NCBI GenBank assembly: GCA_014376695.1 | Contig: JACMRA010000016.1 | Location: 47,814-111,813, forward strand | Length of the DNA stretch: 64,000 nt | Direction of reading: 5' to 3' | From: Minisyncoccota bacterium | GTDB taxonomy: Bacteria > Patescibacteriota > JACMRA01 | Shown: positions 1 to 64,000 of the stretch, piece by piece | Position numbering within the stretch: the first letter of the stretch is position 1 | Layout of the letters: the number at the start of each line of letters is the position of its first letter | Program-made: the position numbers and the translations under genes | The notes under the pieces: model-generated | Told to the model about the DNA's origin: nothing | Seen by the model: the letters and a program-made list of their open reading frames with translations, nothing else | Database searches by the model: none

Positions 1-854
1 CCGACTATGATAATATTAAGATAACCGATTATTCTCCCGATTTGGACACTATCTACATATTACCGAAGCAAGTTGAAACCGCCACCGCCAATCAATTTAC
101 CGAAAACTATATTAATTCTACCGACAGGCAACTTAAGCTTGGAATTAAGGACGCCAGCCAAAAGCTACTAATTTACAACAGCGAAAATTACAACAGCGAA
201 TGGAATAATATCCGATTAAGTTCTGAGAAAATCAAAGACTTTAGACCAGAAGTCAAACACTATGAAACCGTATATGGATTTAATACCTTCGAAGTAGATA
301 TTAGTAAGTTCTGTGGGCAATTAGAATCGAAGTGTTTGGACGACAAATCAATAATCTTAGACATTAATTTCAAACCTCAAAAATGGATGAACCTCGGCAT
401 AATAATCTCAGGATCAACTTTAGTGGCAATTTTGCTCTGGCTAGTCTATCTTTCTCTACCGGCCCGCTTCCGAAAAAACCCCTTCGGCAAAGTTAAGTCC
501 CAAATCATCGACTACCCAACCCCGCAAACCATAACCGACAGCTTCGATCAAATGCTAGCCAACAACAAAGCCAAAGCCATATTCCGAACCCGCAAAAAAG
601 AGATCAAGCAAACAATGGCCGAATTCGGCCCAGACAAGGTCCGAGAGTTTAGAATTAAGCCAGAACCAATCCCAGCAAAAGCCTCAGCTTTAGAAACCGA
701 ATTAGAAAATGATTACCCAGAAGAGGAGGTAGTCGCCTTGGTGGAAGAGGAGGTTCCCGTAGTAGAAGAGCCCAAAAAAATACTAGAAATTCCAGTCATC
801 CCACCAGCCAAAGCCCGCAAAGGCAAGAAAAAGAAAGGCGGAAAAAAAGCTTAA
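1..854 (+). CDS. C-terminal part of a membrane-anchored protein (5' end outside window)
   Basis: The frame of track ORF 42..854 stays open back to nt 3, so the TTG at 42 is probably internal. One TM helix (LGIIISGSTLVAILLWLVYLSL), then an E/V/P-rich and K-rich tail. TAA at 852-854. Confidence 0.5.
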   Translation, partial: DYDNIKITDYSPDLDTIYILPKQVETATANQFTENYINSTDRQLKLGIKDASQKLLIYNSENYNSEWNNIRLSSEKIKDFRPEVKHYETVYGFNTFEVDISKFCGQLESKCLDDKSIILDINFKPQKWMNLGIIISGSTLVAILLWLVYLSLPARFRKNPFGKVKSQIIDYPTPQTITDSFDQMLANNKAKAIFRTRKKEIKQTMAEFGPDKVREFRIKPEPIPAKASALETELENDYPEEEVVALVEEEVPVVEEPKKILEIPVIPPAKARKGKKKKGGKKA

Positions 855-865
855 AAAATACTAAT

Positions 866-894
866 TTGACAACTGTAGCTTATTTATGTATAAT
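866..894 (+). promoter_or_regulatory. sigma70-type promoter
   Basis: TTGACA (866-871), 17 nt, TATAAT (889-894); lies 24 nt upstream of ATG 918. Confidence 0.6.
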
Positions 895-917
895 TGTAGC
901 ACTAATATAGTCATTAT

Positions 918-1190
918 ATGTCACAAACAAACACCTTTATCCGTCTACGCCAAACCGATATTCTACAAGAGTTAATCGAATTTCTACAAGCGACCAAGTT
1001 TCGCGGACTTGATAAAACCGAAATAATACGAGCCAGTCTAGCTGAGATAGTTTGGCAAGTCAAACAAAAATCATCCCTTAACCAACAAGATATTGATGGT
1101 ATAATTACCGCTCGAAAAGAACTCTCTAGTGGTAAAGTTAAGTCAATGACCAGCTCAAAGGATATCCAAGATTTTATAAATGCTTTGTAA
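918..1190 (+). CDS. putative antitoxin of a type II TA pair
   Basis: 90-aa ORF. Its TAA (1188-1190) overlaps ATG 1190-1192 of the downstream RelE-like gene (TAATG coupling). No family motif recognised. Confidence 0.5.
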   Translation: MSQTNTFIRLRQTDILQELIEFLQATKFRGLDKTEIIRASLAEIVWQVKQKSSLNQQDIDGIITARKELSSGKVKSMTSSKDIQDFINAL

Positions 1191-1491
1191 TGACTTATCA
1201 ATTAGATTATACCGAAACTTTTGTAAAGTCAATCAAAAACTCAGCGGCAAAAAACCATTGGATATCAAACTCAAAAAAGCCTTAGAAAAATGCTTAATTA
1301 CACTGGCCGACAACCCAAAAAGCCCAGGATTAAATTCTCATATTGTTGATTCTTTGGATAAAAAAGACGTTTGGAGTAGCTGGGTAACTGGAGATATACG
1401 AATAATATGGGAATATAATGAAAATAAAACCCTGTCAATTTTTTTGATTCGAGTAGGTGGCCATAGTGGACGCAATTCAGTTTATAAATAG
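1190..1491 (+). CDS. RelE/YafQ/ParE-superfamily toxin, needs a -1 frameshift at 1249-1255 (or is a frameshifted pseudogene)
   Basis: The N-terminus MTYQLDYTETFVKSIKNSAAK is in the frame of ATG 1190, which stops at TAG 1283-1285. The C-terminus PLDIKLKKALEKCLITLADNPKSPGLNSH..WSSWVTGDIRIIWEY..IFLIRVGGHS is in the frame of track ORF 1180..1491. The frames join at A AAA AAC. Confidence 0.6.
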
Positions 1492-1602
1492 GGGTAGCAA
1501 CTGGCACCATCGACTCAAATAGCAACAAAGCTAAAGCAGTATTAAGAACTTGAAAAACGAGGTTAGACCGATAATGGTCAAATTTGCAAGTGATTTAAGC
1601 AT

Positions 1603-1640
1603 AAAAAAGGCACCGAGAGTAACACAAGGCGCCTTTTTTT
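1603..1640. terminator. bidirectional rho-independent terminator
   Basis: An A-run, the stem AAGGCACC/GGCGCCTT (one mismatch), then a T7 run. Sits between convergent genes ending at 1491 and 1647. Confidence 0.55.
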
Positions 1641-1646
1641 CACAGG

Positions 1647-2141
1647 TTATTTATTTTTTCTCATAACGTTCCCTGTAAAGGGGGAGAACGTCCCTTTTGT
1701 TTCATACTTTCCCCTGAATATTTTTGGCTTTTCGCTGTTGTTTACGCATGTTGCGAGCGTTACTGAGTTTCCGTCGCTTGCACCAAAGGCGATTGACGCC
1801 TTTGGTTGAAGTTCTAGTACAACGGAGCCGTCCCAAAGGCTACCATCTATAGTTAACGCGGTTTTGTCGCCGCTTATTGTCATTGCGACCCCGCCCTCTG
1901 CTGTAGCCTTGAGGCTACCGAGAGTAATCTTGGTTATAGCGATAGGCTTTACGCCTGTTTTTTCAGATTCGTTCACAGCTGCTTCAGCTGTCCCGAGCTT
2001 GGATACGTCTGAGATATCGCACCCAGGCATCTGTAAATCGAGCGGTTTAGCTTCAACTTTAGTATTAGCCGTAGAACCACATGAGGCTATAACGGAAATC
2101 AAAGTTAGAAGAAAGAACAAACGCAAAGAGGTATATATCAT
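1647..2141 (-). CDS. lipoprotein, unknown function
   Basis: Signal peptide with lipobox (LISVIAS-C); 164 aa. Confidence 0.6.
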   Translation of the reverse strand: MIYTSLRLFFLLTLISVIASCGSTANTKVEAKPLDLQMPGCDISDVSKLGTAEAAVNESEKTGVKPIAITKITLGSLKATAEGGVAMTISGDKTALTIDGSLWDGSVVLELQPKASIAFGASDGNSVTLATCVNNSEKPKIFRGKYETKGTFSPFTGNVMRKNK

Positions 2142-2374
2142 TGGAAAGTCCCAGCTTAAACTGGTTCTAAAAGAACAATCTGTGAAAAGTGATAGTAGAT
2201 TCCATTTCGGAAAATCCTTTCACTACTATTAACAGTGCACACTTACGCGATATTGTCAAGTAGTCTGGGTAGAGAAGTTACCTCGTCAATAACACAACCT
2301 TAACTCAAAAAGTTACCTGCACACTCAAAGTGCATATTTGACAAACATCAACAACAAATCAATGGTTATTGTGT

Positions 2375-3472
2375 ATGTATAATAAAAGCATCCCCTACAA
2401 CAATCTGCCAAAACTGCCGCCAAAGTTTGATTTTGACACAATTGAAATCCTCAAAAAACTCAACCAAGCCAACAAAGCCGTGGCTAGTTTCGATGCCAGT
2501 TTGACTACTCTTGTCAATCCAATGCTACTTGTAGCCCCGCTTACAGTTCGAGAAGCCGTAAAAAGTAGCCAAATTGAAAATATTTTTACAACGGTTAGTG
2601 AGGTTTTTGAGAGTAGTCTCTTTCCCGAAGACCAGACCCCCGCTCAAAAAGAAGCTCTATATTATAAGGACGCTTTGATTGAGGCCTATAGCTGTATAAT
2701 TAGCAAAGGAGGTCTTAGTGTCAACGATATTATTCGGGTGCAATTAATTTTGGAACCTAACAAAACTGGTATTCGCAAAATTCCCGGGACAGTAATTGGG
2801 GCTGTCAAAGCTGGTAAACTCGAAACTCTCTATACCCCGCCCGAAGGCTATGATACTATAATGGACTTGTTAAGTAATTTTGAAAAATCTTTTAACCTGC
2901 AAACAGATAGTACTGATTGGAATGAGCTAGATCCTTTGTTGCAGTTCTCTATATTACACTATCAATTCGAGTCAATCCACCCTTTTTACGACGGTAACGG
3001 CAGGACTGGAAGGATCCTGATGATTGTCTTTTTGGTTCTGAGTCGGGCAATTCGATATCCCGTCTTGTTTTTGAGCGGGTATATTCTTGAGAACAAAGCT
3101 GAGTATTATCGAATTCTCAATCAAACCACCGAAACTGGCGACTATACGGCGCTCTTAATGTATTTTTTGGATTGTATTATCGCCCAATCTCTCGAAAGCA
3201 AAAAAACCGTGGATCAGATATGGGAACATTATAATTATATAAAAACAGAGTTGCAGCAACAAAAAATTGATTCACATTCTTTTGAGATGCTTGACTACCT
3301 CTTCACAAAGCCCCTATATACCATAGGAGATATGGAAAAAAACACCGGCAAACACCGTAATACCTGTTCTAAATATCTCAACAATTTAGTTAAAATCAAC
3401 CTAATCCAAAAAAGAAAATACAAAAAAGAAAATATTTTTTTCAACCCGAAATTCCTCCAAATCCTTAGTTAA
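2375..3472 (+). CDS. Fic family protein (AMPylase-type core, auto-inhibited class)
   Basis: Core motif HPFYDGNGRTGR, upstream inhibitory-helix motif SSQIEN ([ST]xxxE[GN]), and a wHTH-like C-terminus. ATG 2375 is preferred over TTG 2369 because TTGACA 2338-2343 lies 37 nt upstream. Confidence 0.85.
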   Translation: MYNKSIPYNNLPKLPPKFDFDTIEILKKLNQANKAVASFDASLTTLVNPMLLVAPLTVREAVKSSQIENIFTTVSEVFESSLFPEDQTPAQKEALYYKDALIEAYSCIISKGGLSVNDIIRVQLILEPNKTGIRKIPGTVIGAVKAGKLETLYTPPEGYDTIMDLLSNFEKSFNLQTDSTDWNELDPLLQFSILHYQFESIHPFYDGNGRTGRILMIVFLVLSRAIRYPVLFLSGYILENKAEYYRILNQTTETGDYTALLMYFLDCIIAQSLESKKTVDQIWEHYNYIKTELQQQKIDSHSFEMLDYLFTKPLYTIGDMEKNTGKHRNTCSKYLNNLVKINLIQKRKYKKENIFFNPKFLQILS

Positions 3473-3484
3473 AGACAAAAACTT

Positions 3485-6052
3485 ATGACCAATCCAAGCC
3501 AATTACCGCCAAAGCCGTTAACTCAAGCCCAAGTCCAAGATAGGATCAAACTAGGTCAAATTAACACCGTGCAAGTTATCCGAGGGCGTAGTTATAGCCA
3601 GATTATCCTTGAGAATACGATCACTTTTATCAATATACTGCTGGCTGGAGTATCGGTTTTGTTAATTATTTTTGGTAAGTATAGTGATGCGATTATATAT
3701 TTTTCGGTGGCTCTAATTAACATTTTGGTCGGTCTAATTCAAGAAATCTCCGCCAAAGCCAAACTTGATTCTATAGCTGATCTCGTTAGCCCGAAATCTC
3801 GTATTATACGAAGTCTTATAAACAATTTACAACCGAATGAGCAATTATTACCAGTTAATCAAATTGTCCTCGATGATATTATAGCTCTTGGTTCTGGTGA
3901 TATTATTCCCGTGGATGGAGTTGTCATATCGGGGGGACTTCTAATTGATGAGTCAATCCTGACAGGCGAAAGCGATTATTTGCACAAGCAAAGCGGCCTC
4001 GAGGTCTTTGCTGGGACAAGTGTGGTCAGTGGGACAGGCACGATGCAAGCCACCAAAATCGGCTCTAGCACAATGGCCAATCAGATAAATTCACGAGCCA
4101 AAGTCTATCATCGCGAGCTGACCCCAATCCAGAGCGAAGTCAATTTGATTGTGCGGGTGCTTTTTTTGATTACCGTTACTCTTGGTGGAATGTCAGTGCT
4201 AGCCAACTTAATTGTCCCGCGTTCTATTGACGAGAGTTTGCAGATTGCGGCGGTGATTCTAGGAGTAATCCCCAATTCCTTATTTGCATTAATTAATCTT
4301 AGTTACGCACTAGGAGGAGTTGCCATCCTCAAAAAAGGAGCCTTAATTCAGCGTCTTAATGCTATCGAGTCGCTATCCAATGTGGATGTTTTGTGCCTTG
4401 ATAAAACTGGAACTCTAACCACCAAAAATCTTATCTTAGAGCAGGCGATTAATCTGGGCGCTGTTACGGATATTGAGCAAAGCAAAGTTTTAGACGATTT
4501 AATTAATTATTCAAGTGAACTAAACGCCACAACTCAGGCCATAGCCACTTCCAGGCAAATTACTAATCCAGCCTCCCAAAAACCTCTGGTCGAAATCCCT
4601 TTTAACTCAAGTTACAAATGGAGCGGAGTCAGCGTCGAGCAAAAAACAGATTATACGAAGTCTAAAAATATTAATATTGTAATTGGAGCAAGCGATGTAA
4701 TCCTCAACCATTTCAAAGCCACCCAAAATCGCACACCGCAATACCAAAACCAAGACTTGAACCTACATGTATCAACTTTACAAAACCAAGGACTCCGATG
4801 TCTTATTGTGGCCACAAGTAATCAAATTCTGGATCTGAACAACAACCAGCCAATTCTGCCAAATGACTTAGAGCTGATTTCTTTGCTCGTGTTTAGTGAC
4901 CAGATACGGGATGAGGCCAAAGAAACTTTGGATCTATTTCAACAAGCTGGAATTGCTATTAAGATAATTAGCGGCGACAATCCAGAAACGGTAATGGCCC
5001 TAGCTAAACAAATCGGAGTGGGTAAAGATGCCAAAATGATAAGCGGGACCGAGCTGGATAATCTCCCCCTTGATAGTTGGTCAGCTGTTGTGGAAGATAC
5101 AACAATCTTTGGGCGTATCACCCCAGCCCAAAAAGAAATCCTAATTCAAACTCTCAACAAAAACGGTCATTATACAGCAATGATTGGCGACGGTGTTAAT
5201 GATGTAATGAGTATCAAGACGGCAAAACTCGGTATTAGTATGGAGAGTGGAAGTCCGGTTACACGATCGGTCGCCGATATTCTTTTGCTCGGGGATTCAT
5301 TTGCCTCCCTGCCTCAAGGTCTCCTAGAAGGCCAAAAAATCCGCAACTCCCTAGAAGATATATTTAAGCTATTCCTGGTCAAAATTATCTATCTTGTAAT
5401 GTTAATTATCGGCATTCGAATGGTCGGCTTGCCATTTCCGTTCAGCATCAAGCAAAGTTCCTTAATCGCCATATTCACCACTGGGATTCCAGCTATTGGC
5501 CTGGCTCTCTGGTCCCACCCAGGAACCAAAAAAGGTCAATCACTCCTAGATTCGGTGCTTCACTTTGTCATTCCAAGTAGTATTAGTCTTGGGTTGTTTG
5601 GAACTGGCCTGCTATTTGGGCTTTCTTGGCTCGAACTATTTAAACTAAAAAATACTACTGAAATTTCTAGACTTCTAAATTTTAATTCACTCGAGATTAC
5701 GCAGGCTTTTAATCTAGCTATTCCCGAGCTTCAAACGGGATTGACCCTGTTTTTGATTTTAGCAGGGCTTTGTCTCAATATATTTGTATCCCCCCCGATC
5801 AAAAGACTCAGTTTCGGGGCCGTATCTCGCCGTGATTGGCGACCAACAATACTTTCATTTGTTCTATTTGTGATTTTAGGCGGTTTATATTTTAACCCAA
5901 TAACCTCTAATTTTTTGGGATTGTCTAGGCTTGGCTATGACCAAATTGGAGTGGTGGTAAGTACGCTTATTTTTTGGGTGATTACTGTTAGCGTTATATG
6001 GAGATTCCGTCTTATTGATAAATTCCTGGGGATCAAATTACCCCAAAAATAA
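3485..6052 (+). CDS. cation-transporting P-type ATPase
   Basis: Motifs LTGESD, DKTGTLT and GDGVNDV, with multiple TM helices; 855 aa. Confidence 0.85.
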   Translation: MTNPSQLPPKPLTQAQVQDRIKLGQINTVQVIRGRSYSQIILENTITFINILLAGVSVLLIIFGKYSDAIIYFSVALINILVGLIQEISAKAKLDSIADLVSPKSRIIRSLINNLQPNEQLLPVNQIVLDDIIALGSGDIIPVDGVVISGGLLIDESILTGESDYLHKQSGLEVFAGTSVVSGTGTMQATKIGSSTMANQINSRAKVYHRELTPIQSEVNLIVRVLFLITVTLGGMSVLANLIVPRSIDESLQIAAVILGVIPNSLFALINLSYALGGVAILKKGALIQRLNAIESLSNVDVLCLDKTGTLTTKNLILEQAINLGAVTDIEQSKVLDDLINYSSELNATTQAIATSRQITNPASQKPLVEIPFNSSYKWSGVSVEQKTDYTKSKNINIVIGASDVILNHFKATQNRTPQYQNQDLNLHVSTLQNQGLRCLIVATSNQILDLNNNQPILPNDLELISLLVFSDQIRDEAKETLDLFQQAGIAIKIISGDNPETVMALAKQIGVGKDAKMISGTELDNLPLDSWSAVVEDTTIFGRITPAQKEILIQTLNKNGHYTAMIGDGVNDVMSIKTAKLGISMESGSPVTRSVADILLLGDSFASLPQGLLEGQKIRNSLEDIFKLFLVKIIYLVMLIIGIRMVGLPFPFSIKQSSLIAIFTTGIPAIGLALWSHPGTKKGQSLLDSVLHFVIPSSISLGLFGTGLLFGLSWLELFKLKNTTEISRLLNFNSLEITQAFNLAIPELQTGLTLFLILAGLCLNIFVSPPIKRLSFGAVSRRDWRPTILSFVLFVILGGLYFNPITSNFLGLSRLGYDQIGVVVSTLIFWVITVSVIWRFRLIDKFLGIKLPQK

Positions 6053-6078
6053 CGATACCCCCTTAATTTTTTGCAAAC

Positions 6079-6543
6079 TCACCAAACTCTAACGGCAACA
6101 GGCTGAGCTTTCAGCTCTTGAGTAAATCCAATACCCATTTCATTGTACCTATTATACAAAGAGGCGGCTAGATCATCTAACTTAGAATTAAGTAACTGAC
6201 AAAATTCTGGTTTGGCAATCAATTCAACAAGATGACCGGCTCGATTGATCTGATTTGAGACACTTTCTATAGCTTGGCTAATTGTTCGAGTAATTGCCAT
6301 TGAGCCAATAAGCGCCCCATTATAGGTATTGCTAAGTATAATCCTAAATTTAGCTAATCGAGTATTTAATTCTTGATATAAGCTCAGATGTAGTTCTAAC
6401 AATTCACTTGTAATCAGCTCGCTGTAGTCTTCCCAATTATCTTCAAGAATACCGACAGCCGTAATAATTGTCTCTACTAGCAATTTTGGGTTGGTCATTG
6501 GTAAGGCCAAAATTTGGCTTTTTCTGAACCTATCTCTGGGCAT
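6079..6543 (-). CDS. hypothetical protein
   Basis: 154-aa ORF filling an otherwise empty interval; no motif recognised. Confidence 0.45.
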   Translation of the reverse strand: MPRDRFRKSQILALPMTNPKLLVETIITAVGILEDNWEDYSELITSELLELHLSLYQELNTRLAKFRIILSNTYNGALIGSMAITRTISQAIESVSNQINRAGHLVELIAKPEFCQLLNSKLDDLAASLYNRYNEMGIGFTQELKAQPVAVRVW

Positions 6544-6686
6544 ATTTGTATTTATTTAAATATTTGTTTAATTTAACTACAATATAAGTTATTAACAGTG
6601 TTTAGTCAATCAAGGCCAAAAAATTCAATTTGACACAAAGTTGATTGTAACCCAATGTTAAAACAGTTATTTTAACTAATATCACT

Positions 6687-7121
6687 ATGCTTCCATCTTT
6701 CTCAGATTATATCATAATAATCGCCGTTTTACTTATCATTGTACTTATTGTGCTAATTGGGGCGCTCTACAATATGTATTATAATCTCAGGCGACAAGAT
6801 ACCAAATGGAAGGCAATTGCCAGCAGTAAACTAAATGCCATACAGACAAACTCACGCCTAAGCCTCGAAAACAAAATCGTGGCTCTGGACAAGTTACTCG
6901 AATACACTTTGCAACATTATTTCGGGAACTACGGCGACAAAATCTCAGAAATCCTCAAAAAGCAATCCAAGTCTTTTAGTGACGTGGAACTAGATGGGAT
7001 TTGGCTTTCGCGCAAGATAGTGACTCAGTTAACTGGACCTGTGCAATATGGGGGGAACTCAATTAATCTCGAAAATACGCTCAACATCTACACCAAATAC
7101 ATCAAAAAATATATGAGGTAG
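6687..7121 (+). CDS. hypothetical membrane-anchored protein
   Basis: N-terminal TM helix (IIIIAVLLIIVLIVLIGALY); 144 aa. Confidence 0.5.
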   Translation: MLPSFSDYIIIIAVLLIIVLIVLIGALYNMYYNLRRQDTKWKAIASSKLNAIQTNSRLSLENKIVALDKLLEYTLQHYFGNYGDKISEILKKQSKSFSDVELDGIWLSRKIVTQLTGPVQYGGNSINLENTLNIYTKYIKKYMR

Positions 7122-7138
7122 TGGGATAGTCAGATTAT

Positions 7139-7387
7139 TTATTGACTACCATCGTATTCGCGACATTCATAATCATCGCTTCCAGAGTTTTCGTATGCAC
7201 CTAAAATAAATGGGATAGCAACCCGGAAAATAACCCACTGTGAATCTTGCGGCTGAAGTTCTTCGACTGCAGTTGGAAGGCAATCGATATGATGAGCTGT
7301 TTTTGGGTCTATTTCTCCCGGTTGCGCTAATTTGCCCTCATTTGAGGCCCAATCGGGAAGATAAGCTGTTTTTAAAAATGTATCCAT
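7139..7387 (-). CDS. hypothetical protein
   Basis: 82-aa ORF with no overlap with neighbours; no motif recognised. Confidence 0.4.
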   Translation of the reverse strand: MDTFLKTAYLPDWASNEGKLAQPGEIDPKTAHHIDCLPTAVEELQPQDSQWVIFRVAIPFILGAYENSGSDDYECREYDGSQ

Positions 7388-7489
7388 AGTATATAATAGT
7401 TAAGCAATAGTTTGATGGATTGAAGTCTAAGTCTATAATTGCTTTTTTGGCAAGGTTGACCGGCGGCGTATTATAGTTATAACTTGGCT

Positions 7490-9433
7490 ATGAACAATTG
7501 GCAGTCTAAACTAATTGATGGGCTCTTAACACGGTTTTGGTATCTAATTATCTCGTCCTTTGCGATATATATCGTTCTACTGGTCGATTCGAGCGATCGG
7601 TTCCAAACTAGCTCGGCCTTAGGTAATATAAGGTTGAATCCGTTTTTTTGGACTCACCTCTGGAATAATCAAGCGTTAAAAATCAAATTACTAAATCAAG
7701 AATTATCTCTGCAAAACCTATTTTTTGGGAACGAAACTATATATTCCTGGGCTGTTCTCGCGATTACCATTTTGGTATTTGTATTTTTGATATTTATTTA
7801 CGAACCTACAAGAGATTGGTTCCACGGTTTATATAAAGAAATTAAAGGAGAAACTAAACCCGTTATATATAAGTTATTCGGTCTCGCTTGGGTTTTAAAC
7901 TCACTTTGGGACGAGATAAAAGAAAACAACATAACAACATTGATAACTTCCTCGGCTGACTCTGATAAAATCCCCAATCACGCACTAGATCTTGAATGGG
8001 TTAATAGTAATACAACTGATAATCTAGAACAAGGTTTTATTGACTTATTCGTTAAGGAATATTTGGAATTTGTAGATCAATTAGCGGTGGCAATCGGAAA
8101 AAATATAACTAGGCTCAAACGAGAAAGTCTAGTGATTTTTTATGACGGGCAACAAGGAAGTGGTAAATCCTCAATTACCAATTTAATGATAGATCTAAAG
8201 TTAATGAACGCCAAAAACATTGGATATAACCAAACGTACAGCTATTTTAGCAAAAATTACCAAAAATTAGTCGAAAAAGATCCGAAGACTGATATTTTTG
8301 CACCGTCACCATATATCTACAAATTCGATACGACCCAAGTCCAGAATACCGATAACTTTACCAAGGCAATATTAGATGAGATTGAGTAAATCCTCCACGA
8401 GAACAACATCCTATCCGAAAATATAATCAATCAATACTATGCCCATGTAACAAGTAAAGTAGACGGTTTCGACTGGCTAAAATTACTCCCATTCTCCAAA
8501 AAGCCAGAAAGCATAAGCGACCAGAAAGAAAAAATCTCCAAAAAGCTCAATTTATTTGATAAACAGGTAATAATTGTAATTGACGAAGTTGACAGACTCA
8601 ACCCGAAACAAGTTTATAACTTATTTAACTCACTTAATTTTGTGTGCGGTTTTAAGAATTTAGTTTTTGTAGTTAATTTGGATGATAAGCATATCAAGCA
8701 AACTACCTGCTTTGAGTATTTCCCAGTGTTGAAACAAAGCTCGGCCGTTGTAAGAGGAGTCTATGGGCAAGTGCAAGGAAATTCTCCGTCATTAATTTTG
8801 AATTCAATTTTTGAAAACGGGAAGTTGAATATACAGATAAATAACCTATACCTCAAATATTACCAAGAGTTGATTGAGAAAAAGATGTCGGGATATTCGG
8901 TTTTTAAGCTTGCACAAGAAAAACTTCCAGGTATCACATCAAATTTAGAATTATTACATTTGATAAAAGATAATCGTAGGATGGTGATTGATACTAATAT
9001 AGAGGTAGAACATGTTTACAAACAAATTAACTTTATTCTAATTCCAGGTGGTAATTTAACAATGGAAGCTTATTTAAATAATCAAATTGATGTACAACTT
9101 AAGTTTTGTAAATTGATAAACGATCAAAAAGTCGAAATAAATAAAAACACGTTACTAGTTATTTACAGTGCCTATTCTAGCTTGTGGAAAGAATATGAGA
9201 CAACGAATAAATGTCAACTATACTCAATAATGCATTTTTTCGATAACGATGGGCACTGGATGAAAGAGATTTTAATTAACTATTGTAAAGAACACTATTA
9301 CATTTCTTCAGAAGAAGTAGATATAAGTAATACAAACAAAGCGATACAAGCAAATCTAATTGACGATTATCTGTTTCCAGTCAATTACAGGCAGGTTATC
9401 CGCAATATTACAAGTTTTAAAAAGCTAGCGTAA
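7490..9433 (+). pseudogene. KAP-family P-loop NTPase with N-terminal TM domain, interrupted by one in-frame TAA
   Basis: Walker A GQQGSGKSS and a KAP-like Walker B VIIVIDEVDRLNPKQV. The frame is open from 7484 to 9433 except for TAA 8387-8389, so the track splits it into 7484..8389 and 8642..9433. Paralog of 49191..51214. Confidence 0.65.
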
Positions 9434-11035
9434 AATCCAAGTCCCATACCTCTCTCCTAGTCCCGCAACAGGCACCAAAATATAATCTTGCCCAAGCAAC
9501 TTATCAAACTGCTTTTTTACAGGGGAATTGTTATCAACTATAATTAATTTGGTCTTATTACTGACAAGCTCGTGATAAACCTCATCAATGCTAGTATCAT
9601 ACTGGAAGTCGGTGATTTGGCGATGACCACTTACCCGATTACTTAGCGGATAGAGCTCCGAGGCGTTGGCTACTAGATAAATTTTGTCACCTAGAACTGT
9701 GTACTGATTGATAATTGGTAGCAAGATTTTGGCCCGGTCCCATGCTCCAGAATTATTGGACCTTTGGTAATCTTCAAGGCTCATACTGCCAGTTAGCACC
9801 CGAGAAAACTTATTCCAAGTATTAGTCTGGTAAATTGGAATCATCTGACCACTGCCAAATATCATCGTCCCCATATTCAGAAGTAGGGCAATTACAATTA
9901 CAGATTGAACTTTTGATATCAATAAGTCTCGCAAAGCCCACAAGTAATCTAACAAACCAAAGATCAGCACACTCACCGCCCCAAATACCTGAATTAGATA
10001 ATGTGGATAGTTTCGCTCAGATATCATAGCCCCAAAGAAGCAGGCTCCAACCCATAGAGCGATAAACATATATTGATAGCTTATCAACTTCTTAAATCGG
10101 GCAAAACTCAAACCGACAAGCAAGCCTACAAGAAGCAAAAACCTAAATTGCAAATTGGTAATCAAGCTGGTCGGATAGCCAAAAATTGGTAAACCAAAAA
10201 CCAGGGGAGAGTTGCGAGCCACATAATCCGAACCAAAGCCGAGCAAAGAATAATACAGAATACTACCCAGACCACGAGACAAGTACCAAACAATCAATCC
10301 TAAATAAGGCAAAGTTATCAAGCCAATAACTAAGCCAACCCGTGGTAATTGATACCGAACAAAAGCTCCAAGCTTTAGACCTTGACTCTCCCAAGATTGC
10401 CAAAGCATCAAATACAATAACACCCCAATTTCGACCACTGCATGAATCTTAGTAAAGCAGGCCAAACTAAAACAAATCCCAACCGCGAGATAATTAAACC
10501 AATCTCGATTTGCAGAAACTGGGGAAACTTCCCGAAGCGTTCTAGACCAAAAATACAAGCCAAGGATAATCAACGGCATATAGACGTTCTCGGCGTTAAG
10601 CTGAGTCATCTCCCAACCAAAGCCAAGTAACATCCCAAAAAAGACTGTACTAATAACCGTTCCTAAATTAACTAAGCGGACCCTAAACAAATCTCGACCC
10701 AGATTAAATACCAAATGCCAAAAACTGACCAAAGCCAACAATGAAAACCCAAGGTTAATCAATCGAAATCCCCAGACATTGACTCCAGAAATCTGATAAC
10801 TAAGCCAATAAATCAGGTATAACAAGGGCGGTTTGTTGTCCCAGACATTTTGATACAGGTATTGACCGTTACTAAGTCCGTGGGCTACTGCCAAATAAAT
10901 GTTTTCGTCCCCATACCACAAAAACTCCCAAAAAGTTGGGAGTCTAATAATAGTAATACATAATCCAAGAAACCCGAGAATTAACCATTTAATCCAAGGA
11001 GTTCCAAGTTTATAGTCTAACTTGGTCAAGAACAT
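9425..11035 (-). CDS. GT-C fold (GT39/ArnT/PMT-like) membrane glycosyltransferase
   Basis: 536 aa with at least 10 TM helices and an acidic first-loop motif (YGDENIY). Confidence 0.55.
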   Translation of the reverse strand: MFLTKLDYKLGTPWIKWLILGFLGLCITIIRLPTFWEFLWYGDENIYLAVAHGLSNGQYLYQNVWDNKPPLLYLIYWLSYQISGVNVWGFRLINLGFSLLALVSFWHLVFNLGRDLFRVRLVNLGTVISTVFFGMLLGFGWEMTQLNAENVYMPLIILGLYFWSRTLREVSPVSANRDWFNYLAVGICFSLACFTKIHAVVEIGVLLYLMLWQSWESQGLKLGAFVRYQLPRVGLVIGLITLPYLGLIVWYLSRGLGSILYYSLLGFGSDYVARNSPLVFGLPIFGYPTSLITNLQFRFLLLVGLLVGLSFARFKKLISYQYMFIALWVGACFFGAMISERNYPHYLIQVFGAVSVLIFGLLDYLWALRDLLISKVQSVIVIALLLNMGTMIFGSGQMIPIYQTNTWNKFSRVLTGSMSLEDYQRSNNSGAWDRAKILLPIINQYTVLGDKIYLVANASELYPLSNRVSGHRQITDFQYDTSIDEVYHELVSNKTKLIIVDNNSPVKKQFDKLLGQDYILVPVAGLGERYGTWILR

Positions 11036-11336
11036 TGATTAGCAATTGAATACCAGTTTGACCCAAGGCCGCGATACAAATAGCAATAATTGCGTTGACG
11101 ATAACTTTTTGACCTTTCTCTCGACCTTTGTCCCCTCCTAGCAGGAATAGAAAAGCTCCGTAAAGTACGAATAGAACTGCCAAAGCCCCAATTACATAAG
11201 TTCCAATATTGGCCACTGTGACAATGATTCGAACAAACCCGTCAACACCACCACTAAAGTTTCGAGGATCTAAAACTCGGCAGCCTCCTCGTGGGCAAAG
11301 AATACTTCCTGTTGGTAAAAATGAATCATTATTCAT
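11010..11336 (-). CDS. TrbC/VirB2-like 'T4SS pilin' family small membrane protein
   Basis: 108 aa. A Cys-containing N-terminus, then two TM helices flanking a GGDKGREKG loop. Overlaps the downstream glycosyltransferase gene by 26 nt. Confidence 0.55.
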   Translation of the reverse strand: MNNDSFLPTGSILCPRGGCRVLDPRNFSGGVDGFVRIIVTVANIGTYVIGALAVLFVLYGAFLFLLGGDKGREKGQKVIVNAIIAICIAALGQTGIQLLINVLDQVRL

Positions 11337-11430
11337 AAATTATAAATATAGGTTAAAATTATTATTTTTAGTTGATAATTAATCTATATCACAAAAATCC
11401 AAAGTTGTCTAGGTTATAGCATCTAATAAC

Positions 11431-11459
11431 TTGCAAAAGTCCAAAAATTGGATTAAAAT
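11431..11459 (+). promoter_or_regulatory. sigma70-type promoter, near-leaderless
   Basis: TTGCAA (11431-11436), 17 nt, TAAAAT (11454-11459), then 9 nt to ATG 11469. No SD. Confidence 0.5.
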
Positions 11460-11468
11460 TAGTTTAGT

Positions 11469-12704
11469 ATGACCTTTTCAAGAAAACTTGCTCAACTAGC
11501 CAAAAACTCCTTTAATAATGTTAGCGATACACTAGACGCTATGATTTTTGACAGGAAATACGATCAGAAGCTTGGCAAGCAAAAACCTAATCTTGAAAAC
11601 TATAAATCCATCTTTCACGAAACCGAAAATCAAAAAAATCCCCGAAGCAAACACCTACTAATCAAGCAGCAGTGGCGTATATACAAGCAATCGTACCGTT
11701 TTCTCGAGCGGGCAATTAGTACAGCGGCCAGTCACCATAACGATAATGTTTATTTTGTATCTGTTTCGAGGCTTGGCTCGTTATATCTGGTTAATGACAT
11801 TGCTAAGCAAATTACCGTCGACCCAAGCACAATTCTGGCCGAAATTTCCTGCGTCGATGAAGCTACTCAAGGTGGCGAATTTGTTAGGGAGACAGATTTA
11901 GAGGGTAACTATTTAGGTTCGATGTCAGATCACACCATTGATCGCTACATTTTGTCCATTCCTGGCAGCGGCGCGCTCAAGTACATTTGTCCGCAGTCTG
12001 CCAAGGAAGGCTTGAGTCTCAGTGAGTTAATAGAAGTCGAGCGTAATCGACTCGCAGATCTTGGTTATCGAATTTCTAAATGGTGCCAAAAAAAAGGAAT
12101 CGTCAAACTTACAATGACCTATCACGAAGCTTGTGGGGCTGTGCAAGTCCGCAAAAAAAATCTAATAAATTTGCTTACTGACACTAATCAGCTTCAGATG
12201 GCCAAACAATGCGCTACTAATCTGGGATTTGAAATCCAAAAAGCCAGTGCTGAACTCAAATCAAGGCTCAACGTCACTTTGGCCTTTATCGGGAAAAACG
12301 AGATGTTCAAACTTAGGCCGATGCAAATGCACAACGCCCTAGGCACAATTGGTTGCCTGGATAGCTCAATTCTCTGTATGGAAATTGACTTAATCACTCG
12401 ACTTAACTTCTTCGATTGCCTTGTACCTGTCGAGTTCGATGAGGGTTTACCGGACCATAATTACAGTTTGGACGCCATTGCCAGTGGAGTTGAAGATATT
12501 AACCTGACTATACAAATCGCTTTTGGGGAGCACGGTTGGGGTAGCAGTTTCTTTAACAAAGCTCGGCCTTATATGATAATGCTATTTACCCGCTCCGAAG
12601 AACAGTCTTACCAAGCCCAAGATTTGGTTAGGGCAATGAAACTAAAATTAACCTCAGAAATATGGGAAAAGCTAGCTTTTGTGATTATCAGAAGCGACCA
12701 GTAG
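11469..12704 (+). CDS. hypothetical protein
   Basis: 411-aa ORF with a good promoter directly upstream; no motif recognised. Confidence 0.6.
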   Translation: MTFSRKLAQLAKNSFNNVSDTLDAMIFDRKYDQKLGKQKPNLENYKSIFHETENQKNPRSKHLLIKQQWRIYKQSYRFLERAISTAASHHNDNVYFVSVSRLGSLYLVNDIAKQITVDPSTILAEISCVDEATQGGEFVRETDLEGNYLGSMSDHTIDRYILSIPGSGALKYICPQSAKEGLSLSELIEVERNRLADLGYRISKWCQKKGIVKLTMTYHEACGAVQVRKKNLINLLTDTNQLQMAKQCATNLGFEIQKASAELKSRLNVTLAFIGKNEMFKLRPMQMHNALGTIGCLDSSILCMEIDLITRLNFFDCLVPVEFDEGLPDHNYSLDAIASGVEDINLTIQIAFGEHGWGSSFFNKARPYMIMLFTRSEEQSYQAQDLVRAMKLKLTSEIWEKLAFVIIRSDQ

Positions 12705-12795
12705 GACTTCAACCTTGACAAATTCTCAAAAACTTATTTTATGTAAATAGCTCTGGCTAAAGCCGGAACACCGATGCGTCGAAAGACATTTCAAT

Positions 12796-12821
12796 AAAGG
12801 CCGCCCAAGGGTCTTTTTTTT
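12796..12821 (+). terminator. rho-independent terminator
   Basis: Stem AAAGGCC/GGTCTTT (7 bp, one G-U), 7-nt loop, then a T-run to 12821. Confidence 0.45.
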
Positions 12822-13743
12822 ATGTTTGGTTATATCGGAATTTTCCTAGGCCAAATGACATCTCAATCAGACGACTAGCTAGAACTGTCAACTGCGTAGT
12901 TTTGTTCAATTCATTTAGTTGCATTAATTCAAAGACTTTTAGTTTGTTGGTTGTTTGCACTTTGTTGGTTATATACAACAATTCTCTTGGAGTCAGGCCT
13001 CCCATTAGCGGATCATCAGTTTCAGTCTTCTCAAAGTAACTTGAGTCCAGAGAATCAATATCAATTGACAGCCAAATATAATCCAAATCACTGAGATAAT
13101 CCAAAATCTCACTCATAATTCTGGCCATACCAAGCTCTTCGATGTCTAAGACAGAATAGGTTTTGATTTTTGCATTCTGGAGGTTTTGGGACTCCCTGTA
13201 ATCCACTTCGCGAAGTCCAATTTGAACAATTTTTTGGATGAAATTACCCTGGTATAGATCTGTAAATTGACGCATCCCTAGGCCGAAATTAATAGCGCAG
13301 GGGCAACCTGTCATCGATCGCGACGGAGTAGTCAAATGGGTGTTAAAATCGCTATGTCCATCAACCCAAATAAGCCCGATTTTGGTCATATCAGTCAATT
13401 TGCTCAATCCAGCCCCAGTCCCAGCCGAGACACTGTGGTCCCCACCAATAACACATAATTTGTCGTTATCCCAATCGAATTGGCTGGCTATGCGGGCTTG
13501 GAGTTTTTGGGCCATATCGACGTTGGAGTCTAAGTAGCTAATAGGATCTTCGAGCTTATCGGGATAGGAGTTGTACTCGAGAGGTGCCAAGACGGTGCAA
13601 TTGGCCCTGAGCAGATTAACCGGCATTGCGGCAGCTTGATTATCGTTAGCTCCAGCTACATCAATGATACGACTGTGATTAGGCTTGCAGTGCTGGCCGT
13701 AGACGCTCTCGGCGAACGGGACGGGTAAAATTAAATTAGACAT
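12820..13743 (-). CDS. arginase/agmatinase/formiminoglutamase-family ureohydrolase
   Basis: Mn-binding motifs GGDHS, WVDGHSDFN and SIDIDSLD, in the order typical of the family. Confidence 0.8.
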   Translation of the reverse strand: MSNLILPVPFAESVYGQHCKPNHSRIIDVAGANDNQAAAMPVNLLRANCTVLAPLEYNSYPDKLEDPISYLDSNVDMAQKLQARIASQFDWDNDKLCVIGGDHSVSAGTGAGLSKLTDMTKIGLIWVDGHSDFNTHLTTPSRSMTGCPCAINFGLGMRQFTDLYQGNFIQKIVQIGLREVDYRESQNLQNAKIKTYSVLDIEELGMARIMSEILDYLSDLDYIWLSIDIDSLDSSYFEKTETDDPLMGGLTPRELLYITNKVQTTNKLKVFELMQLNELNKTTQLTVLASRLIEMSFGLGKFRYNQT

Positions 13744-13751
13744 TTGTTTAT

Positions 13752-13780
13752 TTTATAAGTGATATTAGTTGAGCTGTCAA
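13752..13780 (-). promoter_or_regulatory. sigma70-type promoter, leaderless geometry
   Basis: Read on the minus strand: TTGACA (13780-13775), 17 nt, TATAAA (13757-13752), then 8 nt to ATG 13743. Confidence 0.55.
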
Positions 13781-13813
13781 AGATACCAAATTTTTATAAA
13801 TAAAGTCGTTGAT

Positions 13814-13842
13814 TTGACACAGTACTCCTAATTTGATTTGAT
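13814..13842 (+). promoter_or_regulatory. candidate promoter of leuS, leaderless geometry
   Basis: TTGACA (13814-13819), 17 nt, TTTGAT (13837-13842), then 8 nt to ATG 13851. The -10 is weak. Confidence 0.35.
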
Positions 13843-13850
13843 AGCTGTAT

Positions 13851-16800
13851 ATGACTAGCTCAGCCATTCAAAAGAACTCCAAATACAATCACCGAGAAAC
13901 CGAAGCCAAATGGGTTAAGCAATGGGAATCTAATCAAACCTACAAAACCCCAGAACTAAAAACCGGTGACAAAAAAAAGTATATTTTGGAGGCTTTTCCC
14001 TATCCCTCAGGCGATGGGCTACATGTTGGACACGCACTTCCAAGTACCGCTGGTGACATTACTAGTCGTTATTACAGGCTCAAGGGATATAAGACACTCC
14101 ATCCAATGGGGTTTGACGCTTTTGGACTACCTACGGAGAATTTTGCTATCAAAAAAGGTATCCCACCACAGCAAACAACCCTGGAATCTATCAAGAATTT
14201 TAAGGTTCAACTCAAAAAACTAGGTGTAGATTATGATTGGACCCGTCAAATTAATACGACCGACCCAAACTACTACAAGTGGACCCAATGGCTATTTCAA
14301 TTGCTCTACAAGCGAGGACTAGCCTACAAAAAAGAAGCCCTAGTCAACTGGGACCCGATTGATAAAACTGTTCTAGCCAATGAGCAGGTTACCAAAGATG
14401 GTACCGCGGAAAGGTCTGGAGCTATAGTTGAGCAAAAACTTATGAGTCAATGGTTTTTTAAGATTACGGACTACGCTGAGCGGCTTTTGACTGATTTGGA
14501 TGGTCTAGATTGGCCAGAAAGTACCAAACAAATGCAACGCAACTGGATAGGCAAGAGCGACGGCGCTGAGGTAGAATTTCAATTAGGCTATGAGGGTGAT
14601 ACGATTAGAGTCTTCACAACGGCCCACGATACAATATATGGGGTGACTTTTTTGGTGATTTCGCCAGAGCATACTTTGGTTGCCCAACTAACGACTGAGG
14701 ACAATAAAACTGCAATGGTAGACTATATTGCCAAAGCTAAGCAGAAGTCGCAATTGGAGCGAACTGACCTTAACAAGGACAAGTCTGGCGTGTTTACAGG
14801 GAGCTACGCAATTCACCCGCTAACAGGCGGCCAAATCCCTATCTGGGTAGCTGATTATGTTCTTACAAGTTACGGAACCGGGGCTGTAATGGCCGTACCT
14901 GGCGAAGATGAGCGGGACTATGAATTTGCTAATAAATATGACTTACCGGTTATTTATACTAACCACACCAATTCTTTTGTATCCTATTCCAAAGAAATCA
15001 AGACCAACAAAGATAAATATACGCTAATTAATTCTGGTGAATTCGACGGCCTAACCTACACTGTAGCTCGAGAGAAAATCCTCGACAAACTAATCGAGCA
15101 TAACCAAGGCAAGGCAGTGACCAACTACCGGCTTCGTGATTGGTCGATCGGTCGCCAGCGATATTGGGGTTGCCCAATTCCAGTGTATTATAAGCCAAGC
15201 AATCAATCAAAAGTGCTTGTTATTATGGTTCACGGAGGTGATAGTACTGGTTCAAGCGAGGACGGACGCCAAGACGATAAAATTACGGATAGGATCGTCG
15301 AAAAAAATCAGTATTCAACTAGTAAAGGCTGTCCTGTTTGGGGGGAGAATTTGGACAAAGTTTTGGACAAGGAAATTTTTGATGTAGTTGCTCCTGTATT
15401 TCCTAACGCCGAGAATGCTTTGTATTCCGAATGGAAACGATTTTTTGAACAGATTATCGAGTCGCAGTTAAAAAATAATCAGTACCAGGATATAGTTGTT
15501 ATCGGACACAGTCTAGGCACAGTTTTCCTGCAGATGTATTTATCCTCTGAAGATTTTAATGAGCGTTTTGGTCAAAAATTGAGCATAATTCAATTAGTTG
15601 GCTGCTGCGAGTCTGAAGGTGATTTTGAGGTTACTGATAATTGGGCTAAAATCAAAAGTCAAGTTGGGCTTATTAAAATACATCACTCACAAGATGATTC
15701 TGTATGCCCTTTCAAATGGGGCCAGTTGTACGCTTCGAAACTTGGACTAGCTAGTTTTGATACTTATTCTAACAAAGGACATTTTGAGCAAGTGAATTTT
15801 GAGGAATTAGCGAACCAATTGCGTTCGAACTTTGTAGGAGCCAAAACCGTTGAAAGTCTAATCCCAGAGCAAGACTTACCTTTAGTCCTTCCTAATGACG
15901 CAAATATGACCAGTGGCAAAATCAAACCACTTGGAGAAAATCTAGATTTTGTTAATTCGGCTAATAAGTTATATGGAGATGGGGCTCAATATGAGGGGGA
16001 CACAATGGATTCTTTTGTTTGTTCGAGTTGGTATTTCTTTAGATATTTGGATCCGAGCAACGTTGCCAAGTTCGCAAGTTCAGAAACTATAAAACAGTGG
16101 ATGGCCGTGGATCAGTACGTTATTGGAGCTGAGCATTCTACTTTGCACTTACTTTATGCTCGATTTTTTACTAAGGTTTTGTTCGATGAAGGTTTGATTG
16201 ATTTTGTGGAGCCGTTTGTTCAGATGAGGCATCAAGGTTTGATACTCGGTCCCGACGGCCAAAAAATGAGCAAATCCAAAGGTAATACCATTAATCCACT
16301 CGAGGTTTTTGAGCAGTACGGGGCTGACACCCTCCGAATGTATGAGATGTTTATGGGACCGTTCGACCAGCCGAAGCCTTGGAATACTGATAGTATCAAG
16401 GGGGTTAGGCGTTTGATTGAGCGGATTTGGGCAATGCAAGATCGGTGCTATTATTCTAGTGCGGTAGACAGCGCCAGGCTTAGCCAATTAGGTATAATTC
16501 ACGGCCCAAAGAGTGAGCGAACTATCGAAAAAGAACTGCAAAAACTTACCAAAAAAATTGGTGAGGATATCGAGTCGTATAGCTTCAATACCTGTATATC
16601 TGAGTTTATGAAATTTGTGAATAAGGTTGAGGAGGTCGGCGGACTAACTAATTATCAATTCTTGCGATTTTTGATTTTGTTACATCCTTTTGCGCCATTT
16701 GTGACCGAAGAAATTTATAGTCAGTTTGAGTTACCTAACAAAAAACCAAGCATATCTATGGAACAGTGGCCTGAATTTGAGGCACAAATGCTAGTTGATA

Positions 16801-16985
16801 CCACGATCAAATATATGGTACAGGTGAATGGAAAAGTTCGAGGCGAGTTTGAAATTGAGACAAATATGCCCGAAGCAGCGGTCATAGCCGTAGCCAAAGA
16901 ATCGGTATCCAAGTGGCTAGAAGACAAAGAAATTAAATTCTGTAAGGTTGTAACTGGAAAGCTAGTTAGTTTGGTTGTCTCTTAA
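13851..16985 (+). CDS. leuS: leucyl-tRNA synthetase with an inserted alpha/beta-hydrolase domain
   Basis: HVGH (HIGH), CP1 editing motifs TTAHDT and GTGAVMAVPGEDERDYEFA, RDWSIGRQRYWG, SSWYFFRY and KMSKS. It is 1044 aa because of the insertion at 15192-15860. Confidence 0.95.
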   Translation: MTSSAIQKNSKYNHRETEAKWVKQWESNQTYKTPELKTGDKKKYILEAFPYPSGDGLHVGHALPSTAGDITSRYYRLKGYKTLHPMGFDAFGLPTENFAIKKGIPPQQTTLESIKNFKVQLKKLGVDYDWTRQINTTDPNYYKWTQWLFQLLYKRGLAYKKEALVNWDPIDKTVLANEQVTKDGTAERSGAIVEQKLMSQWFFKITDYAERLLTDLDGLDWPESTKQMQRNWIGKSDGAEVEFQLGYEGDTIRVFTTAHDTIYGVTFLVISPEHTLVAQLTTEDNKTAMVDYIAKAKQKSQLERTDLNKDKSGVFTGSYAIHPLTGGQIPIWVADYVLTSYGTGAVMAVPGEDERDYEFANKYDLPVIYTNHTNSFVSYSKEIKTNKDKYTLINSGEFDGLTYTVAREKILDKLIEHNQGKAVTNYRLRDWSIGRQRYWGCPIPVYYKPSNQSKVLVIMVHGGDSTGSSEDGRQDDKITDRIVEKNQYSTSKGCPVWGENLDKVLDKEIFDVVAPVFPNAENALYSEWKRFFEQIIESQLKNNQYQDIVVIGHSLGTVFLQMYLSSEDFNERFGQKLSIIQLVGCCESEGDFEVTDNWAKIKSQVGLIKIHHSQDDSVCPFKWGQLYASKLGLASFDTYSNKGHFEQVNFEELANQLRSNFVGAKTVESLIPEQDLPLVLPNDANMTSGKIKPLGENLDFVNSANKLYGDGAQYEGDTMDSFVCSSWYFFRYLDPSNVAKFASSETIKQWMAVDQYVIGAEHSTLHLLYARFFTKVLFDEGLIDFVEPFVQMRHQGLILGPDGQKMSKSKGNTINPLEVFEQYGADTLRMYEMFMGPFDQPKPWNTDSIKGVRRLIERIWAMQDRCYYSSAVDSARLSQLGIIHGPKSERTIEKELQKLTKKIGEDIESYSFNTCISEFMKFVNKVEEVGGLTNYQFLRFLILLHPFAPFVTEEIYSQFELPNKKPSISMEQWPEFEAQMLVDTTIKYMVQVNGKVRGEFEIETNMPEAAVIAVAKESVSKWLEDKEIKFCKVVTGKLVSLVVS
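15192..15860 (+). other. in-frame insertion of about 223 aa in leuS: YdeN/RBBP9-like serine hydrolase (alpha/beta fold) domain
   Basis: Ordered motifs KVLVIMVHGG, PVFPN..YSEW, VVIGHSLGT (Ser codon 15510-15512), IHHSQDDSVCPF and NKGHFE. Flanked by LeuRS motifs RQRYWGCPIPVYY and IPEQDLPLVLP. Confidence 0.7.
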
Positions 16986-17810
16986 AACTGGAGGTGGGAT
17001 AAGTTTAAACCCCAAGATAAATTTCTCAAGCTTGCTTTGAAGCTTGCCGCGATTAGCTGTTCTCAAATGAATTGTAGAAGAATTAGCATCCCAAAAGTCA
17101 ACAAAAAAAATGTCAAGGCTGACTAAATGGTTATGTACTTGCCACTTTAGTAACCTCAATTCACTTAGTTGTAACCCTCCGCGGTGAAGACTCCTATCGT
17201 TAAGGTAGATTGCCAATTCAGGTTGGGTCTCATACATAATTTCTTCGTTATACCAATTAGTAGGCTTTAGTGCAATCATTTTGGCAAGGGTTATTTGGGC
17301 AGTTTCAATTCTTAGTAGATTGACTTGATCGTGTATTGCATAGCAAAATGTTTCGATATGTTCAATAGGGCTACTTGGATGTTCTATTAACTGCAAAGGA
17401 GATGAAAAACCCTTAACGTGCCTAAAGTCGAGCATAAAATATAATCGATACAAACAATAATTATATATTTGATGTAGGTTTTCGGGACCGGTATCCGACA
17501 AGTCTGGTTGAAAAATTAATCCGGTATCCAAACTTTCGACTTTGTCGGAGTATCTTTCGGGGAATGGATCCTTGTATTTATATGATTGATCTCTACCTTG
17601 ATTACCTAAATCTACGGTCGTGCTAAGCTGGTTGACTATACTTTGTACAGTTGCTCGAGATAACCCGTATTCATCAAAAATGCTGATTACCAAAGGAAGG
17701 TAAATAAACTGGTAAAGAATACTGATAAATTCTTGATCTAATCTTTCTTTTTGCCTAAGCCGTGCTATTGCCAACTTAAGGTCGAGGCAAAGTGCTGAGG
17801 GAGTATCCAT
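16962..17810 (-). CDS. hypothetical protein
   Basis: 282-aa ORF. Its 3' end overlaps the leuS 3' end by 24 nt (convergent). No motif recognised. Confidence 0.5.
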   Translation of the reverse strand: MDTPSALCLDLKLAIARLRQKERLDQEFISILYQFIYLPLVISIFDEYGLSRATVQSIVNQLSTTVDLGNQGRDQSYKYKDPFPERYSDKVESLDTGLIFQPDLSDTGPENLHQIYNYCLYRLYFMLDFRHVKGFSSPLQLIEHPSSPIEHIETFCYAIHDQVNLLRIETAQITLAKMIALKPTNWYNEEIMYETQPELAIYLNDRSLHRGGLQLSELRLLKWQVHNHLVSLDIFFVDFWDANSSTIHLRTANRGKLQSKLEKFILGFKLIPPPVLRDNQTN

Positions 17811-17863
17811 TGTCTATTTCATTAGTTATATTACTACTTATTTAAGTAAGTTTAAGATTTTTG

Positions 17864-18535
17864 TCAATAGGGTAATTTCTCTCTGTGGGCTTTTATTCGT
17901 GGGCCTACACTGGTATTTAATGGCCCGTTGTAATCGTAACCACTTTCCGTAGTTGGCTCCTGATCACCTGGGGTATAATCTGAAATAGCATCTGGAGCCT
18001 TCATTAATCCCCATAGCAAGCCCGCAATATTCCGACCTACTTGACCTAGAGGTAGTCCAGGGAAATTTGTAGGGACCGAAGGGTAAACCCCAGCCAAATA
18101 AAATAAGGCACATACTTGTAATTCTCCCAATTTCTCACCGAGCGGATTTAATTGGCAAGGCCAGATCAGTTTCCCTAATAATTGAATTGAATCGCAGGAA
18201 GCTGGTATTTTAGCGACTATACTTTCGGCTAAGATTTTCAAGTCTTCAGATTCTAGCTTCTTGTCTCTTGCCCTCACGAATAGATCAATAAGTGGAGTTA
18301 ATTTAGTTTCAACGACTCCCGAGAGTAAAGGGTTCTCCCCATTTTGGCCTCCTTTAATAGTGTGCTCAGGATTCTTAAAAGCTATCAAAGCGTAGGTGGC
18401 ACAGATACATGTCGCCCCTATAGCCAGTCCTAATAATTTCTTTGCCGTGACTATAGTTTCTTCTAATTCTTTTAATCTTGATTCACAATGAGCTTCAGGC
18501 ATAACTGAGTTATTTCGATAGTTTATGTACTTCAA
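17864..18535 (-). CDS. hypothetical protein with one TM helix
   Basis: 223-aa ORF with TM helix LLGLAIGATCICATYALIAF. The start is uncertain: track TTG 18535 or the internal ATG giving MPEAH. Confidence 0.45.
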   Translation of the reverse strand: MKYINYRNNSVMPEAHCESRLKELEETIVTAKKLLGLAIGATCICATYALIAFKNPEHTIKGGQNGENPLLSGVVETKLTPLIDLFVRARDKKLESEDLKILAESIVAKIPASCDSIQLLGKLIWPCQLNPLGEKLGELQVCALFYLAGVYPSVPTNFPGLPLGQVGRNIAGLLWGLMKAPDAISDYTPGDQEPTTESGYDYNGPLNTSVGPRIKAHREKLPY

Positions 18536-18567
18536 TCAATACTCTAAGATAAATATCTGTCAAATTC

Positions 18568-19674
18568 TTAGCGGATTTTAAATTTAATTTCGGTGTTTCG
18601 GTAACTTTCTACTTCTTCTTGATAGAGAACACGGGACTGAAATACCAACAGGCCAAGCCAATTTAGGTTTTGTTCCAGTTCATCTATTTTTTGATCTAAT
18701 GGATAGTCTAAATCAATGTACACAGGGTGAAACAATTTTAATTTTTCCGATGCTTCTGCAGCCACCGCCGATGCTTCTGCAGATAATTGAGTGATATTCC
18801 ATTCCAAATCTTGACTTCTGGTGTCGGCTTTACCGTTAATAGTGGCAAGGATATAGTCCTCTCTATGTTTCAAGAACGATTCTTTAGCCTCAACTGATTT
18901 ATCCGCTCGACCTATTGCTGCCAGTTTGTGAATTTCGGGATATTTTTTTACCAGTTCCAATATTAATTTTCCTTCTTCTTTGATTTTAGACGTCTTTAGT
19001 CTTAATAAATTCTGGGCATTGGTTAGCTCCTGACCTTCCTGACCTATCAGATCTCCTCGGTTGACCTGCCTGTGGTAAGCCGTTTCAGGGCTAAGCCCAA
19101 CCATAGCAAAAGTAGTAATCTTAATTCCCTCGATTTTTTCAAAAATTTCTCGAAAACTTTGGTAGGAAGTTGCCGTTACCTCCACGATTGCTTTTGCACC
19201 AGATTTCAACGCTGTGTTAATTGATAAAAAATCTAAATTGCGCAGATAACTAGGATGTCTGAGACAAAAATCTTGGAATCCAGGATTATTTTGATTTTCG
19301 GAAACTTGGTGAATTTTGTCCCAAAGCTTAGCATGAAATTCATTTTGCCTATCGAAATTTAACGCTGTGATATATCTAAAACCCTTGTCAGTATACCCCT
19401 CACCTTGAACTTGCGTTTCCTTGGCGATGATTGGATTGGCTGGATTAGCCTTATCATAAGCTAAAATATCTTCGTAAATTTTGGCCGATAGCCAAATTCG
19501 GTTTGATTCAGATTCTCGAACTGGCCTATTCCCCACTACAAAAGTAACAACTGTTTGAGCGTTTAAATAAGTTGATCCTTTCATAAGTTTTATAGCAGTA
19601 CCTTTACCAGATCCTGAGGCACCTACGACCAGTATTATATTTTGATTTCCTTTTATTTCTTGATTTGTCTTCAT
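18568..19674 (-). CDS. P-loop kinase-like protein (guanylate-kinase/zeta-type Walker A) with long C-terminal extension
   Basis: Walker A VVGASGSGKGT about 20 aa from ATG 19674. TTGACA (19712-19707) lies 38 nt upstream, and the track start GTG 19728 would include that promoter. Confidence 0.55.
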   Translation of the reverse strand: MKTNQEIKGNQNIILVVGASGSGKGTAIKLMKGSTYLNAQTVVTFVVGNRPVRESESNRIWLSAKIYEDILAYDKANPANPIIAKETQVQGEGYTDKGFRYITALNFDRQNEFHAKLWDKIHQVSENQNNPGFQDFCLRHPSYLRNLDFLSINTALKSGAKAIVEVTATSYQSFREIFEKIEGIKITTFAMVGLSPETAYHRQVNRGDLIGQEGQELTNAQNLLRLKTSKIKEEGKLILELVKKYPEIHKLAAIGRADKSVEAKESFLKHREDYILATINGKADTRSQDLEWNITQLSAEASAVAAEASEKLKLFHPVYIDLDYPLDQKIDELEQNLNWLGLLVFQSRVLYQEEVESYRNTEIKFKIR

Positions 19675-19775
19675 AACAAAAAAATGACTGCAAATTATTC
19701 CAACCTTGTCAATTAACACAAATTCCACCTCTTGCCAAAAAAATCAAATTCATCTACTTTGCAAATAACGCTTTT

Positions 19776-20384
19776 ATGTCATCAAATACTTATATTGATT
19801 TAATTAATCCCCAACTTATCAATCAGATTCAACAAGGAGACATTGGTATTTTACCGACCGATACTAGCTATGGCCTCTGCTGTCTAGCCACTAACAAAAT
19901 CTCCGTTGAGCGTATCCAGAAACTTCGCGGCGGGCCAAAAAATAAGCCCGGGATTATCCTCATCGACAGCTTGGATAAGGCTCTCGAACTTGGGGCGGTG
20001 CTTTTTGGGGACCAACGAAAAATCCTTGACTCCATCTATCCAGCCAATTTTAGCGTCTTAGTTAAGCACGCACATAATGACAAATACAAACATTTGTACG
20101 AGGGGAGTAAATACCTGTCTTTTCGGATTCCAACCCTTCCAGAACTCCGCAAACTTATCCGAAATGTTGGTCCGATTTTTGCGCCTTTGGCTTGTCCCGT
20201 TGATCTTAGTCCGGCCAGCACCGTTAGTCAATCACGACAATATTTTAGCGACCAATTAGATTTTTATGTGGACAAGGGGGAGCTTGTCAGTCTGCCCTCC
20301 ACCATGGCCATAATGAATAATGACAAGTTCCAGGTAATCCGACAAGGCAGCTACTTTATTCCAAAGAGCCTGCTTGGTCGCTAA
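19776..20384 (+). CDS. tsaC: L-threonylcarbamoyladenylate synthase (YrdC/TsaC family)
   Basis: YrdC-fold motif ILPTDTSYGL; 202 aa, the typical single-domain size. Confidence 0.75.
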   Translation: MSSNTYIDLINPQLINQIQQGDIGILPTDTSYGLCCLATNKISVERIQKLRGGPKNKPGIILIDSLDKALELGAVLFGDQRKILDSIYPANFSVLVKHAHNDKYKHLYEGSKYLSFRIPTLPELRKLIRNVGPIFAPLACPVDLSPASTVSQSRQYFSDQLDFYVDKGELVSLPSTMAIMNNDKFQVIRQGSYFIPKSLLGR

Positions 20385-20390
20385 CCAGTC

Positions 20391-21356
20391 CTAACCACCA
20401 CAAACACTAGGCTCAAGTGGTGTAAGATTACCAAATCTGGCCTGTATTTGCTCGTTAGTTGGTTCAGACTCCTGAACAAAGATAACAACATTTCCAATTA
20501 GATTATTGATCTGCTTGAGCTCCTCTTCGGTTTTTGTAGGGCTCGGGCTACTTTTCTGGCTTGATCCTGCCTGATTATTTCGCTCGTCTATAGCCTTTTT
20601 TTCGGATGCAGTTTTCTGGGTGTCAAGGTCGTGTTGCTGAGCTTCGCTTAGAGTTTTGTGTTCCTGGCCACTGTGAGCCTCGGCTTGAATTGTCAAGGGA
20701 TTGAAACTAGTTTTGGATTTTTCCAGCTTCTCAACTTCTTCGAAGTCTTTACGGAGCTTGGAGTCTTTGCCAAGGAATTCTTCTAGGGTCTTATTTGTAA
20801 AATCTTGAATATCCCGCTTTTGGAATTGATTTTTATCGCCGGTGTAAATATAGTATTTATCGCTCCCGCTAGGCTTTGGGAGGGAGGTGCTGTGGATTGG
20901 TATTCGAGTAATTTTTGGTGAGGAACTAAGAACTTGATCTAATTTGTAGCCCATAAGATTATCAAGTCCACCAATGCGGTTATTACCATAAAATTTTAGT
21001 ACATCGCCCCCGGTTATCCCTCGCCAGTGTAAATGAACAATTTGATCCTTGTTATCGTGAAAATGAATTGGCGATTCGGTCAGCAGTCCACTACAAACAT
21101 CCTTGATATATTCAACTTGGTACCGTGGAGACCCAAAATCTTCCGCTTGCCCCCGAAAAACATATTGCAGCCTAAAATGGAAATGGTCTTGTTTTGGGTA
21201 AGCAAGTCGACTAGGTGTCACGAAATGGAGAGTAGCCAAACTTAAAACAAAAAGTACAAGTAAGCTACTCAAAGAAATTACTAAGATTTTGGATATTTTG
21301 ATTATGCTGGAGCGGGTCATATAATCTATGTTGAATTTATTTGGCAGAAGTGTCAA
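20391..21356 (-). CDS. membrane-anchored hypothetical protein
   Basis: N-terminal TM helix (ILVISLSSLLVLFVLSLATL), a His-rich HFHF/HFHD/HLHW segment, and a low-complexity K/E/S/Q region. Confidence 0.55.
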   Translation of the reverse strand: MTLLPNKFNIDYMTRSSIIKISKILVISLSSLLVLFVLSLATLHFVTPSRLAYPKQDHFHFRLQYVFRGQAEDFGSPRYQVEYIKDVCSGLLTESPIHFHDNKDQIVHLHWRGITGGDVLKFYGNNRIGGLDNLMGYKLDQVLSSSPKITRIPIHSTSLPKPSGSDKYYIYTGDKNQFQKRDIQDFTNKTLEEFLGKDSKLRKDFEEVEKLEKSKTSFNPLTIQAEAHSGQEHKTLSEAQQHDLDTQKTASEKKAIDERNNQAGSSQKSSPSPTKTEEELKQINNLIGNVVIFVQESEPTNEQIQARFGNLTPLEPSVCGG

Positions 21357-22584
21357 CTATTCCAATCTCGTCATTGAGGATAGCTTCAATTTGCGGTCCA
21401 AAAATACGATTTTGGGTCATTTTACTATCATAGTGGCTTAATTGAATGCTGACGGGCTTTGAATGCTTGGCTGATACTTTTGTCGTGGAGGTATCAAGAG
21501 ATGGCTTATTACCAAAGCTCCGAAGTCGAATTGACGGAAACAAAGAAACAAAATCTAAATAACAATGATAAGACCTCTGGACCCATAATACTAATTCGCG
21601 AGTATCGAAATATAGAGAATTACTATCTTGGTAGTACATAGCATTTGCCTCATCGACCAATATCACCCGCTCCAGCTGACCAAAAGGCAGAAACAATCCA
21701 GCTCGAGTACAAAGAATTACTTTTAATTTGGGAACTTTACTCCCAATAAGGCTTGTATCTGAATTTACTTGCTTATTACTATTTGATGATAAGGCTTTTT
21801 TGGACAGCTTTTTGTGCTCGAAGTGATTCCAATCAGTTAGAATGTTTAGGATAAGATTTCGATTAGCTTGGTTGACGCTCGAAGTGTATTGATGGATTTC
21901 AAGATTATCTGCTGGCTGTATTTGGGTGCTAAGATCGGTATACAACCTAGTAAGCATTTTGACTTCGGGACAGATGATAAGTATGGTCGGGTTTGGACTG
22001 GTGAAATTACTCATTTGGCTATGTATGCGTATAAGGTACATTATACGACTAGGTATAGATATATCGAAGTCATAGTTACCAAGCACCGATACGGGTTTAT
22101 CTTGGCTAGGAGTAGCTGTTTTATAAGCTTTTAGATCAGCTTCTCTCTTCTCCCCCTTGATAAAGGGGGTCGGGGGGATTTGCTGGATTTGCTGGTGGTA
22201 TTCTAAGACGCTTTTTTGATGCTTGTCGGCTAGGGATAAATAAGCGTGCAATATAGTTTCGAGGATTAAGCCGGCGTTATTAAAAGTCGCCAAATTAAAA
22301 ATTCGAATGGTCTTGAGTGAGGCCTCCGGCAGTATATAGCTATATACAGTTTCGATGGACTGGATTTTATCTATATCGTAATTAATATCAATACGCTTTA
22401 GACTCTCTAGCACCACTCCATGAACCACCCGCCCTCGAACCGGCACACTAACTAATTGTCCTTGACTCAAAGTCCTCGAACTCGAGAGGGTAGGATTGCT
22501 CTCGCTATCTGATAACTTGTAAGTAAGTATAGGACTCGGGATGTTAGTTGCCAGCAGTATTTGGTAGAAGTGCGGATCGCTCAT
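21337..22584 (-). CDS. PriA-like protein, truncated and lacking helicase ATPase motifs
   Basis: The N-terminus resembles the PriA 3'-DNA-binding domain (LTYKL..GQLVSVPVRGRVVHGVVL) and lobe-1 landmarks (ILIICPEVKMLT). It has DEAN in place of DEEH and no GxGK[ST]. ATG 22584 lies 38 nt from TTGTCA 22622-22617. Confidence 0.5.
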   Translation of the reverse strand: MSDPHFYQILLATNIPSPILTYKLSDSESNPTLSSSRTLSQGQLVSVPVRGRVVHGVVLESLKRIDINYDIDKIQSIETVYSYILPEASLKTIRIFNLATFNNAGLILETILHAYLSLADKHQKSVLEYHQQIQQIPPTPFIKGEKREADLKAYKTATPSQDKPVSVLGNYDFDISIPSRIMYLIRIHSQMSNFTSPNPTILIICPEVKMLTRLYTDLSTQIQPADNLEIHQYTSSVNQANRNLILNILTDWNHFEHKKLSKKALSSNSNKQVNSDTSLIGSKVPKLKVILCTRAGLFLPFGQLERVILVDEANAMYYQDSNSLYFDTRELVLWVQRSYHCYLDFVSLFPSIRLRSFGNKPSLDTSTTKVSAKHSKPVSIQLSHYDSKMTQNRIFGPQIEAILNDEIGIVDTSAK

Positions 22585-22718
22585 AATATAAGTATTCTGG
22601 AAGTAATTGAGTTTTTTGACAAATAGTAGCCTTGGGCAAATCAAAATCCGCGACAAACACACCCTAAATCCGCGCCAGAATTTGACTTTTTGGCGTATGT
22701 TTGGTGTCGTTTTGGCGT

Positions 22719-22889
22719 ATGACCTGTTTTAAGTTATCCCCGCATCACAATAAAATTCTCAATTTATTCGCCGAAATGGGGCTAGACCAAGAATTATCAA
22801 CCTCCCAAATTGAGGTTCTTTTAGCCCAAAACTACAAAATAGATTGGAGCCTAAGATCGTTGCAACGGTACCTTGGAGAGTTAGAATAG
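22719..22889 (+). CDS. small wHTH-like DNA-binding protein
   Basis: 56 aa (..LSTSQIEVLLAQ..SLRSLQRYLGELE). ATG 22719 lies 37 nt from TTGACT 22682-22687. The direct repeat TTTTGGCGTATG occurs at 22688-22699 and 22710-22721. Confidence 0.5.
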   Translation: MTCFKLSPHHNKILNLFAEMGLDQELSTSQIEVLLAQNYKIDWSLRSLQRYLGELE

Positions 22890-22890
22890 A

Positions 22891-23544
22891 TTGAGTGTTT
22901 GTCAAAAGCTAATCAAGGTTGAATTTAGCTGGAAGTCTAGTCAAATTGAGGGTAACACCTACTCACTTCTCGAGACAGAAGAGTTGCTAAAAGGGAGTTT
23001 AAATTTTCCTAATCATACAGCCAGGGAAACGGATATGATTCTCAATCACAAAAAAGCCTTCAATTTTGTACAGAAAAATCGCCAAATATTCTTAACTAAT
23101 TTGACGCCGTCTAATATAATAGACCTTCACGGGATTATAACAAAAAATCTAAATATCAATAAAGGTTTGCGAAAACATAGCGTGGGTATACCAGGCAGTA
23201 TGTTTAGACCGCTTGATAATCTTTTTGTCATTCAAGATTCTATGGATTTCCTATGTCAGATTATTAACAAAAACCCTAATCCTTACGCCAAGGCTTTTTT
23301 GGTTAGTTTGCTGATTGCTTATATACAGCTATTTGAAGATGGTAACAAAAGAACGGCCAGAATTCTCTGTAATGCAATTCTATATTCTAATGATTTGCCA
23401 ATGCTCCCATTTCGGTCCGTCAATATCATCGAGTATAAAAAAGCCGTGATTAGTTTTTATGATTATAACTCGATCAAGCTGTATAAAGACTTATTTTTGG
23501 AGCAGATTCGCTACTGCGTTCAGAACTACTTATCTACTTACTAA
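22891..23544 (+). CDS. Fic-fold protein with Doc-like, His-less core motif
   Basis: Has SSQIEG (inhibitory-type motif) and the core QLFEDGNKRTAR, where Fic has HxFx[DE]GNGRxxR and Doc has HxFxD[AG]NKR. The TTG start lies 10 nt after GGAGAG (22875-22880). Confidence 0.65.
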   Translation: MSVCQKLIKVEFSWKSSQIEGNTYSLLETEELLKGSLNFPNHTARETDMILNHKKAFNFVQKNRQIFLTNLTPSNIIDLHGIITKNLNINKGLRKHSVGIPGSMFRPLDNLFVIQDSMDFLCQIINKNPNPYAKAFLVSLLIAYIQLFEDGNKRTARILCNAILYSNDLPMLPFRSVNIIEYKKAVISFYDYNSIKLYKDLFLEQIRYCVQNYLSTY

Positions 23545-23556
23545 TCAGAATTTCTA

Positions 23557-25476
23557 ATGACTAGACCTGACCTAAAGTCTTTGTGCAATAATCTCGAGCA
23601 AAAAGTATCAGAGTTACCGCGAGTCCCTTACAGAGCCATTACCACCGTAGGACTAATTGCCACCATCGGCTACTCTCGAGTGCAACCCCTAATCCAAGCT
23701 AATAATCATAGAATTGGCGGTAATCCTACTGAGCTAGAATATCAACCGTCTCAAGAACTAAACAATTTTGACCTGAGCGGATGTGTTCAAAGTGGCCAGA
23801 TTGAGCGTACCGAGCTAATGGATTGTCTCAAACTCGAGTCGATGCGGTTAATTGACTTTGAGCACACTTATTATGAGGCTAATCCAAGCCCAGATAAGAC
23901 CAAAGAATTAGCTACCATTGAGAATGTAGATCAATACATTGCCAAAATATTACCTAGGCTATTACCATTATTCGACCGCAAACTCATAATCCAAGAAATT
24001 ACCAATCAAGCCAAAAGTGGTCAATACACACCTTCAGAATTGATTTCTATGGCAGGCGAGCTAATGGATTACCGCTTATTGCAAGTGGACCAACTCAACC
24101 AAAATCTACTTAGATATACAGGTCAGATATATACCCACGGACAAATAGGTGAGGTTAATCAACTTCGGGAGGTTTATAAAAATACATTTCATAACTTCAG
24201 CCAAGAAAGAGTTCGGGTGATATTTGCCGAGTATTTTCCAGAACTCAAAAATCTGTCAAAAGACACTGTTTTTACTTGGCAGGACTTCTACAACAAGGCC
24301 GTTACTTTTAAATTAATGAATTTACGAGCTAGATTAAATCTAGTGACAAGCCATCTCAAACATAATAGTCAACATACATCGCTGGAAGATGTTGAAATGC
24401 TTGGGGAAATATTAGGACAAAAAGATACCGATGAACAGAAAAAAGCCACGCTTGATTATATGGCACAGCTCCATGGTCGCGGATATGCCAAAGATGATAA
24501 TATCACAACACGAGGCTACCTCGAAAGTCAAGTACGTGATGTAATCCATCGAAAGGCAATGGCCAATCAAGGCAAAACTCCCGTCCAAAAAGAAGTCGAA
24601 GGCGGTCTCAATCATGGACGATTTATTCGACCGTTTTTACCTGCCAAGATTAGCTTTCATCGTGAATATAATAGCGATGGAACATATGGCGATGTAACAT
24701 CTCTCCAGAATGTACTAGGATCAGAAGTTCAAAATGACAACCTACACACCGCCCTCAAAATCGGCCTAGCTCGCACCTGGTCCGCTGAGGGACTTGAGGC
24801 ATTGGCTCACAGTAATGGAACAAATCTACTTTATCAGAGATATGCCGAATTGGTAACTGACAAAGCCCTAGACATTGCTAATTCACAGTGGACCGCAAAT
24901 TCTAATCCGATTATTAGCATTCTGGCCAGTGGACTAAATCTAGCTAATTGGCCGGCTATGAATACGCAATCTGGTCAGTACAAACACATCATTACTTACA
25001 ATTATCGCCCCCTGGTTGACTGCCTTTTTCGTTGCACTGTCCAAGAAATTGATCCCAAGGTCTATCAGCTCTTTGACAATAAGTCGCCTAATCAAGCTCT
25101 TCCCTATCTTAGTTTATATTTGTACCGCTACGGGCAGGGGCTCCCTGTGCCCAATGTCGAATTTTACTCGCATATTACTACCGTCACCGAACCAGCCTTG
25201 AGTGCATTTTATAATCTGATAATCAAGCCAATAGAACCAATTCTTAATGAATTAGGATTACTAATGGCCGAGGTGGCTCTAGCGATTATCTTGCCAGAAT
25301 TGATTGGTGCAATAGCCGCAGAGAGTACAGCGACTCGAAGTCTCAGATATTCTGGAGCGGTAACTGGCCCAAGGCCGAGCGGGGAGGTGGCGGCTCAAGT
25401 AGCTCAAGTCTATTTCGCACTCCAGTACCGGCCAAAGTCAGCGTTGCTTCGACCGCCAATAATAGCTTTAGATTGA
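23557..25476 (+). CDS. hypothetical protein (639 aa)
   Basis: Long uninterrupted ORF with a hydrophobic segment near the C-terminus (LLMAEVALAIILPELIGAIAA). No motif recognised. Confidence 0.6.
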   Translation: MTRPDLKSLCNNLEQKVSELPRVPYRAITTVGLIATIGYSRVQPLIQANNHRIGGNPTELEYQPSQELNNFDLSGCVQSGQIERTELMDCLKLESMRLIDFEHTYYEANPSPDKTKELATIENVDQYIAKILPRLLPLFDRKLIIQEITNQAKSGQYTPSELISMAGELMDYRLLQVDQLNQNLLRYTGQIYTHGQIGEVNQLREVYKNTFHNFSQERVRVIFAEYFPELKNLSKDTVFTWQDFYNKAVTFKLMNLRARLNLVTSHLKHNSQHTSLEDVEMLGEILGQKDTDEQKKATLDYMAQLHGRGYAKDDNITTRGYLESQVRDVIHRKAMANQGKTPVQKEVEGGLNHGRFIRPFLPAKISFHREYNSDGTYGDVTSLQNVLGSEVQNDNLHTALKIGLARTWSAEGLEALAHSNGTNLLYQRYAELVTDKALDIANSQWTANSNPIISILASGLNLANWPAMNTQSGQYKHIITYNYRPLVDCLFRCTVQEIDPKVYQLFDNKSPNQALPYLSLYLYRYGQGLPVPNVEFYSHITTVTEPALSAFYNLIIKPIEPILNELGLLMAEVALAIILPELIGAIAAESTATRSLRYSGAVTGPRPSGEVAAQVAQVYFALQYRPKSALLRPPIIALD

Positions 25477-26009
25477 TCGAGAATAGGACGGGCAATACAA
25501 TAATAGGTCCCGAAGTTGACAAACTAACCCGCTTCGGACAGACTCAGGGCAGACTACTAACCAAATTAACAGATACTAAATTCCAGGCAAGAACCAAACT
25601 AAACGACCTCAAAGAAAGGTTTGCTCGGGCCGATACAGTTAGAATGGGTAATTGCTTTGCTGAAGTGTCTTGGGATATTCCTTGGGATGTGGCGGTTGGA
25701 TTGACTGGGGTCGCGGAGGCTAATAACTGTCTCAAGAATTGGGAGAATGCTTTGAAAAATAGTGAAAGTAAAATTACACTCAATAAAGTTGAGCCATACC
25801 TCAAGAACTTAAACAACTTGAAAGTCCAAAACGAAAAATTAAGCGGGGGCGTATCTGGTAGAGATATTGAATTCAGTTCAAAGAAAATCCCCAATTCAAT
25901 TTATCGAAGTAATAAAGGTGATAGAATTTATATAACCGACAACAACGGAACGATTTTTCTGGATATTATGAATTACAGTTTAGGTTTATTAGAAACGGTA
26001 ATGAGATAA
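25473..26009 (+). CDS. hypothetical protein (178 aa)
   Basis: The start overlaps the upstream stop (ATTGATCG; 4-nt overlap), indicating translational coupling. Confidence 0.5.
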   Translation: MIENRTGNTIIGPEVDKLTRFGQTQGRLLTKLTDTKFQARTKLNDLKERFARADTVRMGNCFAEVSWDIPWDVAVGLTGVAEANNCLKNWENALKNSESKITLNKVEPYLKNLNNLKVQNEKLSGGVSGRDIEFSSKKIPNSIYRSNKGDRIYITDNNGTIFLDIMNYSLGLLETVMR

Positions 26010-26026
26010 ATACTGGTGGTTGGAAT

Positions 26027-26188
26027 ATGCTCAACATAGATCCAAAAATATACACTGATTCGAAGAACCCTTTGAAATACATAAGTTTGGTATTTTTAGA
26101 TGCGGATAATCAAACCTCTCTCTATGAATTTAACTTAGCCGAGTTGATTGAAACGGAAGCCTACGCTAGGCCTAAACTGAGAGCTTGA
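26027..26188 (+). CDS. possible small ORF (53 aa) below the track size cut-off
   Basis: ATG 26027 lies 7 nt after GGTGGTTGG and the ORF ends at TGA 26186-26188. It overlaps the 3' end of the convergent 26161..26466 ORF by 28 nt. Confidence 0.2.
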   Translation: MLNIDPKIYTDSKNPLKYISLVFLDADNQTSLYEFNLAELIETEAYARPKLRA

Positions 26189-26466
26189 GAATAACTAAGT
26201 ATTATCTGAGCGTCTCCTGATATATTATTGCTATTAAGGTTATATTTAACATTGCCTAGTGGTTCATTGCTATTTTTATAGAGCAAGTAAATTTTGTCAT
26301 TATAATTGTCTGTAAGGTCTGTTTCAAACTTTACAACCCCATCGCTATCAGACTTCTGGCTAACATCATTAAAAAATGGTCGGAAATACTCACCCTTCAC
26401 TGGCTTTGGAACTGTGTTATCATCTTTACTATTAAAAGAAATTTTTACTTTGTAGAAACTGGACAT
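26161..26466 (-). CDS. hypothetical protein (101 aa)
   Basis: ATG 26466 is preceded, on the minus strand, by TTGTCA (26502-26497), 17 nt, TAGATT (26479-26474) and 7 nt. Confidence 0.5.
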   Translation of the reverse strand: MSSFYKVKISFNSKDDNTVPKPVKGEYFRPFFNDVSQKSDSDGVVKFETDLTDNYNDKIYLLYKNSNEPLGNVKYNLNSNNISGDAQIILSYSQALSLGLA

Positions 26467-26495
26467 ATAATATAATCTAAACAGTTTTTTTCAAC

Positions 26496-26525
26496 TTGAC
26501 AAGTAGTAATTCGATCGGCTATCAT
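26496..26525 (+). promoter_or_regulatory. sigma70-type promoter
   Basis: TTGACA (26496-26501), 18 nt, TATCAT (26520-26525); about 88 nt upstream of ATG 26613. Confidence 0.45.
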
Positions 26526-26612
26526 AAGAGAAACAACCACCAAGAAAGAGCCAATAAAGGACGAGCGATTTTGAATTAGTCCTAAACTTAAATAATTAGA
26601 TAAATATCCCCT

Positions 26613-27182
26613 ATGAAAGAATTAATCTTTGTTACTGGAAATCCATTAAAATTTAAACTGGCCGAGTCCATTTTTGAGAGCTACGGTATCAAAATCATCC
26701 AACTCAAAGCTGACATTCCAGAAATCCAAGCTGAGACAACCGAGGAAGTAGCCAAATTTAGTGCCAAGTATGCCGCCGATATGCTTAATAAGCCTGTATT
26801 AGTCAACGATTCTGGCTTTTTTATCAACGCCCTCAAAGGCTTCCCCGGTATCTACACCAAAGACATTAATCAAAAATTTACAACCCAAAATATCCTAGAT
26901 TTGATGGCTAGTTATAGCGATAGGACTGTTAGAATTAGCGATGTAACAGCCTACTGTGAGCCTGGCTCTGAACCAGTGATTTTTTCTTGTAATCTCAAGG
27001 CTTACTTGCTCACCGAGTCTAAGACCGATCATTCTAATTGTTTTGATAACCTACTGATGATAGAAGATTTTTTGAAGGTCCGCGGGGCTTATGGGGTCGA
27101 AGAATTGAAGGGCTTGACATCTTCGTTTTTGACTAGTTATCACGATATGGCTAAGTTTTTGATTCATAAACTGGCAAACTAG
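26613..27182 (+). CDS. rdgB: non-canonical purine NTP pyrophosphatase (Ham1/RdgB family)
   Basis: FVTGNPLKF near the N-terminus and an IPEIQ motif; 189 aa. Confidence 0.7.
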   Translation: MKELIFVTGNPLKFKLAESIFESYGIKIIQLKADIPEIQAETTEEVAKFSAKYAADMLNKPVLVNDSGFFINALKGFPGIYTKDINQKFTTQNILDLMASYSDRTVRISDVTAYCEPGSEPVIFSCNLKAYLLTESKTDHSNCFDNLLMIEDFLKVRGAYGVEELKGLTSSFLTSYHDMAKFLIHKLAN

Positions 27183-27219
27183 TGAGGTATTTGACAACTT
27201 ATCATAAACATTTTACCTT

Positions 27220-27858
27220 ATGGCAACTATGTCTAATAATCTAATCACTCAACTTAACTGGCGGTACGCTACCAAAGCATTTGACCCCTCCGCAAAAATC
27301 TCGGACCAAAAACTAAATACTATTCTCGAAGCTCTTCGACTGACGCCGTCCTCTTACGGGTTAGAACCATGGGCATTCATTGTAGTCAAAGATCAGGAAA
27401 TCAAAAATCGTTTAATGACCGCCTCTTACGGCCAAATGCAAGTAGCCCAAGCCTCCCACGTGATAGTTCTAGCGGTAAGAACAGATGTTAATGACCAATT
27501 TGTCGATAATTTTACCAGTACAAAAGAACAAGCGGCTGGAATGCCAGCCGGAACTCTCGCGGCTTATAACGGAATGATTAAAGGGTCAATAAATTCATTG
27601 ACGGCGGAGCAAAATATCCAATGGCACAAAAAACAGGCCTATATTGCTCTGGGGTTTGCGATGGCAGCCTGTGCGCTTGAAGAGGTTGATTCTTGTCCTA
27701 TGGAAGGATTTGATGCGAGTCAGTTTGATGATATCCTTGGGCTTAAAGAGCTTAACTTAACATCGGCCGTCGTCCTACCTATTGGTATAAGGTCCGCAGA
27801 AGACAAAATGGCTATGGTACCTAAGTCAAGGCGAACAGATGTAATTATCACTAAATAA
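27220..27858 (+). CDS. nitroreductase-family NAD(P)H oxidoreductase
   Basis: N-terminal pattern RYATKAFDP..LRLTPSSYGLEPW; 212 aa. Confidence 0.7.
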   Translation: MATMSNNLITQLNWRYATKAFDPSAKISDQKLNTILEALRLTPSSYGLEPWAFIVVKDQEIKNRLMTASYGQMQVAQASHVIVLAVRTDVNDQFVDNFTSTKEQAAGMPAGTLAAYNGMIKGSINSLTAEQNIQWHKKQAYIALGFAMAACALEEVDSCPMEGFDASQFDDILGLKELNLTSAVVLPIGIRSAEDKMAMVPKSRRTDVIITK

Positions 27859-27878
27859 GTAGAACTTGCTTTGACTTT

Positions 27879-27909
27879 GCCTCACTCAATCGAGTGGGGT
27901 TTTGTTTTG
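27879..27909 (+). terminator. rho-independent terminator
   Basis: Stem GCCTCACTC/GAGTGGGGT followed by TTTGTTTT; 21 nt after the stop at 27858. Confidence 0.6.
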
Positions 27910-27989
27910 CAAGTGTACAAATGATTTATTGACAAATCTCAAAACTCTAACAACGATAACTATACTTCACCATAGTAGGAGTATAATTT

Positions 27990-29471
27990 ATGTCTAGCAG
28001 TTCACCAAAAAATACACTCAAAAACTTTTTTGCTTTATCAGCTGTTGCTGTAATGGTAATTTCCTTATTGGCAGGCAGTCTGCCTACGCTGGCAATTGGT
28101 CAATCCCAGCTTTATCAAGACCTAAAAGCCCAACTGCAAAAAAACGGGACCGTAGAAATTATGTCCCAGTTCGGAGCCGATGACAGTCAAGCTGACCTTA
28201 AACAAAATCCTACCAAGCCCTTTGGCGACCAAGAATCCCAAATCAAATCTCGCCTAGAAAAATCCCAAAAATCTATTGCCAAAAGTACCAAGTTTAATAC
28301 TTACAGCCCCTATAGTTCAACCACTGTTACAAGCTTAAGCGAGCTTAACGAGTTATTCGAGGATAGCGATTTAGTCCCAATTAGTGAGAATCAACTAAGT
28401 CAACCAGACCTAATTAATTCGAACACGGCCATGAGTACCGCCTCTCTCTGGAATTCTACTTCACCAAAAGGGAATACCGGGCAAAACAAAATTATCGCAA
28501 TTCTTGATACTGGAGTCAACTACAACCACGAATTCCTAGTCGGTAAAAAAGCCTACGAGGCCTGCTTTAGTTTCGTTGCAGTAAGCGCTACTCAATCGTC
28601 GCTCTGCTCGGCTTATCCATACGCAAGTACGGCTAGCGGTAGTGGACTTGATTGCCTTGGAGCTAGTGGTTGCAGTCACGGAACTCACGTGGCCGGAATT
28701 GCGGCTGGCAAAGATCCCATTTCGACCACCTCGCTAATGAACGGCGTCGCTAAAGATGCCAAGATTATGGCTATCCAGGTTTTTACTCAATTTAATTCTC
28801 AGACTGATTGTGGAACAAGGCCAGCTCCCTGTATTCTTAGTTATAATACCGCCCAAATTGATGCACTCAGCTACGTCAATACCGTTGCATCTAATTTGAT
28901 TACTACCGGAAGTCTTGAGCGCGTTGCCAGTAGCAATTTGAGCCTTGGTGGTGGTAATAACACCTCAACTTGTGATACCAATCCACTCAAAACTCGGATA
29001 GATAATTTGCTCACCAACAATGTAGCCACTACAATTAGTGCGGGCAATAGCGGGCAATTTGGCGTTGCAAGTCCCGCCTGTATTAGTAGTGCCATTACCG
29101 TGGGAGCCACAGATAATTCAACAGTCCCGGTTATTGCTAGTTTTTCACAGGCTCATCCGAGCTTGGTAGATATTTTTGCTCCTGGAGTTAGTATTAATAG
29201 TAGTATCAATTCTCTAACTAATAATGAGTATCAAAATTACAGCGGAACCAGTATGTCAGCCCCTCAGGTTGCAGGTGCCTTTGCACTAATGCAAAATGCC
29301 TTTCCACTCCATACGGTTAATCAAAATCTCCAAGTCCTAAAGGATACGGGAACAAGCTTTGTTTATAATCGAAATGGTGTTAATTATACTGGCAAACGAT
29401 TAAAATTCTGCCCAGATTATATTAGATCGAAAACCGGTACTAAGCCTTGGGTTTGTGTGACCCCCGTATAA
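27990..29471 (+). CDS. secreted subtilisin-like serine protease (S8)
   Basis: Signal peptide; triad motifs AILDTGV, HGTHVAG and GTSMSAPQVAG. SD AGGAG (27977-27981) lies 8 nt upstream of the ATG. Confidence 0.9.
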   Translation: MSSSSPKNTLKNFFALSAVAVMVISLLAGSLPTLAIGQSQLYQDLKAQLQKNGTVEIMSQFGADDSQADLKQNPTKPFGDQESQIKSRLEKSQKSIAKSTKFNTYSPYSSTTVTSLSELNELFEDSDLVPISENQLSQPDLINSNTAMSTASLWNSTSPKGNTGQNKIIAILDTGVNYNHEFLVGKKAYEACFSFVAVSATQSSLCSAYPYASTASGSGLDCLGASGCSHGTHVAGIAAGKDPISTTSLMNGVAKDAKIMAIQVFTQFNSQTDCGTRPAPCILSYNTAQIDALSYVNTVASNLITTGSLERVASSNLSLGGGNNTSTCDTNPLKTRIDNLLTNNVATTISAGNSGQFGVASPACISSAITVGATDNSTVPVIASFSQAHPSLVDIFAPGVSINSSINSLTNNEYQNYSGTSMSAPQVAGAFALMQNAFPLHTVNQNLQVLKDTGTSFVYNRNGVNYTGKRLKFCPDYIRSKTGTKPWVCVTPV

Positions 29472-29502
29472 TTAAGCTAGTTGATTAATTAAGCTTTGAT
29501 TT

Positions 29503-29532
29503 CCCTACTCTAACACAGTGGGGATTTTTATT
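29503..29532 (+). terminator. rho-independent terminator
   Basis: 7-bp stem CCCTACT/AGTGGGG (one G-U), 7-nt loop, then ATTTTTATT. Confidence 0.55.
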
Positions 29533-29869
29533 ATTCACCTTTCAGAAACCTCAAAGATTGTAAAGGTCTTAGCGTGTCACGAATTGTGGTATCTGCATTT
29601 GGCTGATATAGTACAAATGCCACCGATTGATCAGGTGTGAGAATTCTTGGATGCTTATTTTGACTTAGTGCTATGAGGATCAGACTACACATATAACTAA
29701 GATCTTCCGAATTTAATGTTATTCTAATATCTTCATCCTGCTGGATTTTGTTATATGGTTCAAAGTACCTAAAAGTTAAACTCCATAGATTTGGGCTTAG
29801 TAATTTTATATCTTTAAATACGCATGGTTGTTTTATCGGCGTTCTATCCATAAATAAATTAATTAGCAA
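29531..29869 (-). CDS. hypothetical protein (112 aa)
   Basis: Last gene of a minus-strand operon; 11-nt overlap with the upstream gene. Confidence 0.45.
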   Translation of the reverse strand: MLINLFMDRTPIKQPCVFKDIKLLSPNLWSLTFRYFEPYNKIQQDEDIRITLNSEDLSYMCSLILIALSQNKHPRILTPDQSVAFVLYQPNADTTIRDTLRPLQSLRFLKGE

Positions 29870-30731
29870 CTTGCCACAAAAAATACTTCCAACGGGTCAG
29901 TGGTGTAAGTTTAGTACTGGTTTTGACTTTGAAATCAGTGTCTATTAGGTCTTTGATTAGATTTTTTTCGCCGGCTTTGAGCAATTTGGTGTAGGCAAGG
30001 CTTAGAGATAATTGCATCTCGCCCTCGGGAATATTTTTCCAGATGTCTATTGTTGATTGCGACATTCGAGTACCAAAGGCCTGCATAAATAATATCGGCT
30101 TATCTTCGATTATTAATTGGTTAATATACTGGGCCGGCTTGTCGGTCAAACTCAAAAAATCCAGATGATCAATAATCTCTCGATAGGTAGCGGCGCTACT
30201 GGCAACTTGTTTCAGTTGACTTGGGTTCAAGCTTAGTTCTAGCCTTTGGGCATAGTCAGTTGCAAGTTGTGACAGGCTTTGCAAGTAGGCTTCTTTGGTT
30301 ACTTTGTCTTTGGGAATTTGTTGGTAATCGATAACTTGGATATTGGTGCCTTTGAGCAGTTTGTTGATGGTTGTACTTGTATCGTGGTTCAAGGAGTACA
30401 GGACCAAATCAGTGGACTCGGTCCGCTCTAACATAGCAATAGCCTCAGAGTTGAGTTCGAGATCTTGATAATCAATCAAAAGTTTAAGATTACTATTGCC
30501 CAAATCATCCGAGAATAAATCCGAGGTTTCACTATTGAGCGTGGCTTCCAAATCACTAAGCGAGGCTAATTTGTACCGATTCCAGTCAAGTAATTGATTT
30601 TTGTTATAACTCAACGAAGAGTTACCAACTTGAGCAAATGGTAGATAAGTTTGAATAAAGTCTTGCTCACTTCGCAGGCACAGCTGATAAATGACTTGAT
30701 CCGTAGTAGCGTTGAGGATTATTGTTGACAT
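29859..30731 (-). CDS. hypothetical protein (290 aa)
   Basis: ORF lying 4 nt downstream of the protease gene; no motif recognised. Confidence 0.5.
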   Translation of the reverse strand: MSTIILNATTDQVIYQLCLRSEQDFIQTYLPFAQVGNSSLSYNKNQLLDWNRYKLASLSDLEATLNSETSDLFSDDLGNSNLKLLIDYQDLELNSEAIAMLERTESTDLVLYSLNHDTSTTINKLLKGTNIQVIDYQQIPKDKVTKEAYLQSLSQLATDYAQRLELSLNPSQLKQVASSAATYREIIDHLDFLSLTDKPAQYINQLIIEDKPILFMQAFGTRMSQSTIDIWKNIPEGEMQLSLSLAYTKLLKAGEKNLIKDLIDTDFKVKTSTKLTPLTRWKYFLWQVAN

Positions 30732-30735
30732 AGGG

Positions 30736-31149
30736 CTAAACTTTTAGGCTGGAGAACCTGATAATTTCTTTTTCGAAGTCTAATTCAAAACGGTTAGCAA
30801 TTTCTACAATCATTCCCATCCCTATAAGGCATTCGTCATCTTCATCAATAATTACATCAACAACAAAAACTTGCTTCGCGAACGCAAATTGCAAATTGCA
30901 CTGACCAACGTCAACGGTGACTTGATCTCCATTACCTAATTGAACTTCTGTTTGTTTAAGGTTGTTATTAATATTAAGCTCCTGAGCCAAGCGTTTTGGC
31001 ATAGAAAGAAATCCGTCAAAACCAGTATCAATTAGAGCTGTTATCATTATGCTGCTCGAGTGTTCGCCATTTCCCGAAACGGTGCATTCTAGCGTAGGGT
31101 AATGGATTTCTAACAATGGCAGTTCTAGGTGATTGGATTGTTGCAACAT
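30736..31149 (-). CDS. retropepsin-like clan AA aspartic protease ('DTGF' type)
   Basis: 137 aa with motif ALIDTGFDGFLSMP. Paralog of 43319..43732. Confidence 0.65.
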   Translation of the reverse strand: MLQQSNHLELPLLEIHYPTLECTVSGNGEHSSSIMITALIDTGFDGFLSMPKRLAQELNINNNLKQTEVQLGNGDQVTVDVGQCNLQFAFAKQVFVVDVIIDEDDECLIGMGMIVEIANRFELDFEKEIIRFSSLKV

Positions 31150-31276
31150 ATTCTTGAGACTTTAGACGGAGTCGATTTTTTTTTCTGGCGGTCAAATCAA
31201 CTGTAATCACACCGTTATCTATGGTTACGATGGCATCCTTAGAAAAGTTATGCTTAGTGATTATCTTTTTAGACAT
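31028..31276 (-). CDS. small protein upstream of the DTGF protease (3' end uncertain)
   Basis: ATG 31276 lies 8 nt after a TTGACA-17-TATGCT promoter. As sequenced the ORF is 82 codons and overlaps the protease gene by 122 nt. An A9 run (31176-31184) precedes the overlap; with A8 the ORF would be 38 aa, ending at TAA 31164-31162. Confidence 0.45.
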   Translation of the reverse strand: MSKKIITKHNFSKDAIVTIDNGVITVDLTARKKNRLRLKSQEYVATIQSPRTAIVRNPLPYARMHRFGKWRTLEQHNDNSSN

Positions 31277-31284
31277 ATGCTGAC

Positions 31285-31313
31285 AGCATAATTTTAGAAG
31301 AACTATTTGTCAA
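31285..31313 (-). promoter_or_regulatory. sigma70-type promoter, leaderless geometry
   Basis: Read on the minus strand: TTGACA (31313-31308), 17 nt, TATGCT (31290-31285), then 8 nt to ATG 31276. Confidence 0.5.
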
Positions 31314-31421
31314 CTGGACAAAATCAAGAATTTCATTTAAGTGTAGTCAGTAAATCATTCGCGGGAGAAAACATGAAGTAAAGTTTTCGCTTTCAACAGA
31401 TTTACTATGCGAGCTCTTGGA

Positions 31422-32240
31422 CTATACCTGAGCGCGCATTTTATTAGCTACCCAATATCTATTTCTAATTTCTTTACCTCCATCCATTCGGTAACTGGCG
31501 ATGGCCTGTAAACCCGCACCTTTTAAAATATCCTCTATTTCTTGGTCCTCAAAATAATGCGAGTAGCGAAGCGTGTATTGACCCTCGGGCATATATTTAA
31601 CCCATTTGAGCAAATTATCACCTTTTTCCAGTTTTTCAATTTCTAGCCCTTGATAAATAGCTTGGGTTACAAAATCTGCCGGATCTAGACAGTGCTTGGC
31701 AAGCCTTGGTACATCGAGATACTGCCAAGTAGTCATCACAAAAAGCCCATTCTTGCCGAGGTATTTAGCCCAGTTATCGACTAATTGACTTCTGAGAGTG
31801 TGACTCGGGATATGGTGAATTAGCCCAAAAGCAACAACCAAATCAAAACTGTCAAAATCAAGTCCCAAACTATCAATAGAAGCCTCTATCAAATCCACCT
31901 GTTCAAATTTTCGGGTTATTTTGTGTATTGAACCGTCCTCAAAGCTTGTTTGATTAATGCTTTGATTCAGCATCGGGCGCGAAAAGTCCACACCAATATA
32001 CTCAATTTGCTTGGGAACATCTACCGGTAAATACTCCATCAAAAAATTAGCAAACCGCCCATTGCCACATCCTATATCAAGAACTCGAATCGACTTTTTG
32101 GGCTCAAGATATTCCAAATATTTGAGCAACTCAACCCAGCCCTCCCAATAATAATTGGGCTTAGGATTCCACTTGGAACCAGAGAGCTTATAAAATCGCT
32201 GGTTAAGCCGACTCAAAGTCTGAATAGTTTTTGGCGTCAT
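31422..32240 (-). CDS. class I SAM-dependent methyltransferase
   Basis: SAM motif VLDIGCGNGRF. ATG 32240 is chosen because the track start GTG 32333 would overlap the divergent gene at 32322. Confidence 0.7.
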   Translation of the reverse strand: MTPKTIQTLSRLNQRFYKLSGSKWNPKPNYYWEGWVELLKYLEYLEPKKSIRVLDIGCGNGRFANFLMEYLPVDVPKQIEYIGVDFSRPMLNQSINQTSFEDGSIHKITRKFEQVDLIEASIDSLGLDFDSFDLVVAFGLIHHIPSHTLRSQLVDNWAKYLGKNGLFVMTTWQYLDVPRLAKHCLDPADFVTQAIYQGLEIEKLEKGDNLLKWVKYMPEGQYTLRYSHYFEDQEIEDILKGAGLQAIASYRMDGGKEIRNRYWVANKMRAQV

Positions 32241-32321
32241 AATGTGCTTGTTGCTTATGAGAAGATTGATTGGAACTCGATGATTTGTCAATTCTAATTT
32301 AGTCTTCCAGCATATTAATAT

Positions 32322-33572
32322 ATGATTAAACACATTGAAATATTACCTGGCGTAATACTGGTTAACGCCTTTGACCTAGAAAAAAAAGAAATCAACAAAA
32401 GTACAGTAACCGTTTATTTTAGCACTGGCGGTAGATATTATGAAAAAGGCCGCCGAGGCGTGCGCCATGTCCTAGAGCATTGCCTTGCCAAAAATCAGCA
32501 ACAATATTTTGTGGATCAAGAATTAGCATTTAATAATATCAATCGAAATGCTGGTACCGGTCAATTTAGGATGAGTACAACTGCAAGCGGATTTGACAAC
32601 AGTGTAGAAATTCAGCTTAAGCTGTGTCTTGTGAACTTGAATTTTAATGATTATACTAAGAGTCACTTTGAGAAGGAGCGCAAAATTGTCCTAAGCGAAA
32701 TCAAACCAAAACTGCAAAGAGATTTGCGGGTAAAACGTGAGGAGTTCTATCGATTAGTTATAGAAGATTATAATGTAGTTGACAAATCAGTCCAAGAAGT
32801 TGTTGACGTTGAAGCTTGTAACCTAGGCGACTTGGAGCAAGAGTACGAACAGATCATATCTAGCTCCAAAATTATAATCAACGTAATGGGCGTAGAAATT
32901 AGTCCAGAACTAGTAAAAATGGCTTTTTTGGAAAATATAGAATTCTATGATAAGTTCAAATCCTCCCAGAATAAAATAATTGGCAGACAAAAAACTAAAA
33001 TGATCTGTGTCGCCAATCAGCATTTTCAACACGAGGCGCTGGCTAGTACCATTTCCCTTGAGTATAGTTTTAACAATTTTGATAAGAGATTTCGAAAATT
33101 TGAGGCGCTCCTTAGCAGCTATTTATGTTATCCAGTCTTTGGTAAATTAGACAAGCGGCTTCGCCAGCAATTAAATTATCTTTATGGCGTGAGCTTTGGT
33201 GCTGATAGTAATATGGATACTTATTCAATCAGTTTTGATATTGAGGAGGTAAATTTGGAAGATTGTTTGCTCGAATTAAAAAAAGTTCTAGAAAATTTAG
33301 TCACCGAATTCGAACCCGAATTATTTAATGGATTAACAAAAAGAATACTCACCGAACTTCGCTACCGAAATACCTTAGCAAGCGGGCAGAATGCAATATT
33401 TATGAGTTCTCTTTTAGACGGGGACGCTGAAATTGAATCTATTGATGATCTTATCAAGTTTTATGAAGCTGTTACAGAAGATGAATTCAAAGTCCAGTTA
33501 CAAACCTTGGCCAACTCGCTTCTTAAGGATGGGATTTACCTTACCGAAAGCAAGGTTCCTGTAAGTTTGTAA
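32322..33572 (+). CDS. M16 (pitrilysin/insulinase) family peptidase
   Basis: Inverted zinc motif HxxEH (HVLEH) near the N-terminus; 416 aa. TTGTCA 32285-32290 lies 37 nt upstream of the ATG. Confidence 0.65.
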   Translation: MIKHIEILPGVILVNAFDLEKKEINKSTVTVYFSTGGRYYEKGRRGVRHVLEHCLAKNQQQYFVDQELAFNNINRNAGTGQFRMSTTASGFDNSVEIQLKLCLVNLNFNDYTKSHFEKERKIVLSEIKPKLQRDLRVKREEFYRLVIEDYNVVDKSVQEVVDVEACNLGDLEQEYEQIISSSKIIINVMGVEISPELVKMAFLENIEFYDKFKSSQNKIIGRQKTKMICVANQHFQHEALASTISLEYSFNNFDKRFRKFEALLSSYLCYPVFGKLDKRLRQQLNYLYGVSFGADSNMDTYSISFDIEEVNLEDCLLELKKVLENLVTEFEPELFNGLTKRILTELRYRNTLASGQNAIFMSSLLDGDAEIESIDDLIKFYEAVTEDEFKVQLQTLANSLLKDGIYLTESKVPVSL

Positions 33573-33581
33573 ATGGGTTAA

Positions 33582-35066
33582 TTACTCACTTCGAAGGACA
33601 TCGACGGGGTTTTGTCGAGCAGCTTTGATAGCTGGAGCCAGTCCCGAAATGGCCGTAACAACCACGGCCAAAATAAGACAACCTAATAAAAGCCACCAAC
33701 TAAAACTTGGGTTAAATTCTTTTATATTAAGGCCTGCTAGGTTTTTTTGCCAGTCGGGATTGTTACTACTATACAAATTGAAGAGTTTGGCTATGCCTAG
33801 TCCGCTCGCAACCGCTAATAAGACTCCAAACAACCAACCTAAGAAGCCAAGTAAAATACTCTCAAACAAAAAAATCATAAAGATGTCCCAGTTTCTAGCT
33901 CCCAAGGCCTTGAGGACGCCAATTTCTTTTTGACGCTCGAGTACCGAAATGGCCATAACATTAACAATCCCGAAGATGCTGGCAATCATAGCAATCAATC
34001 CAAATCCAGACAAAACTACTGTTAATCCTGCAAAAAAGGCGGTAACACCAGTAAGAATACCTTCAAGAATCGAAAATCCAAGTAGCTTATTATTGGCAAG
34101 AATTTCCTTTGAACTGGCTAGTGAATCATAGCTCTTGAGAAATCCTGTAACTTGCAAGGTCCCAAAATCTTTGTCATTTAAATTTGGATTGTTGGTCCTC
34201 ATTGTTTGGTAGTAGTTAGCAATGTCCATATAAGAACTTGAGCCAGCCAAGAAACTGTCTTGGCGATCGTCAATGACCGAGGTTATCTTAAATTTAGCAG
34301 TTCGATTGGTGTTATTGATTTTGTTTTGCCGCGTGAGATTGGCGGTTTCATAGGTAGTTCCAGGTTTATACAGATTAGGAGCGAAGACAAAGTCAAGGCT
34401 AATTGACTGTCCCAGCATTTCTTTCGGTTCTTTGTAACCAAGTTTTTGGCCAAGGTCGTCGCACTTGAAACACAGGACAATTTCATTTTGGGCAGGTTTG
34501 GTTGTTTGCCCGAGCCAATTATCTTTTTTGGATAAATATAGGCTTTCGAACACAAAACTACTAAAGGTCAGGGTTGTACATTTGGCTAGATCTTCTTTGG
34601 TTTTTTCTGGATTTTCAATTGGTTTGGGTTGAGCGTTTTTGTCTGTTTCGCCCGTGCTTAGCTTGTTAATATTATAACACCGATCAGCCTTTCCAGTTAG
34701 ATCCAAGACGGTTTTAAGTCCGCCGTTAGCTATTGCTAAATCTGGTTGAATGTCAATTATGTTCGGGTCTTTGGCTGATATCTTTTTTATGTCATCTTGA
34801 CCTAGGGCGACAAATTTTGGAGCTTGACCAGCTCCTGGATTAAAAAAACTAGTTTGACCATCTTCTCGCGAAAAGATAGAAATTTCTCGGGCGGAGGCCT
34901 GACTGTTAAGTGCTGTCGTAATAGTTCCAAGAACGCCGGTAGATAGAGAGGTAGTCAGCACTATTGCCCAAATACCAACCATTATCCCACCGCTAGCTAG
35001 AATAAACCTGCCCCATTTGGTAATTAATTGCCTTGATAGAATTTTGGTGTAGATTGAAAGTTTCAT
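33582..35066 (-). CDS. ABC transporter permease (FtsX/MacB type)
   Basis: N-terminal TM helix, a large extracytoplasmic domain and three C-terminal TM helices. Lies directly downstream of the ATPase gene. Confidence 0.75.
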   Translation of the reverse strand: MKLSIYTKILSRQLITKWGRFILASGGIMVGIWAIVLTTSLSTGVLGTITTALNSQASAREISIFSREDGQTSFFNPGAGQAPKFVALGQDDIKKISAKDPNIIDIQPDLAIANGGLKTVLDLTGKADRCYNINKLSTGETDKNAQPKPIENPEKTKEDLAKCTTLTFSSFVFESLYLSKKDNWLGQTTKPAQNEIVLCFKCDDLGQKLGYKEPKEMLGQSISLDFVFAPNLYKPGTTYETANLTRQNKINNTNRTAKFKITSVIDDRQDSFLAGSSSYMDIANYYQTMRTNNPNLNDKDFGTLQVTGFLKSYDSLASSKEILANNKLLGFSILEGILTGVTAFFAGLTVVLSGFGLIAMIASIFGIVNVMAISVLERQKEIGVLKALGARNWDIFMIFLFESILLGFLGWLFGVLLAVASGLGIAKLFNLYSSNNPDWQKNLAGLNIKEFNPSFSWWLLLGCLILAVVVTAISGLAPAIKAARQNPVDVLRSE

Positions 35067-35072
35067 AGTAAT

Positions 35073-35744
35073 TTAGTTGTTTGGCTTGCTTGTTGATAAT
35101 ATTCCGTCCTCGATAGTGATCAAATCAGTGGCAATAGATTTGAACTCGGGGTTGTGAGTTACCATAATAATAGTTAGGCCAGACTGGTGGAGTTTTTGGA
35201 GAATCTCAGTTACTTGAGTTTCGTTCTGCTTATCCAAGGCACCCGTCGGTTCATCACAAAAAAGAATGCTCGGCCGTCCGATTAAACTCCTGGCGATAGC
35301 TACTCGCTGCTTTTCTCCACCTGATAGGGTTTTTATATTGGCGTGCTGTCTATGGGTTAGTCCGAATTGAGTTAATAATTCATTAACATAATTGTCATCT
35401 GGGGTTTTACCAGAAGCCCAGCAACCCATTTGGATATTTTCAACCACATTAAGATTAGGTAAAAGATTATACGCCTGAAAAATGATCCCGATGCTAGAGC
35501 GGTATTGAGCCAGTTTCCCCGCTTTGGCCTGGGAGAGATCTTGGCCGTTGATTATAATCTGTCCACTGGTTACTTTGTCGAGACCAGCAAGCAAGCTCAA
35601 AAGAGTAGATTTACCGCTACCACTTCGACCGAGTATGAGCGAGAAAGAGCCTTGTTCAATATCTAGATCAATATCTTTGAGGGCGATGGTTGGGTTTTTT
35701 TTGGTCCCAAAAGTTTTGGTGACGTTTTTTAATTGAATTAACAT
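35073..35744 (-). CDS. ABC transporter ATP-binding protein (MacB/LolD type)
   Basis: Walker A GRSGSGKST, signature LSGGEKQR and Walker B ILFCDEP. Confidence 0.9.
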   Translation of the reverse strand: MLIQLKNVTKTFGTKKNPTIALKDIDLDIEQGSFSLILGRSGSGKSTLLSLLAGLDKVTSGQIIINGQDLSQAKAGKLAQYRSSIGIIFQAYNLLPNLNVVENIQMGCWASGKTPDDNYVNELLTQFGLTHRQHANIKTLSGGEKQRVAIARSLIGRPSILFCDEPTGALDKQNETQVTEILQKLHQSGLTIIMVTHNPEFKSIATDLITIEDGILSTSKPNN

Positions 35745-35792
35745 AAAGTTTTAAATTTAGTTTAAATTGGCAGTTAATTTTGGTTCAAAAAA

Positions 35793-37217
35793 CTAGGCGC
35801 TCCAGTTTTCCCGTACTTTGTCCCAGACTGGGCCTCTTCGGCATAGTAATCTGGCATCGTGGGGATTTGCCAAGAGGTGTTCGCTGACTAGCTCCAAAAA
35901 GATAGTGTTTTGAGATCCTTTGACCCAAAACCAGCTATTCGGTCTAATTAAATCTAGGTTTAGGTTTTGTTTGATCGCTCCCGCCGTATCAAAAACCCTC
36001 CAATTGGCTTGTCTGTACCGTATCCATCGAAACCTATCGACTGTGTTAATTTTGAGGATTTGATCTTGATCGAGGGAGTGCCAGCTTGTCCCAATAAGAA
36101 TAATTTCGTTAATATAATCAGAGTACTTTTTGCTGATCTCGATTAATTGGTCCAATACTTGACTGTGGAGCTTGGAACTAATTTGCCCGAGTTCTCGCAT
36201 TTCTCCAAGAATAATCGTATGAGTTGGTGCCATTGTTAGGCGTGAGGTTTCGCGGTTATCACTATTTTGGTAGTATTCTATCACTTCGACAAGGTTCTCG
36301 AGGAATTTCTCGACCGAGGCCGGATCGCTGTTGTAACTACTGTCAATTATTGTCGAATTATATCTGCCTGTAAGGCGACTAAATCTACCTGCGGGTAGCT
36401 CAAAATTAGAGAGGCTTCGATTAATTAATTCGGGGTTAAGTTTGAAAAGCTGGCCAACCTGGATAATATTATCAATAAAAACTCCAAAAGTCATTGGAAG
36501 CAAATAACGCGTATCCATCTGCACCCCACCAACCATTAGTCCAAAATTTGGGGAGCGAACTGTGTTGGAACTGGTGGTCAAAGTTTGGATAGTTTGGGGA
36601 ATTAGAACCAGTTTTGGCTTTTTTGGCAGGAGAGTTAACTGTTCGAGAGCGATATTTTTGAGCAGTTTTGAGATATTAGGATCTTCCATTTCGGTGATAA
36701 GTCCTTGATTAAGATGCGGCTTGAGCAGGTTATAAGTTGCCATATCCAAATTATGCCCGTCAAAGCCGCCACTATGTTCCCATGCAATATTAGTACATAT
36801 CAAGACATCTATCCTACGGAATAAATCAACAAAATTTTGACTTTCGCCTTGGGTATCGTAGCCAATCTCATAGATTAAAATTGATTTTTTGTTTAACTTA
36901 GGCGGAAATAAGAACCCAGCCACAAAAAGTTTGAAATAGAAACCCGACACAGTGATAAATTTAGACCAAGAACCAGAATTCTCGAGGTTAAAATCGATCT
37001 TAAGAAAACTCATACCAATCCCGGCTAGAGAATTGAGACCTCGACTCAAACTGGTCCCGCTTATAACTTTATATTCTTGAGCCTCGAATACTTGATTAAG
37101 CAAGAGAGTTTGGGAGCTTTTGCCGACATTACCAAGTACCAAAATAACCGGTAAATTAGGATAGCGAGATAGTAATTGTTTGGTTAGAAACTTGAGAATA
37201 CGATTAGCAGGACTCAT
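35793..37217 (-). CDS. Mur ligase family protein (MurF-like)
   Basis: GNVGKSS (P-loop-like), TNIAWEHSG and IDSSYNSDP (compare MurF DDxYNANP). Confidence 0.55.
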   Translation of the reverse strand: MSPANRILKFLTKQLLSRYPNLPVILVLGNVGKSSQTLLLNQVFEAQEYKVISGTSLSRGLNSLAGIGMSFLKIDFNLENSGSWSKFITVSGFYFKLFVAGFLFPPKLNKKSILIYEIGYDTQGESQNFVDLFRRIDVLICTNIAWEHSGGFDGHNLDMATYNLLKPHLNQGLITEMEDPNISKLLKNIALEQLTLLPKKPKLVLIPQTIQTLTTSSNTVRSPNFGLMVGGVQMDTRYLLPMTFGVFIDNIIQVGQLFKLNPELINRSLSNFELPAGRFSRLTGRYNSTIIDSSYNSDPASVEKFLENLVEVIEYYQNSDNRETSRLTMAPTHTIILGEMRELGQISSKLHSQVLDQLIEISKKYSDYINEIILIGTSWHSLDQDQILKINTVDRFRWIRYRQANWRVFDTAGAIKQNLNLDLIRPNSWFWVKGSQNTIFLELVSEHLLANPHDARLLCRRGPVWDKVRENWSA

Positions 37218-37272
37218 AAAAAGATACTTAACAGATACTCGAAGTATGTTACTAACAACCTATATTTGTCAA

Positions 37273-37297
37273 TAAAAAACCTCTTAATAGTTAGAGG
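37273..37297 (-). terminator. weak rho-independent terminator
   Basis: Read on the minus strand: CCTCT..AGAGG stem followed by TTTTTTATT, downstream of the gene ending at 37344. Confidence 0.35.
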
Positions 37298-37343
37298 TTA
37301 ATTACAAAAATATGATGATTTGAGATTGGAGCTACTTATCCAC

Positions 37344-37694
37344 TTATAAATGACCTGGGATTTTTGAGGTAATATTTTCTTCAACTTTGGCTGATACTTG
37401 AGTAGTAGTGCTACTGGCCATATCGACAAGTTTGGTAAGCTCAGCTTTGATTTCTGTTGAAATAGGGAGCGATGCCACCATACTCGGCAGTTGACTAATA
37501 TCAAATCCTTCTGGAAGTGATTTTTTGAGTTTTTCGACCATAGCCTTTGGGTTTTGAACTAAGCTCATTGGGTTAGCTTGAACTTCCTGGGCGATTTTGG
37601 TTAGGGATGCAATAACAGTTGAGGCAGTTGGAGTGCCAGTGACTTTTGCCATAGCGTTTTTTGCCATGTCGGTAATGTTGTCTAAAAAGTTCAT
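37344..37694 (-). CDS. hypothetical protein (116 aa)
   Basis: ATG 37694 (MNFLDNITD) is preferred; the -10-like TATATT lies 6 nt upstream. The track start at 37748 adds 18 codons. Confidence 0.45.
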   Translation of the reverse strand: MNFLDNITDMAKNAMAKVTGTPTASTVIASLTKIAQEVQANPMSLVQNPKAMVEKLKKSLPEGFDISQLPSMVASLPISTEIKAELTKLVDMASSTTTQVSAKVEENITSKIPGHL

Positions 37695-37945
37695 AAAAAT
37701 AATATAGAGTGGTTTAAATCCACATAAATAATTTTGACTACTTTGCACTTACTGTCCACTAACTAATAATTGTAGGGAAATTAGCTTGGTAATCGTGTTT
37801 ATTCTACTTGATATTAATCAATCAGAGCGTCCCTACTAGATCTCTTGATTCAGTAGCACACAGCCTTGACAACAAAAAAGTTATTATTGTAACTTGCAAT
37901 ATCTAGCATCTACTATTGAGATATTATTAACACTACTAAATATTT

Positions 37946-39175
37946 ATGAATTCTATCCTAAATTCACGAGTGAGTCGCATATTTACTTTGCCCAAATTTA
38001 GCCTTAAGCAAATTGCTATTTTCGATCGCTGTAAACCTTATTTGCGAGGCTTGGGGGCTTTTTTACTGGTTTTATTCATTGTTTTTGGGGTTTTTTTAAT
38101 AAATCAAGGTTTAAGACTTCGTATAACTAGTACAGGTCTCCAATGGCAAATCTCTGCCAAAAACAATATTTTAAGTCCGAACAAAGAGTTAATCAACACT
38201 TTACAAGGCAACTACAATCAGCTTGTTACAGATAAAGCTTCTCTAGTTGCAACCTTAGTAACTCAAAATGATAAATTGGCCGAGAGCACCAAAAATCTCG
38301 AAGCCAAAAATCAAGAATACAACAAATTAAACGACGAAAATACCAAAGCCAAAGCCGATATTGAGGGCAAGAACAAAGAGCTGGAGCAAAAAAACAAAGA
38401 TTTAGAATCCAAAACTGGCGAAGTTAGCGGACTCAACAATGCTAAAAACAATCTCCAGAACCAAAAAGCTAGTCTGGAATCCCAAAAAGCCACTCTCGAG
38501 CGGCAAAAAAAAGATCTTGAAAAGACTATTGCTTCTGGTAATTTTAGCCAGGCCAGAATTCCAAGCAAACCAACTCTGCCAACTCCCCAGACCAAAGTTT
38601 TTAGCCCTCCAGGTCCAAATAATAGCTCCAGAAATATGACTGTCATTTACTTTTGGTTTGCCACTAGTGAAGGCTATGGAGCGCTCTGCTCGGGAGAGCT
38701 TAATTCTGCAAAAACTGTAATCACAACGGTAACTCACTGCCAGAACAACGCCCCAAAAAATCCTGACCGAGTTATGTATCGAAATATCCCAGTTGATTCC
38801 CCAGATATCTTTGCGGTCTATACCGAAAGTTTCACGGTTAATTTTGGGGACAACAACTACAAAATTGTAAGCGTCGACAAAGGTATTGTGAATGCCTCAT
38901 ATGACTCAAGAACTAATGGTCATTGCTATACGGGGAGCAGTATCTGCAACGAAATCCTGCTAAAGACCAGTACCAGCCTCGGTGAAGGGAACAGCGGTTC
39001 AACTGTTTATGACCCTAGTGGTCGTTTTGTAGGTGTCTTATCAGGTGGCTTTGAAGAATCGCGTTGCCCGCTCATTGCTGTTGGTAACCTTCCGCCTCGG
39101 GGCGGAAACAGAAGCTGTTCTACTAGCATTATCATTGCTCTAGACGGTGGCTACAGTGCTTTTGCACGGTCGTAA
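37946..39175 (+). CDS. membrane-anchored coiled-coil protein with C-terminal S1 (chymotrypsin-fold, V8-like) serine protease domain
   Basis: N-terminal TM helix and a K/N/E/Q-rich coiled coil. Has TVTHC (His), DIFAVY (Asp candidate) and EGNSGSTV (Ser). Confidence 0.55.
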   Translation: MNSILNSRVSRIFTLPKFSLKQIAIFDRCKPYLRGLGAFLLVLFIVFGVFLINQGLRLRITSTGLQWQISAKNNILSPNKELINTLQGNYNQLVTDKASLVATLVTQNDKLAESTKNLEAKNQEYNKLNDENTKAKADIEGKNKELEQKNKDLESKTGEVSGLNNAKNNLQNQKASLESQKATLERQKKDLEKTIASGNFSQARIPSKPTLPTPQTKVFSPPGPNNSSRNMTVIYFWFATSEGYGALCSGELNSAKTVITTVTHCQNNAPKNPDRVMYRNIPVDSPDIFAVYTESFTVNFGDNNYKIVSVDKGIVNASYDSRTNGHCYTGSSICNEILLKTSTSLGEGNSGSTVYDPSGRFVGVLSGGFEESRCPLIAVGNLPPRGGNRSCSTSIIIALDGGYSAFARS

Positions 39176-39184
39176 TTTTAATAT

Positions 39185-40063
39185 CTAGACTCGACTAGCT
39201 CGAAGTAATAATCTTACTACGGTGGAACCTTTTTGGCATGTTTGGATTGTTAGGGACGAGTCGGTCGGTTTGTCAGGATAATCCATTGCTCGGTGATATT
39301 CGTTAATATCTATGTTGTTATTTTTGTCGACTACCATTTTGTCCCATTTATCGACCTTGTATTTGCATCCCTGACCGTCGGCAGTAACCAGCTCTATAGT
39401 ATCTCCTGGGGACAAACTAGCAAGCTTGCCAAAAATTCTCCCGGCCATCCCTGGATTAGTATCATCGGGCGGTTCGCTATGACCATATATGTAGCTATTT
39501 CCTTTGGCAGAGCAGATATTGACGGCGTCTTGATTTTCTATCACAGGACTGTTCAAGAGTAATTTATCAATTTGGGTGATGTTTCGATTAGTGCCATAAG
39601 CCAGGCTAATTTGTTCAAGTCCAATTTTTGAGATCGTTAAAGATAGGCTTTTGGGCGGAATTATAGCTGGAATTGACGGAGTTTGTGGCTCGGGAACTAC
39701 CACGGATTTATCGTTGTTTTTTGAATCTGGGGCTAATTTTTTGGGCGGAACAAAAATCGGTTCGGGAGTCGTCTGAATTGGGATTGAGGATGTGTCTAAA
39801 TTTTCAATTAAATCCGCTTGGTTATTTGGCAGCGGCAGGCTAAACCCGGAGCTTGGAACATCTAATGGTTTATCGAGGGATTGGAACGAGGCCAGTTCTA
39901 CATTTGTTGCCAAAATATGGTCACTTGCCCGAGCGATTAAATTATCCAAAGGGTAGGAGCTTGGGATAAGCATACAGCCGGCCAAAGCTATAAAAAGTAA
40001 AAAACCGGAGCAATAACGGCCAAATAAACAAAAACCACGTTTAAGTTGAATAAAACAATTCAT
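39185..40063 (-). CDS. sortase family transpeptidase
   Basis: N-terminal TM helix, YGHS (His), TIQTC (TLxTC-type Cys) and a downstream Arg (RLLLRA). Confidence 0.65.
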   Translation of the reverse strand: MNCFIQLKRGFCLFGRYCSGFLLFIALAGCMLIPSSYPLDNLIARASDHILATNVELASFQSLDKPLDVPSSGFSLPLPNNQADLIENLDTSSIPIQTTPEPIFVPPKKLAPDSKNNDKSVVVPEPQTPSIPAIIPPKSLSLTISKIGLEQISLAYGTNRNITQIDKLLLNSPVIENQDAVNICSAKGNSYIYGHSEPPDDTNPGMAGRIFGKLASLSPGDTIELVTADGQGCKYKVDKWDKMVVDKNNNIDINEYHRAMDYPDKPTDSSLTIQTCQKGSTVVRLLLRASRV

Positions 40064-40189
40064 AAATCAGCAATAGAAAAAAAAGAAAAATCAGTAGAAA
40101 TTTATCAAAAAATCAGCGATAATTGATAGTCTGTATATTTTTGTTTTAGCACACAAAGCAAGCAATGTCAAACCAAAAAAATCACCTAA

Positions 40190-40218
40190 TTGACGAAATC
40201 TGACAAAAGGTTTATCTA
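40190..40218 (+). promoter_or_regulatory. sigma70-type promoter, leaderless geometry
   Basis: TTGACG (40190-40195), 17 nt, TATCTA (40213-40218), then 8 nt to ATG 40227. Confidence 0.5.
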
Positions 40219-40226
40219 ATCACCAT

Positions 40227-41015
40227 ATGTTTAAATCGATGCAAAATAAGATTGTTGTTGTTAGCTTAATACTTTTTTTTCCAATTGGAATTCTGCTTAT
40301 GTTTTATTGGCGATTATACTCGCCTTGGGTACGAGTTTTTGTCTCTGCGTCGTTGATTTTGATTTTTGTAACAGTTGGGGTTAGTGTCTGGCAAATAAAA
40401 AAAATCACCACTAATTTGAACAATCAGGTAAACAAAGAGCTATTAGTTGAAACCGCCAGCTCTGCAAGTAACTCCAAATATGGATTTAATCTACCTCAGC
40501 AAGACGTCTATGAAAAGCCAGCGGGTAACAAGCCATCTCCAATTATTGCCAACGGCATCGAAATGACCGTAATAGATCTTATGGGACACACTTATACTAA
40601 CAAAATCAGTAAAAAAGTACTCAATTACTGTGCGGTAGTCTTCTCTATCAAGAACTTATTGACCGAAACCCTAACTATTTCGCCAGATAGCATGTTTATG
40701 TTATCACCTGAAGGTGTGGAACTTAATTTTCCATTAACGGGAATTACTGGACTTGGAAGCTTTGAGACTAAGCCTACACAACCTTACTATGGCGAAGACA
40801 AGTTCGATATGGTAGCTGGCAGTACTAAGGAAGGGTTTTTGCCCTTTGATTGTCCAGACTTTAAAACCTCATATATATTTCAATCGGACATTAACCAATT
40901 CTACGCCGAAGTCATTACTCAAGAACTACCCTACAAACCCCTCAAGATCAAATTAAGTTTGAGTAACAAAAACCAAGCGGCTAGTAGTTCAAGCGCCTCA
41001 AGTGCCAGTCAGTAG
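40227..41015 (+). CDS. membrane protein with extracytoplasmic Ig-like (DUF4352-like) domain
   Basis: Two N-terminal TM helices, a beta-rich domain and a Ser/Ala tail. The family guess rests on overall pattern only. Confidence 0.4.
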   Translation: MFKSMQNKIVVVSLILFFPIGILLMFYWRLYSPWVRVFVSASLILIFVTVGVSVWQIKKITTNLNNQVNKELLVETASSASNSKYGFNLPQQDVYEKPAGNKPSPIIANGIEMTVIDLMGHTYTNKISKKVLNYCAVVFSIKNLLTETLTISPDSMFMLSPEGVELNFPLTGITGLGSFETKPTQPYYGEDKFDMVAGSTKEGFLPFDCPDFKTSYIFQSDINQFYAEVITQELPYKPLKIKLSLSNKNQAASSSSASSASQ

Positions 41016-41138
41016 TCCTATTTCCAGTCCAAGTAGGGGAGGGTTTACCTCTCCAAAAAACTTTCCAAATATTCCAAACACTCACCCATGCGACAAAATG
41101 GTGAGGCAGGCTCGCCCTTACGGCCTGTAAATAATATT

Positions 41139-41555
41139 CTAGCCTATCAATGCTGGCTTGATGGTGATTTTTGGGTCTCGCTGGTAATCCAAATCATCGG
41201 GGTTTTTGATACTGGTCCCCTTTATCATATTTAGCCAATCGGCTGTAATCTCGGTTGGCTGATTAGGTAGCATTCTAGCACAGAAATAATTGCAATCTGT
41301 CCCAAAATATCGCCAAGACTTGATCCAGATAAACAGCATTCGACTATCAGTAAAACCAGCTTTATCAGAAGTTACATAAAGAATTTCTTGGGTTTTATCC
41401 AATCCTTGAGACCACAAATCAGTCCAAATTTGCTCAAAGAAGGTTGATAATTCGAGTGAATGTTGTATTTTTTGAAGTTCAAAGATTTTTTTGGGATTGT
41501 TAGGCTTCGTATAATCAAATATTTTGAGATCAAGATCGTGAATCATTACAAACAT
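41139..41555 (-). CDS. hypothetical protein, possibly a degenerate TsaB/YeaZ-like fold
   Basis: 138 aa. The segment ILYVTSDKAGFTDSRMLFIWIKSW loosely resembles the TsaB GPGSFTGLRIG region. Weak. Confidence 0.3.
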   Translation of the reverse strand: MFVMIHDLDLKIFDYTKPNNPKKIFELQKIQHSLELSTFFEQIWTDLWSQGLDKTQEILYVTSDKAGFTDSRMLFIWIKSWRYFGTDCNYFCARMLPNQPTEITADWLNMIKGTSIKNPDDLDYQRDPKITIKPALIG

Positions 41556-41570
41556 AGGTTACGTCTAAAA

Positions 41571-42560
41571 TTAGGGCAGAAATATCTTTTGAATATTAAT
41601 TTTTTGGTCTTTTGGGAAGAACGGTTGCAGGCTCGTTAATTGCCAAAGTGCAATAATTGAATGCCAAGTCCGCCTAGCTCGCTTGCGGTTCGTGAATATC
41701 CGAAACAGCCATTCTAGGCCAGAGCGTTCTAGCCAAGCTATTGTTCGTTTTTGATTTTGGCCACTACCCAGATGATCAAAAGCCGCCCCAACGCCAACGG
41801 CCAGCCCAAAGTTGATACTACTATCCATCTTGATATTATCCACAAAAAACTCCTGTTTGCCACTAGCACCCCCAATACACACGATCACCAAATCTGGTTC
41901 CAACCGCCTAACAAACCCTCTAGCTTGGATAAGCTCAGGAAACTCGGATAACAAATTCTCTGGATTAAGAAAACTGTGCTGGCTTTGGGTAGAAGTATTT
42001 GGGGTTATTCGGCCAGTATCGGTCATTAACATACCGTCGAATGGTGCCTCCCAGACCATAATCGTACAGTCGGGAAATTGCTTATTAAGTCGTTTGGCAA
42101 CTGTCCTGTTAGATCCGATAATTGCTACTTTGGCCTTACTGATATTGGCTTGCTTGAGTAAATCATAGACAAAATCCCGTCCGAGAATGACCTCGTTTTT
42201 GGTTATGTAACTTAGGTTGACTCGACCAACAATGATCCGAAAACCTGACCAGATATTCTTGAGCAGGTTGTAATAAATACGAACCTTAATTAGATTCTCT
42301 GGGCGGTATTTTGGGTTACCTGACAATATGTAATTACTCCATTCTAGCCCTTTGCCATCGATAGCTGTAATATCAGCTTTGTTGAGAATATTTCGATAAC
42401 TGGGGTTAGAATTAGCCCGTATAACAAACTCACTATACAAAAAATACAGGACAGTTTTGGACAGCGGATCTAAAGCTCTAATCTTTTGGTTAAGACCAGC
42501 TTTGGTTATTTGGGGGAGTTCTACGCCTGCTAGAAGAGTTTTGGTTGTATTATTAGTCAT
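41571..42560 (-). CDS. WecB/TagA/CpsF-family glycosyltransferase
   Basis: Region VCIGGASGKQEFF..GVGAAFDHLGSG..IAWLERSGLEWLFRI is typical of the family. Confidence 0.75.
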   Translation of the reverse strand: MTNNTTKTLLAGVELPQITKAGLNQKIRALDPLSKTVLYFLYSEFVIRANSNPSYRNILNKADITAIDGKGLEWSNYILSGNPKYRPENLIKVRIYYNLLKNIWSGFRIIVGRVNLSYITKNEVILGRDFVYDLLKQANISKAKVAIIGSNRTVAKRLNKQFPDCTIMVWEAPFDGMLMTDTGRITPNTSTQSQHSFLNPENLLSEFPELIQARGFVRRLEPDLVIVCIGGASGKQEFFVDNIKMDSSINFGLAVGVGAAFDHLGSGQNQKRTIAWLERSGLEWLFRIFTNRKRARRTWHSIIALWQLTSLQPFFPKDQKINIQKIFLP

Positions 42561-42619
42561 TAGTTTGAAAAAACTGGCCTAGTCTTAGAAGTGCTATTAT
42601 ATAAGCGATTGCCTTATTT

Positions 42620-42839
42620 GCTTGTAAAATTATTTCTGCGAGTTACTTATGGTACGCCGCATAGGTGATTTATACTAGCTGTCGTCCCTGTAACTCTGAA
42701 TAATTTTAACACAAACGAGCAAGTCTTTTGCTTGTAAAATTATTTTGGCGAGTTACTTGTGGTTACGCCTGCATAGGTGATTGTATCAACTGTAAGCGGG
42801 ATTCTGTCTACAAATGGCGACCCTTTCGGACCGATCATC
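42620..42839. repeat. tandem 110-nt direct repeat abutting and overlapping the 3' end of rnpB
   Basis: Unit 1 (42620-42729) and unit 2 (42730-) are near-identical over about 60 nt: GCTTGTAAAATTATTT..GCGAGTTACTT.TGG..CATAGGTGATT. The junction forms the hairpin AATAATTTTA..TAAAATTATT (42699-42744). Confidence 0.7.
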
Positions 42840-43283
42840 TGGAGGCAATAATTTGTCTTCGCCCTCTACCATTCTTGAGGTTGCACCGAGCGGGGTTTGC
42901 CACACGGACAGTTGCCTGCCTTCGTGATTGGGGTCTTACTCCCAACTGTTCGCCCTTACCTTACATATTGATTGCATAGTCGTTAAACTAGCTATCGTCT
43001 CGGACATCGCCAGAATAATTTTAACACAAAAAAGCAAGTTTTTCGCTTGTAAAATTTTCTTAGTGCGTGTCTTGGGAGACGATTACATAGGGGTAAGGCG
43101 GTTTATTTTCTGTTGCACTTTTCAACCTACTCTCTATGACAGATTTCGGCTCCCTATAGTTACCTACGGCAGATTACGAGCCTGCCACCCATAAATAGCA
43201 AATGCTAAATAGTGTCCCGACTTTCCTCTCTTTTAGTAATACAAGTACCCCAAAAGAGCTATTGCCCGTTGATACTAATCACC
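42776..43283 (-). ncRNA. rnpB: RNase P RNA (bacterial type A) with enlarged P12
   Basis: The minus strand carries these conserved blocks: GAGGAAAGTCGGGAC (43227-43213), AGTGCAACAGAAAATAAACCGCC, GGTAAGGGCGAACAG, GGCAAACCCCGCTCGGTGCAAC, AGATGA and GACAGAATCCCGCTTACAG. P1 is formed by GGTGATTAGTATCAAC (43283-43268) pairing with GTTGATACAATCACC (42790-42776). Confidence 0.9.
42985..43100 (-). repeat. hairpin element occupying the P12 position of rnpB, paralogous to 42674-42790
   Basis: ACTAGCTATCGTC..GAATAATTTTAACACAAAAAAGCAAGTTTTTCGCTTGTAAAATT..CATAGG aligns with the unit downstream of the gene. The arms CGTCTC/GAGACG and AATAATTTTA/TAAAATT are self-complementary. Confidence 0.65.
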
Positions 43284-43289
43284 CCCTAA

Positions 43290-43318
43290 GTTCTATCCAA
43301 ATATATCTAATTAGTCAA
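43290..43318 (-). promoter_or_regulatory. promoter of rnpB
   Basis: Read on the minus strand: TTGACT (43318-43313), 17 nt, TAGAAC (43295-43290). The predicted TSS near 43283 coincides with the 5' strand of P1. Confidence 0.55.
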
Positions 43319-43732
43319 TTACCGACTTGCAAAAGACAGTTTTTTGCCGAGATAATCGAATACTAGATTGGTATTTTCGTTGACACAGATTTCTTGAATT
43401 AATCGAGAACCTATTATTGGCTGCGACTCGCTCGGCATATAAATTGCTTCAACGCCGAAAGAGTAGTCTTGAGTCAAAGTCTCAAAAATCACGTATATAT
43501 CGCATACCACGGCCATTACTTTTTGGTTATTCCCTATATTTAATGCTATTTTTTTGGTAAAGGTTGGCTTGAGAAAATTGACAATTTCCCTATTAATAAC
43601 TATATAACCGTCAAAACCAGTATCGAGCAAAGCCGTGCCTCTATAACCAATCGTTTCGCCGTCTCTGGCCAAAGCTAAGTTGAATTGAGGTTTTGTCATC
43701 TGGGTTTGTTTCTGGTATAAGATCTCGGTCAT
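43319..43732 (-). CDS. retropepsin-like clan AA aspartic protease ('DTGF' type)
   Basis: 137 aa with motif ALLDTGFDGYIVIN. Paralog of 30736..31149. Confidence 0.65.
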   Translation of the reverse strand: MTEILYQKQTQMTKPQFNLALARDGETIGYRGTALLDTGFDGYIVINREIVNFLKPTFTKKIALNIGNNQKVMAVVCDIYVIFETLTQDYSFGVEAIYMPSESQPIIGSRLIQEICVNENTNLVFDYLGKKLSFASR

Positions 43733-43997
43733 AAATATTGTCTTGTTCGGCTTGGGTAAGAGCTATGCTATTGGGTAATTTTTTTAGTTGGACAATTTTC
43801 ATTGGTTTTTTTATTGAGGTATCTTTGGATTGGATTATCAGCTCTTCAAGTTTACCCTCCAAAAAACCCGACAGGCTTATTCCTTTTTTTTTGAGAATTC
43901 GCATCGAGCTTTCTTTGATATCAGAATATAGCAGTATGTGAGTTGGGGTTTTTACTTTTTTTGGGCTTTGGGAATTGGCTACTAAAGTCATACACAT
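43641..43997 (-). CDS. small RHH/CopG-like protein upstream of the DTGF protease
   Basis: KTPTHILLYSDIKESSMRILKKKGISLSGFLEGKLEELI resembles a ribbon-helix-helix. ATG 43997 or 43991 is preferred over track TTG 44075 because TTGACA (44047-44042) lies inside the longer ORF. The 3' end overlaps the protease gene by 92 nt. Confidence 0.45.
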   Translation of the reverse strand: MCMTLVANSQSPKKVKTPTHILLYSDIKESSMRILKKKGISLSGFLEGKLEELIIQSKDTSIKKPMKIVQLKKLPNSIALTQAEQDNIYDRDLIPETNPDDKTSIQLSFGQRRRNDWL

Positions 43998-44115
43998 ATA
44001 TTTAAATGTTATGGCTATATAATTATCGGTTTTTAATTCTTTGTCAATTGGGAGTATATACTTTAGCCTAGACAATGTGCGTAATTTAGAATACTATGTA
44101 ATAACAAAATACGTT

Positions 44116-45330
44116 ATGGCAGAAATAGCAAAACCATTAGCAAATAAAGTAAAATACCTATCAACACTATTAGGTGTAGTAGCTTCACTGTTGACTTTTA
44201 ATCCGCAAGGTGCTTTGGGCGCTGAGTCAGGCCCTGTCGAAAAATTAATTCTTGGGACTCAATCTCAACAAGTTCATCCCGACGAAATCGCCCTCCAAAA
44301 TCAATTAAAAGAGTTTGGCTTATCAACCACTTGGGCAGTTTTCAGTTCCGATTTTATATGGATACAAGATGGGGTGGCATTATCTCAACCAACCAACAAC
44401 GGGAATCGATGGGTAATAAGCAATCCCAAATTCAGCGCTGCGCACAGCGACAGTCGAACCACTGTCTCGGATTTGTTCCCCGATTCTGCTCAATTATCGC
44501 TACATGGCCTTAACAAAGGGGCGATTAAATACGCCTCACAAAATAATATTCCAGTGGTGTTATCAGAAGCTATTGGCGAGGGTGGTGATATTATCACACT
44601 CAAAAATGGAGATGTCTTCATTGGTCAAGTGACTCTCAATCATAATATTGCATACTTACTAAAGCGAGATCACCCAACTGCAAGCATATCCCAACTGCAA
44701 GAACTTATCCCCGAATACACCCAAAAAGCTAAAGAATTTATCCAGGGCCAGTTCAATCTCCAAGACAACAAAATTACTTATTTAAGTACCGAGAGACATT
44801 ACCATATTGACTTGTTAGTTTCGCTTTTTGAGACAGATTATGGTAAACTGGCCATTATACAAGATGATACCAAGTCTCTCAAAATATTGCAAGATGCCCT
44901 GAAACTGCCTAATCTCCACCCAGAAGAAATCTCAATCCTAAATGCGGCCATCACTGAACTAACAAATAAAATCCAAAAAAATAATTATCCAGAATATTTA
45001 GCAAAAATACAGTCAGAGTTAGAAGCTCAGGGATATACAGTAAAGCGGGTGGGAGGTAACGTTGAAGCGGATGCTGAGGGTGTTCTCGGTCATGCTTATG
45101 GTATTAACGGTATCCAGGTACGCGGCAAAGATGGCATAATACGATATTTAACAGCTTCTTTGTCTAGTACACTTTTTAACCCAGCCAACCCACTCCCTCG
45201 ATTCATTAATGAGCGAATCAGGGGAAATTTAGGGGGAGCTCTTAACCCGTACCATATTACAGTACCGCCGCCTGTTGTAACCGGTACTTCTCGTGATGGA
45301 GGGGGTCTTCGATGTAGGTTGCAGGAGTAA
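44116..45330 (+). CDS. secreted guanidino-group-modifying enzyme superfamily (pentein fold) protein
   Basis: Signal peptide after ATG 44116. Motifs in order: EGGDI, YHIDL, and a C-terminal GGGLRC (catalytic Cys context). Confidence 0.6.
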   Translation: MAEIAKPLANKVKYLSTLLGVVASLLTFNPQGALGAESGPVEKLILGTQSQQVHPDEIALQNQLKEFGLSTTWAVFSSDFIWIQDGVALSQPTNNGNRWVISNPKFSAAHSDSRTTVSDLFPDSAQLSLHGLNKGAIKYASQNNIPVVLSEAIGEGGDIITLKNGDVFIGQVTLNHNIAYLLKRDHPTASISQLQELIPEYTQKAKEFIQGQFNLQDNKITYLSTERHYHIDLLVSLFETDYGKLAIIQDDTKSLKILQDALKLPNLHPEEISILNAAITELTNKIQKNNYPEYLAKIQSELEAQGYTVKRVGGNVEADAEGVLGHAYGINGIQVRGKDGIIRYLTASLSSTLFNPANPLPRFINERIRGNLGGALNPYHITVPPPVVTGTSRDGGGLRCRLQE

Positions 45331-45411
45331 GGTTGCACTACTCTGTACCACCGTTTGACTATTCGTGATTTGTTTCATAGCTTTGAGTGTTACCATTAGA
45401 GACCCGCGACA

Positions 45412-46281
45412 ATGTCAGATACTTCCAAAAATATCTTTACTAAGATTTTCAAAAATAGCTCCAAGACCTTTTATTATTCGTCGCTCTTTTTTCCCGAAGA
45501 TGTCCAAAAAAAACTGGGAGTTTTGTACGCCTTTGTGCGGATTGCTGATAGTTTCGTTGATCAAAAAGAGCAAGATCGAGTTGGTTTTTATGCTTTTTGT
45601 AGTAGTTATGACCGTGCCAAAAATGACCCTAATTTTTTGGGTTACAAGTATCTAGCCAATGGCGACCACGACAAAATCCTCAAATCCTTTATCCAACTCG
45701 AAAAATCGGAGCAGTTCAACCCCAACTGGACGGAGTCTTTTCTCTACTCTATGGATATGGATCTCAACAAAAAAACCTACGACAATATGAAGGAGCTCAC
45801 TGATTATATGTACGGATCTGCGTCGGTGATTGGCTTGTATATATGCAAAATTCTAGGTGTCAGTGAGGATTATTATCAATACGCCCAGACGCTTGGGACG
45901 GGCTTTCAATACATTAATTTTATTCGAGACATTGCCGAGGATTATAATGATTTTGGGAGAACTTACATACCTAATTCCGAACTAAGCAAACACGGATTCG
46001 ATAATCTGAGCTACCCAGTTACCAGCCAATACCCCGAAAAATTCAGGCAATTGATGATTGACCAAATTGGGTATTTTAGAGAGTGGCAGGCCAAAGGACT
46101 TGAGGGAGTTGACGCCCTACCGCCAAAATTCGCTTTAGCTATCAGGACGGCGGCTGACTGCTACGAGTGGACGGCCAAACAAATTATTGCCAACCCTTTT
46201 GTCGTCTATCAAAAAAAGGTCAAACCAAGTAGCCTTCGAGTGGTGGTAACAGGCCTAATTAATATGGCCCGCAAAAAATGA
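45412..46281 (+). CDS. squalene/phytoene synthase family protein
   Basis: LYAFVRIADSFVD (first DxxxD region) and FIRDIAEDYNDFGRTYIP (second region). Confidence 0.7.
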   Translation: MSDTSKNIFTKIFKNSSKTFYYSSLFFPEDVQKKLGVLYAFVRIADSFVDQKEQDRVGFYAFCSSYDRAKNDPNFLGYKYLANGDHDKILKSFIQLEKSEQFNPNWTESFLYSMDMDLNKKTYDNMKELTDYMYGSASVIGLYICKILGVSEDYYQYAQTLGTGFQYINFIRDIAEDYNDFGRTYIPNSELSKHGFDNLSYPVTSQYPEKFRQLMIDQIGYFREWQAKGLEGVDALPPKFALAIRTAADCYEWTAKQIIANPFVVYQKKVKPSSLRVVVTGLINMARKK

Positions 46282-47168
46282 TCTACAATAATTCCGAACT
46301 AAAAATCAAAGTCTTTGGCATTCTGCAGAGTTTAATCAAGAATTTGGGTTTAATTCCAAGGCCGCTGCAAATTATCCAATTGGGGGACAATATGGTAAGT
46401 AGCCGATACGTCAATCTCAAGCTAAAAATGGCCAAAGAACTGGGTATTAAGACCCATCTTATCCAGCCTGACGTGGTAGATTTTGAACAGGTTAAGGATT
46501 TTTTTGATAGACTTCCAGAGATGATAAGCAAGGAACTGATCAACGAAGCCAGTTGGCAAGCCGGGGTTATGCTGCAATTACCGTTTGATTTTCAGGAGCA
46601 AATTGACTACCCTGCCCTCTGGGATAACGATAATTTTGTGGATATAGATTTTTTGGGGTACCAAACTTCGAGGCTTTTTGCGCGGGGCTTTTTGCCACCT
46701 ACAATTCAGGCCATCGACCTGGTACTCAAGGATATCCTCCTCAATCTCAACGATTTTACTCTAATAGAATTTCAGATCAAGCTCGACCTACGCGGCAAAA
46801 TTGTGGCAGCCGTTGGACAAGGGCAATTAGTTGGCAAATTCTTGACTCAATATTTGGTCGAGCGGGGTGCTACGGTTATTTCTATTAATGAGCAGACGCC
46901 TGATCCCGAATTACTCTGTAAGCAAGCCGATATTGTTATTACAGCCACGGGAGTCGGTGGCCTTATCAAGTCCAACTGGCTTAGTAGTGGCGCCATAGTA
47001 ATAGACGCTGGAACTAGTGATAGCAACGGGTCAATAGCCGGCGATGTCGATATAACACAACTAACGGCCACCCACAAAATCGACGAAATAGTTCTATGCA
47101 AGTCCCCTGGCGGCATCGGCCCGCTGACAATACTCTGCCTATTCTATAATCTTATAATGATTGGGTAG
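46278..47168 (+). CDS. folD: methylenetetrahydrofolate dehydrogenase/cyclohydrolase
   Basis: VGQGQLVGKFL, ADIVITATG, GAIVIDAGT, GDVD and SPGGIGPLT. ATGA overlap with the upstream gene. Confidence 0.8.
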   Translation: MIYNNSELKIKVFGILQSLIKNLGLIPRPLQIIQLGDNMVSSRYVNLKLKMAKELGIKTHLIQPDVVDFEQVKDFFDRLPEMISKELINEASWQAGVMLQLPFDFQEQIDYPALWDNDNFVDIDFLGYQTSRLFARGFLPPTIQAIDLVLKDILLNLNDFTLIEFQIKLDLRGKIVAAVGQGQLVGKFLTQYLVERGATVISINEQTPDPELLCKQADIVITATGVGGLIKSNWLSSGAIVIDAGTSDSNGSIAGDVDITQLTATHKIDEIVLCKSPGGIGPLTILCLFYNLIMIG

Positions 47169-47181
47169 GGGTGGTAGTTTT

Positions 47182-47703
47182 TTATTTACCTGTTGGATTA
47201 TCTAACGCTCTTTGGCCAGGATTTTTTTTGTAGTAATCCTCCAATTCTTTCAATCTTATCTCTTCTGCTTTCATTGCAGCTGCGCCTGGATCGAATGGTG
47301 TCGTGATTACATTAACTTCTCGCCTATTTATTTCGTTCTGATTTTTGATAGCAGCATTTTCTACGGCAGCTACTTCAGCGGCTTTAAGCCTTGCTATTTT
47401 TTCATTTTTTTGTTGATCGGCCCGAAATGAGTTAATTAGATTTTGAGGGTGATTTGGATCAAGCACAGAAGCTTTAAGTGTTGTCCTTGGAACTTTACCG
47501 ATAACCCCGGTAACGGCTTTGACGGGACCTACTATAGGCTGGGGATTTGCCTTAATCCCATCTTTAACTTCACTGCTCAGAGTCTCAACAGCCGCAGGAA
47601 AATTATCTGGTGGAATGGGGCTTAAACAGCTCGTCAATATCAACGAGGTTAGTGTAGCGGGTGAAAATTTTCTAAATAAATTTTTTAATTCCATAGTAAG
47701 CAA
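47182..47703 (-). CDS. lipoprotein, unknown function
   Basis: Signal peptide with a lipobox-like LTS-C; 173 aa. Confidence 0.5.
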   Translation of the reverse strand: MLTMELKNLFRKFSPATLTSLILTSCLSPIPPDNFPAAVETLSSEVKDGIKANPQPIVGPVKAVTGVIGKVPRTTLKASVLDPNHPQNLINSFRADQQKNEKIARLKAAEVAAVENAAIKNQNEINRREVNVITTPFDPGAAAMKAEEIRLKELEDYYKKNPGQRALDNPTGK

Positions 47704-47789
47704 TAAAAATTATTAAACAATTAATACTACTAGCTTTATATAACAATATTGCATTTGTCAATAATTACAAAACCTTATTTACTGAAGCT

Positions 47790-48314
47790 ATGTCTAGCAA
47801 ATCATCTAACAAATATATTTTTATCGGTTTAATCGTGTTTATTGGCCTTGGAGTAGCCAGTTTAATTTGGTTTGGCAGCAGTCTCTCGATGACTAGCTCG
47901 AGCAACGCATCATCCACCCCAAAAAATTCACCTGTCAGCTATGCCAGTCTCCCAGCCAGTCCAATCTTGCTTGATACCAGTAATCTATCACCAAAAATTG
48001 ACGCCAGCCCAGCTAGCAAATATCGAAGTGGGGTCTATACGGCAGCTATGGAATACAAGGTTCCAGACAGAGAGATTAACAAAATCACAGTCAAAGTTAC
48101 CCTCGAAAATGACGTAATCAAGGACTTATCCAATGAATATGTAGGAATAGGTAGTCAATCTATCCAATATAAGAACTCTTTTGAATCAATGATCAAAAAC
48201 GAAACCATCGGCAAAAAAATCGATCAGCTTAATCTTGCAAATGTCGGGGGAGCAAGCCTGACAACGCCCGCCTTCAATCAAGCAATCGGTCAAATTATTA
48301 ATCAAGCCAAATAG
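47790..48314 (+). CDS. membrane-anchored FMN-binding-domain-like protein
   Basis: N-terminal TM helix. The pattern YRSGVYTA..KVTLENDVIKDL..VGGASLTTPAF resembles FMN_bind domains, which are flavinylated at S/T. Confidence 0.45.
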   Translation: MSSKSSNKYIFIGLIVFIGLGVASLIWFGSSLSMTSSSNASSTPKNSPVSYASLPASPILLDTSNLSPKIDASPASKYRSGVYTAAMEYKVPDREINKITVKVTLENDVIKDLSNEYVGIGSQSIQYKNSFESMIKNETIGKKIDQLNLANVGGASLTTPAFNQAIGQIINQAK

Positions 48315-48320
48315 ATCAAG

Positions 48321-49166
48321 ATGCTGTTAATTGATGGTCTCGAGGCTCTTGGGACCAAATGGTGGGTTCGGCTGACTAATCCCGAATTTATACCAATCGA
48401 CTCTTGCATAAGCCAAAAAATTACTGGGCTAATTCTCAATTTTCAACTGGCTTATAGTCGCTTCGATCAGGCAAGTTTGCTTAGTCAACTCAACCAAAAT
48501 CGTAAGCTTAAGAATCCACCAGCTGAACTAATTGAAATGCTAATAATTGGAATTGACTTCTATAATCAAACTGGCGGACTCTTTAACATCGGCCTCGAAA
48601 ACCAGCTTCGGGCTATTGGGTATGGAAAACCGATTCAAACCATTGAACTAGTACCCGATATTAATAAGTTAATCAAAATTACAGACAGCCATATTCAGTT
48701 AATTGGACGGGGTAACATAGATCTCGGCGGCCTGGGTAAAGGCTATCTCATTGAGCTAATTGCCAAATATTTGAGATCTCAAGGCTACCACAATTTTTTG
48801 ATTAATGGGGGCGGGGATATCTTGGTAAGTGGGGACTCGCCCCAAACTATAACTCTAGAAAATCCTTTTGAACTTGGGATTAGTTTGGGTCAAGTAGTAT
48901 TGGATAATCAAGCTCTTGCTTGCTCAAGCACCGCCAAACGCAGCTGGAACCACCCAAGTTACGGTCAGGTTAGCCATATTATCAACCCAAAAAAAAGCCC
49001 CAGCCAGGCTCCAGGTAACCAGACAGCCAGCTTCGTAGTTGGTTCTAGTATCTTAGCAGCTGATATTGTAGCGACAATTTTGTGTATTGGTAATCAGACT
49101 TCGTATAACCAAGAGATTTTGGAGAGATTGGCTGATATGTATGGGCTGGTCGTGAAGGTTCTTTAA
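48321..49166 (+). CDS. apbE: FAD:protein FMN transferase (ApbE family)
   Basis: IDLGGLGKGYLIE and LINGGGDILV motifs. Confidence 0.75.
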   Translation: MLLIDGLEALGTKWWVRLTNPEFIPIDSCISQKITGLILNFQLAYSRFDQASLLSQLNQNRKLKNPPAELIEMLIIGIDFYNQTGGLFNIGLENQLRAIGYGKPIQTIELVPDINKLIKITDSHIQLIGRGNIDLGGLGKGYLIELIAKYLRSQGYHNFLINGGGDILVSGDSPQTITLENPFELGISLGQVVLDNQALACSSTAKRSWNHPSYGQVSHIINPKKSPSQAPGNQTASFVVGSSILAADIVATILCIGNQTSYNQEILERLADMYGLVVKVL

Positions 49167-49190
49167 CTAATCAATAAGCTCATTACCCGA

Positions 49191-51214
49191 CTAAAACTTA
49201 TCTATATTGTTAAGCCTGCTTATAATTTGACGGTAATTCACTTTCTTAAAATATTGGTTTATAAGGTTTTTTACTACTACATTATTTCTATCAATGTCAT
49301 CATTTATTACAAAGTAAGTTAATAATAACTCTCTTAGATTGCGATAATCCAACGCCGTATTCTCCATCCAATGTTGATCATTTTCAAAGTAAAAGACAAT
49401 TGAAAATAGATTTAGCAACGGCGCTAATTCAAACTTTTCTGAACTTATAATATTATCTTTAAAGTTAAATAATGTATGATAGATGCCAAGCAATAGAATT
49501 GAATTTATTTTCCAGATACCTGAATTCAAGAGGTTGTAAATATTTACAGTTAAATTATCACCATTACGATATGGTATTACAACACTTCTTTTCCCATCTA
49601 ATGAATCGGCGAATATCTCATCATTATACTCCTCACTCAAATACTTTATAAAGCGTTGATATAACCTGTAAATTTTATTTTTAGACAGTAGAGTTAATTC
49701 AGGCGATTTAGTTAATTGGTATAATTTTTGAATAAAAACTGATGTATTAAATTTATCGTTCAACTCTTTGCTAAAAATTAAGCAAAATACTGAATAACCT
49801 GTCTGTTCTTTCTCTATGATTTCCTGATAATATTTTTGATACAGTTTATTGCACTGATCTGCAAATTCATCGTTACGGAAGATCGAATCTAAATACTTCG
49901 TAACTTGGGAATTTAACTTTGCAGTTGGGCCTCTTCCCTCGTAACTATCTACTCCATAAACTCCACTAACTAGGGCCGAACTCTGCTTAAGAATAGGAAA
50001 ATACTCAAAGCAGGTCGTCTGCTTAACATGTTTAAAATCTAAATTGACTACAAAAACCAAATTCTGAAAATTACAAACAAAATTAAGCGAGTTAAAAAGA
50101 TTATAAACCTGCTTGGGGTTAAGCCTGTCAACTTCGTCAACGATGATTATTACTGGTTTATCGAACAGGTCAAGCTTTTTGGAGATTTTGTCTTTTAGTT
50201 CTGATGTACTATCAGGGCCGCCTAGAAATGGGAAGAGCTTGAGCCAGTCAAAGAAGTTAACCTTTTCTTTGAGAGTATTGAAATATTGAGTAGTAATCTC
50301 ATCGGTCAAAATATTATTTTGGTGTAATATAAATCCTATTTCATCAAGCAAGGCCTTGTTAAAGTTATCTGTATTCTGCACTTGAGTTGTGTTAAACTTG
50401 TAAATATATGGAGATACTAAATCAAATCTTGGGATTGTTTTAGACTTGGGATTGTTAAAATATTGATATTTAGAATTGTATTGGACACTACGAGCGTCCA
50501 TTAACCGCACGTCATAGAGTAGGTTAGTAATCGAGGATTTACCAGATCCCTGCTCTCCATCATAAAAAATAACTAGACTTTCCCGCTCTAGCCTCGCCTT
50601 ATTTTTTGCAATTGCCTTAACTAAATTGCTGTTAAATTTGTCACATTCTCCCACATACGAATTTATAAAATCATTCTCGAGCTTGTCGATAGTTGAACTA
50701 TTCACCCAATCTAAGTCAAGCGCAAAGTTGGGTCTGAGCCATCCGGATTTTTTGGTCGAGTTAATATATTGGGAAAAATTGTTTGAATCTTTATTCGCAG
50801 GAAGCAAAAGCGACTAAAAAACCAATTAAGAATTCTTGTAAATTGCCCCAACTTGTAGCGAACTGGCTTAATTTGACCTTTGACTTCTTTGTACCACCCC
50901 TCCATCCAATCGCGCGTGGGCTTGAACAAGAAAACCAGAAAGAAAGATATTAAAGAAAAGCTCAGCCCAACAATCAGAATAAATAGCCATTCACTCCCAC
51001 CAAATAAACCAATCAAAATTGGCTCTCTGGCAAATAACTCTAGGCACCAAATTCTAATCCAAAACAAAGGATTAAGCTTAAGATAGTTTATACTGGAACC
51101 AATGCCTAGCCAATCAGTGAATTCAACGACTATGTAAATCAGACTTGCAAAACCAACAAAATACAAATATCTAGTCAAAAACCAATCCCAGAATCTAGCA
51201 AGCTTCTTTTTCAT
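49191..51214 (-). pseudogene. KAP-family P-loop NTPase with N-terminal TM domain, frameshifted
   Basis: Walker A GEQGSGKSS and Walker B VIIIVDEVDRLNPKQV. The TM domain (track ORF 50711..51214) and the NTPase (49191..50807) are in frames offset by -1. Alignment to copy 1 places the shift near the T4 run (plus-strand 50806-50809). Confidence 0.6.
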
Positions 51215-51280
51215 AATATTTTTTGCTAAAGCAATCGGCTATCTGTTAAATTAAAATCAGTTCTGGTTTGTTAATCTTAG

Positions 51281-51301
51281 ATACCGCATCAAGTGCGGTA
51301 T
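51281..51301 (-). terminator. hairpin 30 nt downstream of cfa (terminator-like, no U-tract)
   Basis: ATACCGCA-loop-GTGCGGTAT, an 8-9 bp stem. Confidence 0.3.
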
Positions 51302-51330
51302 GACATGGGTGGTGTCGGATGACGTTCTAC

Positions 51331-52485
51331 TTACCTAACACCTCGATAGACTTCGTGGGAGTTTTTGGAGAGGACGATTTGCCAGAGTTCAAGCTTTCGT
51401 GCCTTAAAAGCCCCAGCGCAGCTCAGCAGATAATAAGTCCACATACGATAGAATCGATCTCCATAATTATCTTTGATTTTTGGCCAGCTGTTCTGGAAAT
51501 TCTCAAGCCAAGCCAGGAGAGTCTTTTCGTAATATAACCCAAAGTTATGCCAATCTTCGAGTGCAAACCTGTTCTCGATAACCGCCGTAATCTGGGTCGC
51601 CGAAGGGATCTTACCATTGGGGAATATATAGGTATCAATCCAAGGATCTCGCCCAGTATCGGTACGCTTGTTACCAATTGTGTGAAGTAAAAACAATCCC
51701 CCATCGCGCAAAAGTTGCTTGCTACAAACCATAAATTCTGGATAACGAGACAGGCCAACATGTTCGAACATTCCCACACTTACAACTCGATCGTATTCTT
51801 GAGTAGTTACGGCACAATATTCTTGATAATCCAAAAGATGAATTTCTATGTCTAATTCTGGATAGGTTAGTTCGATATATTTTTTTTGCTCGACCGATAC
51901 CGTCAGCCCAGTGGCTTTGACTCCGTACTTCTCAACCATATAAACCAATAATCCGCCCCATCCGCAGCCAATATCGATTATGGTCATGTCTTTTTCGAGA
52001 TGTAACTTCTGGCAGATTAGTTCGTATTTGGCAACTTGAGCCTCGTCTAACTTGTCAGTGTCTTTGAAATAAGCGCAGGAGTAAGCCATTGAAGCCCCTA
52101 GCATATTCTCATAGAGGTCGTTACCGTTGTCGTAGTGCTTGCGGCCAACTTCGTAAGGGTCAGCGGAAGGGAGTAATTTGATACGGGCCAACTCAAAAAT
52201 ATTATCCAGTCGCAACTGACTGTAGAACTTAGTTGACAAATCGGCCTCAATCACCCGCTGAAAAAACCCTTCCAAATCCTTACATTCCCACCAACCGTCC
52301 ATATAACTTTCCCCGAGCCCAAGTGACCCATTTTTGACGAGGCGATCATAGAAGCCAGGGTGTTTGATGATAATATCCCAATCGTTTTTGGCGTTTTGAG
52401 CATCGTTGGATATACCTATATTGGCAGCTGCCAGAAGGTCGGTTACGTAACTGATAACTTTGATATTGGTTTGATTAGTGGCCAT
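51331..52485 (-). CDS. cfa: cyclopropane-fatty-acyl-phospholipid synthase family methyltransferase
   Basis: HYDNGNDLYENMLG..MAYSCAYF and the SAM motif IDIGCGWGG. Confidence 0.8.
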   Translation of the reverse strand: MATNQTNIKVISYVTDLLAAANIGISNDAQNAKNDWDIIIKHPGFYDRLVKNGSLGLGESYMDGWWECKDLEGFFQRVIEADLSTKFYSQLRLDNIFELARIKLLPSADPYEVGRKHYDNGNDLYENMLGASMAYSCAYFKDTDKLDEAQVAKYELICQKLHLEKDMTIIDIGCGWGGLLVYMVEKYGVKATGLTVSVEQKKYIELTYPELDIEIHLLDYQEYCAVTTQEYDRVVSVGMFEHVGLSRYPEFMVCSKQLLRDGGLFLLHTIGNKRTDTGRDPWIDTYIFPNGKIPSATQITAVIENRFALEDWHNFGLYYEKTLLAWLENFQNSWPKIKDNYGDRFYRMWTYYLLSCAGAFKARKLELWQIVLSKNSHEVYRGVR

Positions 52486-52542
52486 AAGGATTTGATAGTA
52501 ATTGGTATTTTGTAGCTCGCGATGAGTATTCTTGAGTATCGT

Positions 52543-52572
52543 ATTTTAGCTAGAATAGGATTTTTTTGTCAA
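52543..52572 (-). promoter_or_regulatory. sigma70-type promoter of cfa
   Basis: Read on the minus strand: TTGACA (52572-52567), 18 nt, TAAAAT (52548-52543). Confidence 0.5.
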
Positions 52573-52605
52573 ACTAGTCTCCGCGACTTGCGACACCAGA
52601 TAGCC

Positions 52606-52634
52606 TTGACATTCCCGTCTAATATTGATATAGA
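52606..52634 (+). promoter_or_regulatory. sigma70-type promoter of the 52671 operon
   Basis: TTGACA (52606-52611), 17 nt, TATAGA (52629-52634). Confidence 0.45.
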
Positions 52635-52670
52635 ATTTAGCTATAGTTATAATCGTAGCAATCAAGACTT

Positions 52671-54302
52671 ATGACACAGCCAAGCCAACACAAACAAAAT
52701 CTCCCCTTAGGCCCCCGACTAAACGAATATATTATCACGGTTGTTTTGGGGCTGTTGCTTATTGGCACGGCAATAGCCAGCTTGTTCTCATACGCTCAAG
52801 GAACTGATAGGGGCCTAATAATCAGCCCGCCAATAATCGAGGCAACCCTAGTCCAAGGACAAACAGCCAAGTATTCGCTTCGCTTAGAAAATGACAGTGG
52901 GAGTAGCTCAATCAAACTAAAAGCCTATCTCAACAAAGTCAGTATCGACGAACAAGATAATCCGCTCCTTGAACCAGTTGACCCAAGCGACCCCCTGAAT
53001 CAATTAATACAGCTTCAAGTACAGGAGTTCACCCTCGCCCCAAAAGAAGTCAAAAATCTCGACTTTCTAGTTAACCAGCCTGTCAACAGCCTAAATGGAA
53101 GTTTGGCGGCTATAATCTTTGAACCCATAACTCCAGATTCTGCGGCCAACGGCATCGATATTAAACAGCGGTTATCTACTCTAGTCTTTGTGCAAACGCC
53201 CCGAAAAGATGGTGATCCGACCCCTACATTTCAAGTTATAAATACTAAGGCTGATTTAGCCATTGTTGACCCATTTTTGGATACTTTTGGGCTGAGTTAT
53301 CAAGTTTATAACCCAACTTCCCAATTTATCAAAGTTGATTCAGCTGTCAATCACGCTCCAGTTGAGAACAGCCTCGGGCGCAAAACAATCCTGCCCTTTG
53401 GCACCCGAATGCTAAATATTACAGGGCAAGCTGCGATTCAATTGCCAAAATGGCTCCAAAAAGTGGTTAATCCACGCTTTGACCAGTCCAAAATCCCCAA
53501 AATTCAGGACTTGACTGGTGGCAAGATTTTTGGTGAGCAAATCCTCAACCTCAACAACAACCAACCCGAAAAAACTCAAGCCAAGATCTGGATTATACCC
53601 TGGAAAACTACCTTGATCCTAATTATTTTGTTGTCGCTCCTGATTAGTCTGTACTATACAAGCCTCTGGCTACTGGCCAAAATCAAAATCAACGGCAAAG
53701 AATTAGTTTCAACGCCCAATGTCTCCAAGCGACTGCCAGTAATTATCTGCTTCGGTATAGCTTTGATTTGTCTGACGCTTTTGTTAGTGGTTCAGGTGTC
53801 AATTCCTCGCATCGACCTATCCGAAAATAAGATCAATACCGACCTCCCTCTCAAAAATCTCCCCAAGAATCAAATCTCGCTTAATGAAAATTTTGCGACC
53901 AATCCTATAATTGTTGGCAGAGGATTTAAAACCGATATCGCCCAAAAAAGTATCACAATCGACGACACTAACTGCCAAACCCCCGAGTTCCCAGCAAGGC
54001 TCAACGGCTGTTATCTCGATATCGACCTCTCCAAAATCACAACCCCCCAAGACACCAAGGTCACCCAATTAATCCTTGGTCAGCTTAGTTCCAAAAATAT
54101 CCAAGTCCAAGGCAAGTCAAACGACGGGCAGGATATTACCCTCCAAACCAGTAATCAAGACTTAGGTCAGAGCAATACCGTGGCTATCGACACCGCTAAC
54201 CCGAACCTCGACAAAACCAAACCTATCCAAATCGGATTCTGGCAAACCACAAAAGACCGAGCAATCACAATCAATAATATTATTATAAGTTACAACAAAT
54301 AA
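52671..54302 (+). CDS. cell-surface protein (DUF916-like N-terminal domain, two internal TM helices)
   Basis: Signal anchor and an Ig-like region (IISPPIIEATLVQGQTAKYSLRLEND). TM helices lie near residues 305-335 and 350-375. The family guess is weak. Confidence 0.4.
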   Translation: MTQPSQHKQNLPLGPRLNEYIITVVLGLLLIGTAIASLFSYAQGTDRGLIISPPIIEATLVQGQTAKYSLRLENDSGSSSIKLKAYLNKVSIDEQDNPLLEPVDPSDPLNQLIQLQVQEFTLAPKEVKNLDFLVNQPVNSLNGSLAAIIFEPITPDSAANGIDIKQRLSTLVFVQTPRKDGDPTPTFQVINTKADLAIVDPFLDTFGLSYQVYNPTSQFIKVDSAVNHAPVENSLGRKTILPFGTRMLNITGQAAIQLPKWLQKVVNPRFDQSKIPKIQDLTGGKIFGEQILNLNNNQPEKTQAKIWIIPWKTTLILIILLSLLISLYYTSLWLLAKIKINGKELVSTPNVSKRLPVIICFGIALICLTLLLVVQVSIPRIDLSENKINTDLPLKNLPKNQISLNENFATNPIIVGRGFKTDIAQKSITIDDTNCQTPEFPARLNGCYLDIDLSKITTPQDTKVTQLILGQLSSKNIQVQGKSNDGQDITLQTSNQDLGQSNTVAIDTANPNLDKTKPIQIGFWQTTKDRAITINNIIISYNK

Positions 54303-54312
54303 AAGAATTTCC

Positions 54313-55866
54313 ATGCCGACCATCTCTCAAAATAACCTGTTTAAGCTCTCTCAATTGGTATGGAAGAGTGCCTTCGGTATCGTATTTTTGCTGACTTTTT
54401 TGGCTAATGTGCCGGTTATAGCCCAGGCAACCGGCCCTTATCGGCTAATTTATCCTATCAATAATTCTGGGATCGCAATGACTGATTATCAAGTGGATAT
54501 TTACTTTGATACCTCCATTTTAATAAGCAAATTCAAGATGAGGACGGATTGTGCAGATATTAGACTACTCTCTAGCGCCGGGGTTGCGCTAAGCTTTTGG
54601 CTGGAGTCTGGGTGCAATACCACTACAACTCACATCATCGTCAAGATCCCGGCGGTGAATCCTGGAGTAACTACATTTTTTCTTGATTTTGGTAATTTTG
54701 CTCTGACTAGTACAAGCAACTCAGTGACCACGGCAGTTTTTTCTGACCAGATGGCTACTACTCCAGCTTGTACCTTAACGGGAACTGCGGTTTTGGATAC
54801 TGTTAATCAATGGCTTCAGCTTAACCCCATTGGTGGTGGAACTGGAACTTGTGACTATAATTATAATCCTGGTAGCGGATTTATCGCCAAATTTGACTTT
54901 TGGACTGGGGGCGGTAATCAAAATGCTACTTGGTTTTATGCTTTTAATACCTCCGTTCCAACCTCAGAGGATAAAGCGGCTAACGGCTATCATTTTACCT
55001 TCGATGAATTTCAAGATCGAGTTTGCTTTACAAAGTCTAACGCTAACAACGGTGCCGGTATTGTTTGTGGCGCGATAACTACTCTCGATAATTCTACCTG
55101 GAAATCTGCCGAAGTCCGGTACTTTAATAACCAATCTTGGATCTACATAGATGGTGTTTTGATTGTTTCAGGAACCGATCCGGCGCCTATTCCAACTACT
55201 GGCAATTTTTTTGGGTTCGGTGCTCGAGGCGGCGGCGGAACAAGTAATGAGCACCGCGTACGCCGAACATATGTTAGCCAATACACCCCTCTTATCACCC
55301 TTAACGTCCCAAGCGAGCTTGTATATGTCTCAATGACCATTCGCGACATTAGTAATACCGTTAATACCAATTCCTGTGATTTTGGAATTGCCAGCACCCT
55401 TAGCAACACTCAATGTATATACCGAATTGCCATCAACACAAACGCCACTAACGGTTATCAATTATTTAGTCAAACCAGCGGCGGCCTCAAGCGGACGGGG
55501 AGTACCTATGTAATCAGCAATGCACTGGCTGGCACGGGCACGGGAGGCGGAAGTCCGATTAATAATACCACCAACGGAATCGAAAAATACGGTGTTAAGA
55601 TTACCCCCGGAAACACCACTGCCGGTAACAATATCCTACTCCCAAACACTCCATTTTATGTTGGGTCAATTCTGGCTGGAGCTAACTCAACTTCTTTTAG
55701 CCATACCGTTAACACCTTAACAGTCAATAGTCCGTTCGCAAACATTCCGGCAGTTGGTGATACGGCCAATACCATCACAATGACTCACAATCTTAATATT
55801 TCTCCAAGTACACCAGCAGGAGCCTACACCCAGCGAATTGTCTACACCCTGATAGCTAATTTCTAA
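54313..55866 (+). CDS. secreted DUF2341/LamG-like domain protein
   Basis: Signal peptide. YRLIYPINN..DYQVDIYFD..DIRLLSSAGVALSFWLES resembles DUF2341, followed by a concanavalin-like region. Confidence 0.45.
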   Translation: MPTISQNNLFKLSQLVWKSAFGIVFLLTFLANVPVIAQATGPYRLIYPINNSGIAMTDYQVDIYFDTSILISKFKMRTDCADIRLLSSAGVALSFWLESGCNTTTTHIIVKIPAVNPGVTTFFLDFGNFALTSTSNSVTTAVFSDQMATTPACTLTGTAVLDTVNQWLQLNPIGGGTGTCDYNYNPGSGFIAKFDFWTGGGNQNATWFYAFNTSVPTSEDKAANGYHFTFDEFQDRVCFTKSNANNGAGIVCGAITTLDNSTWKSAEVRYFNNQSWIYIDGVLIVSGTDPAPIPTTGNFFGFGARGGGGTSNEHRVRRTYVSQYTPLITLNVPSELVYVSMTIRDISNTVNTNSCDFGIASTLSNTQCIYRIAINTNATNGYQLFSQTSGGLKRTGSTYVISNALAGTGTGGGSPINNTTNGIEKYGVKITPGNTTAGNNILLPNTPFYVGSILAGANSTSFSHTVNTLTVNSPFANIPAVGDTANTITMTHNLNISPSTPAGAYTQRIVYTLIANF

Positions 55867-55873
55867 ATCAAAT

Positions 55874-57184
55874 ATGACCCCAAAAACCCGAACCCTTGGC
55901 AAAAATTTTACACTTCTGACTCTTTTGCTCGTGTTAATCGGCCTGGTTTATTCTGTAATTAGCCCTTTTGGCGGGATACAGCTACCTACTTGGCAATGGC
56001 CGTATTTTAATCTGCCCTGGGGGTCATACAATCTAAAAGGGACTGAGAGAGGTCGGACTAATATTCTAATTCTTGGGAGTGATTACGGGGTGGCAACCGA
56101 TACCATTATTGTCCTAAGTATCAATTACAAAGCCAAAACTCTCTCAACTTTGTCCCTACCTCGGGACCTGCAAATTAGCACAACCACCCAAACCCAAAAA
56201 ATCAATTCGGTATTTCAAAGCAATATTTCTAGCGGCCAAACCCCGCCCCAATCAGCCATTGCCACCGCCCAAACCATCTCAAATCTGATTAATCAACCCA
56301 TTGACTACTGGCTCAAGATTAATATCGGGGGATTTACAGGGGTAATTGATACACTCGGAGGCATTGAAATCAATGTCGAAAATAGTTTTGGTGATTGTCA
56401 GTTTCCAACTCCAAATTTTGATGGATATCTATCGCCTTGTCCAGAATTTACCAAAGGGCGGGCAACTATGGACAGTAAAACCGCACTGATTTTTGCCAGG
56501 TCTCGCAAAAGCTACAACAACCCGCTTGAGGCTATCGATTTTGCTAGGTCACGGCGACAAGCCAAAGTCATAGAAGCCGTCCTTAACAAAGTCAAATCCA
56601 ACCCAGTGCTAATCCCCCAAATCTTAGCTAATCTCTCGGACAATCTGATAACCGATATCCCCGTTGCTCAACTCCCCAATTTGATCAGCAAATACAACGC
56701 TGAGGGTTACACTCCAGGCATCTCCAATTACAGCCTCGATTACGATTCGGGTATTATTTGCCCAGAAGCCAATTCCTCGGACTTAGTTTTTTGTGGTAGT
56801 AAGTCAGTTGAGTTATTGCACCGTTTAGCCGAGACTGGGAACCTAGCAAGTGCCAATACCGAGCTCAATCCTGCAATCCAAAATCTCAAAATCGCTATTA
56901 TTAGTAACGGCAGTAGCGACGCCCTAAGTCTAATTACCGAGCTTAAATTGCTCGGTATCAATAACCAAAATTTGCTAATTAACAACAGCTATCAAGGAAT
57001 TAAACAAGCCACCAATTCGAGTAGCGAAACTATCAAAATTTATACCACAAGCCCCGAATTAACCAACCTACTCAAGAGCCAGACAGCTAGTAATTCGGAT
57101 TGGCAAATTATCAACCAAAAGCAAAGCAAACACAAACTCAGCGGCGATTACGAGAAGGCCGAGGCAGTTGCAGTGGTGGAGTGA
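55874..57184 (+). CDS. LytR-CpsA-Psr (LCP) family protein
   Basis: N-terminal TM helix; NILILGSD..DTIIVLSIN..LSLPRDL. Confidence 0.75.
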   Translation: MTPKTRTLGKNFTLLTLLLVLIGLVYSVISPFGGIQLPTWQWPYFNLPWGSYNLKGTERGRTNILILGSDYGVATDTIIVLSINYKAKTLSTLSLPRDLQISTTTQTQKINSVFQSNISSGQTPPQSAIATAQTISNLINQPIDYWLKINIGGFTGVIDTLGGIEINVENSFGDCQFPTPNFDGYLSPCPEFTKGRATMDSKTALIFARSRKSYNNPLEAIDFARSRRQAKVIEAVLNKVKSNPVLIPQILANLSDNLITDIPVAQLPNLISKYNAEGYTPGISNYSLDYDSGIICPEANSSDLVFCGSKSVELLHRLAETGNLASANTELNPAIQNLKIAIISNGSSDALSLITELKLLGINNQNLLINNSYQGIKQATNSSSETIKIYTTSPELTNLLKSQTASNSDWQIINQKQSKHKLSGDYEKAEAVAVVE

Positions 57185-57203
57185 AACCTATCTCAACCAA
57201 TCC

Positions 57204-59561
57204 CTACTCCGTCGCCTGATTAAAATAGATCCGATAGTAGACAAATTTGACGGCCTCAGATATCACGAAGTAGGCAAGCGTCAAACCAGCCAGTCGAGCG
57301 ACTTGTAAGGGCGAAATCGTCTCAATCTGGATAAATTGAAATAGATAGACACTAATTACAATAGAGCTAATTAAGGCTAAAACAGAATATAAGACTGTGG
57401 TCTTTTTTGGGGCGGCGGCCAGCAGAAAAAAGCCTCGCGTTCGTATCGAAAACAAAATAGCCAGCTCCGTCATAATCGAAAACAAAAACCAAGAAGTCTG
57501 AATCTGACCAACGGGTAAACCGCGATTAAGTGCCACAAAAATAAAATCAAAAATCGAAGAAACCAGACCAAGGAGCAGACAAATTAGAATTAGGCGGTGT
57601 AAATTCTGGTGTTTGGGTTTTCGAATATCTTTGCGACTGACTCGATCGCTGGCTAATGAGACCAGCGGCAAATCGGTAATCAAATTGGAGATTATTACCT
57701 GGACACCAAGCATCGGATTAAAGGGGAGGATCAGCGACAAAAGCCCCATAGTAAAAAAGTTACCAAAACTTGAGCTTAGAGTGCTTTTGAGGTACTTGTT
57801 GATATTTTCGAATATGCTGCGACCTTTTTCGACGCTAAGAATTAGATTGTGCAAATTAGCATCGGTCATTATAATATCGGCCGTTTCTTTGGCAATCGGG
57901 GACGAAGTGTTGACGACCAGTCCAATTTGGGCAATTTTGAGAGCTGGAGCGTCATTAATTCCATCGCCCAAATAGCCAACCACTTTTTTGGATTGGAGGG
58001 CTTGAATGATACGATATTTATTTTCGGGAGTGCATCTAGCAATGATTGCATAACTACCCAGCAGCAGATACAAGCTATCAATAGACTGATCAAAATCGAT
58101 CAATTCCGCCGATATGGCACTAGCCGCTTTATCGATTAGACCTGATTCTAGGCCGATATGAGTTGCAATAGCCAAGGAATCTCCAGTCAGGATTTTGATC
58201 TCTAGCCCTAGGTTTTTGGCTTTTTGGATTAGGGTTTTGGTATCAGGTTTTAGCTTATCAGCAAAGTAAATCGCCCCCAAATATTCCCATTGCCCACCCA
58301 ATTCCACCGCGTAGCTTAGACATTTGATACCCGAATTTTCTTTTTGGTTGATAGCTTCTTGAATTTGAATTTTGGTTTGAGCCTCTTGTCCTTTGATTAA
58401 CCCCAAAATTTCTACTGGGGAACCGTGATAATAAGTTACTTGTCCGATTTTTTTGGCTGATATTCGAAGCTTTGGATTGAATGGAATCTCAATCACCGTT
58501 TCTTGCCCCGATTGGATTTGGCTAAGCTCCTTGGTATATTTTTGGATAGCTACCTCAAAACTCTCCAAGCTATCGATACTCAACAATTGGGCCACTTGCA
58601 ACAATTTGGGACTGTAACTATCTGCAATTACCTCGAATTTATTCTGGGTAAGCGTGCCAGTCTTGTCAGTGCACAAAATATCCATATTCCCCAAGTCTTC
58701 CAAAACTGTGTTATGCTTGACCAGTAAACCGAGCTTGCCAAGTTTTATGGCTTGCCTGCTTAGGCTCAACGAAGTGACAATCGGGAGGGCTTCGGGTATG
58801 ATACTAATAGTCAGAGCCAACACAAAAATTAACGAAGTTTGCCAATTCTCGACTTTGCCAAGAGCTAATTGTAATCCAAATATACCAACTAAGTAGACAA
58901 AACCTGTTACCATAAAACCGCTACTAAGTTTGGCCATAGTTCGGGTAAATTCACTCTTTTTGTGAGTGTTTAAGGTTAGGCTTGCAATCCGTCCAAAGGT
59001 TGTTTTTGCTCCTATATTAGTTACTTGTGCGGTAGCAGTCCCGAGACTAACAGCAGTCCCACTTAGTAACTGCTCACTATTAATTTTGGGAATATTTTCG
59101 ACCTCGCCCGTCAGTACCGATTGATTTATTTGCAGGTTGTTAGATTCTACTACTATGGCATCAGCTGGCACCAAATCACCAAGTTTAAGCTTGATTATAT
59201 CATCTTTTACGAGCCCCGTCGTATCGATAGATTGATATTTACCGTCCCTCAGGCACAGTACCTCTTTTTTGACCAGGTTGTTTAGTTGGGTTGCCAGACG
59301 CGCCGAATGATACTCCTGCGTAAAGCCAATTACTGAATTAATAATGATTAGAATGCTCAAAATAGCTCCGTTGAGATAATCGCCAGTAAATAGCGAAATT
59401 AAGACCGCAAAAATTAAGATATAGATTATAGGACTACCGAATTGCCTGAGCACAATCGACCAAAGCGAACTTTTTTGGCTGGCTTGAATATTGTATCCAT
59501 ACTCTTTTTGGCTGGCTGTAACTTGCTTACTGGATAATCCTATAATTTCGGTATTGTGCAT
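57204..59561 (-). CDS. cation-transporting P-type ATPase
   Basis: DKTGTLT, GDGINDAPAL and LTGEVE motifs; 785 aa. A perfect TATAAT lies 11 nt upstream of the ATG. Confidence 0.85.
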   Translation of the reverse strand: MHNTEIIGLSSKQVTASQKEYGYNIQASQKSSLWSIVLRQFGSPIIYILIFAVLISLFTGDYLNGAILSILIIINSVIGFTQEYHSARLATQLNNLVKKEVLCLRDGKYQSIDTTGLVKDDIIKLKLGDLVPADAIVVESNNLQINQSVLTGEVENIPKINSEQLLSGTAVSLGTATAQVTNIGAKTTFGRIASLTLNTHKKSEFTRTMAKLSSGFMVTGFVYLVGIFGLQLALGKVENWQTSLIFVLALTISIIPEALPIVTSLSLSRQAIKLGKLGLLVKHNTVLEDLGNMDILCTDKTGTLTQNKFEVIADSYSPKLLQVAQLLSIDSLESFEVAIQKYTKELSQIQSGQETVIEIPFNPKLRISAKKIGQVTYYHGSPVEILGLIKGQEAQTKIQIQEAINQKENSGIKCLSYAVELGGQWEYLGAIYFADKLKPDTKTLIQKAKNLGLEIKILTGDSLAIATHIGLESGLIDKAASAISAELIDFDQSIDSLYLLLGSYAIIARCTPENKYRIIQALQSKKVVGYLGDGINDAPALKIAQIGLVVNTSSPIAKETADIIMTDANLHNLILSVEKGRSIFENINKYLKSTLSSSFGNFFTMGLLSLILPFNPMLGVQVIISNLITDLPLVSLASDRVSRKDIRKPKHQNLHRLILICLLLGLVSSIFDFIFVALNRGLPVGQIQTSWFLFSIMTELAILFSIRTRGFFLLAAAPKKTTVLYSVLALISSIVISVYLFQFIQIETISPLQVARLAGLTLAYFVISEAVKFVYYRIYFNQATE

Positions 59562-59754
59562 ATGACTAGCTTATTATAACTTAGTTAGTGCCTCTTGACT
59601 AATTGGAATAAAACCCATAAATACCCTCACTTAAATAGTAAGTATAACCGAGGCTTGCCCATAACTCGAACTAATGTTACACTAGGCGCGACAAGGTATA
59701 GGGTCAAATAACCAGCAGGTTGAAGCCCTACCTAAAAACACAGAAATAAAAAAT

Positions 59755-62700
59755 ATGAATATCTTCAGATCTGGGGTAACAATAACAATTTGTTTGGCCC
59801 TATTATTATCAAGTTTTGCAAGCCTAAATATCAATGCCATTCAACCAATCCAGAGCGTGGGCATCGACAATTCGCCAGGCAAAAACCTGCCCCAGTCTAA
59901 TTCCGCAAGTCTACCTGCTCCCGAGACGGAATTTTATGAATATCAGGTGGAAACTGCAGGCAATATTCAGCCAACTATCGATGAATTTCTAAACAATGAT
60001 ACGAGACTTGTACTTGTAAGTGCTACCCAATCAAAAATCTACGGCCAGAAAACAGCTAATAATATCTACCAGCTCAAATTCAAGAATAAGACTTTTACAC
60101 CAGCAGTAAATAATAATCAATACCTTACACCGCAGGAAACCAAAGGCCAAGAAGAAAGCAAAATTTCAAATATCGAAAGCCCCAATAAAGATACCATAGA
60201 AAAAAAACTCCTCGATTACAAAAGCCACGTTAATTATATCAATCAATTAAAAACAAAAAGTCGATTAAATCCCAGCATAATAATCAAACCAAAAACAGTC
60301 TATCAAAAGTTTGCTGACTATACGCCAAACGACCCAATGTACAAATACCAATGGGGACTAAATAACACCGGTAGATATTCAAAGTTAAATTTTGATGAAA
60401 CTACAAAAAATATCCAATTAGTAGAAATCAATAGCCTATCGGGTCAAGATATCCAATACAAAAATATCCAACAAACTTACCCAAAACAAGGTAAGGGAAT
60501 TCGAGTTGGAGTTACCGATAGTGGGCTCGATTACACTCACCCAGATATAGAAAATCAAATATTATTGAATCAAGGGGAAATCCCCGAAGCCCTAAAAACC
60601 AAATACGACACCAATCAAGATGGTATCGTTGAGTCAAAAGAAGTTCTTGACATTATCCGACAGGACCCAAACTGGGATTATAACGGGGACGGTAAAATTG
60701 ATCTTGAAGATGTCTTAAACGACAAAAGTGAATTTATGGATAAGATAGATCAAGATGGTAATGACCTTGTTGACGATCTTATTGGATGGGACTTTGGGGA
60801 TAATGATAACGATGTGATGGACAATGACGGGCATGGAACTCACGTAACCGGAACAATTGCAGCTCAAAGCAACAATGGAATTGGTATGGCAGGGGTAAGC
60901 GCTAATGCCAAAATACTGCCTATCAAGATTTTTGGGGAGGCTGGTGCAACAGATGAAGTCATTATTTCGAGTTTAAATTATTCCGTAGGTAAAATTGATG
61001 TAATGAATATGAGTTGGGGCGGCCTTGACTCTTCGCCCTACCAAGATATGATACAAACAGAATACTATAAATCATTTCAGAGTATGGTGGACAGCGGGAT
61101 AATTCCTATTGCTGCAGCTGGAAACGATGATACTTTGGCTAGTAATTTTTCTCCTGCACGGTTCGATGATGCAATTGTGGTTGGTTCGAATAACGCCCTT
61201 GGAAAAAAGTCCAATTTTAGTAACTACGGCGGAAAGGTTGATATTGTCGCACCTGGAGAAGATATAATTTCGCTAAAAAGCAAAAGTGCCAAAGAGATAC
61301 CTGATTTAGTTATCGCTGATAATTATATAATACTCTCAGGGACTTCGATGGCCTCACCAGCAGTAGCCGGAATTGTGGCAAACTATTTGGCCCAAAACCC
61401 TAACAAGACTAGCAAAGAAATCAAGCACTTACTTCGAAAGTCCACCCCAGATTATAAAAATTACGATCTAAAGCTTGGCTACGGCAAAATTAATACCGAT
61501 TTACTCAGTACCTCTCAAGTCAATATGGCCGATTTTGATTATGATTTTGTTAATTTTTATAGTCAGGAAAACCTTGCTGATACCAAAAAATTCGGGACAA
61601 AAAGTGGCAGTAATTTTGTGATTGAAGCTGCCGATTATGAATTAAAACCGTCAACAGACGGCGAACCAAAAGTGAACTTAATTTGGAAGTTGATAAAGGA
61701 TAATTTGAACGCTCAAGAAGCCAATCTGGAGCTAAATTCCACCCAATATTTGGACGGTTCTGGATTGGTCAGGCTCAGAAACAAGCAAAAACCCGAAAAT
61801 TCCAAGATTCTAGATATTCAAATAACTAATATAAATATCAATGAAACCTACGAACCATACGGCAATTTGGACTTGATCCCCATAAAAAGTGTATATAATC
61901 AAAACGTTGATACCGTCAGCCTAAAACTCGAAATTGAAAGCCATAGCAAACGAAATTCACCCGGCTTTGAGGTGGCTAGCAAAAGCCAATATTTTATCCC
62001 TTATACACTCTGCAAAAACAATCCTGTGAGCCTGTGTAGTGATAAGTTTAATTTGGGCTATATCGAAGCCAAAAACATACCAAAGTCGAGCGATACCTTA
62101 TATATCACATTTATCAAAGTCAATACCATCGCAAACACTGAAACAACGATTGGCCGAAAAGTGATATTTGTTGATAAGACTATGCGTAGTAATTTCCCTT
62201 ATGTGTCTAGCCAAGAAGATACTACTTCGGTAATAGAAAATAAATTAGTTGCGGACATAAACAACGACGGGAAAAAGGATATTATATATATAGAAGATGG
62301 TCAGGAGCTTGGAGCCTTGGGGTCTTTCGGTCAAAAAGATATTGATTTTCGGGTTAATGTTATAGACTCTAGCGGACAAGAATTAAAAGGATTCCCATAT
62401 CTTATCAGACCATTATTACTCGGGGCTGGCCCCACAGGAGAAGGGCAGGAGCAAAATACTGTCAGGGACAGGTCTCCATCCAAACCAATAATAGCTGATA
62501 TAAATAACGATGGGCAAAAAGAAATTGTTTTTTACACCACAAACAAAAATGATTTTTATGATAACGATATAACCTTGGTCAATAAAGTCTACGCCGTAAA
62601 TTTTGATGGAAAATTGTTAGAAAATTACCCAAAAGTCATATTCAAAAGTGAGTCATACAACACGGTGGTTAATCCAAATGCAATGCCTAACTTTGGGCCT

Positions 62701-64000
62701 TATATGAGCTCACAAATTAGTATAAATGATACTAACGGCGATGGGATCAATGAGATTCAGTTTTTGGCTCGAGATGGATATTACTATCAGTGGCAAAATA
62801 ATTTTGCGAATTTAAAAACACCTGCAAAGACACAAGTTTATGATCTTTTCGCATTAAATAAATCCCCTTCGTACGATGGGCAAAGTGTTTTGAATGATTA
62901 CCCGTTAGGGCGAGAGATTAAACCGGCATTTAGCGATATAGATAAAGATGGCAAATTAGAATCGATTATTGCCATAAAAGACAGAGTTAGTATCATAAAT
63001 CAACAGGGAAAGGTTACAAGTATGTTCCAAATCCCAGTAAAAGTGTGCGCAGTCAGCCCAGCTTGTCCTGATGGAAAATTGAATGAATTTGTCGCAGGTT
63101 CTCCTATCATTGCAGATATTGATAACGATAACAAACCCGAAATTTTATTTACCACAGCAAATCTATACGCCAATTCGAGGATAAACGATAATCCTAACTT
63201 TGAAATTGTCCCATATATGCAAGGATATAACAGCAATATCTATATTCTCAACGCTGACGGATCCCTCAAAAATAAAACCGAGATCAATAATTTTTTGACA
63301 GCTGGAGAGATATCGGTTGGTCAACTAGACACTGATCCCGAGTTAGAAATTACACTACTTAGTTCAAATAATCCATCATCCGAGCCAATCGAAGCCAATG
63401 AAAATTCTCAATTTGGTAAGCAATCAAAATTATATTTGTTTAATCACGATCTGTCACTAAAGAGTGGATTTCCTTTTGTAGTCCCTGGCAATGCCACTTA
63501 CTCTGATACACCCCAAAATCTCTTAACATCCGTAAACGATCGAGTTCTAATTGACGATATTGATGACAACGGACAAAACGAAATGCTTTTTTCTAATACT
63601 AATAATTTTTGGGTTGTCGATCAAAAAGGCCAGTTAAATTCCAAATACTCAAAGACTCTCTCAGGCTATGAATACCAGAACTCCACCTCATTTGCTGAGT
63701 TAAACGATATTGATAATGACGGACACAAAGAACTGATTATAACTTATACTGGTAGCCGTAATTCTGGGTCTGTTGATCAGCTGCGATCTTTTACAAATAA
63801 GCGGTATTTGATGGTCTTTGACTTACCAAAAAAAACTACCTTAACGACCCTAGCCACTTTGGATAGCGGGGTCAAATGGTCAAGTTACTACGGCAATGAT
63901 AACAATACAAACAATTTGTTCAACTATATCGCCCCAAAACCAGTCGAAGCCGTCCCTATTAAACCCGTCGAAAATACCGCACAACCACCAACCCCTCAAC
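59755..64000 (+). CDS. giant secreted S8 subtilase with Ca-binding (EF-hand/dockerin-like) insert and FG-GAP/VCBS-type repeats; 3' end outside window
   Basis: Not in the ORF track because it has no stop in the window. The frame is open from ATG 59755 for more than 1415 codons. It has a signal peptide and the triad VGVTDSG (Asp 60517), GHGTHVTG (His 60832) and SGTSMASPAVAG (Ser 61345). DxDxDG-type loops: DTNQDGIVE, DYNGDGKID. At least 7 repeats of the type DINNDGKKDIIY / DIDNDGHKELII. Confidence 0.85.
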   Translation, partial: MNIFRSGVTITICLALLLSSFASLNINAIQPIQSVGIDNSPGKNLPQSNSASLPAPETEFYEYQVETAGNIQPTIDEFLNNDTRLVLVSATQSKIYGQKTANNIYQLKFKNKTFTPAVNNNQYLTPQETKGQEESKISNIESPNKDTIEKKLLDYKSHVNYINQLKTKSRLNPSIIIKPKTVYQKFADYTPNDPMYKYQWGLNNTGRYSKLNFDETTKNIQLVEINSLSGQDIQYKNIQQTYPKQGKGIRVGVTDSGLDYTHPDIENQILLNQGEIPEALKTKYDTNQDGIVESKEVLDIIRQDPNWDYNGDGKIDLEDVLNDKSEFMDKIDQDGNDLVDDLIGWDFGDNDNDVMDNDGHGTHVTGTIAAQSNNGIGMAGVSANAKILPIKIFGEAGATDEVIISSLNYSVGKIDVMNMSWGGLDSSPYQDMIQTEYYKSFQSMVDSGIIPIAAAGNDDTLASNFSPARFDDAIVVGSNNALGKKSNFSNYGGKVDIVAPGEDIISLKSKSAKEIPDLVIADNYIILSGTSMASPAVAGIVANYLAQNPNKTSKEIKHLLRKSTPDYKNYDLKLGYGKINTDLLSTSQVNMADFDYDFVNFYSQENLADTKKFGTKSGSNFVIEAADYELKPSTDGEPKVNLIWKLIKDNLNAQEANLELNSTQYLDGSGLVRLRNKQKPENSKILDIQITNININETYEPYGNLDLIPIKSVYNQNVDTVSLKLEIESHSKRNSPGFEVASKSQYFIPYTLCKNNPVSLCSDKFNLGYIEAKNIPKSSDTLYITFIKVNTIANTETTIGRKVIFVDKTMRSNFPYVSSQEDTTSVIENKLVADINNDGKKDIIYIEDGQELGALGSFGQKDIDFRVNVIDSSGQELKGFPYLIRPLLLGAGPTGEGQEQNTVRDRSPSKPIIADINNDGQKEIVFYTTNKNDFYDNDITLVNKVYAVNFDGKLLENYPKVIFKSESYNTVVNPNAMPNFGPYMSSQISINDTNGDGINEIQFLARDGYYYQWQNNFANLKTPAKTQVYDLFALNKSPSYDGQSVLNDYPLGREIKPAFSDIDKDGKLESIIAIKDRVSIINQQGKVTSMFQIPVKVCAVSPACPDGKLNEFVAGSPIIADIDNDNKPEILFTTANLYANSRINDNPNFEIVPYMQGYNSNIYILNADGSLKNKTEINNFLTAGEISVGQLDTDPELEITLLSSNNPSSEPIEANENSQFGKQSKLYLFNHDLSLKSGFPFVVPGNATYSDTPQNLLTSVNDRVLIDDIDDNGQNEMLFSNTNNFWVVDQKGQLNSKYSKTLSGYEYQNSTSFAELNDIDNDGHKELIITYTGSRNSGSVDQLRSFTNKRYLMVFDLPKKTTLTTLATLDSGVKWSSYYGNDNNTNNLFNYIAPKPVEAVPIKPVENTAQPPTPQ

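What the first reader, a model, noticed from the sequence alone, without database searches (positions are those of the whole stretch)
15192..15860. Leucyl-tRNA synthetase with an embedded alpha/beta serine-hydrolase domain
The 1044-aa ORF has every LeuRS landmark: HVGH, CP1 editing motifs TTAHDT and GTGAVMAVPGEDERDYEFA, RDWSIGRQRYWG, DSFVCSSWYFFRY and KMSKS. Between RQRYWGCPIPVYY and IPEQDLPLVLP there are about 223 extra residues. As far as I recall, that stretch is only about a dozen residues in E. coli LeuRS and a small Cys knuckle in Thermus-type enzymes. The extra residues contain the alpha/beta-hydrolase catalytic elements in canonical order and spacing. These are KVLVIMVHGG (strand plus HG oxyanion), VVIGHSLGT (GxSxG nucleophile elbow, Ser codon 15510-15512), IHHSQDDSVCPF (acid) and NKGHFE (His), plus PVFPN..YSEW. 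Together they resemble the small YdeN/RBBP9-type 'Ser_hydrolase' family. Both junctions are in frame, there are no stops, and there are no intein-like termini. The CP1 editing domain looks intact, so this is an added hydrolytic module, not a replacement. I know of no described aminoacyl-tRNA synthetase with an embedded alpha/beta-hydrolase. An esterase positioned next to the aminoacylation site could act on aminoacyl esters or adenylates, or be an unrelated moonlighting module (speculation).
Basis: partly seen in the sequence, partly recalled or inferred. Interest (0 to 1): 0.85.

Follow-up and report, generated by a model that had tools for sequence, protein, structure and literature searches.

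The report
Serine hydrolase nested inside leucyl-tRNA synthetase
A complete small serine-hydrolase enzyme sits in frame inside a surface loop of the essential leucyl-tRNA synthetase of an ultra-small (CPR/Parcubacteria) bacterium, and it is one case of a wider habit in these bacteria, not found in the literature I searched, of nesting small enzymes inside tRNA synthetases.

Summary
ORF 13851-16985 (+) encodes a 1044-aa bacterial-type LeuRS (TIGR00396, 912 bits) with intact HIGH, KMSKS and CP1 editing motifs. Residues 448-667 (nt 15192-15851) are extra. An 85%-identical, syntenic ortholog has only the six residues NDGQEY at that hairpin. The insert matches, end to end, a ~200-aa free-standing CPR hydrolase (closest 45% identity). 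Modelled alone it gives pLDDT 88.6, and its best structural matches are RBBP9 and YdeN. It keeps the family-invariant Ser554/Asp616/His644 triad and the HGG motif.

It is not unique. About 19 of the 120 closest LeuRS carry this hydrolase family, at three different loops. The window's closest embedded relatives sit in a different loop. The same family is nested in ValRS, CysRS and AlaRS, and fused to CCA-adding enzymes. The same LeuRS hot spots also host NUDIX, Ham1, HAD-like, GNAT and a TIR-flanked DUF559 element, with rapid turnover between sister lineages.

I found no paper describing this. The architecture and likely catalytic competence are shown. The substrate is inferred only: aminoacyl esters or adenylates, or an unrelated housekeeping job.

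The parts
13851..16985 (+). leuS ORF, 1044 aa plus stop: bacterial-type leucyl-tRNA synthetase carrying the nested hydrolase
   Evidence: ORF; TIGR00396, 912 bits against a cutoff of 548.4; (identical to MBC7406623.1, MAG Candidatus Parcubacteria/Paceibacterota).
13851..15191 (+). LeuRS N-terminal part (residues 1-447): first Rossmann half with HIGH (HVGH, nt 14022-14033), the CP1 hairpin, the CP1 editing domain and the RDWSIGRQRYWGCPIPVYY strand
   Evidence: AF2 full-length model has pLDDT above 90 over this part.
14538..15092 (+). CP1 editing domain (residues 230-414). The Thr-rich TTAHDT (14616-14633) and GEDERD (14901-14918) motifs are intact
   Evidence: Pfam PF13603, E = 3.6e-62. T257, D353, R355 and D356 are invariant, and T256, D260 and T261 at least 90% conserved, across 116 LeuRS with and without inserts.
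15192..15851 (+). Nested RBBP9/YdeN-type alpha/beta serine hydrolase (residues 448-667) with short linkers (KPSNQS... and ...NFVGAKTVES). It replaces a 6-residue hairpin tip
   Evidence: Empty site in ortholog P0002/L001. End-to-end alignment with free-standing 196-210-aa proteins. AF2 pLDDT 88.6. Foldseek top hits RBBP9 7oex (E = 2.6e-10) and YdeN 1uxo.
15231..15239 (+). HGG motif (H461-G463), predicted oxyanion-hole element after strand beta1
   Evidence: H is 87% and the two G are 98% and 93% conserved in free-standing homologs.
15510..15512 (+). Predicted nucleophile Ser554 in GHSLG
   Evidence: Invariant in 116/116 and 280/280 family members. Aligns with RBBP9 Ser75.
15696..15698 (+). Predicted catalytic acid Asp616 (HSQDD)
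   Evidence: Invariant. Aligns with RBBP9 Asp138.
15780..15782 (+). Predicted catalytic His644 (KGHF)
   Evidence: Invariant. Aligns with RBBP9 His165.
15852..16982 (+). LeuRS C-terminal part (residues 668-1044): return strand LIPEQDLPLVLP, second Rossmann half with KMSKS (16263-16277), anticodon-binding domain (about 16518-16883) and C-terminal domain. There is no leucine-specific domain
   Evidence: AF2 pLDDT is mostly above 90.

Best explanation
SHOWN. A whole free-standing-type CPR serine hydrolase of about 200 aa (RBBP9/YdeN 'Ser_hydrolase' family) is nested in frame in the tip of a surface beta-hairpin of the aminoacylation domain of a complete LeuRS. This is the position of the Zn2 knuckle in Thermus LeuRS. 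The hydrolase has no start or stop codon of its own, so it can only be made as part of LeuRS. The product is one polypeptide with three catalytic centres: leucylation, CP1 editing and the Ser554/Asp616/His644 hydrolase. The insert keeps the residues that are invariant in its free-standing relatives, so it is most likely an active enzyme and not a decaying remnant. It is absent from an 85%-identical syntenic ortholog, so it was gained or lost recently. It belongs to a recurrent CPR pattern: the same family has entered LeuRS in at least three clades and three loops, has entered ValRS, CysRS and AlaRS, and is fused to CCA-adding enzymes.

INFERRED. Almost all non-'guest' fusion partners are enzymes that handle the aminoacylatable tRNA 3' end. 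The nearest characterised relative, RBBP9, cleaves single hydrophobic amino acids with a free alpha-amine from amide or ester linkages. I therefore think the module most likely acts as an additional clearance esterase on aminoacyl esters made at or near the synthetase: aminoacyl-tRNA, aminoacyl-adenylate or aminoacyl-nucleoside by-products or mimics. It would supplement CP1 editing, not replace it.

The confidence of 0.45 is for the whole statement including this functional step. The architectural part alone I put above 0.9.
For: The host is a bona fide LeuRS with an intact editing site. A precise empty site exists in a syntenic ortholog. The insert corresponds to a complete free-standing protein from first strand to last helix. 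The AF2 insert model has pLDDT 88.6 and pTM 0.87, with best PDB matches RBBP9 (E = 2.6e-10, TM 0.78) and YdeN. The profile also hits RBBP9 by sequence at E = 4e-8 with the triad aligned. The triad is conserved in embedded copies: Ser 39/39, Asp 38/39, and His in all 33 copies aligned at that column. The window insert keeps 30 of 35 family-conserved positions, within the free-standing range. There is no second copy of the family in the 64-kb window. There are at least three separate clades of LeuRS-embedded copies in loops S198, S238 and S433. The window's closest embedded relatives (45% identity) sit in a different loop (S238), and free-standing proteins interleave with them. Other hosts are ValRS (7 representatives), CysRS, AlaRS, CCA-adding enzyme (2) and a 2H phosphoesterase. 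[quoted passage not shown] It is also reported as a valacyclovir (valyl ester of a nucleoside analogue)-activating enzyme (Shenoy et al. 2020, seen only as a title in the reference list of PMC7730578).
Against: No activity data exist. The RBBP9 residues that hold the alpha-amine are not conserved: Ser76 is Leu in 271/280 members, Tyr99 is Pro or Cys, and Glu108 falls in a variable acidic loop. Substrate inference from RBBP9 (23% identity) is therefore weak. The same synthetase loops also host NUDIX, Ham1, HAD-like, GNAT and a mobile DUF559 element, which suggests the synthetase may be only a permissive host. The hydrolase is also fused to Ham1, HAD and NUDIX without any synthetase (P0241, P0270, P0363). 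Hosts charge four different amino acids (Leu, Val, Cys, Ala), so there is no amino-acid-specific logic. Free-standing genes show no conserved neighbourhood with leuS or other translation genes. In the full-length AF2 model the insert is of low confidence (pLDDT 23-70), and no coordinates were available, so its distance and orientation relative to the LeuRS active sites are unknown.
Confidence: 0.45

Rival explanations
1. Passenger enzyme. The nested hydrolase is active but has a housekeeping job unrelated to leucylation, perhaps within the nucleotide or metabolite 'house-cleaning' guild of NUDIX, Ham1 and HAD. The synthetase is only a permissive, constitutively expressed host whose surface hairpins tolerate whole domains. 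Nesting gives co-expression or gene economy in a reduced genome.
For: The same hot spots carry NUDIX, Ham1, HAD-like, GNAT and unknown modules. The hydrolase is also fused to Ham1, HAD, NUDIX and a 2H phosphoesterase without a synthetase. Hosts have four different amino-acid specificities. The CP1 editing site is fully conserved whether or not a hydrolase is present. RBBP9's alpha-amine anchors are not conserved.
Against: Among the best 150 representatives, the large hosts were only aminoacyl-tRNA synthetases and CCA-adding enzymes. No other big essential proteins such as polymerases, gyrase or SecA appeared. That pattern is hard to explain by permissiveness alone. Repeated independent entries into LeuRS at three loops suggest selection for the association.
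Confidence: 0.35
2. Selfish or neutral in-frame insertion. The module arrived through a mobile or recombination-driven process that targets synthetase genes. It persists because removal or frameshift would kill an essential gene, and its activity is irrelevant to the cell.
For: Presence or absence differs between 85%-identical orthologs. Sister LeuRS lineages differ in insert type and site. A DUF559 endonuclease module with 31-nt terminal inverted repeats is translated in frame at the same hairpin in a relative (L002). leuS of the window and its closest ortholog is a recombination-like mosaic, with 48-59% identity in two tracts against 90-100% elsewhere.
Against: The window insert has no terminal inverted or direct repeats, no endonuclease and no intein termini. 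Its composition is native (GC3 0.35, within the window's ORF range of 0.31-0.48). The triad and most family-conserved positions are retained even in old, diverged LeuRS-specific clades, which argues for purifying selection on catalysis.
Confidence: 0.12
3. Non-catalytic role. The hydrolase fold serves as a binding, regulatory or sensor module, for example sensing an amino-acid ester, or as a docking surface, and not as an enzyme.
For: RBBP9 was first described as a protein-binding factor. The older LeuRS-embedded clades are strongly diverged from the free-standing family, keeping only 47-63% of conserved positions.
Against: Ser, Asp and His are kept in essentially all embedded copies, including the diverged ones. 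The HGG and GHSLG motifs are intact in the window.
Confidence: 0.05
4. Assembly or annotation artefact: a chimeric join of leuS with a hydrolase gene in the metagenome-assembled genome.
For: The sequence comes from a MAG, and only one contig carries exactly this protein.
Against: Both junctions are in frame at the two strands of one hairpin, and LeuRS continues colinearly. The identical protein is on record from NCBI and from the separate Logan assembly collection. Many other LeuRS from other samples have the same architecture at the same hairpin (P0059, P0066, P0082, P0087) or at other loops.
Confidence: 0.02

Closest known systems
RBBP9 (human; PDB 2QS9, 7OEX, 9FCR) and B. subtilis YdeN (1UXO): Pfam Ser_hydrolase PF06821
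   Same: Same small (~190 aa) capless alpha/beta-hydrolase fold. Foldseek E = 2.6e-10 and TM 0.78 to RBBP9, and E = 6e-7 and TM 0.78 to YdeN. Profile-sequence match E = 4e-8. The Ser-Asp-His triad aligns with S75/D138/H165.
   Different: Only 23% identity. RBBP9's alpha-amine anchors (S76, Y99, E108) are not conserved. The window clade has an extra ~25-residue KNQYST...PVW loop after HGG. RBBP9 and YdeN are free-standing, whereas this copy is nested inside a synthetase.
Free-standing ~200-aa alpha/beta hydrolases of CPR/Patescibacteria (e.g. P0121-P0126, annotated only as 'alpha/beta hydrolase')
   Same: They are 39-45% identical (BLASTP) over more than 90% of the insert, from first strand to last helix, with the same motifs. 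These are the evident source family. There are 760 representatives at E <= 1e-3.
   Different: They are separate genes with their own start and stop codons and no conserved link to leuS. The window copy has lost both ends and is spliced into LeuRS with short linkers.
CAAD-domain insertions in cyanobacterial ValRS, LeuRS, IleRS and GluRS (membrane-anchored synthetases; PMC4893482 and, from my own knowledge, Olmedo-Verd et al. 2011)
   Same: Precedent for one accessory domain being acquired repeatedly by several class I synthetases at different positions without destroying aminoacylation.
   Different: CAAD is a non-catalytic transmembrane anchor confined to cyanobacteria. Here the guest is a soluble enzyme with its own active site, the lineage is CPR, and many guest types share the hot spots.
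IleRS with an N-acetyltransferase domain (NCBIfam NF040702 'ileS_w_GNAT'); SepRS fused to the tRNA-Thr-ED editing domain (PMC8762117)
   Same: Synthetases that carry an extra catalytic domain. The SepRS fusion is proposed to add a deacylase next to the aminoacylation site. GNAT guests also occur in CPR LeuRS (P0101, P0048).
   Different: Different guest folds. The SepRS fusion is terminal and uses a canonical editing fold. No alpha/beta hydrolase is involved.
The canonical CP1 editing domain of LeuRS, IleRS and ValRS
   Same: A hydrolytic domain nested in the Rossmann fold of a class Ia synthetase. It is the textbook case of domain insertion coupling synthesis and hydrolysis (PMC13114784).
   Different: CP1 is ancient, universal and a different fold. 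The window enzyme keeps an intact CP1 and adds a second, unrelated hydrolase in another hairpin.

Membership tests
Bacterial-type leucyl-tRNA synthetase (NCBIfam TIGR00396 leuS_bact) | Whole-protein score above the curated equivalog cut-off | tested here: met
   912 bits against a cut-off of 548.4, in two stretches that break at residue 448. Best PDB relatives are T. thermophilus, N. gonorrhoeae and E. coli LeuRS.
Bacterial-type leucyl-tRNA synthetase | Class I signatures HIGH and KMSKS | tested here: met
   HVGH at residues 58-61 and KMSKS at 805-809.
Bacterial-type leucyl-tRNA synthetase | CP1 editing domain with the Thr-rich motif and the conserved Asp residues | tested here: met
   PF13603, E = 3.6e-62, residues 230-414. 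The TTAHDT and GEDERD motifs are present. These positions are invariant or at least 90% conserved in 116 LeuRS.
Bacterial-type leucyl-tRNA synthetase | Leucine-specific domain before KMSKS (typical of the family, not universal) | tested here: not met
   T. thermophilus residues 580-636 have no counterpart, because query residues 800 and 805 align to 579 and 637. This is known to be dispensable: M. mobile LeuRS has the tetrapeptide GKDG instead (PMC3643597).
Bacterial-type leucyl-tRNA synthetase | Leucylation and editing activity | not testable with these tools
   Needs enzyme assays.
Ser_hydrolase (Pfam PF06821; RBBP9/YdeN) within the alpha/beta-hydrolase clan | Significant sequence similarity to family members | tested here: met
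   The profile of the insert plus two embedded relatives hits RBBP9 at E = 4e-8. Most of the over 100 free-standing homologs carry precomputed PF06821. The 45%-identical P0003 insert passes Pfam's threshold (23.7 vs 22 bits).
Ser_hydrolase (Pfam PF06821) | Pfam gathering score reached by the window insert on its own | tested here: inconclusive
   20.4 bits against 22, E = 5e-4. It is the best-scoring family, followed by other alpha/beta-hydrolase families.
Ser_hydrolase (Pfam PF06821) | Small capless alpha/beta-hydrolase fold | tested here: met
   AF2 pLDDT 88.6 and pTM 0.87 with alternating beta/alpha elements. Foldseek top seven hits are RBBP9 and YdeN, with target-normalised TM 0.75-0.79.
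Ser_hydrolase (Pfam PF06821) | Nucleophile elbow GxSxG plus Asp and His in the order Ser-Asp-His, with HG(G) after strand 1 | tested here: met
   S554, D616 and H644 are invariant in 116 sequences and align to RBBP9 S75, D138 and H165. HGG is at residues 461-463.
RBBP9-like aminoacyl (free alpha-amine) hydrolase specificity | Residues that anchor the substrate alpha-amine (RBBP9 Glu108, Ser76, Tyr99; PMC8866121) | tested here: not met
   By profile alignment, S76 is Leu in 271/280 members, Y99 is Pro or Cys, and E108 lies in a length-variable acidic loop that is shortened in the window clade. The alignment in this loop is uncertain.
Ser_hydrolase (Pfam PF06821) | Hydrolase activity | not testable with these tools
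   Needs probe labelling and substrate assays.
Intein | Hint domain, N-terminal Cys/Ser, C-terminal His-Asn followed by Cys/Ser/Thr | tested here: not met
   The insert starts with Lys448, ends ...VES and is followed by Leu668. There are no Hint or intein Pfam hits.
TIR-flanked DUF559 in-frame element (seen in the relative P0003) | DUF559 endonuclease domain bounded by ~31-nt inverted repeats | tested here: not met
   No inverted or direct repeats bound the window insert. The TIR sequence is absent from the window at up to 3 mismatches. There is no DUF559 hit.

The most novel reading that the evidence does not exclude
In CPR bacteria, aminoacyl-tRNA synthetase genes (and CCA-adding enzyme genes) act as dedicated landing pads for whole small-enzyme genes. 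These include the serine hydrolase, NUDIX, Ham1, HAD, GNAT and guanylate kinase, and they are nested in frame at a few hairpins and exchanged rapidly between lineages. This would reflect one of two things. Either synthetases form a functional hub in which each guest clears a synthetase by-product or inhibitor (aminoacyl esters or adenylates, Ap4A, PPi, non-canonical NTPs). Or there is a so far unknown domain-level mobility mechanism that writes complete ORFs into essential genes.
Probability: 0.25. Interest if true: 0.85.

Novelty: new variant of a known kind. Interest (0 to 1): 0.72.

Why it matters
Aminoacyl-tRNA synthetases are among the best-studied enzymes. Their accessory domains (editing, tRNA-binding, membrane anchor) have each revealed new biology. 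I could not find any description of an alpha/beta serine hydrolase nested in a synthetase.

Here the hydrolase is one member of a whole set of small enzymes repeatedly nested in LeuRS, ValRS, CysRS and AlaRS of CPR bacteria. If the hydrolase acts on aminoacyl esters or adenylates, it would be a new, fold-independent solution to translational quality control, or to defence against aminoacyl-adenylate-mimicking antibiotics.

If it does not, the pattern still shows an unusual mode of genome economy or domain mobility in ultra-small bacteria. It also offers natural, pre-validated permissive sites for engineering domain insertions into synthetases. Finally, it gives the first contextual clue to the role of a widespread, uncharacterised CPR hydrolase family with 760 representative clusters.

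Tried and rejected
- A word-index search with the insert alone found nothing. A profile of three inserts was needed.
- The full-length AF2 model left the insert at pLDDT 23-70, because homologous inserts sit at other loops and do not align. It says nothing about domain orientation. A second job with a deep alignment of free-standing homologs solved the domain fold. No coordinates are returned, so distances between termini or to the LeuRS active sites could not be measured.
- Single-linkage clustering of all inserts failed because multi-domain inserts chain everything together. I replaced it with typed representatives plus Pfam.
- The intein reading was rejected.
- The transposon or TIR-element reading for the window insert was rejected, although it is true for the DUF559 module in a relative.
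- Foreign composition was rejected. Insert GC is 0.388 and GC3 0.35, against a GC3 range of 0.31-0.48 for window ORFs.
- Separate expression is unlikely. There is no start codon with a ribosome-binding site at the left junction and no stop at the right (sequence). Promoter-like and terminator-like sites are at chance level, and there are no Rfam hits.
- The gene neighbourhood of three free-standing homologs showed no conserved partner.
- Scans of GTDB genomes gave one further locus, a Peribacteria LeuRS with the hydrolase at a third loop. Two metagenome scans gave nothing.
- The exact-sequence contig look-up for the window protein returned nothing. The cluster look-up gave its accession.
- The ValRS insertion site is not homologous to the LeuRS S433 site, contrary to my first guess.
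- Eight literature searches found no description of the architecture.
Full report

Yes. ORF 13851..16985 (+) encodes 1044 aa. NCBIfam's bacterial LeuRS equivalog scores 912 bits against a cut-off of 548.4, in two stretches that break at residue 448. Pfam finds the LeuRS editing domain (E = 3.6e-62), the class I catalytic core and the anticodon-binding domain.

- LeuRS motifs: HVGH at 58, TTAHDT at 256, GEDERD at 351, RQRYWG at 435, KMSKS at 805.
- Hydrolase residues: HGG at 461-463, Ser554 (nt 15510-15512), Asp616 (15696-15698), His644 (15780-15782).

The identical protein is MBC7406623.1 from a Candidatus Parcubacteria/Paceibacterota MAG. It is on record from both NCBI and the Logan assemblies.

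**2. Exact boundaries and the empty site**

The closest LeuRS is P0002 (831 aa, 85% identity). It lies on a syntenic contig, with an arginase-family gene upstream and the same unknown genes downstream.

At the site it reads ...RQRYWGCPIPVYY-NDGQEY-LIPENDLPL. The window reads ...RQRYWGCPIPVYY-[KPSNQS...AKTVES, 220 aa]-LIPEQDLPL. At the DNA level, 18 nt are replaced by 660 nt (15192-15851), in frame.

There are no flanking direct or inverted repeats and no intein termini or Hint domain. The insert's composition lies within the range of the window's genes.

Against T. thermophilus LeuRS, the insert replaces residues 439-446, the first CxxC of the Zn knuckle. This lies in the module called Zn2 in bacterial LeuRS (PMC9424281). 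The CPR enzymes have no cysteines there.

In the full-length AF2 model the LeuRS scaffold is confident (mean pLDDT 82.9, mostly above 90 outside the insert). The strands on either side of the insert (445-449 and 666-670) are predicted as strands.

**3. What the insert is**

Alone, the insert scores just under Pfam's Ser_hydrolase threshold (20.4 vs 22 bits), and a word-index search found nothing.

The LeuRS search supplied two embedded relatives, P0003 and P0008 (45% and 44% identity). A profile of the three gave the following:
- RBBP9 in the PDB at E = 4e-8, with Ser75/Asp138/His165 aligned to the insert's triad.
- 149 hits in the clustered database, mostly free-standing proteins of 190-210 aa from Parcubacteria, Saccharibacteria, Peribacteria, Howlettbacteria and Absconditabacterales.
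- 760 representative clusters in an exhaustive HMMER scan, 320 of them at E <= 1e-10.

The insert aligns with the free-standing proteins from their first strand to their last helix, with the closest at 45% identity. It is therefore a whole gene product minus its start and stop codons.

In 116 aligned sequences the invariant positions include His553, Ser554, Leu555, Ser613, Asp616 and His644.

With that alignment AlphaFold gives pLDDT 88.6 and pTM 0.87. Foldseek's best matches are RBBP9 (7OEX, E = 2.6e-10, TM 0.78) and B. subtilis YdeN (1UXO, TM 0.78), followed by ordinary esterases.

**4. It is one case of a broad pattern**

Of the 120 closest LeuRS, all from uncultivated bacteria and CPR wherever a source names them, 51 carry inserts of at least 40 aa at a few recurrent loops. 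In window numbering these are about residue 206 (S198), about 246 (S238, the first hairpin of CP1), about 385 (S364, inside CP1), about 470 (S433, the window's site), about 890 and about 964.

Pfam identifies the guests as the serine hydrolase, NUDIX, Ham1/ITPase, a small HAD-like module, GNAT, DUF559 and an unknown 127-aa module.

Nineteen of the 120 carry the hydrolase family. They fall into three groups:
- (A) The window (S433) plus P0003 and P0008 (S238). Their nearest relatives are free-standing proteins and a Ham1-NUDIX-hydrolase-HAD polyprotein.
- (B) P0059, P0066, P0082 and P0087 at S433.
- (C) Eleven proteins at S238 or S198.

A Peribacteria species representative adds another S198 case.

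On a neighbour-joining tree of the LeuRS core, sister lineages differ in guest type and site. This indicates frequent gain, loss and replacement.

Outside LeuRS, the same hydrolase family occurs in these contexts:
- nested in ValRS (seven representatives, after the DTWFSS...WPLSTL motif);
- nested in CysRS;
- in AlaRS, together with guanylate kinase and Ham1;
- fused C-terminally to CCA-adding enzymes (two representatives);
- fused to a 2H phosphoesterase, to Ham1 and to HAD.

No other kind of large essential protein appeared as a host among the best 150 representatives.

**5. Is the nested copy functional?**

Embedded copies keep Ser in 39/39, Asp in 38/39 and His in all 33 copies aligned at that column.

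The window insert keeps 30 of the 35 positions that are at least 85% conserved in free-standing proteins. The free-standing mean is 93% and the 5th percentile is 83%. The older LeuRS-specific clades keep only 47-63% of these positions, but they still keep the triad. That pattern looks like adaptation after nesting rather than decay.

The LeuRS editing residues are invariant or nearly so across LeuRS with and without guests. The hydrolase is therefore an addition, not a substitute for CP1.

There is no second copy of the family in the 64-kb window.

**6. How it most likely works**

Shown: the gene encodes one polypeptide with an intact synthetase, an intact editing site and a complete, apparently competent serine hydrolase projecting from a hairpin tip.

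Inferred: what the hydrolase does. Two facts favour a link to aminoacyl esters.
- First, the non-guest partners are almost all enzymes of the tRNA 3' end (four synthetases and the CCA enzyme), with repeated independent entries.
- Second, RBBP9 traps single hydrophobic amino acids including Leu/Ile as acyl-enzyme intermediates. It requires a free alpha-amine and is said to cleave amide, ester or thioester bonds (PMC8866121). It is also reported to activate valacyclovir, a valyl ester of a nucleoside analogue (Shenoy et al. 2020; I saw only its title, in the reference list of PMC7730578).

Several facts argue against the link:
- RBBP9's alpha-amine anchors are not conserved in the CPR family.
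- The same loops host nucleotide-directed enzymes and a mobile element.
- The hydrolase is also fused to those guests without any synthetase.
- The hosts have four different amino-acid specificities.
- Free-standing genes have no informative neighbourhood.

I put about 0.45 on an accessory clearance esterase tied to synthetase chemistry. I put 0.35 on an unrelated passenger enzyme, about 0.12 on a tolerated selfish or neutral insertion, 0.05 on a non-catalytic role and 0.02 on an artefact.

**7. Mechanism of acquisition**

This is unknown. The window junctions carry no repeats.

Two side observations are relevant. In P0003's gene, the DUF559 module at the same hairpin is bounded by 31-nt inverted repeats that are 94% complementary and translated as PSPQPSP.../...GEGWGE. 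It is a mobile element living in frame inside leuS. Also, leuS of the window and of P0002 is a mosaic: residues 61-135 are 48% identical and 728-800 are 59% identical, against 90-100% elsewhere. Intragenic recombination with divergent alleles therefore seems to occur and could move inserts.

**8. Novelty**

Eight full-text searches found no description of a synthetase with an embedded alpha/beta hydrolase, or of the CPR nesting pattern.

Partial precedents:
- domain fusion and swapping noted for CPR TyrRS, LysRS and TrpRS (PMC5370408);
- SepRS fused to an editing domain (PMC8762117);
- CAAD insertions in cyanobacterial synthetases (PMC4893482);
- NCBI's 'ileS_w_GNAT' model;
- JGI's automatic label 'leucyl-tRNA synthetase/predicted alpha/beta hydrolase family esterase' for one homolog.

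I class this as a new variant of a known kind: synthetases with accessory or nested domains.

**9. Verdict**

The finding is real and correctly interpreted at the structural level. Its function remains open. Interest: 0.72.

Noticed in passing
L002:6961-7413 (leuS of P0003, a 60%-identical LeuRS): A DUF559 (Vsr-like endonuclease) module is translated in frame at the same S433 hairpin. It is bounded by 31-nt inverted repeats that are 94% complementary (CCTCACCCCAACCCTCTCC... / ...GGAGAGGGTTGGGGTGAGG). This is a TIR-flanked mobile element living inside an essential ORF. DUF559 sits at S238 or S433 in sister LeuRS lineages. The TIR is absent from the window.
   Followed up: partly
Related LeuRS P0003-P0116, at sites equivalent to window residues about 206, 246, 385, 470, 890 and 964: 51 of the 120 closest LeuRS carry inserts of at least 40 aa at recurrent hairpins. 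The guests are NUDIX, Ham1/ITPase, a small HAD-like module, GNAT, DUF559 and an unknown 127-aa module (P0028, P0030). Up to four guests occur in one protein (P0030, 1426 aa). Distribution on the LeuRS tree is patchy.
   Followed up: partly
Proteins P0249, P0251, P0260, P0291, P0330, P0343, P0351 (ValRS); P0282 (CysRS); P0259 (AlaRS); P0306, P0336 (CCA-adding enzyme); P0369; P0241: The same hydrolase family is nested in ValRS (always after the DTWFSS...WPLSTL motif), in CysRS (with NUDIX and HAD) and in AlaRS (with guanylate kinase and Ham1). It is also fused to CCA-adding enzymes and to a 2H cyclic phosphodiesterase, and occurs in a Ham1-NUDIX-hydrolase-HAD polyprotein without any synthetase.
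   Followed up: partly
window 16240-16280 (LeuRS residues about 796-809): This LeuRS, like its CPR relatives of about 800-830 aa, lacks the leucine-specific domain: T. thermophilus residues 580-636 have no counterpart. It reads GLILGPDGQKMSKS, which recalls the GKDG tetrapeptide of Mycoplasma mobile LeuRS (PMC3643597). It also lacks the Zn2 cysteines.
   Followed up: partly
window 14031-14255 and 16032-16250 (LeuRS residues 61-135 and 728-800): Against the 85%-identical ortholog P0002, these two tracts are only 48% and 59% identical, while the rest of the protein is 90-100% identical. They are the segments after HIGH and before KMSKS, the two Rossmann halves. Synonymous divergence is also higher there. 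This suggests a recombination mosaic or accelerated change around the active site.
   Followed up: partly
L006:3236-6454 (Candidatus Peribacteria, GTDB species representative CAZHIF010000006.1): A 1072-aa LeuRS carries the hydrolase at a third site, inserted between ...AERLLQDLE and QLDWPEK, just before CP1. Unlike the window enzyme, it has an insertion at the leucine-specific-domain position.
   Followed up: partly
window 16962-17810 (-) and 17864-18535 (-): The 3' end of leuS overlaps a convergent 282-aa ORF by 24 nt. This ORF and the next one have no Pfam family, but both are conserved in position in the syntenic contig L001.
   Followed up: no
window 15252-15350 (insert residues about 21-53): The window clade of the hydrolase, both embedded and free-standing members, has an extra conserved loop after the HGG motif (KNQYST.K..PVW.ENL). 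It is modelled at low confidence (pLDDT 53-68). It is absent or different in the wider family and may be a lid or specificity element.
   Followed up: no

Follow-up and report, generated by a model that had tools for sequence, protein, structure and literature searches.

The gene for the RNase P RNA (rnpB) in the 64-kb stretch of DNA analysed here (hereafter the window) contains about 105 nt of additional sequence in helix P12, and we consider it likely that this addition is a copy of a dispersed repeat, a small non-coding element that forms a hairpin, undergoes conversion between its copies and is tolerated at the tip of P12. Copies of the repeat (core CCTATG...AGCTAGTA) are present at three known loci, namely P12, the spacer between rnpB and wecG, and the 3' end of ruvA; their hairpins covary, P12 occurs in two distinct alleles, and the number of copies in the spacer differs among strains. 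The case is a clear example of a dispersed hairpin repeat within an essential ribozyme of a CPR bacterium with a reduced genome. Gene content, together with the source names attached to relatives of the adjacent WecG-family protein, places the organism among the uncultured Patescibacteria (CPR).

The rnpB gene was identified with cmscan by a match to RF00010 on the minus strand (43277..42777) that covers the model in full length (1-367) and scores 107.7 bits, above the gathering score of 100 (E = 5e-32). Its ends were read from P1, in which GGUGAUU(A)GUAUCAAC pairs with GUUGAUACAAUCACC over 15 bp with one bulge, giving an RNA of 508 nt (43283..42776); the match and the P1 reading thus agree with the original prediction of an oversized type-A RNase P RNA of about 508 nt. 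The main features of the locus are:

42776..43283, minus strand: rnpB (RNase P RNA, class A), 508 nt long when the extended P1 of 15 bp is counted; Rfam match 42777..43277
42959..43098, minus strand: entire P12 (140 nt), in which the basal helix CCUUAC/GUAAGG is followed by the hairpin of the repeat plus a small 3' side hairpin
42818..42833, minus strand: extra hairpin CGGUCC-GAAA-GGGUCG in a P19-like position, between the 3' strand of P2 and the 3' strand of P4; 20-nt insertion relative to the model
41571..42560, minus strand: wecG-family glycosyltransferase gene, same strand as rnpB and downstream of it

The excess sequence had been placed in P12 by eye, and the covariance-model alignment puts it there as well: about 105 nt are inserted in the P12 hairpin, between ACCGCC-UUACCCC and GGUAAGGG. 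Both strands of P4 and the J11/12 and J12/13 blocks (GAGGAAAGUCGGGAC, ACAGAAUCCCGCUUA, ACAGAAAAUAAACCGCC and GGUAAGGGCGAA) align to the model and are invariant across 4-8 rnpB orthologues, which were found in L019, L020, L021 and L050-L053. The helix set of type A is incomplete, the model positions of P16/P17 (34 nt) and P18 (24 nt) being deleted. Two open reading frames of the plus strand (42728..42979 and 42928..43194) are antisense and lie inside rnpB.

Within the window, the P12 segment 43091..42983 matches 42777..42670 with 74.5% identity over 110 nt (E about 1e-13), in line with the earlier claim that the insert stems from a repeat whose paralogues lie in tandem beyond the 3' end of rnpB. 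The 18-mer GAATAATTTTAACACAAA is present at exactly two sites (0.23 occurrences expected). The copies and the exact matches among them are:

42986..43091, minus strand: repeat copy in P12 (allele A), core CCTATG...AGCTAGTT, 106 nt; nhmmer E = 1e-28; fold z = -4.3
42673..42777, minus strand: D1, full copy directly 3' of rnpB; unit with tail 42671..42782; nhmmer E = 5e-31
42617..42665, minus strand: D2, 5' half copy of the repeat; nhmmer E = 2.5e-6
42771..42782, minus strand: AAUCACCUAUGC at the 3' end of rnpB, a direct repeat of 12 nt whose exact second copy is at 42659..42670, the D1/D2 junction
42702..42756, minus strand: longest exact match (55 nt) between D1 and the copy at the ruvA locus of conspecific strains

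The start of wecG lies 216 nt after rnpB in the window, versus about 20-25 nt in relatives, because D1 and D2 are present in between. Two tandem copies of 110 nt (42620-42729 and 42730-42839) had been proposed for this region; the tandem arrangement stands, but the unit has a period of 112 nt (42782..42671), only half of it is present in the second copy (91% identity over 56 nt between 42670..42617 and 42782..42727), and the resulting 1.5 units do not reach 42839. The homology of D2 stops at ...ACAAGCAAA, and unique sequence upstream of wecG follows. It had also been suggested that the last 12 or so nucleotides of rnpB are re-copied. The 12 nt GCATAGGTGATT are indeed repeated exactly at 42771-42782 and 42659-42670, but they look like an ordinary junction between units: the tail AAUCAC followed by the restart CUAUGC occurs inside P12 (allele A and L019), at the junctions of the tandem, and at the 3' end of rnpB; there it overlaps the 3' strand of P1, as do the first bases of D1. 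Because the same tail and restart are found in the P12 of allele A and L019, the duplication need not have started from the end of rnpB. Similarity, pattern and nhmmer profile searches revealed no other sequence resembling the unit in the 64-kb window. D1 and D2 had zero Rfam matches even at a permissive threshold, and Tandem Repeats Finder reported nothing within 42600-43300, the insert being one long hairpin without short periodicity. The RNA strand of the units is free of terminator-like and sigma-70 promoter-like sites (42300-43600 was scanned for terminators), so that the earlier option of a terminator module is not supported.

Every copy folds into the same long hairpin, with shuffle z-scores of -2.1 (D1), -3.3, -3.5 and up to -5.0; in the window, the values for P12 (-4.3) and D1 (-2.1) confirm that both form hairpins of their own. 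When seven distinct copies were aligned, the consensus comprised 26 pairs with 96.4% of the cells paired, and nine of the pairs showed changes on both sides, compared with 2.9±1.2 in column shuffles (0/500 shuffles reached 9) and at most two in slid controls, in which the partners were moved by 1-3 columns. The outermost pair of the stem, e.g., is changed from G-C to A-U in allele B (CCUAUA.../...AGUUAG), a pair at the base of P12 that is A-U in the window is G-C in L051 and L053, and three consecutive double changes separate the window from L019. The differences between the arms are therefore compensatory, as had been surmised from the window's copies; the pattern may come from selection on the RNA, from selection on single-stranded DNA, or from repair within the palindrome.

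Conspecific contigs, 90-95% identical to the window, were found through the small protein encoded upstream of rnpB and through members of the WecG cluster. In three independent ENA assemblies (L056, L057 and L058), the stop codon of ruvA is followed at once by one repeat copy (CCTATGTAATCGATCC...GGATCGATAGCTAGTA, about 105 nt, 87% identical to D1) and then by a pseudouridine synthase gene. The positions of these copies (nhmmer E = 2e-29) are:

L056, 9127-9231: repeat copy after ruvA
L057, 1418-1522: repeat copy after ruvA
L058, 842-946: repeat copy after ruvA

The copy at the unrelated ruvA 3' end, together with the varying number of copies in the spacer, directly supports the mobile or dispersed hairpin (MITE/REP-like) that was one of the options considered originally. 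In a further contig (L054), a ruvA-like gene is followed by 2.5 repeat units and then by wecG, an arrangement that reflects either chimeric joining across the repeat or a genuine rearrangement there. No additional copy was found when 72 kb from the window strain and about 110 kb from related loci were searched. In a collection of genomes, the apical hairpin pattern returned 17 unrelated singletons, roughly the chance level, and the window's species is evidently not among the representatives; one singleton near a contig end (L010) was discarded as it lay within a coding gene without a match to RNase P. A metagenome scan with the repeat pattern gave 24 singletons, none of which extended past the pattern, and a clade-specific rnpB pattern had zero matches there; L020 and L021 carry the latter pattern, so their samples are not in that metagenome collection. 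In the viral collection, the repeat pattern had zero matches.

Comparison of strains revealed that P12 occurs in two forms: allele A in the window, L051 and L053, and allele B in L050 and L052 (ERZ28573549 and ERZ27315200), in which it is identical. In a four-strain alignment the core of rnpB is identical except for three scattered single-base differences. The two alleles are only 77% identical, allele B having 91% identity with D1 of the window and 86% with the copy at the ruvA locus; the copies outside P12 group with allele B at 85-92% identity, and allele A stands apart from them (72-77%). Flanks and alleles do not go together: the flanks of L050 (allele B) and L051 (allele A) differ at 6/3492 positions (99.83% identical), and both strains have about 95% identity with the window and L053. 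Because each of the three strain lineages has allele A, this allele is the older resident, and the different alleles on 99.83% identical flanks point to a recent event, which implies that allele B recently replaced allele A in part of one lineage. As the simplest explanation for the replacement, a B-like copy would have supplied the sequence through gene conversion or recombination. The unit in the 3' flank, 300 nt from P12, would be the obvious candidate donor. No donor was seen, since the contigs of L050 and L052 end no more than 10 nt from the point predicted for the start of the 3' unit, as expected if this unit is nearly identical to their P12 copy.

The spacer between rnpB and wecG contains 1.5 units in the window and 0.5 in L053. 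A half unit with the same end point as D2 is the sole copy in the spacer of L053 and is also present in L054 and L055. The half unit of L053 looks as if the 5' half of D1 in the window had been fused to the end of D2, an outcome that unequal recombination between tandem units would give.

The order of rnpB followed by wecG is conserved in relatives, of which three are informative for the history of P12:

L019: WecG 77% identical to that of the window; rnpB 462 nt; P12 insert of about 90 nt; gap between rnpB and wecG 23 nt, no unit 3' of the gene
L020: WecG 59% identical to that of the window; rnpB 391 nt; short P12; gap of about 20 nt
L021: WecG 54% identical to that of the window; rnpB 361 nt; short P12; gap of about 20 nt

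P12 of the sister lineages L020 and L021 comprises only about 20-35 nt. The insert of L019 has kept both ends of the repeat (CCUAUGC... and ...CAGCUAGUAUAAUCAC) and lacks the apical 47 nt; it is a deleted derivative, and because both ends are present, the P12 copy was already in place in the common ancestor that the window species shares with L019. The L019 copy is 70-72% identical to the B-like copies versus 58% to allele A, although the latter occupies the orthologous site, which suggests repeated conversion or fast evolution of allele A. A simple history with a single insertion does not predict this pattern of identities.

If repeat units or the P12 insert had been collapsed, expanded or joined chimerically from short reads, the architecture of the locus would be an artefact, and there are signs of difficulty with the repeat: in several assemblies contigs terminate at it (at least L052, L055 and L056 end at or inside a repeat copy, and L050 ends at most 10 nt from the start of D1), the NCBI MAG contig L054, which joins ruvA straight to wecG via 2.5 units, looks chimeric, and the join at 42727-42731 is not spanned by any single Logan contig of the window's own run (SRR9661224). 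However, the two Logan contigs of this run are 100% identical to the window on either side of 42727-42731, except for one 1-nt gap in the 11.2-kb alignment of L001; one contains the P12 insert and the first half of D1, and the other (L001) the rest of D1, the D1/D2 junction and D2, so that this junction is internal to a contig. The P12 insert is contig-internal in six assemblies from different samples, the five from other samples (L019, L050, L051, L052 and L053) showing the same or a variant architecture, and L053 covers the entire locus, from the upstream gene to wecG, on one 31.8-kb contig. Allele B has a junction and internal bases that occur in no other copy and is the same in two samples assembled by different programs; for both reasons it is not an assembler chimera. 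An assembly duplication, which had been named as one finding that would refute the original interpretation, is thus not the case here, and an artefact of any of these kinds seems extremely unlikely. The break between the Logan contigs is itself informative: they end at 42731 and 42727 because the 55-nt stretch of D1 is identical to the ruvA-type copy. With contigs built at k = 31, as we assume, extension into a 55-nt match at 42702-42756 stops 30 nt in, exactly where the ends lie, which indirectly places a ruvA-type copy in the window's own sample. This agreement to the base also bears on a purely local history, in which a template switch at the CCUAUG microhomology placed a single copy of a lineage-specific P12 expansion segment in the 3' flank, where it was then amplified in tandem, with no dispersed family. 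Such a history would fit the lack of copies elsewhere in the 64-kb window, the mere 300 nt between P12 and D1, and the precedent of E. coli, in which parts of rnpB recur as tandem copies (3.5 units of 113 bp) beyond the 3' end of the gene. It would not predict a second copy that accounts for the break points, nor the presence, downstream of ruvA in three independent conspecific assemblies, of a copy with 87% identity to D1. We regard local duplication as very improbable, and in its exclusive form the ruvA-locus copies contradict it, so that we reject it.

The hairpin might instead be a functional RNA module rather than selfish DNA, serving downstream of ruvA and rnpB as a 3' stabiliser or processing signal, or being bound by a protein that would dock on the P12 arm as well, with silent 3' copies as donors that would switch this arm. 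The hairpin is kept by covariation in every context, but palindromic DNA repeats without an RNA function also gain compensatory changes; all copies seen share one orientation relative to transcription, but these represent three loci only and the bias is not significant. D1 has fewer private changes in a three-way comparison (3 versus 10 and 13), and two sharply different P12 alleles exist in near-identical strains, both in line with a function. On the other hand, a terminator-like U tract is absent, D1 and D2 match no Rfam family, the sister lineages do well with a short P12, and L053 has only half a unit 3' of rnpB. On balance we find a functional module rather unlikely. A more specific version, analogous to pilE/pilS, in which the hairpin is an RNA module and the 3' copies are silent donor cassettes that would switch the exposed P12 arm by gene conversion, appears very improbable; if it were true, whatever recognises the arm could exert the pressure, be it a toxin, a phage, or a partner or host factor of the episymbiont lineage. 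A diversity-generating retroelement was also considered and rejected: the mismatches between P12 and D1 involve all bases and are not adenine-specific, and there is no reverse transcriptase among the Pfam hits of the window.

For the dispersed repeat, which we favour, the following history is proposed. The P12 copy would have entered rnpB in the common ancestor of the window species and L019, and the insertion may have been tolerated because the distal end of P12 is peripheral, compensatory changes then keeping the arm base-paired. Gene conversion or recombination between copies would homogenise those outside P12 (85-92% identical), and in one strain lineage a D1-like allele B may recently have overwritten the resident allele A, while unequal recombination among tandem units would alter their number 3' of rnpB. 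The repeat would occupy transcribed but non-essential sites, namely the tip of P12, the rnpB trailer and the 3' end of ruvA. The 3' units of rnpB are probably a co-transcribed trailer that is removed during 3' maturation; co-transcription is expected because wecG starts about 20-25 nt after rnpB in relatives, with no terminator between them. For the function of RNase P the insert is presumably near-neutral. Population data show an insert replaced wholesale (alleles 77% identical, flanks 99.8%) around an invariant catalytic core, and thereby document concerted evolution between a functional RNA arm and its intergenic paralogues. The P12 variants on offer in nature (short, allele A, allele B and deleted) could be used to probe the contribution of the P12 arm.

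Bacterial MITEs and hairpin repeats (Correia/NEMIS, RUP, ERIC, BOX) are non-coding elements of about 100 bp that form imperfect inverted repeats, often lie after stop codons and are co-transcribed. The element described here shares their size, lack of coding capacity, long imperfect inverted repeat, intergenic position after a stop codon and association with contig breaks. It is short, non-coding and present at several unrelated loci (three), and has terminal inverted repeats: its ends, CCUAUGY and RGCUAG, pair in 7/7 copies, and the whole element is an imperfect inverted repeat. It differs in that a fixed target-site duplication with the terminal repeats and a partner transposase were not found in the window and the fetched loci. 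No target-site duplication or fixed insertion target is consistent across the loci: D1 is flanked by AATCACC on both sides, and the ruvA copy and P12 allele B are without matching flanks. The AAUCAC tail with the CUAUGC restart looks like a unit junction rather than a target duplication. The window contains no transposase or RAYT Pfam domain, and the fetched loci no transposase Pfam domain. The element is therefore best described as working like a MITE or an intergenic hairpin repeat, and is not classed as a MITE because no consistent target duplication was found, nor a transposase in the window and the fetched loci. We infer that it is mobile; spread by recombination alone is possible. A literature search found no report of MITEs in Patescibacteria or of a MITE in RNase P RNA.

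Among known systems, two kinds are closest, and the present case joins them as a further variant, to which the within-species dimorphism of a ribozyme arm is an addition. STRRs are short heptanucleotide tandem repeats. In heterocyst-forming cyanobacteria they occur within helix P12 of the RNase P RNA, as the title of Vioque (1997, Nucleic Acids Res 25:3471; cited via PMC2858038) states, and P12 is "sometimes dispensable (e.g. in cyanobacteria)" according to the passage on P12 in that review (PMC2858038). As with STRRs, a genome-wide repeat family has entered the distal P12 of a type-A RNase P RNA, lengthening the RNA and leaving the conserved core untouched; here, however, it is a single imperfect hairpin of about 105 nt without heptamer units, with paralogues right after the gene and two divergent alleles within the species. 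The palindromic elements of Rickettsia (RPE) number 526 copies in R. bellii, 53 of them inside protein-coding genes and one in the tmRNA gene (PMC1458961). They are likewise palindromic dispersed repeats of about 100-150 bp, found in an essential structured-RNA gene and in intergenic DNA, without a transposase of their own, but they belong to another phylum and have a high copy number, whereas here there are three known loci and the host is the RNase P RNA.

RNase P RNAs of CPR bacteria have been described as scoring near or below the Rfam thresholds and as having "large extensions of helices", and loss of P16/P17 is not unusual in them, nor is that of P18, absent from one figured structure, according to the legend of the S6 figure (Lui, Nielsen and Arkin 2021, PMC8172020). 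The window's rnpB fits this description, with 107.7 bits against a cutoff of 100 and without P16/P17 and P18; in the passages of that paper considered here, no extension is traced to a dispersed repeat, and neither 3' paralogues nor an allelic dimorphism are reported. The dispersed repeat would explain CPR rnpB scores near the Rfam threshold as well as assembly breaks at rnpB.

The tandem array 3' of rnpB has a parallel in E. coli K-12, for which we re-derived 113-bp units in 3.5 copies that start in the last 23 nt of rnpB, each unit comprising an intrinsic terminator and a pseudo-copy of the last 50 or so nucleotides of the gene. These repeats were reportedly first described by Reed and Altman in 1983. 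The two arrays are alike in unit length (113 versus 112 nt) and in running in tandem from the rnpB 3' end with the last nucleotides of the gene re-copied. To our knowledge, the E. coli unit does not occur in P12 or at other loci. In contrast to it, the units of the window are without a terminator-like tail and are members of a dispersed family; they repeat only 7-12 nt of the gene end, their remaining sequence matching P12 and the copy at the ruvA locus.

The RNase P RNA gene (rnpB) of the window was compared with its counterparts in three other lineages, of which L019 is the closest:

window 42776-43283 (-), rnpB
L019 368-829, rnpB; 829-853, rnpB end to wecG start, same strand
L020 477-867, rnpB; 867-889, rnpB end to wecG start, same strand
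L021 2121-2481, rnpB; 2481-2502, rnpB end to wecG start, same strand

P16/P17 are missing from all four genes, which represent this CPR clade, so that the P6 pseudoknot is absent as well. No P18 occupies its usual site, and P15 is a simple hairpin with GGU within its loop. An additional, variable hairpin, P19-like in position, separates the 3' strands of P2 and P4 in the window (where a GAAA loop caps it), L019 and L020; L021 has no such hairpin. The scores of the clade, 90-128 bits, straddle the Rfam cutoff of 100.

Gene order around rnpB is conserved on the downstream side (wecG, encoding a WecG-family glycosyltransferase, and a 138-aa ORF) but not on the upstream side. Since only about 20-25 nt separate the end of rnpB from the start of the wecG-family gene on the same strand in the three relatives, the ribozyme and the glycosyltransferase mRNA probably share one transcript that is then split by processing. 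The upstream side comprises:

window 43319-43732 (-), predicted ORF
window 43641-44075 (-), predicted ORF overlapping the former
L019 25-306, YoeB-toxin gene just upstream of rnpB

The small uncharacterised and putative ORF directly upstream of the window rnpB has no match in Pfam, and in L019 the YoeB-toxin gene stands in its place. Its only homologues, called at 126 aa and 97% identical, come from conspecific strains; in every assembly it is overlapped by a second called ORF, likewise putative (118 aa).

The dispersed hairpin repeat also marks a different gene junction in L054, a contig from a conspecific metagenome-assembled genome:

L054 (NCBI GCA_043787155.1, contig JAYVVK010000074.1) 362-1337, ruvA-repeat-wecG join

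Here 2.5 repeat units link ruvA straight to wecG and rnpB is absent; three other assemblies have a single repeat unit after ruvA and then a pseudouridine synthase gene. Two explanations fit L054: the contig is a chimera, joined across the repeat, or the genome was really rearranged at that point.

Other features of the window are:

2369-3472 (+), Fic/DOC-family gene
22891-23544 (+), Fic/DOC-family gene
49191-50807 (-), KAP-family P-loop NTPase gene
719-770, 3403-3434, 6542-6576 and 29469-29501, short tandem repeats (Tandem Repeats Finder; periods 14-21, 2-2.3 copies)

The three genes are defence- or toxin-like, in a small CPR genome, and the KAP NTPase region is missing or different in two conspecific strains (L050 and L053). 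The hairpin repeat is unrelated to the short tandem repeats.
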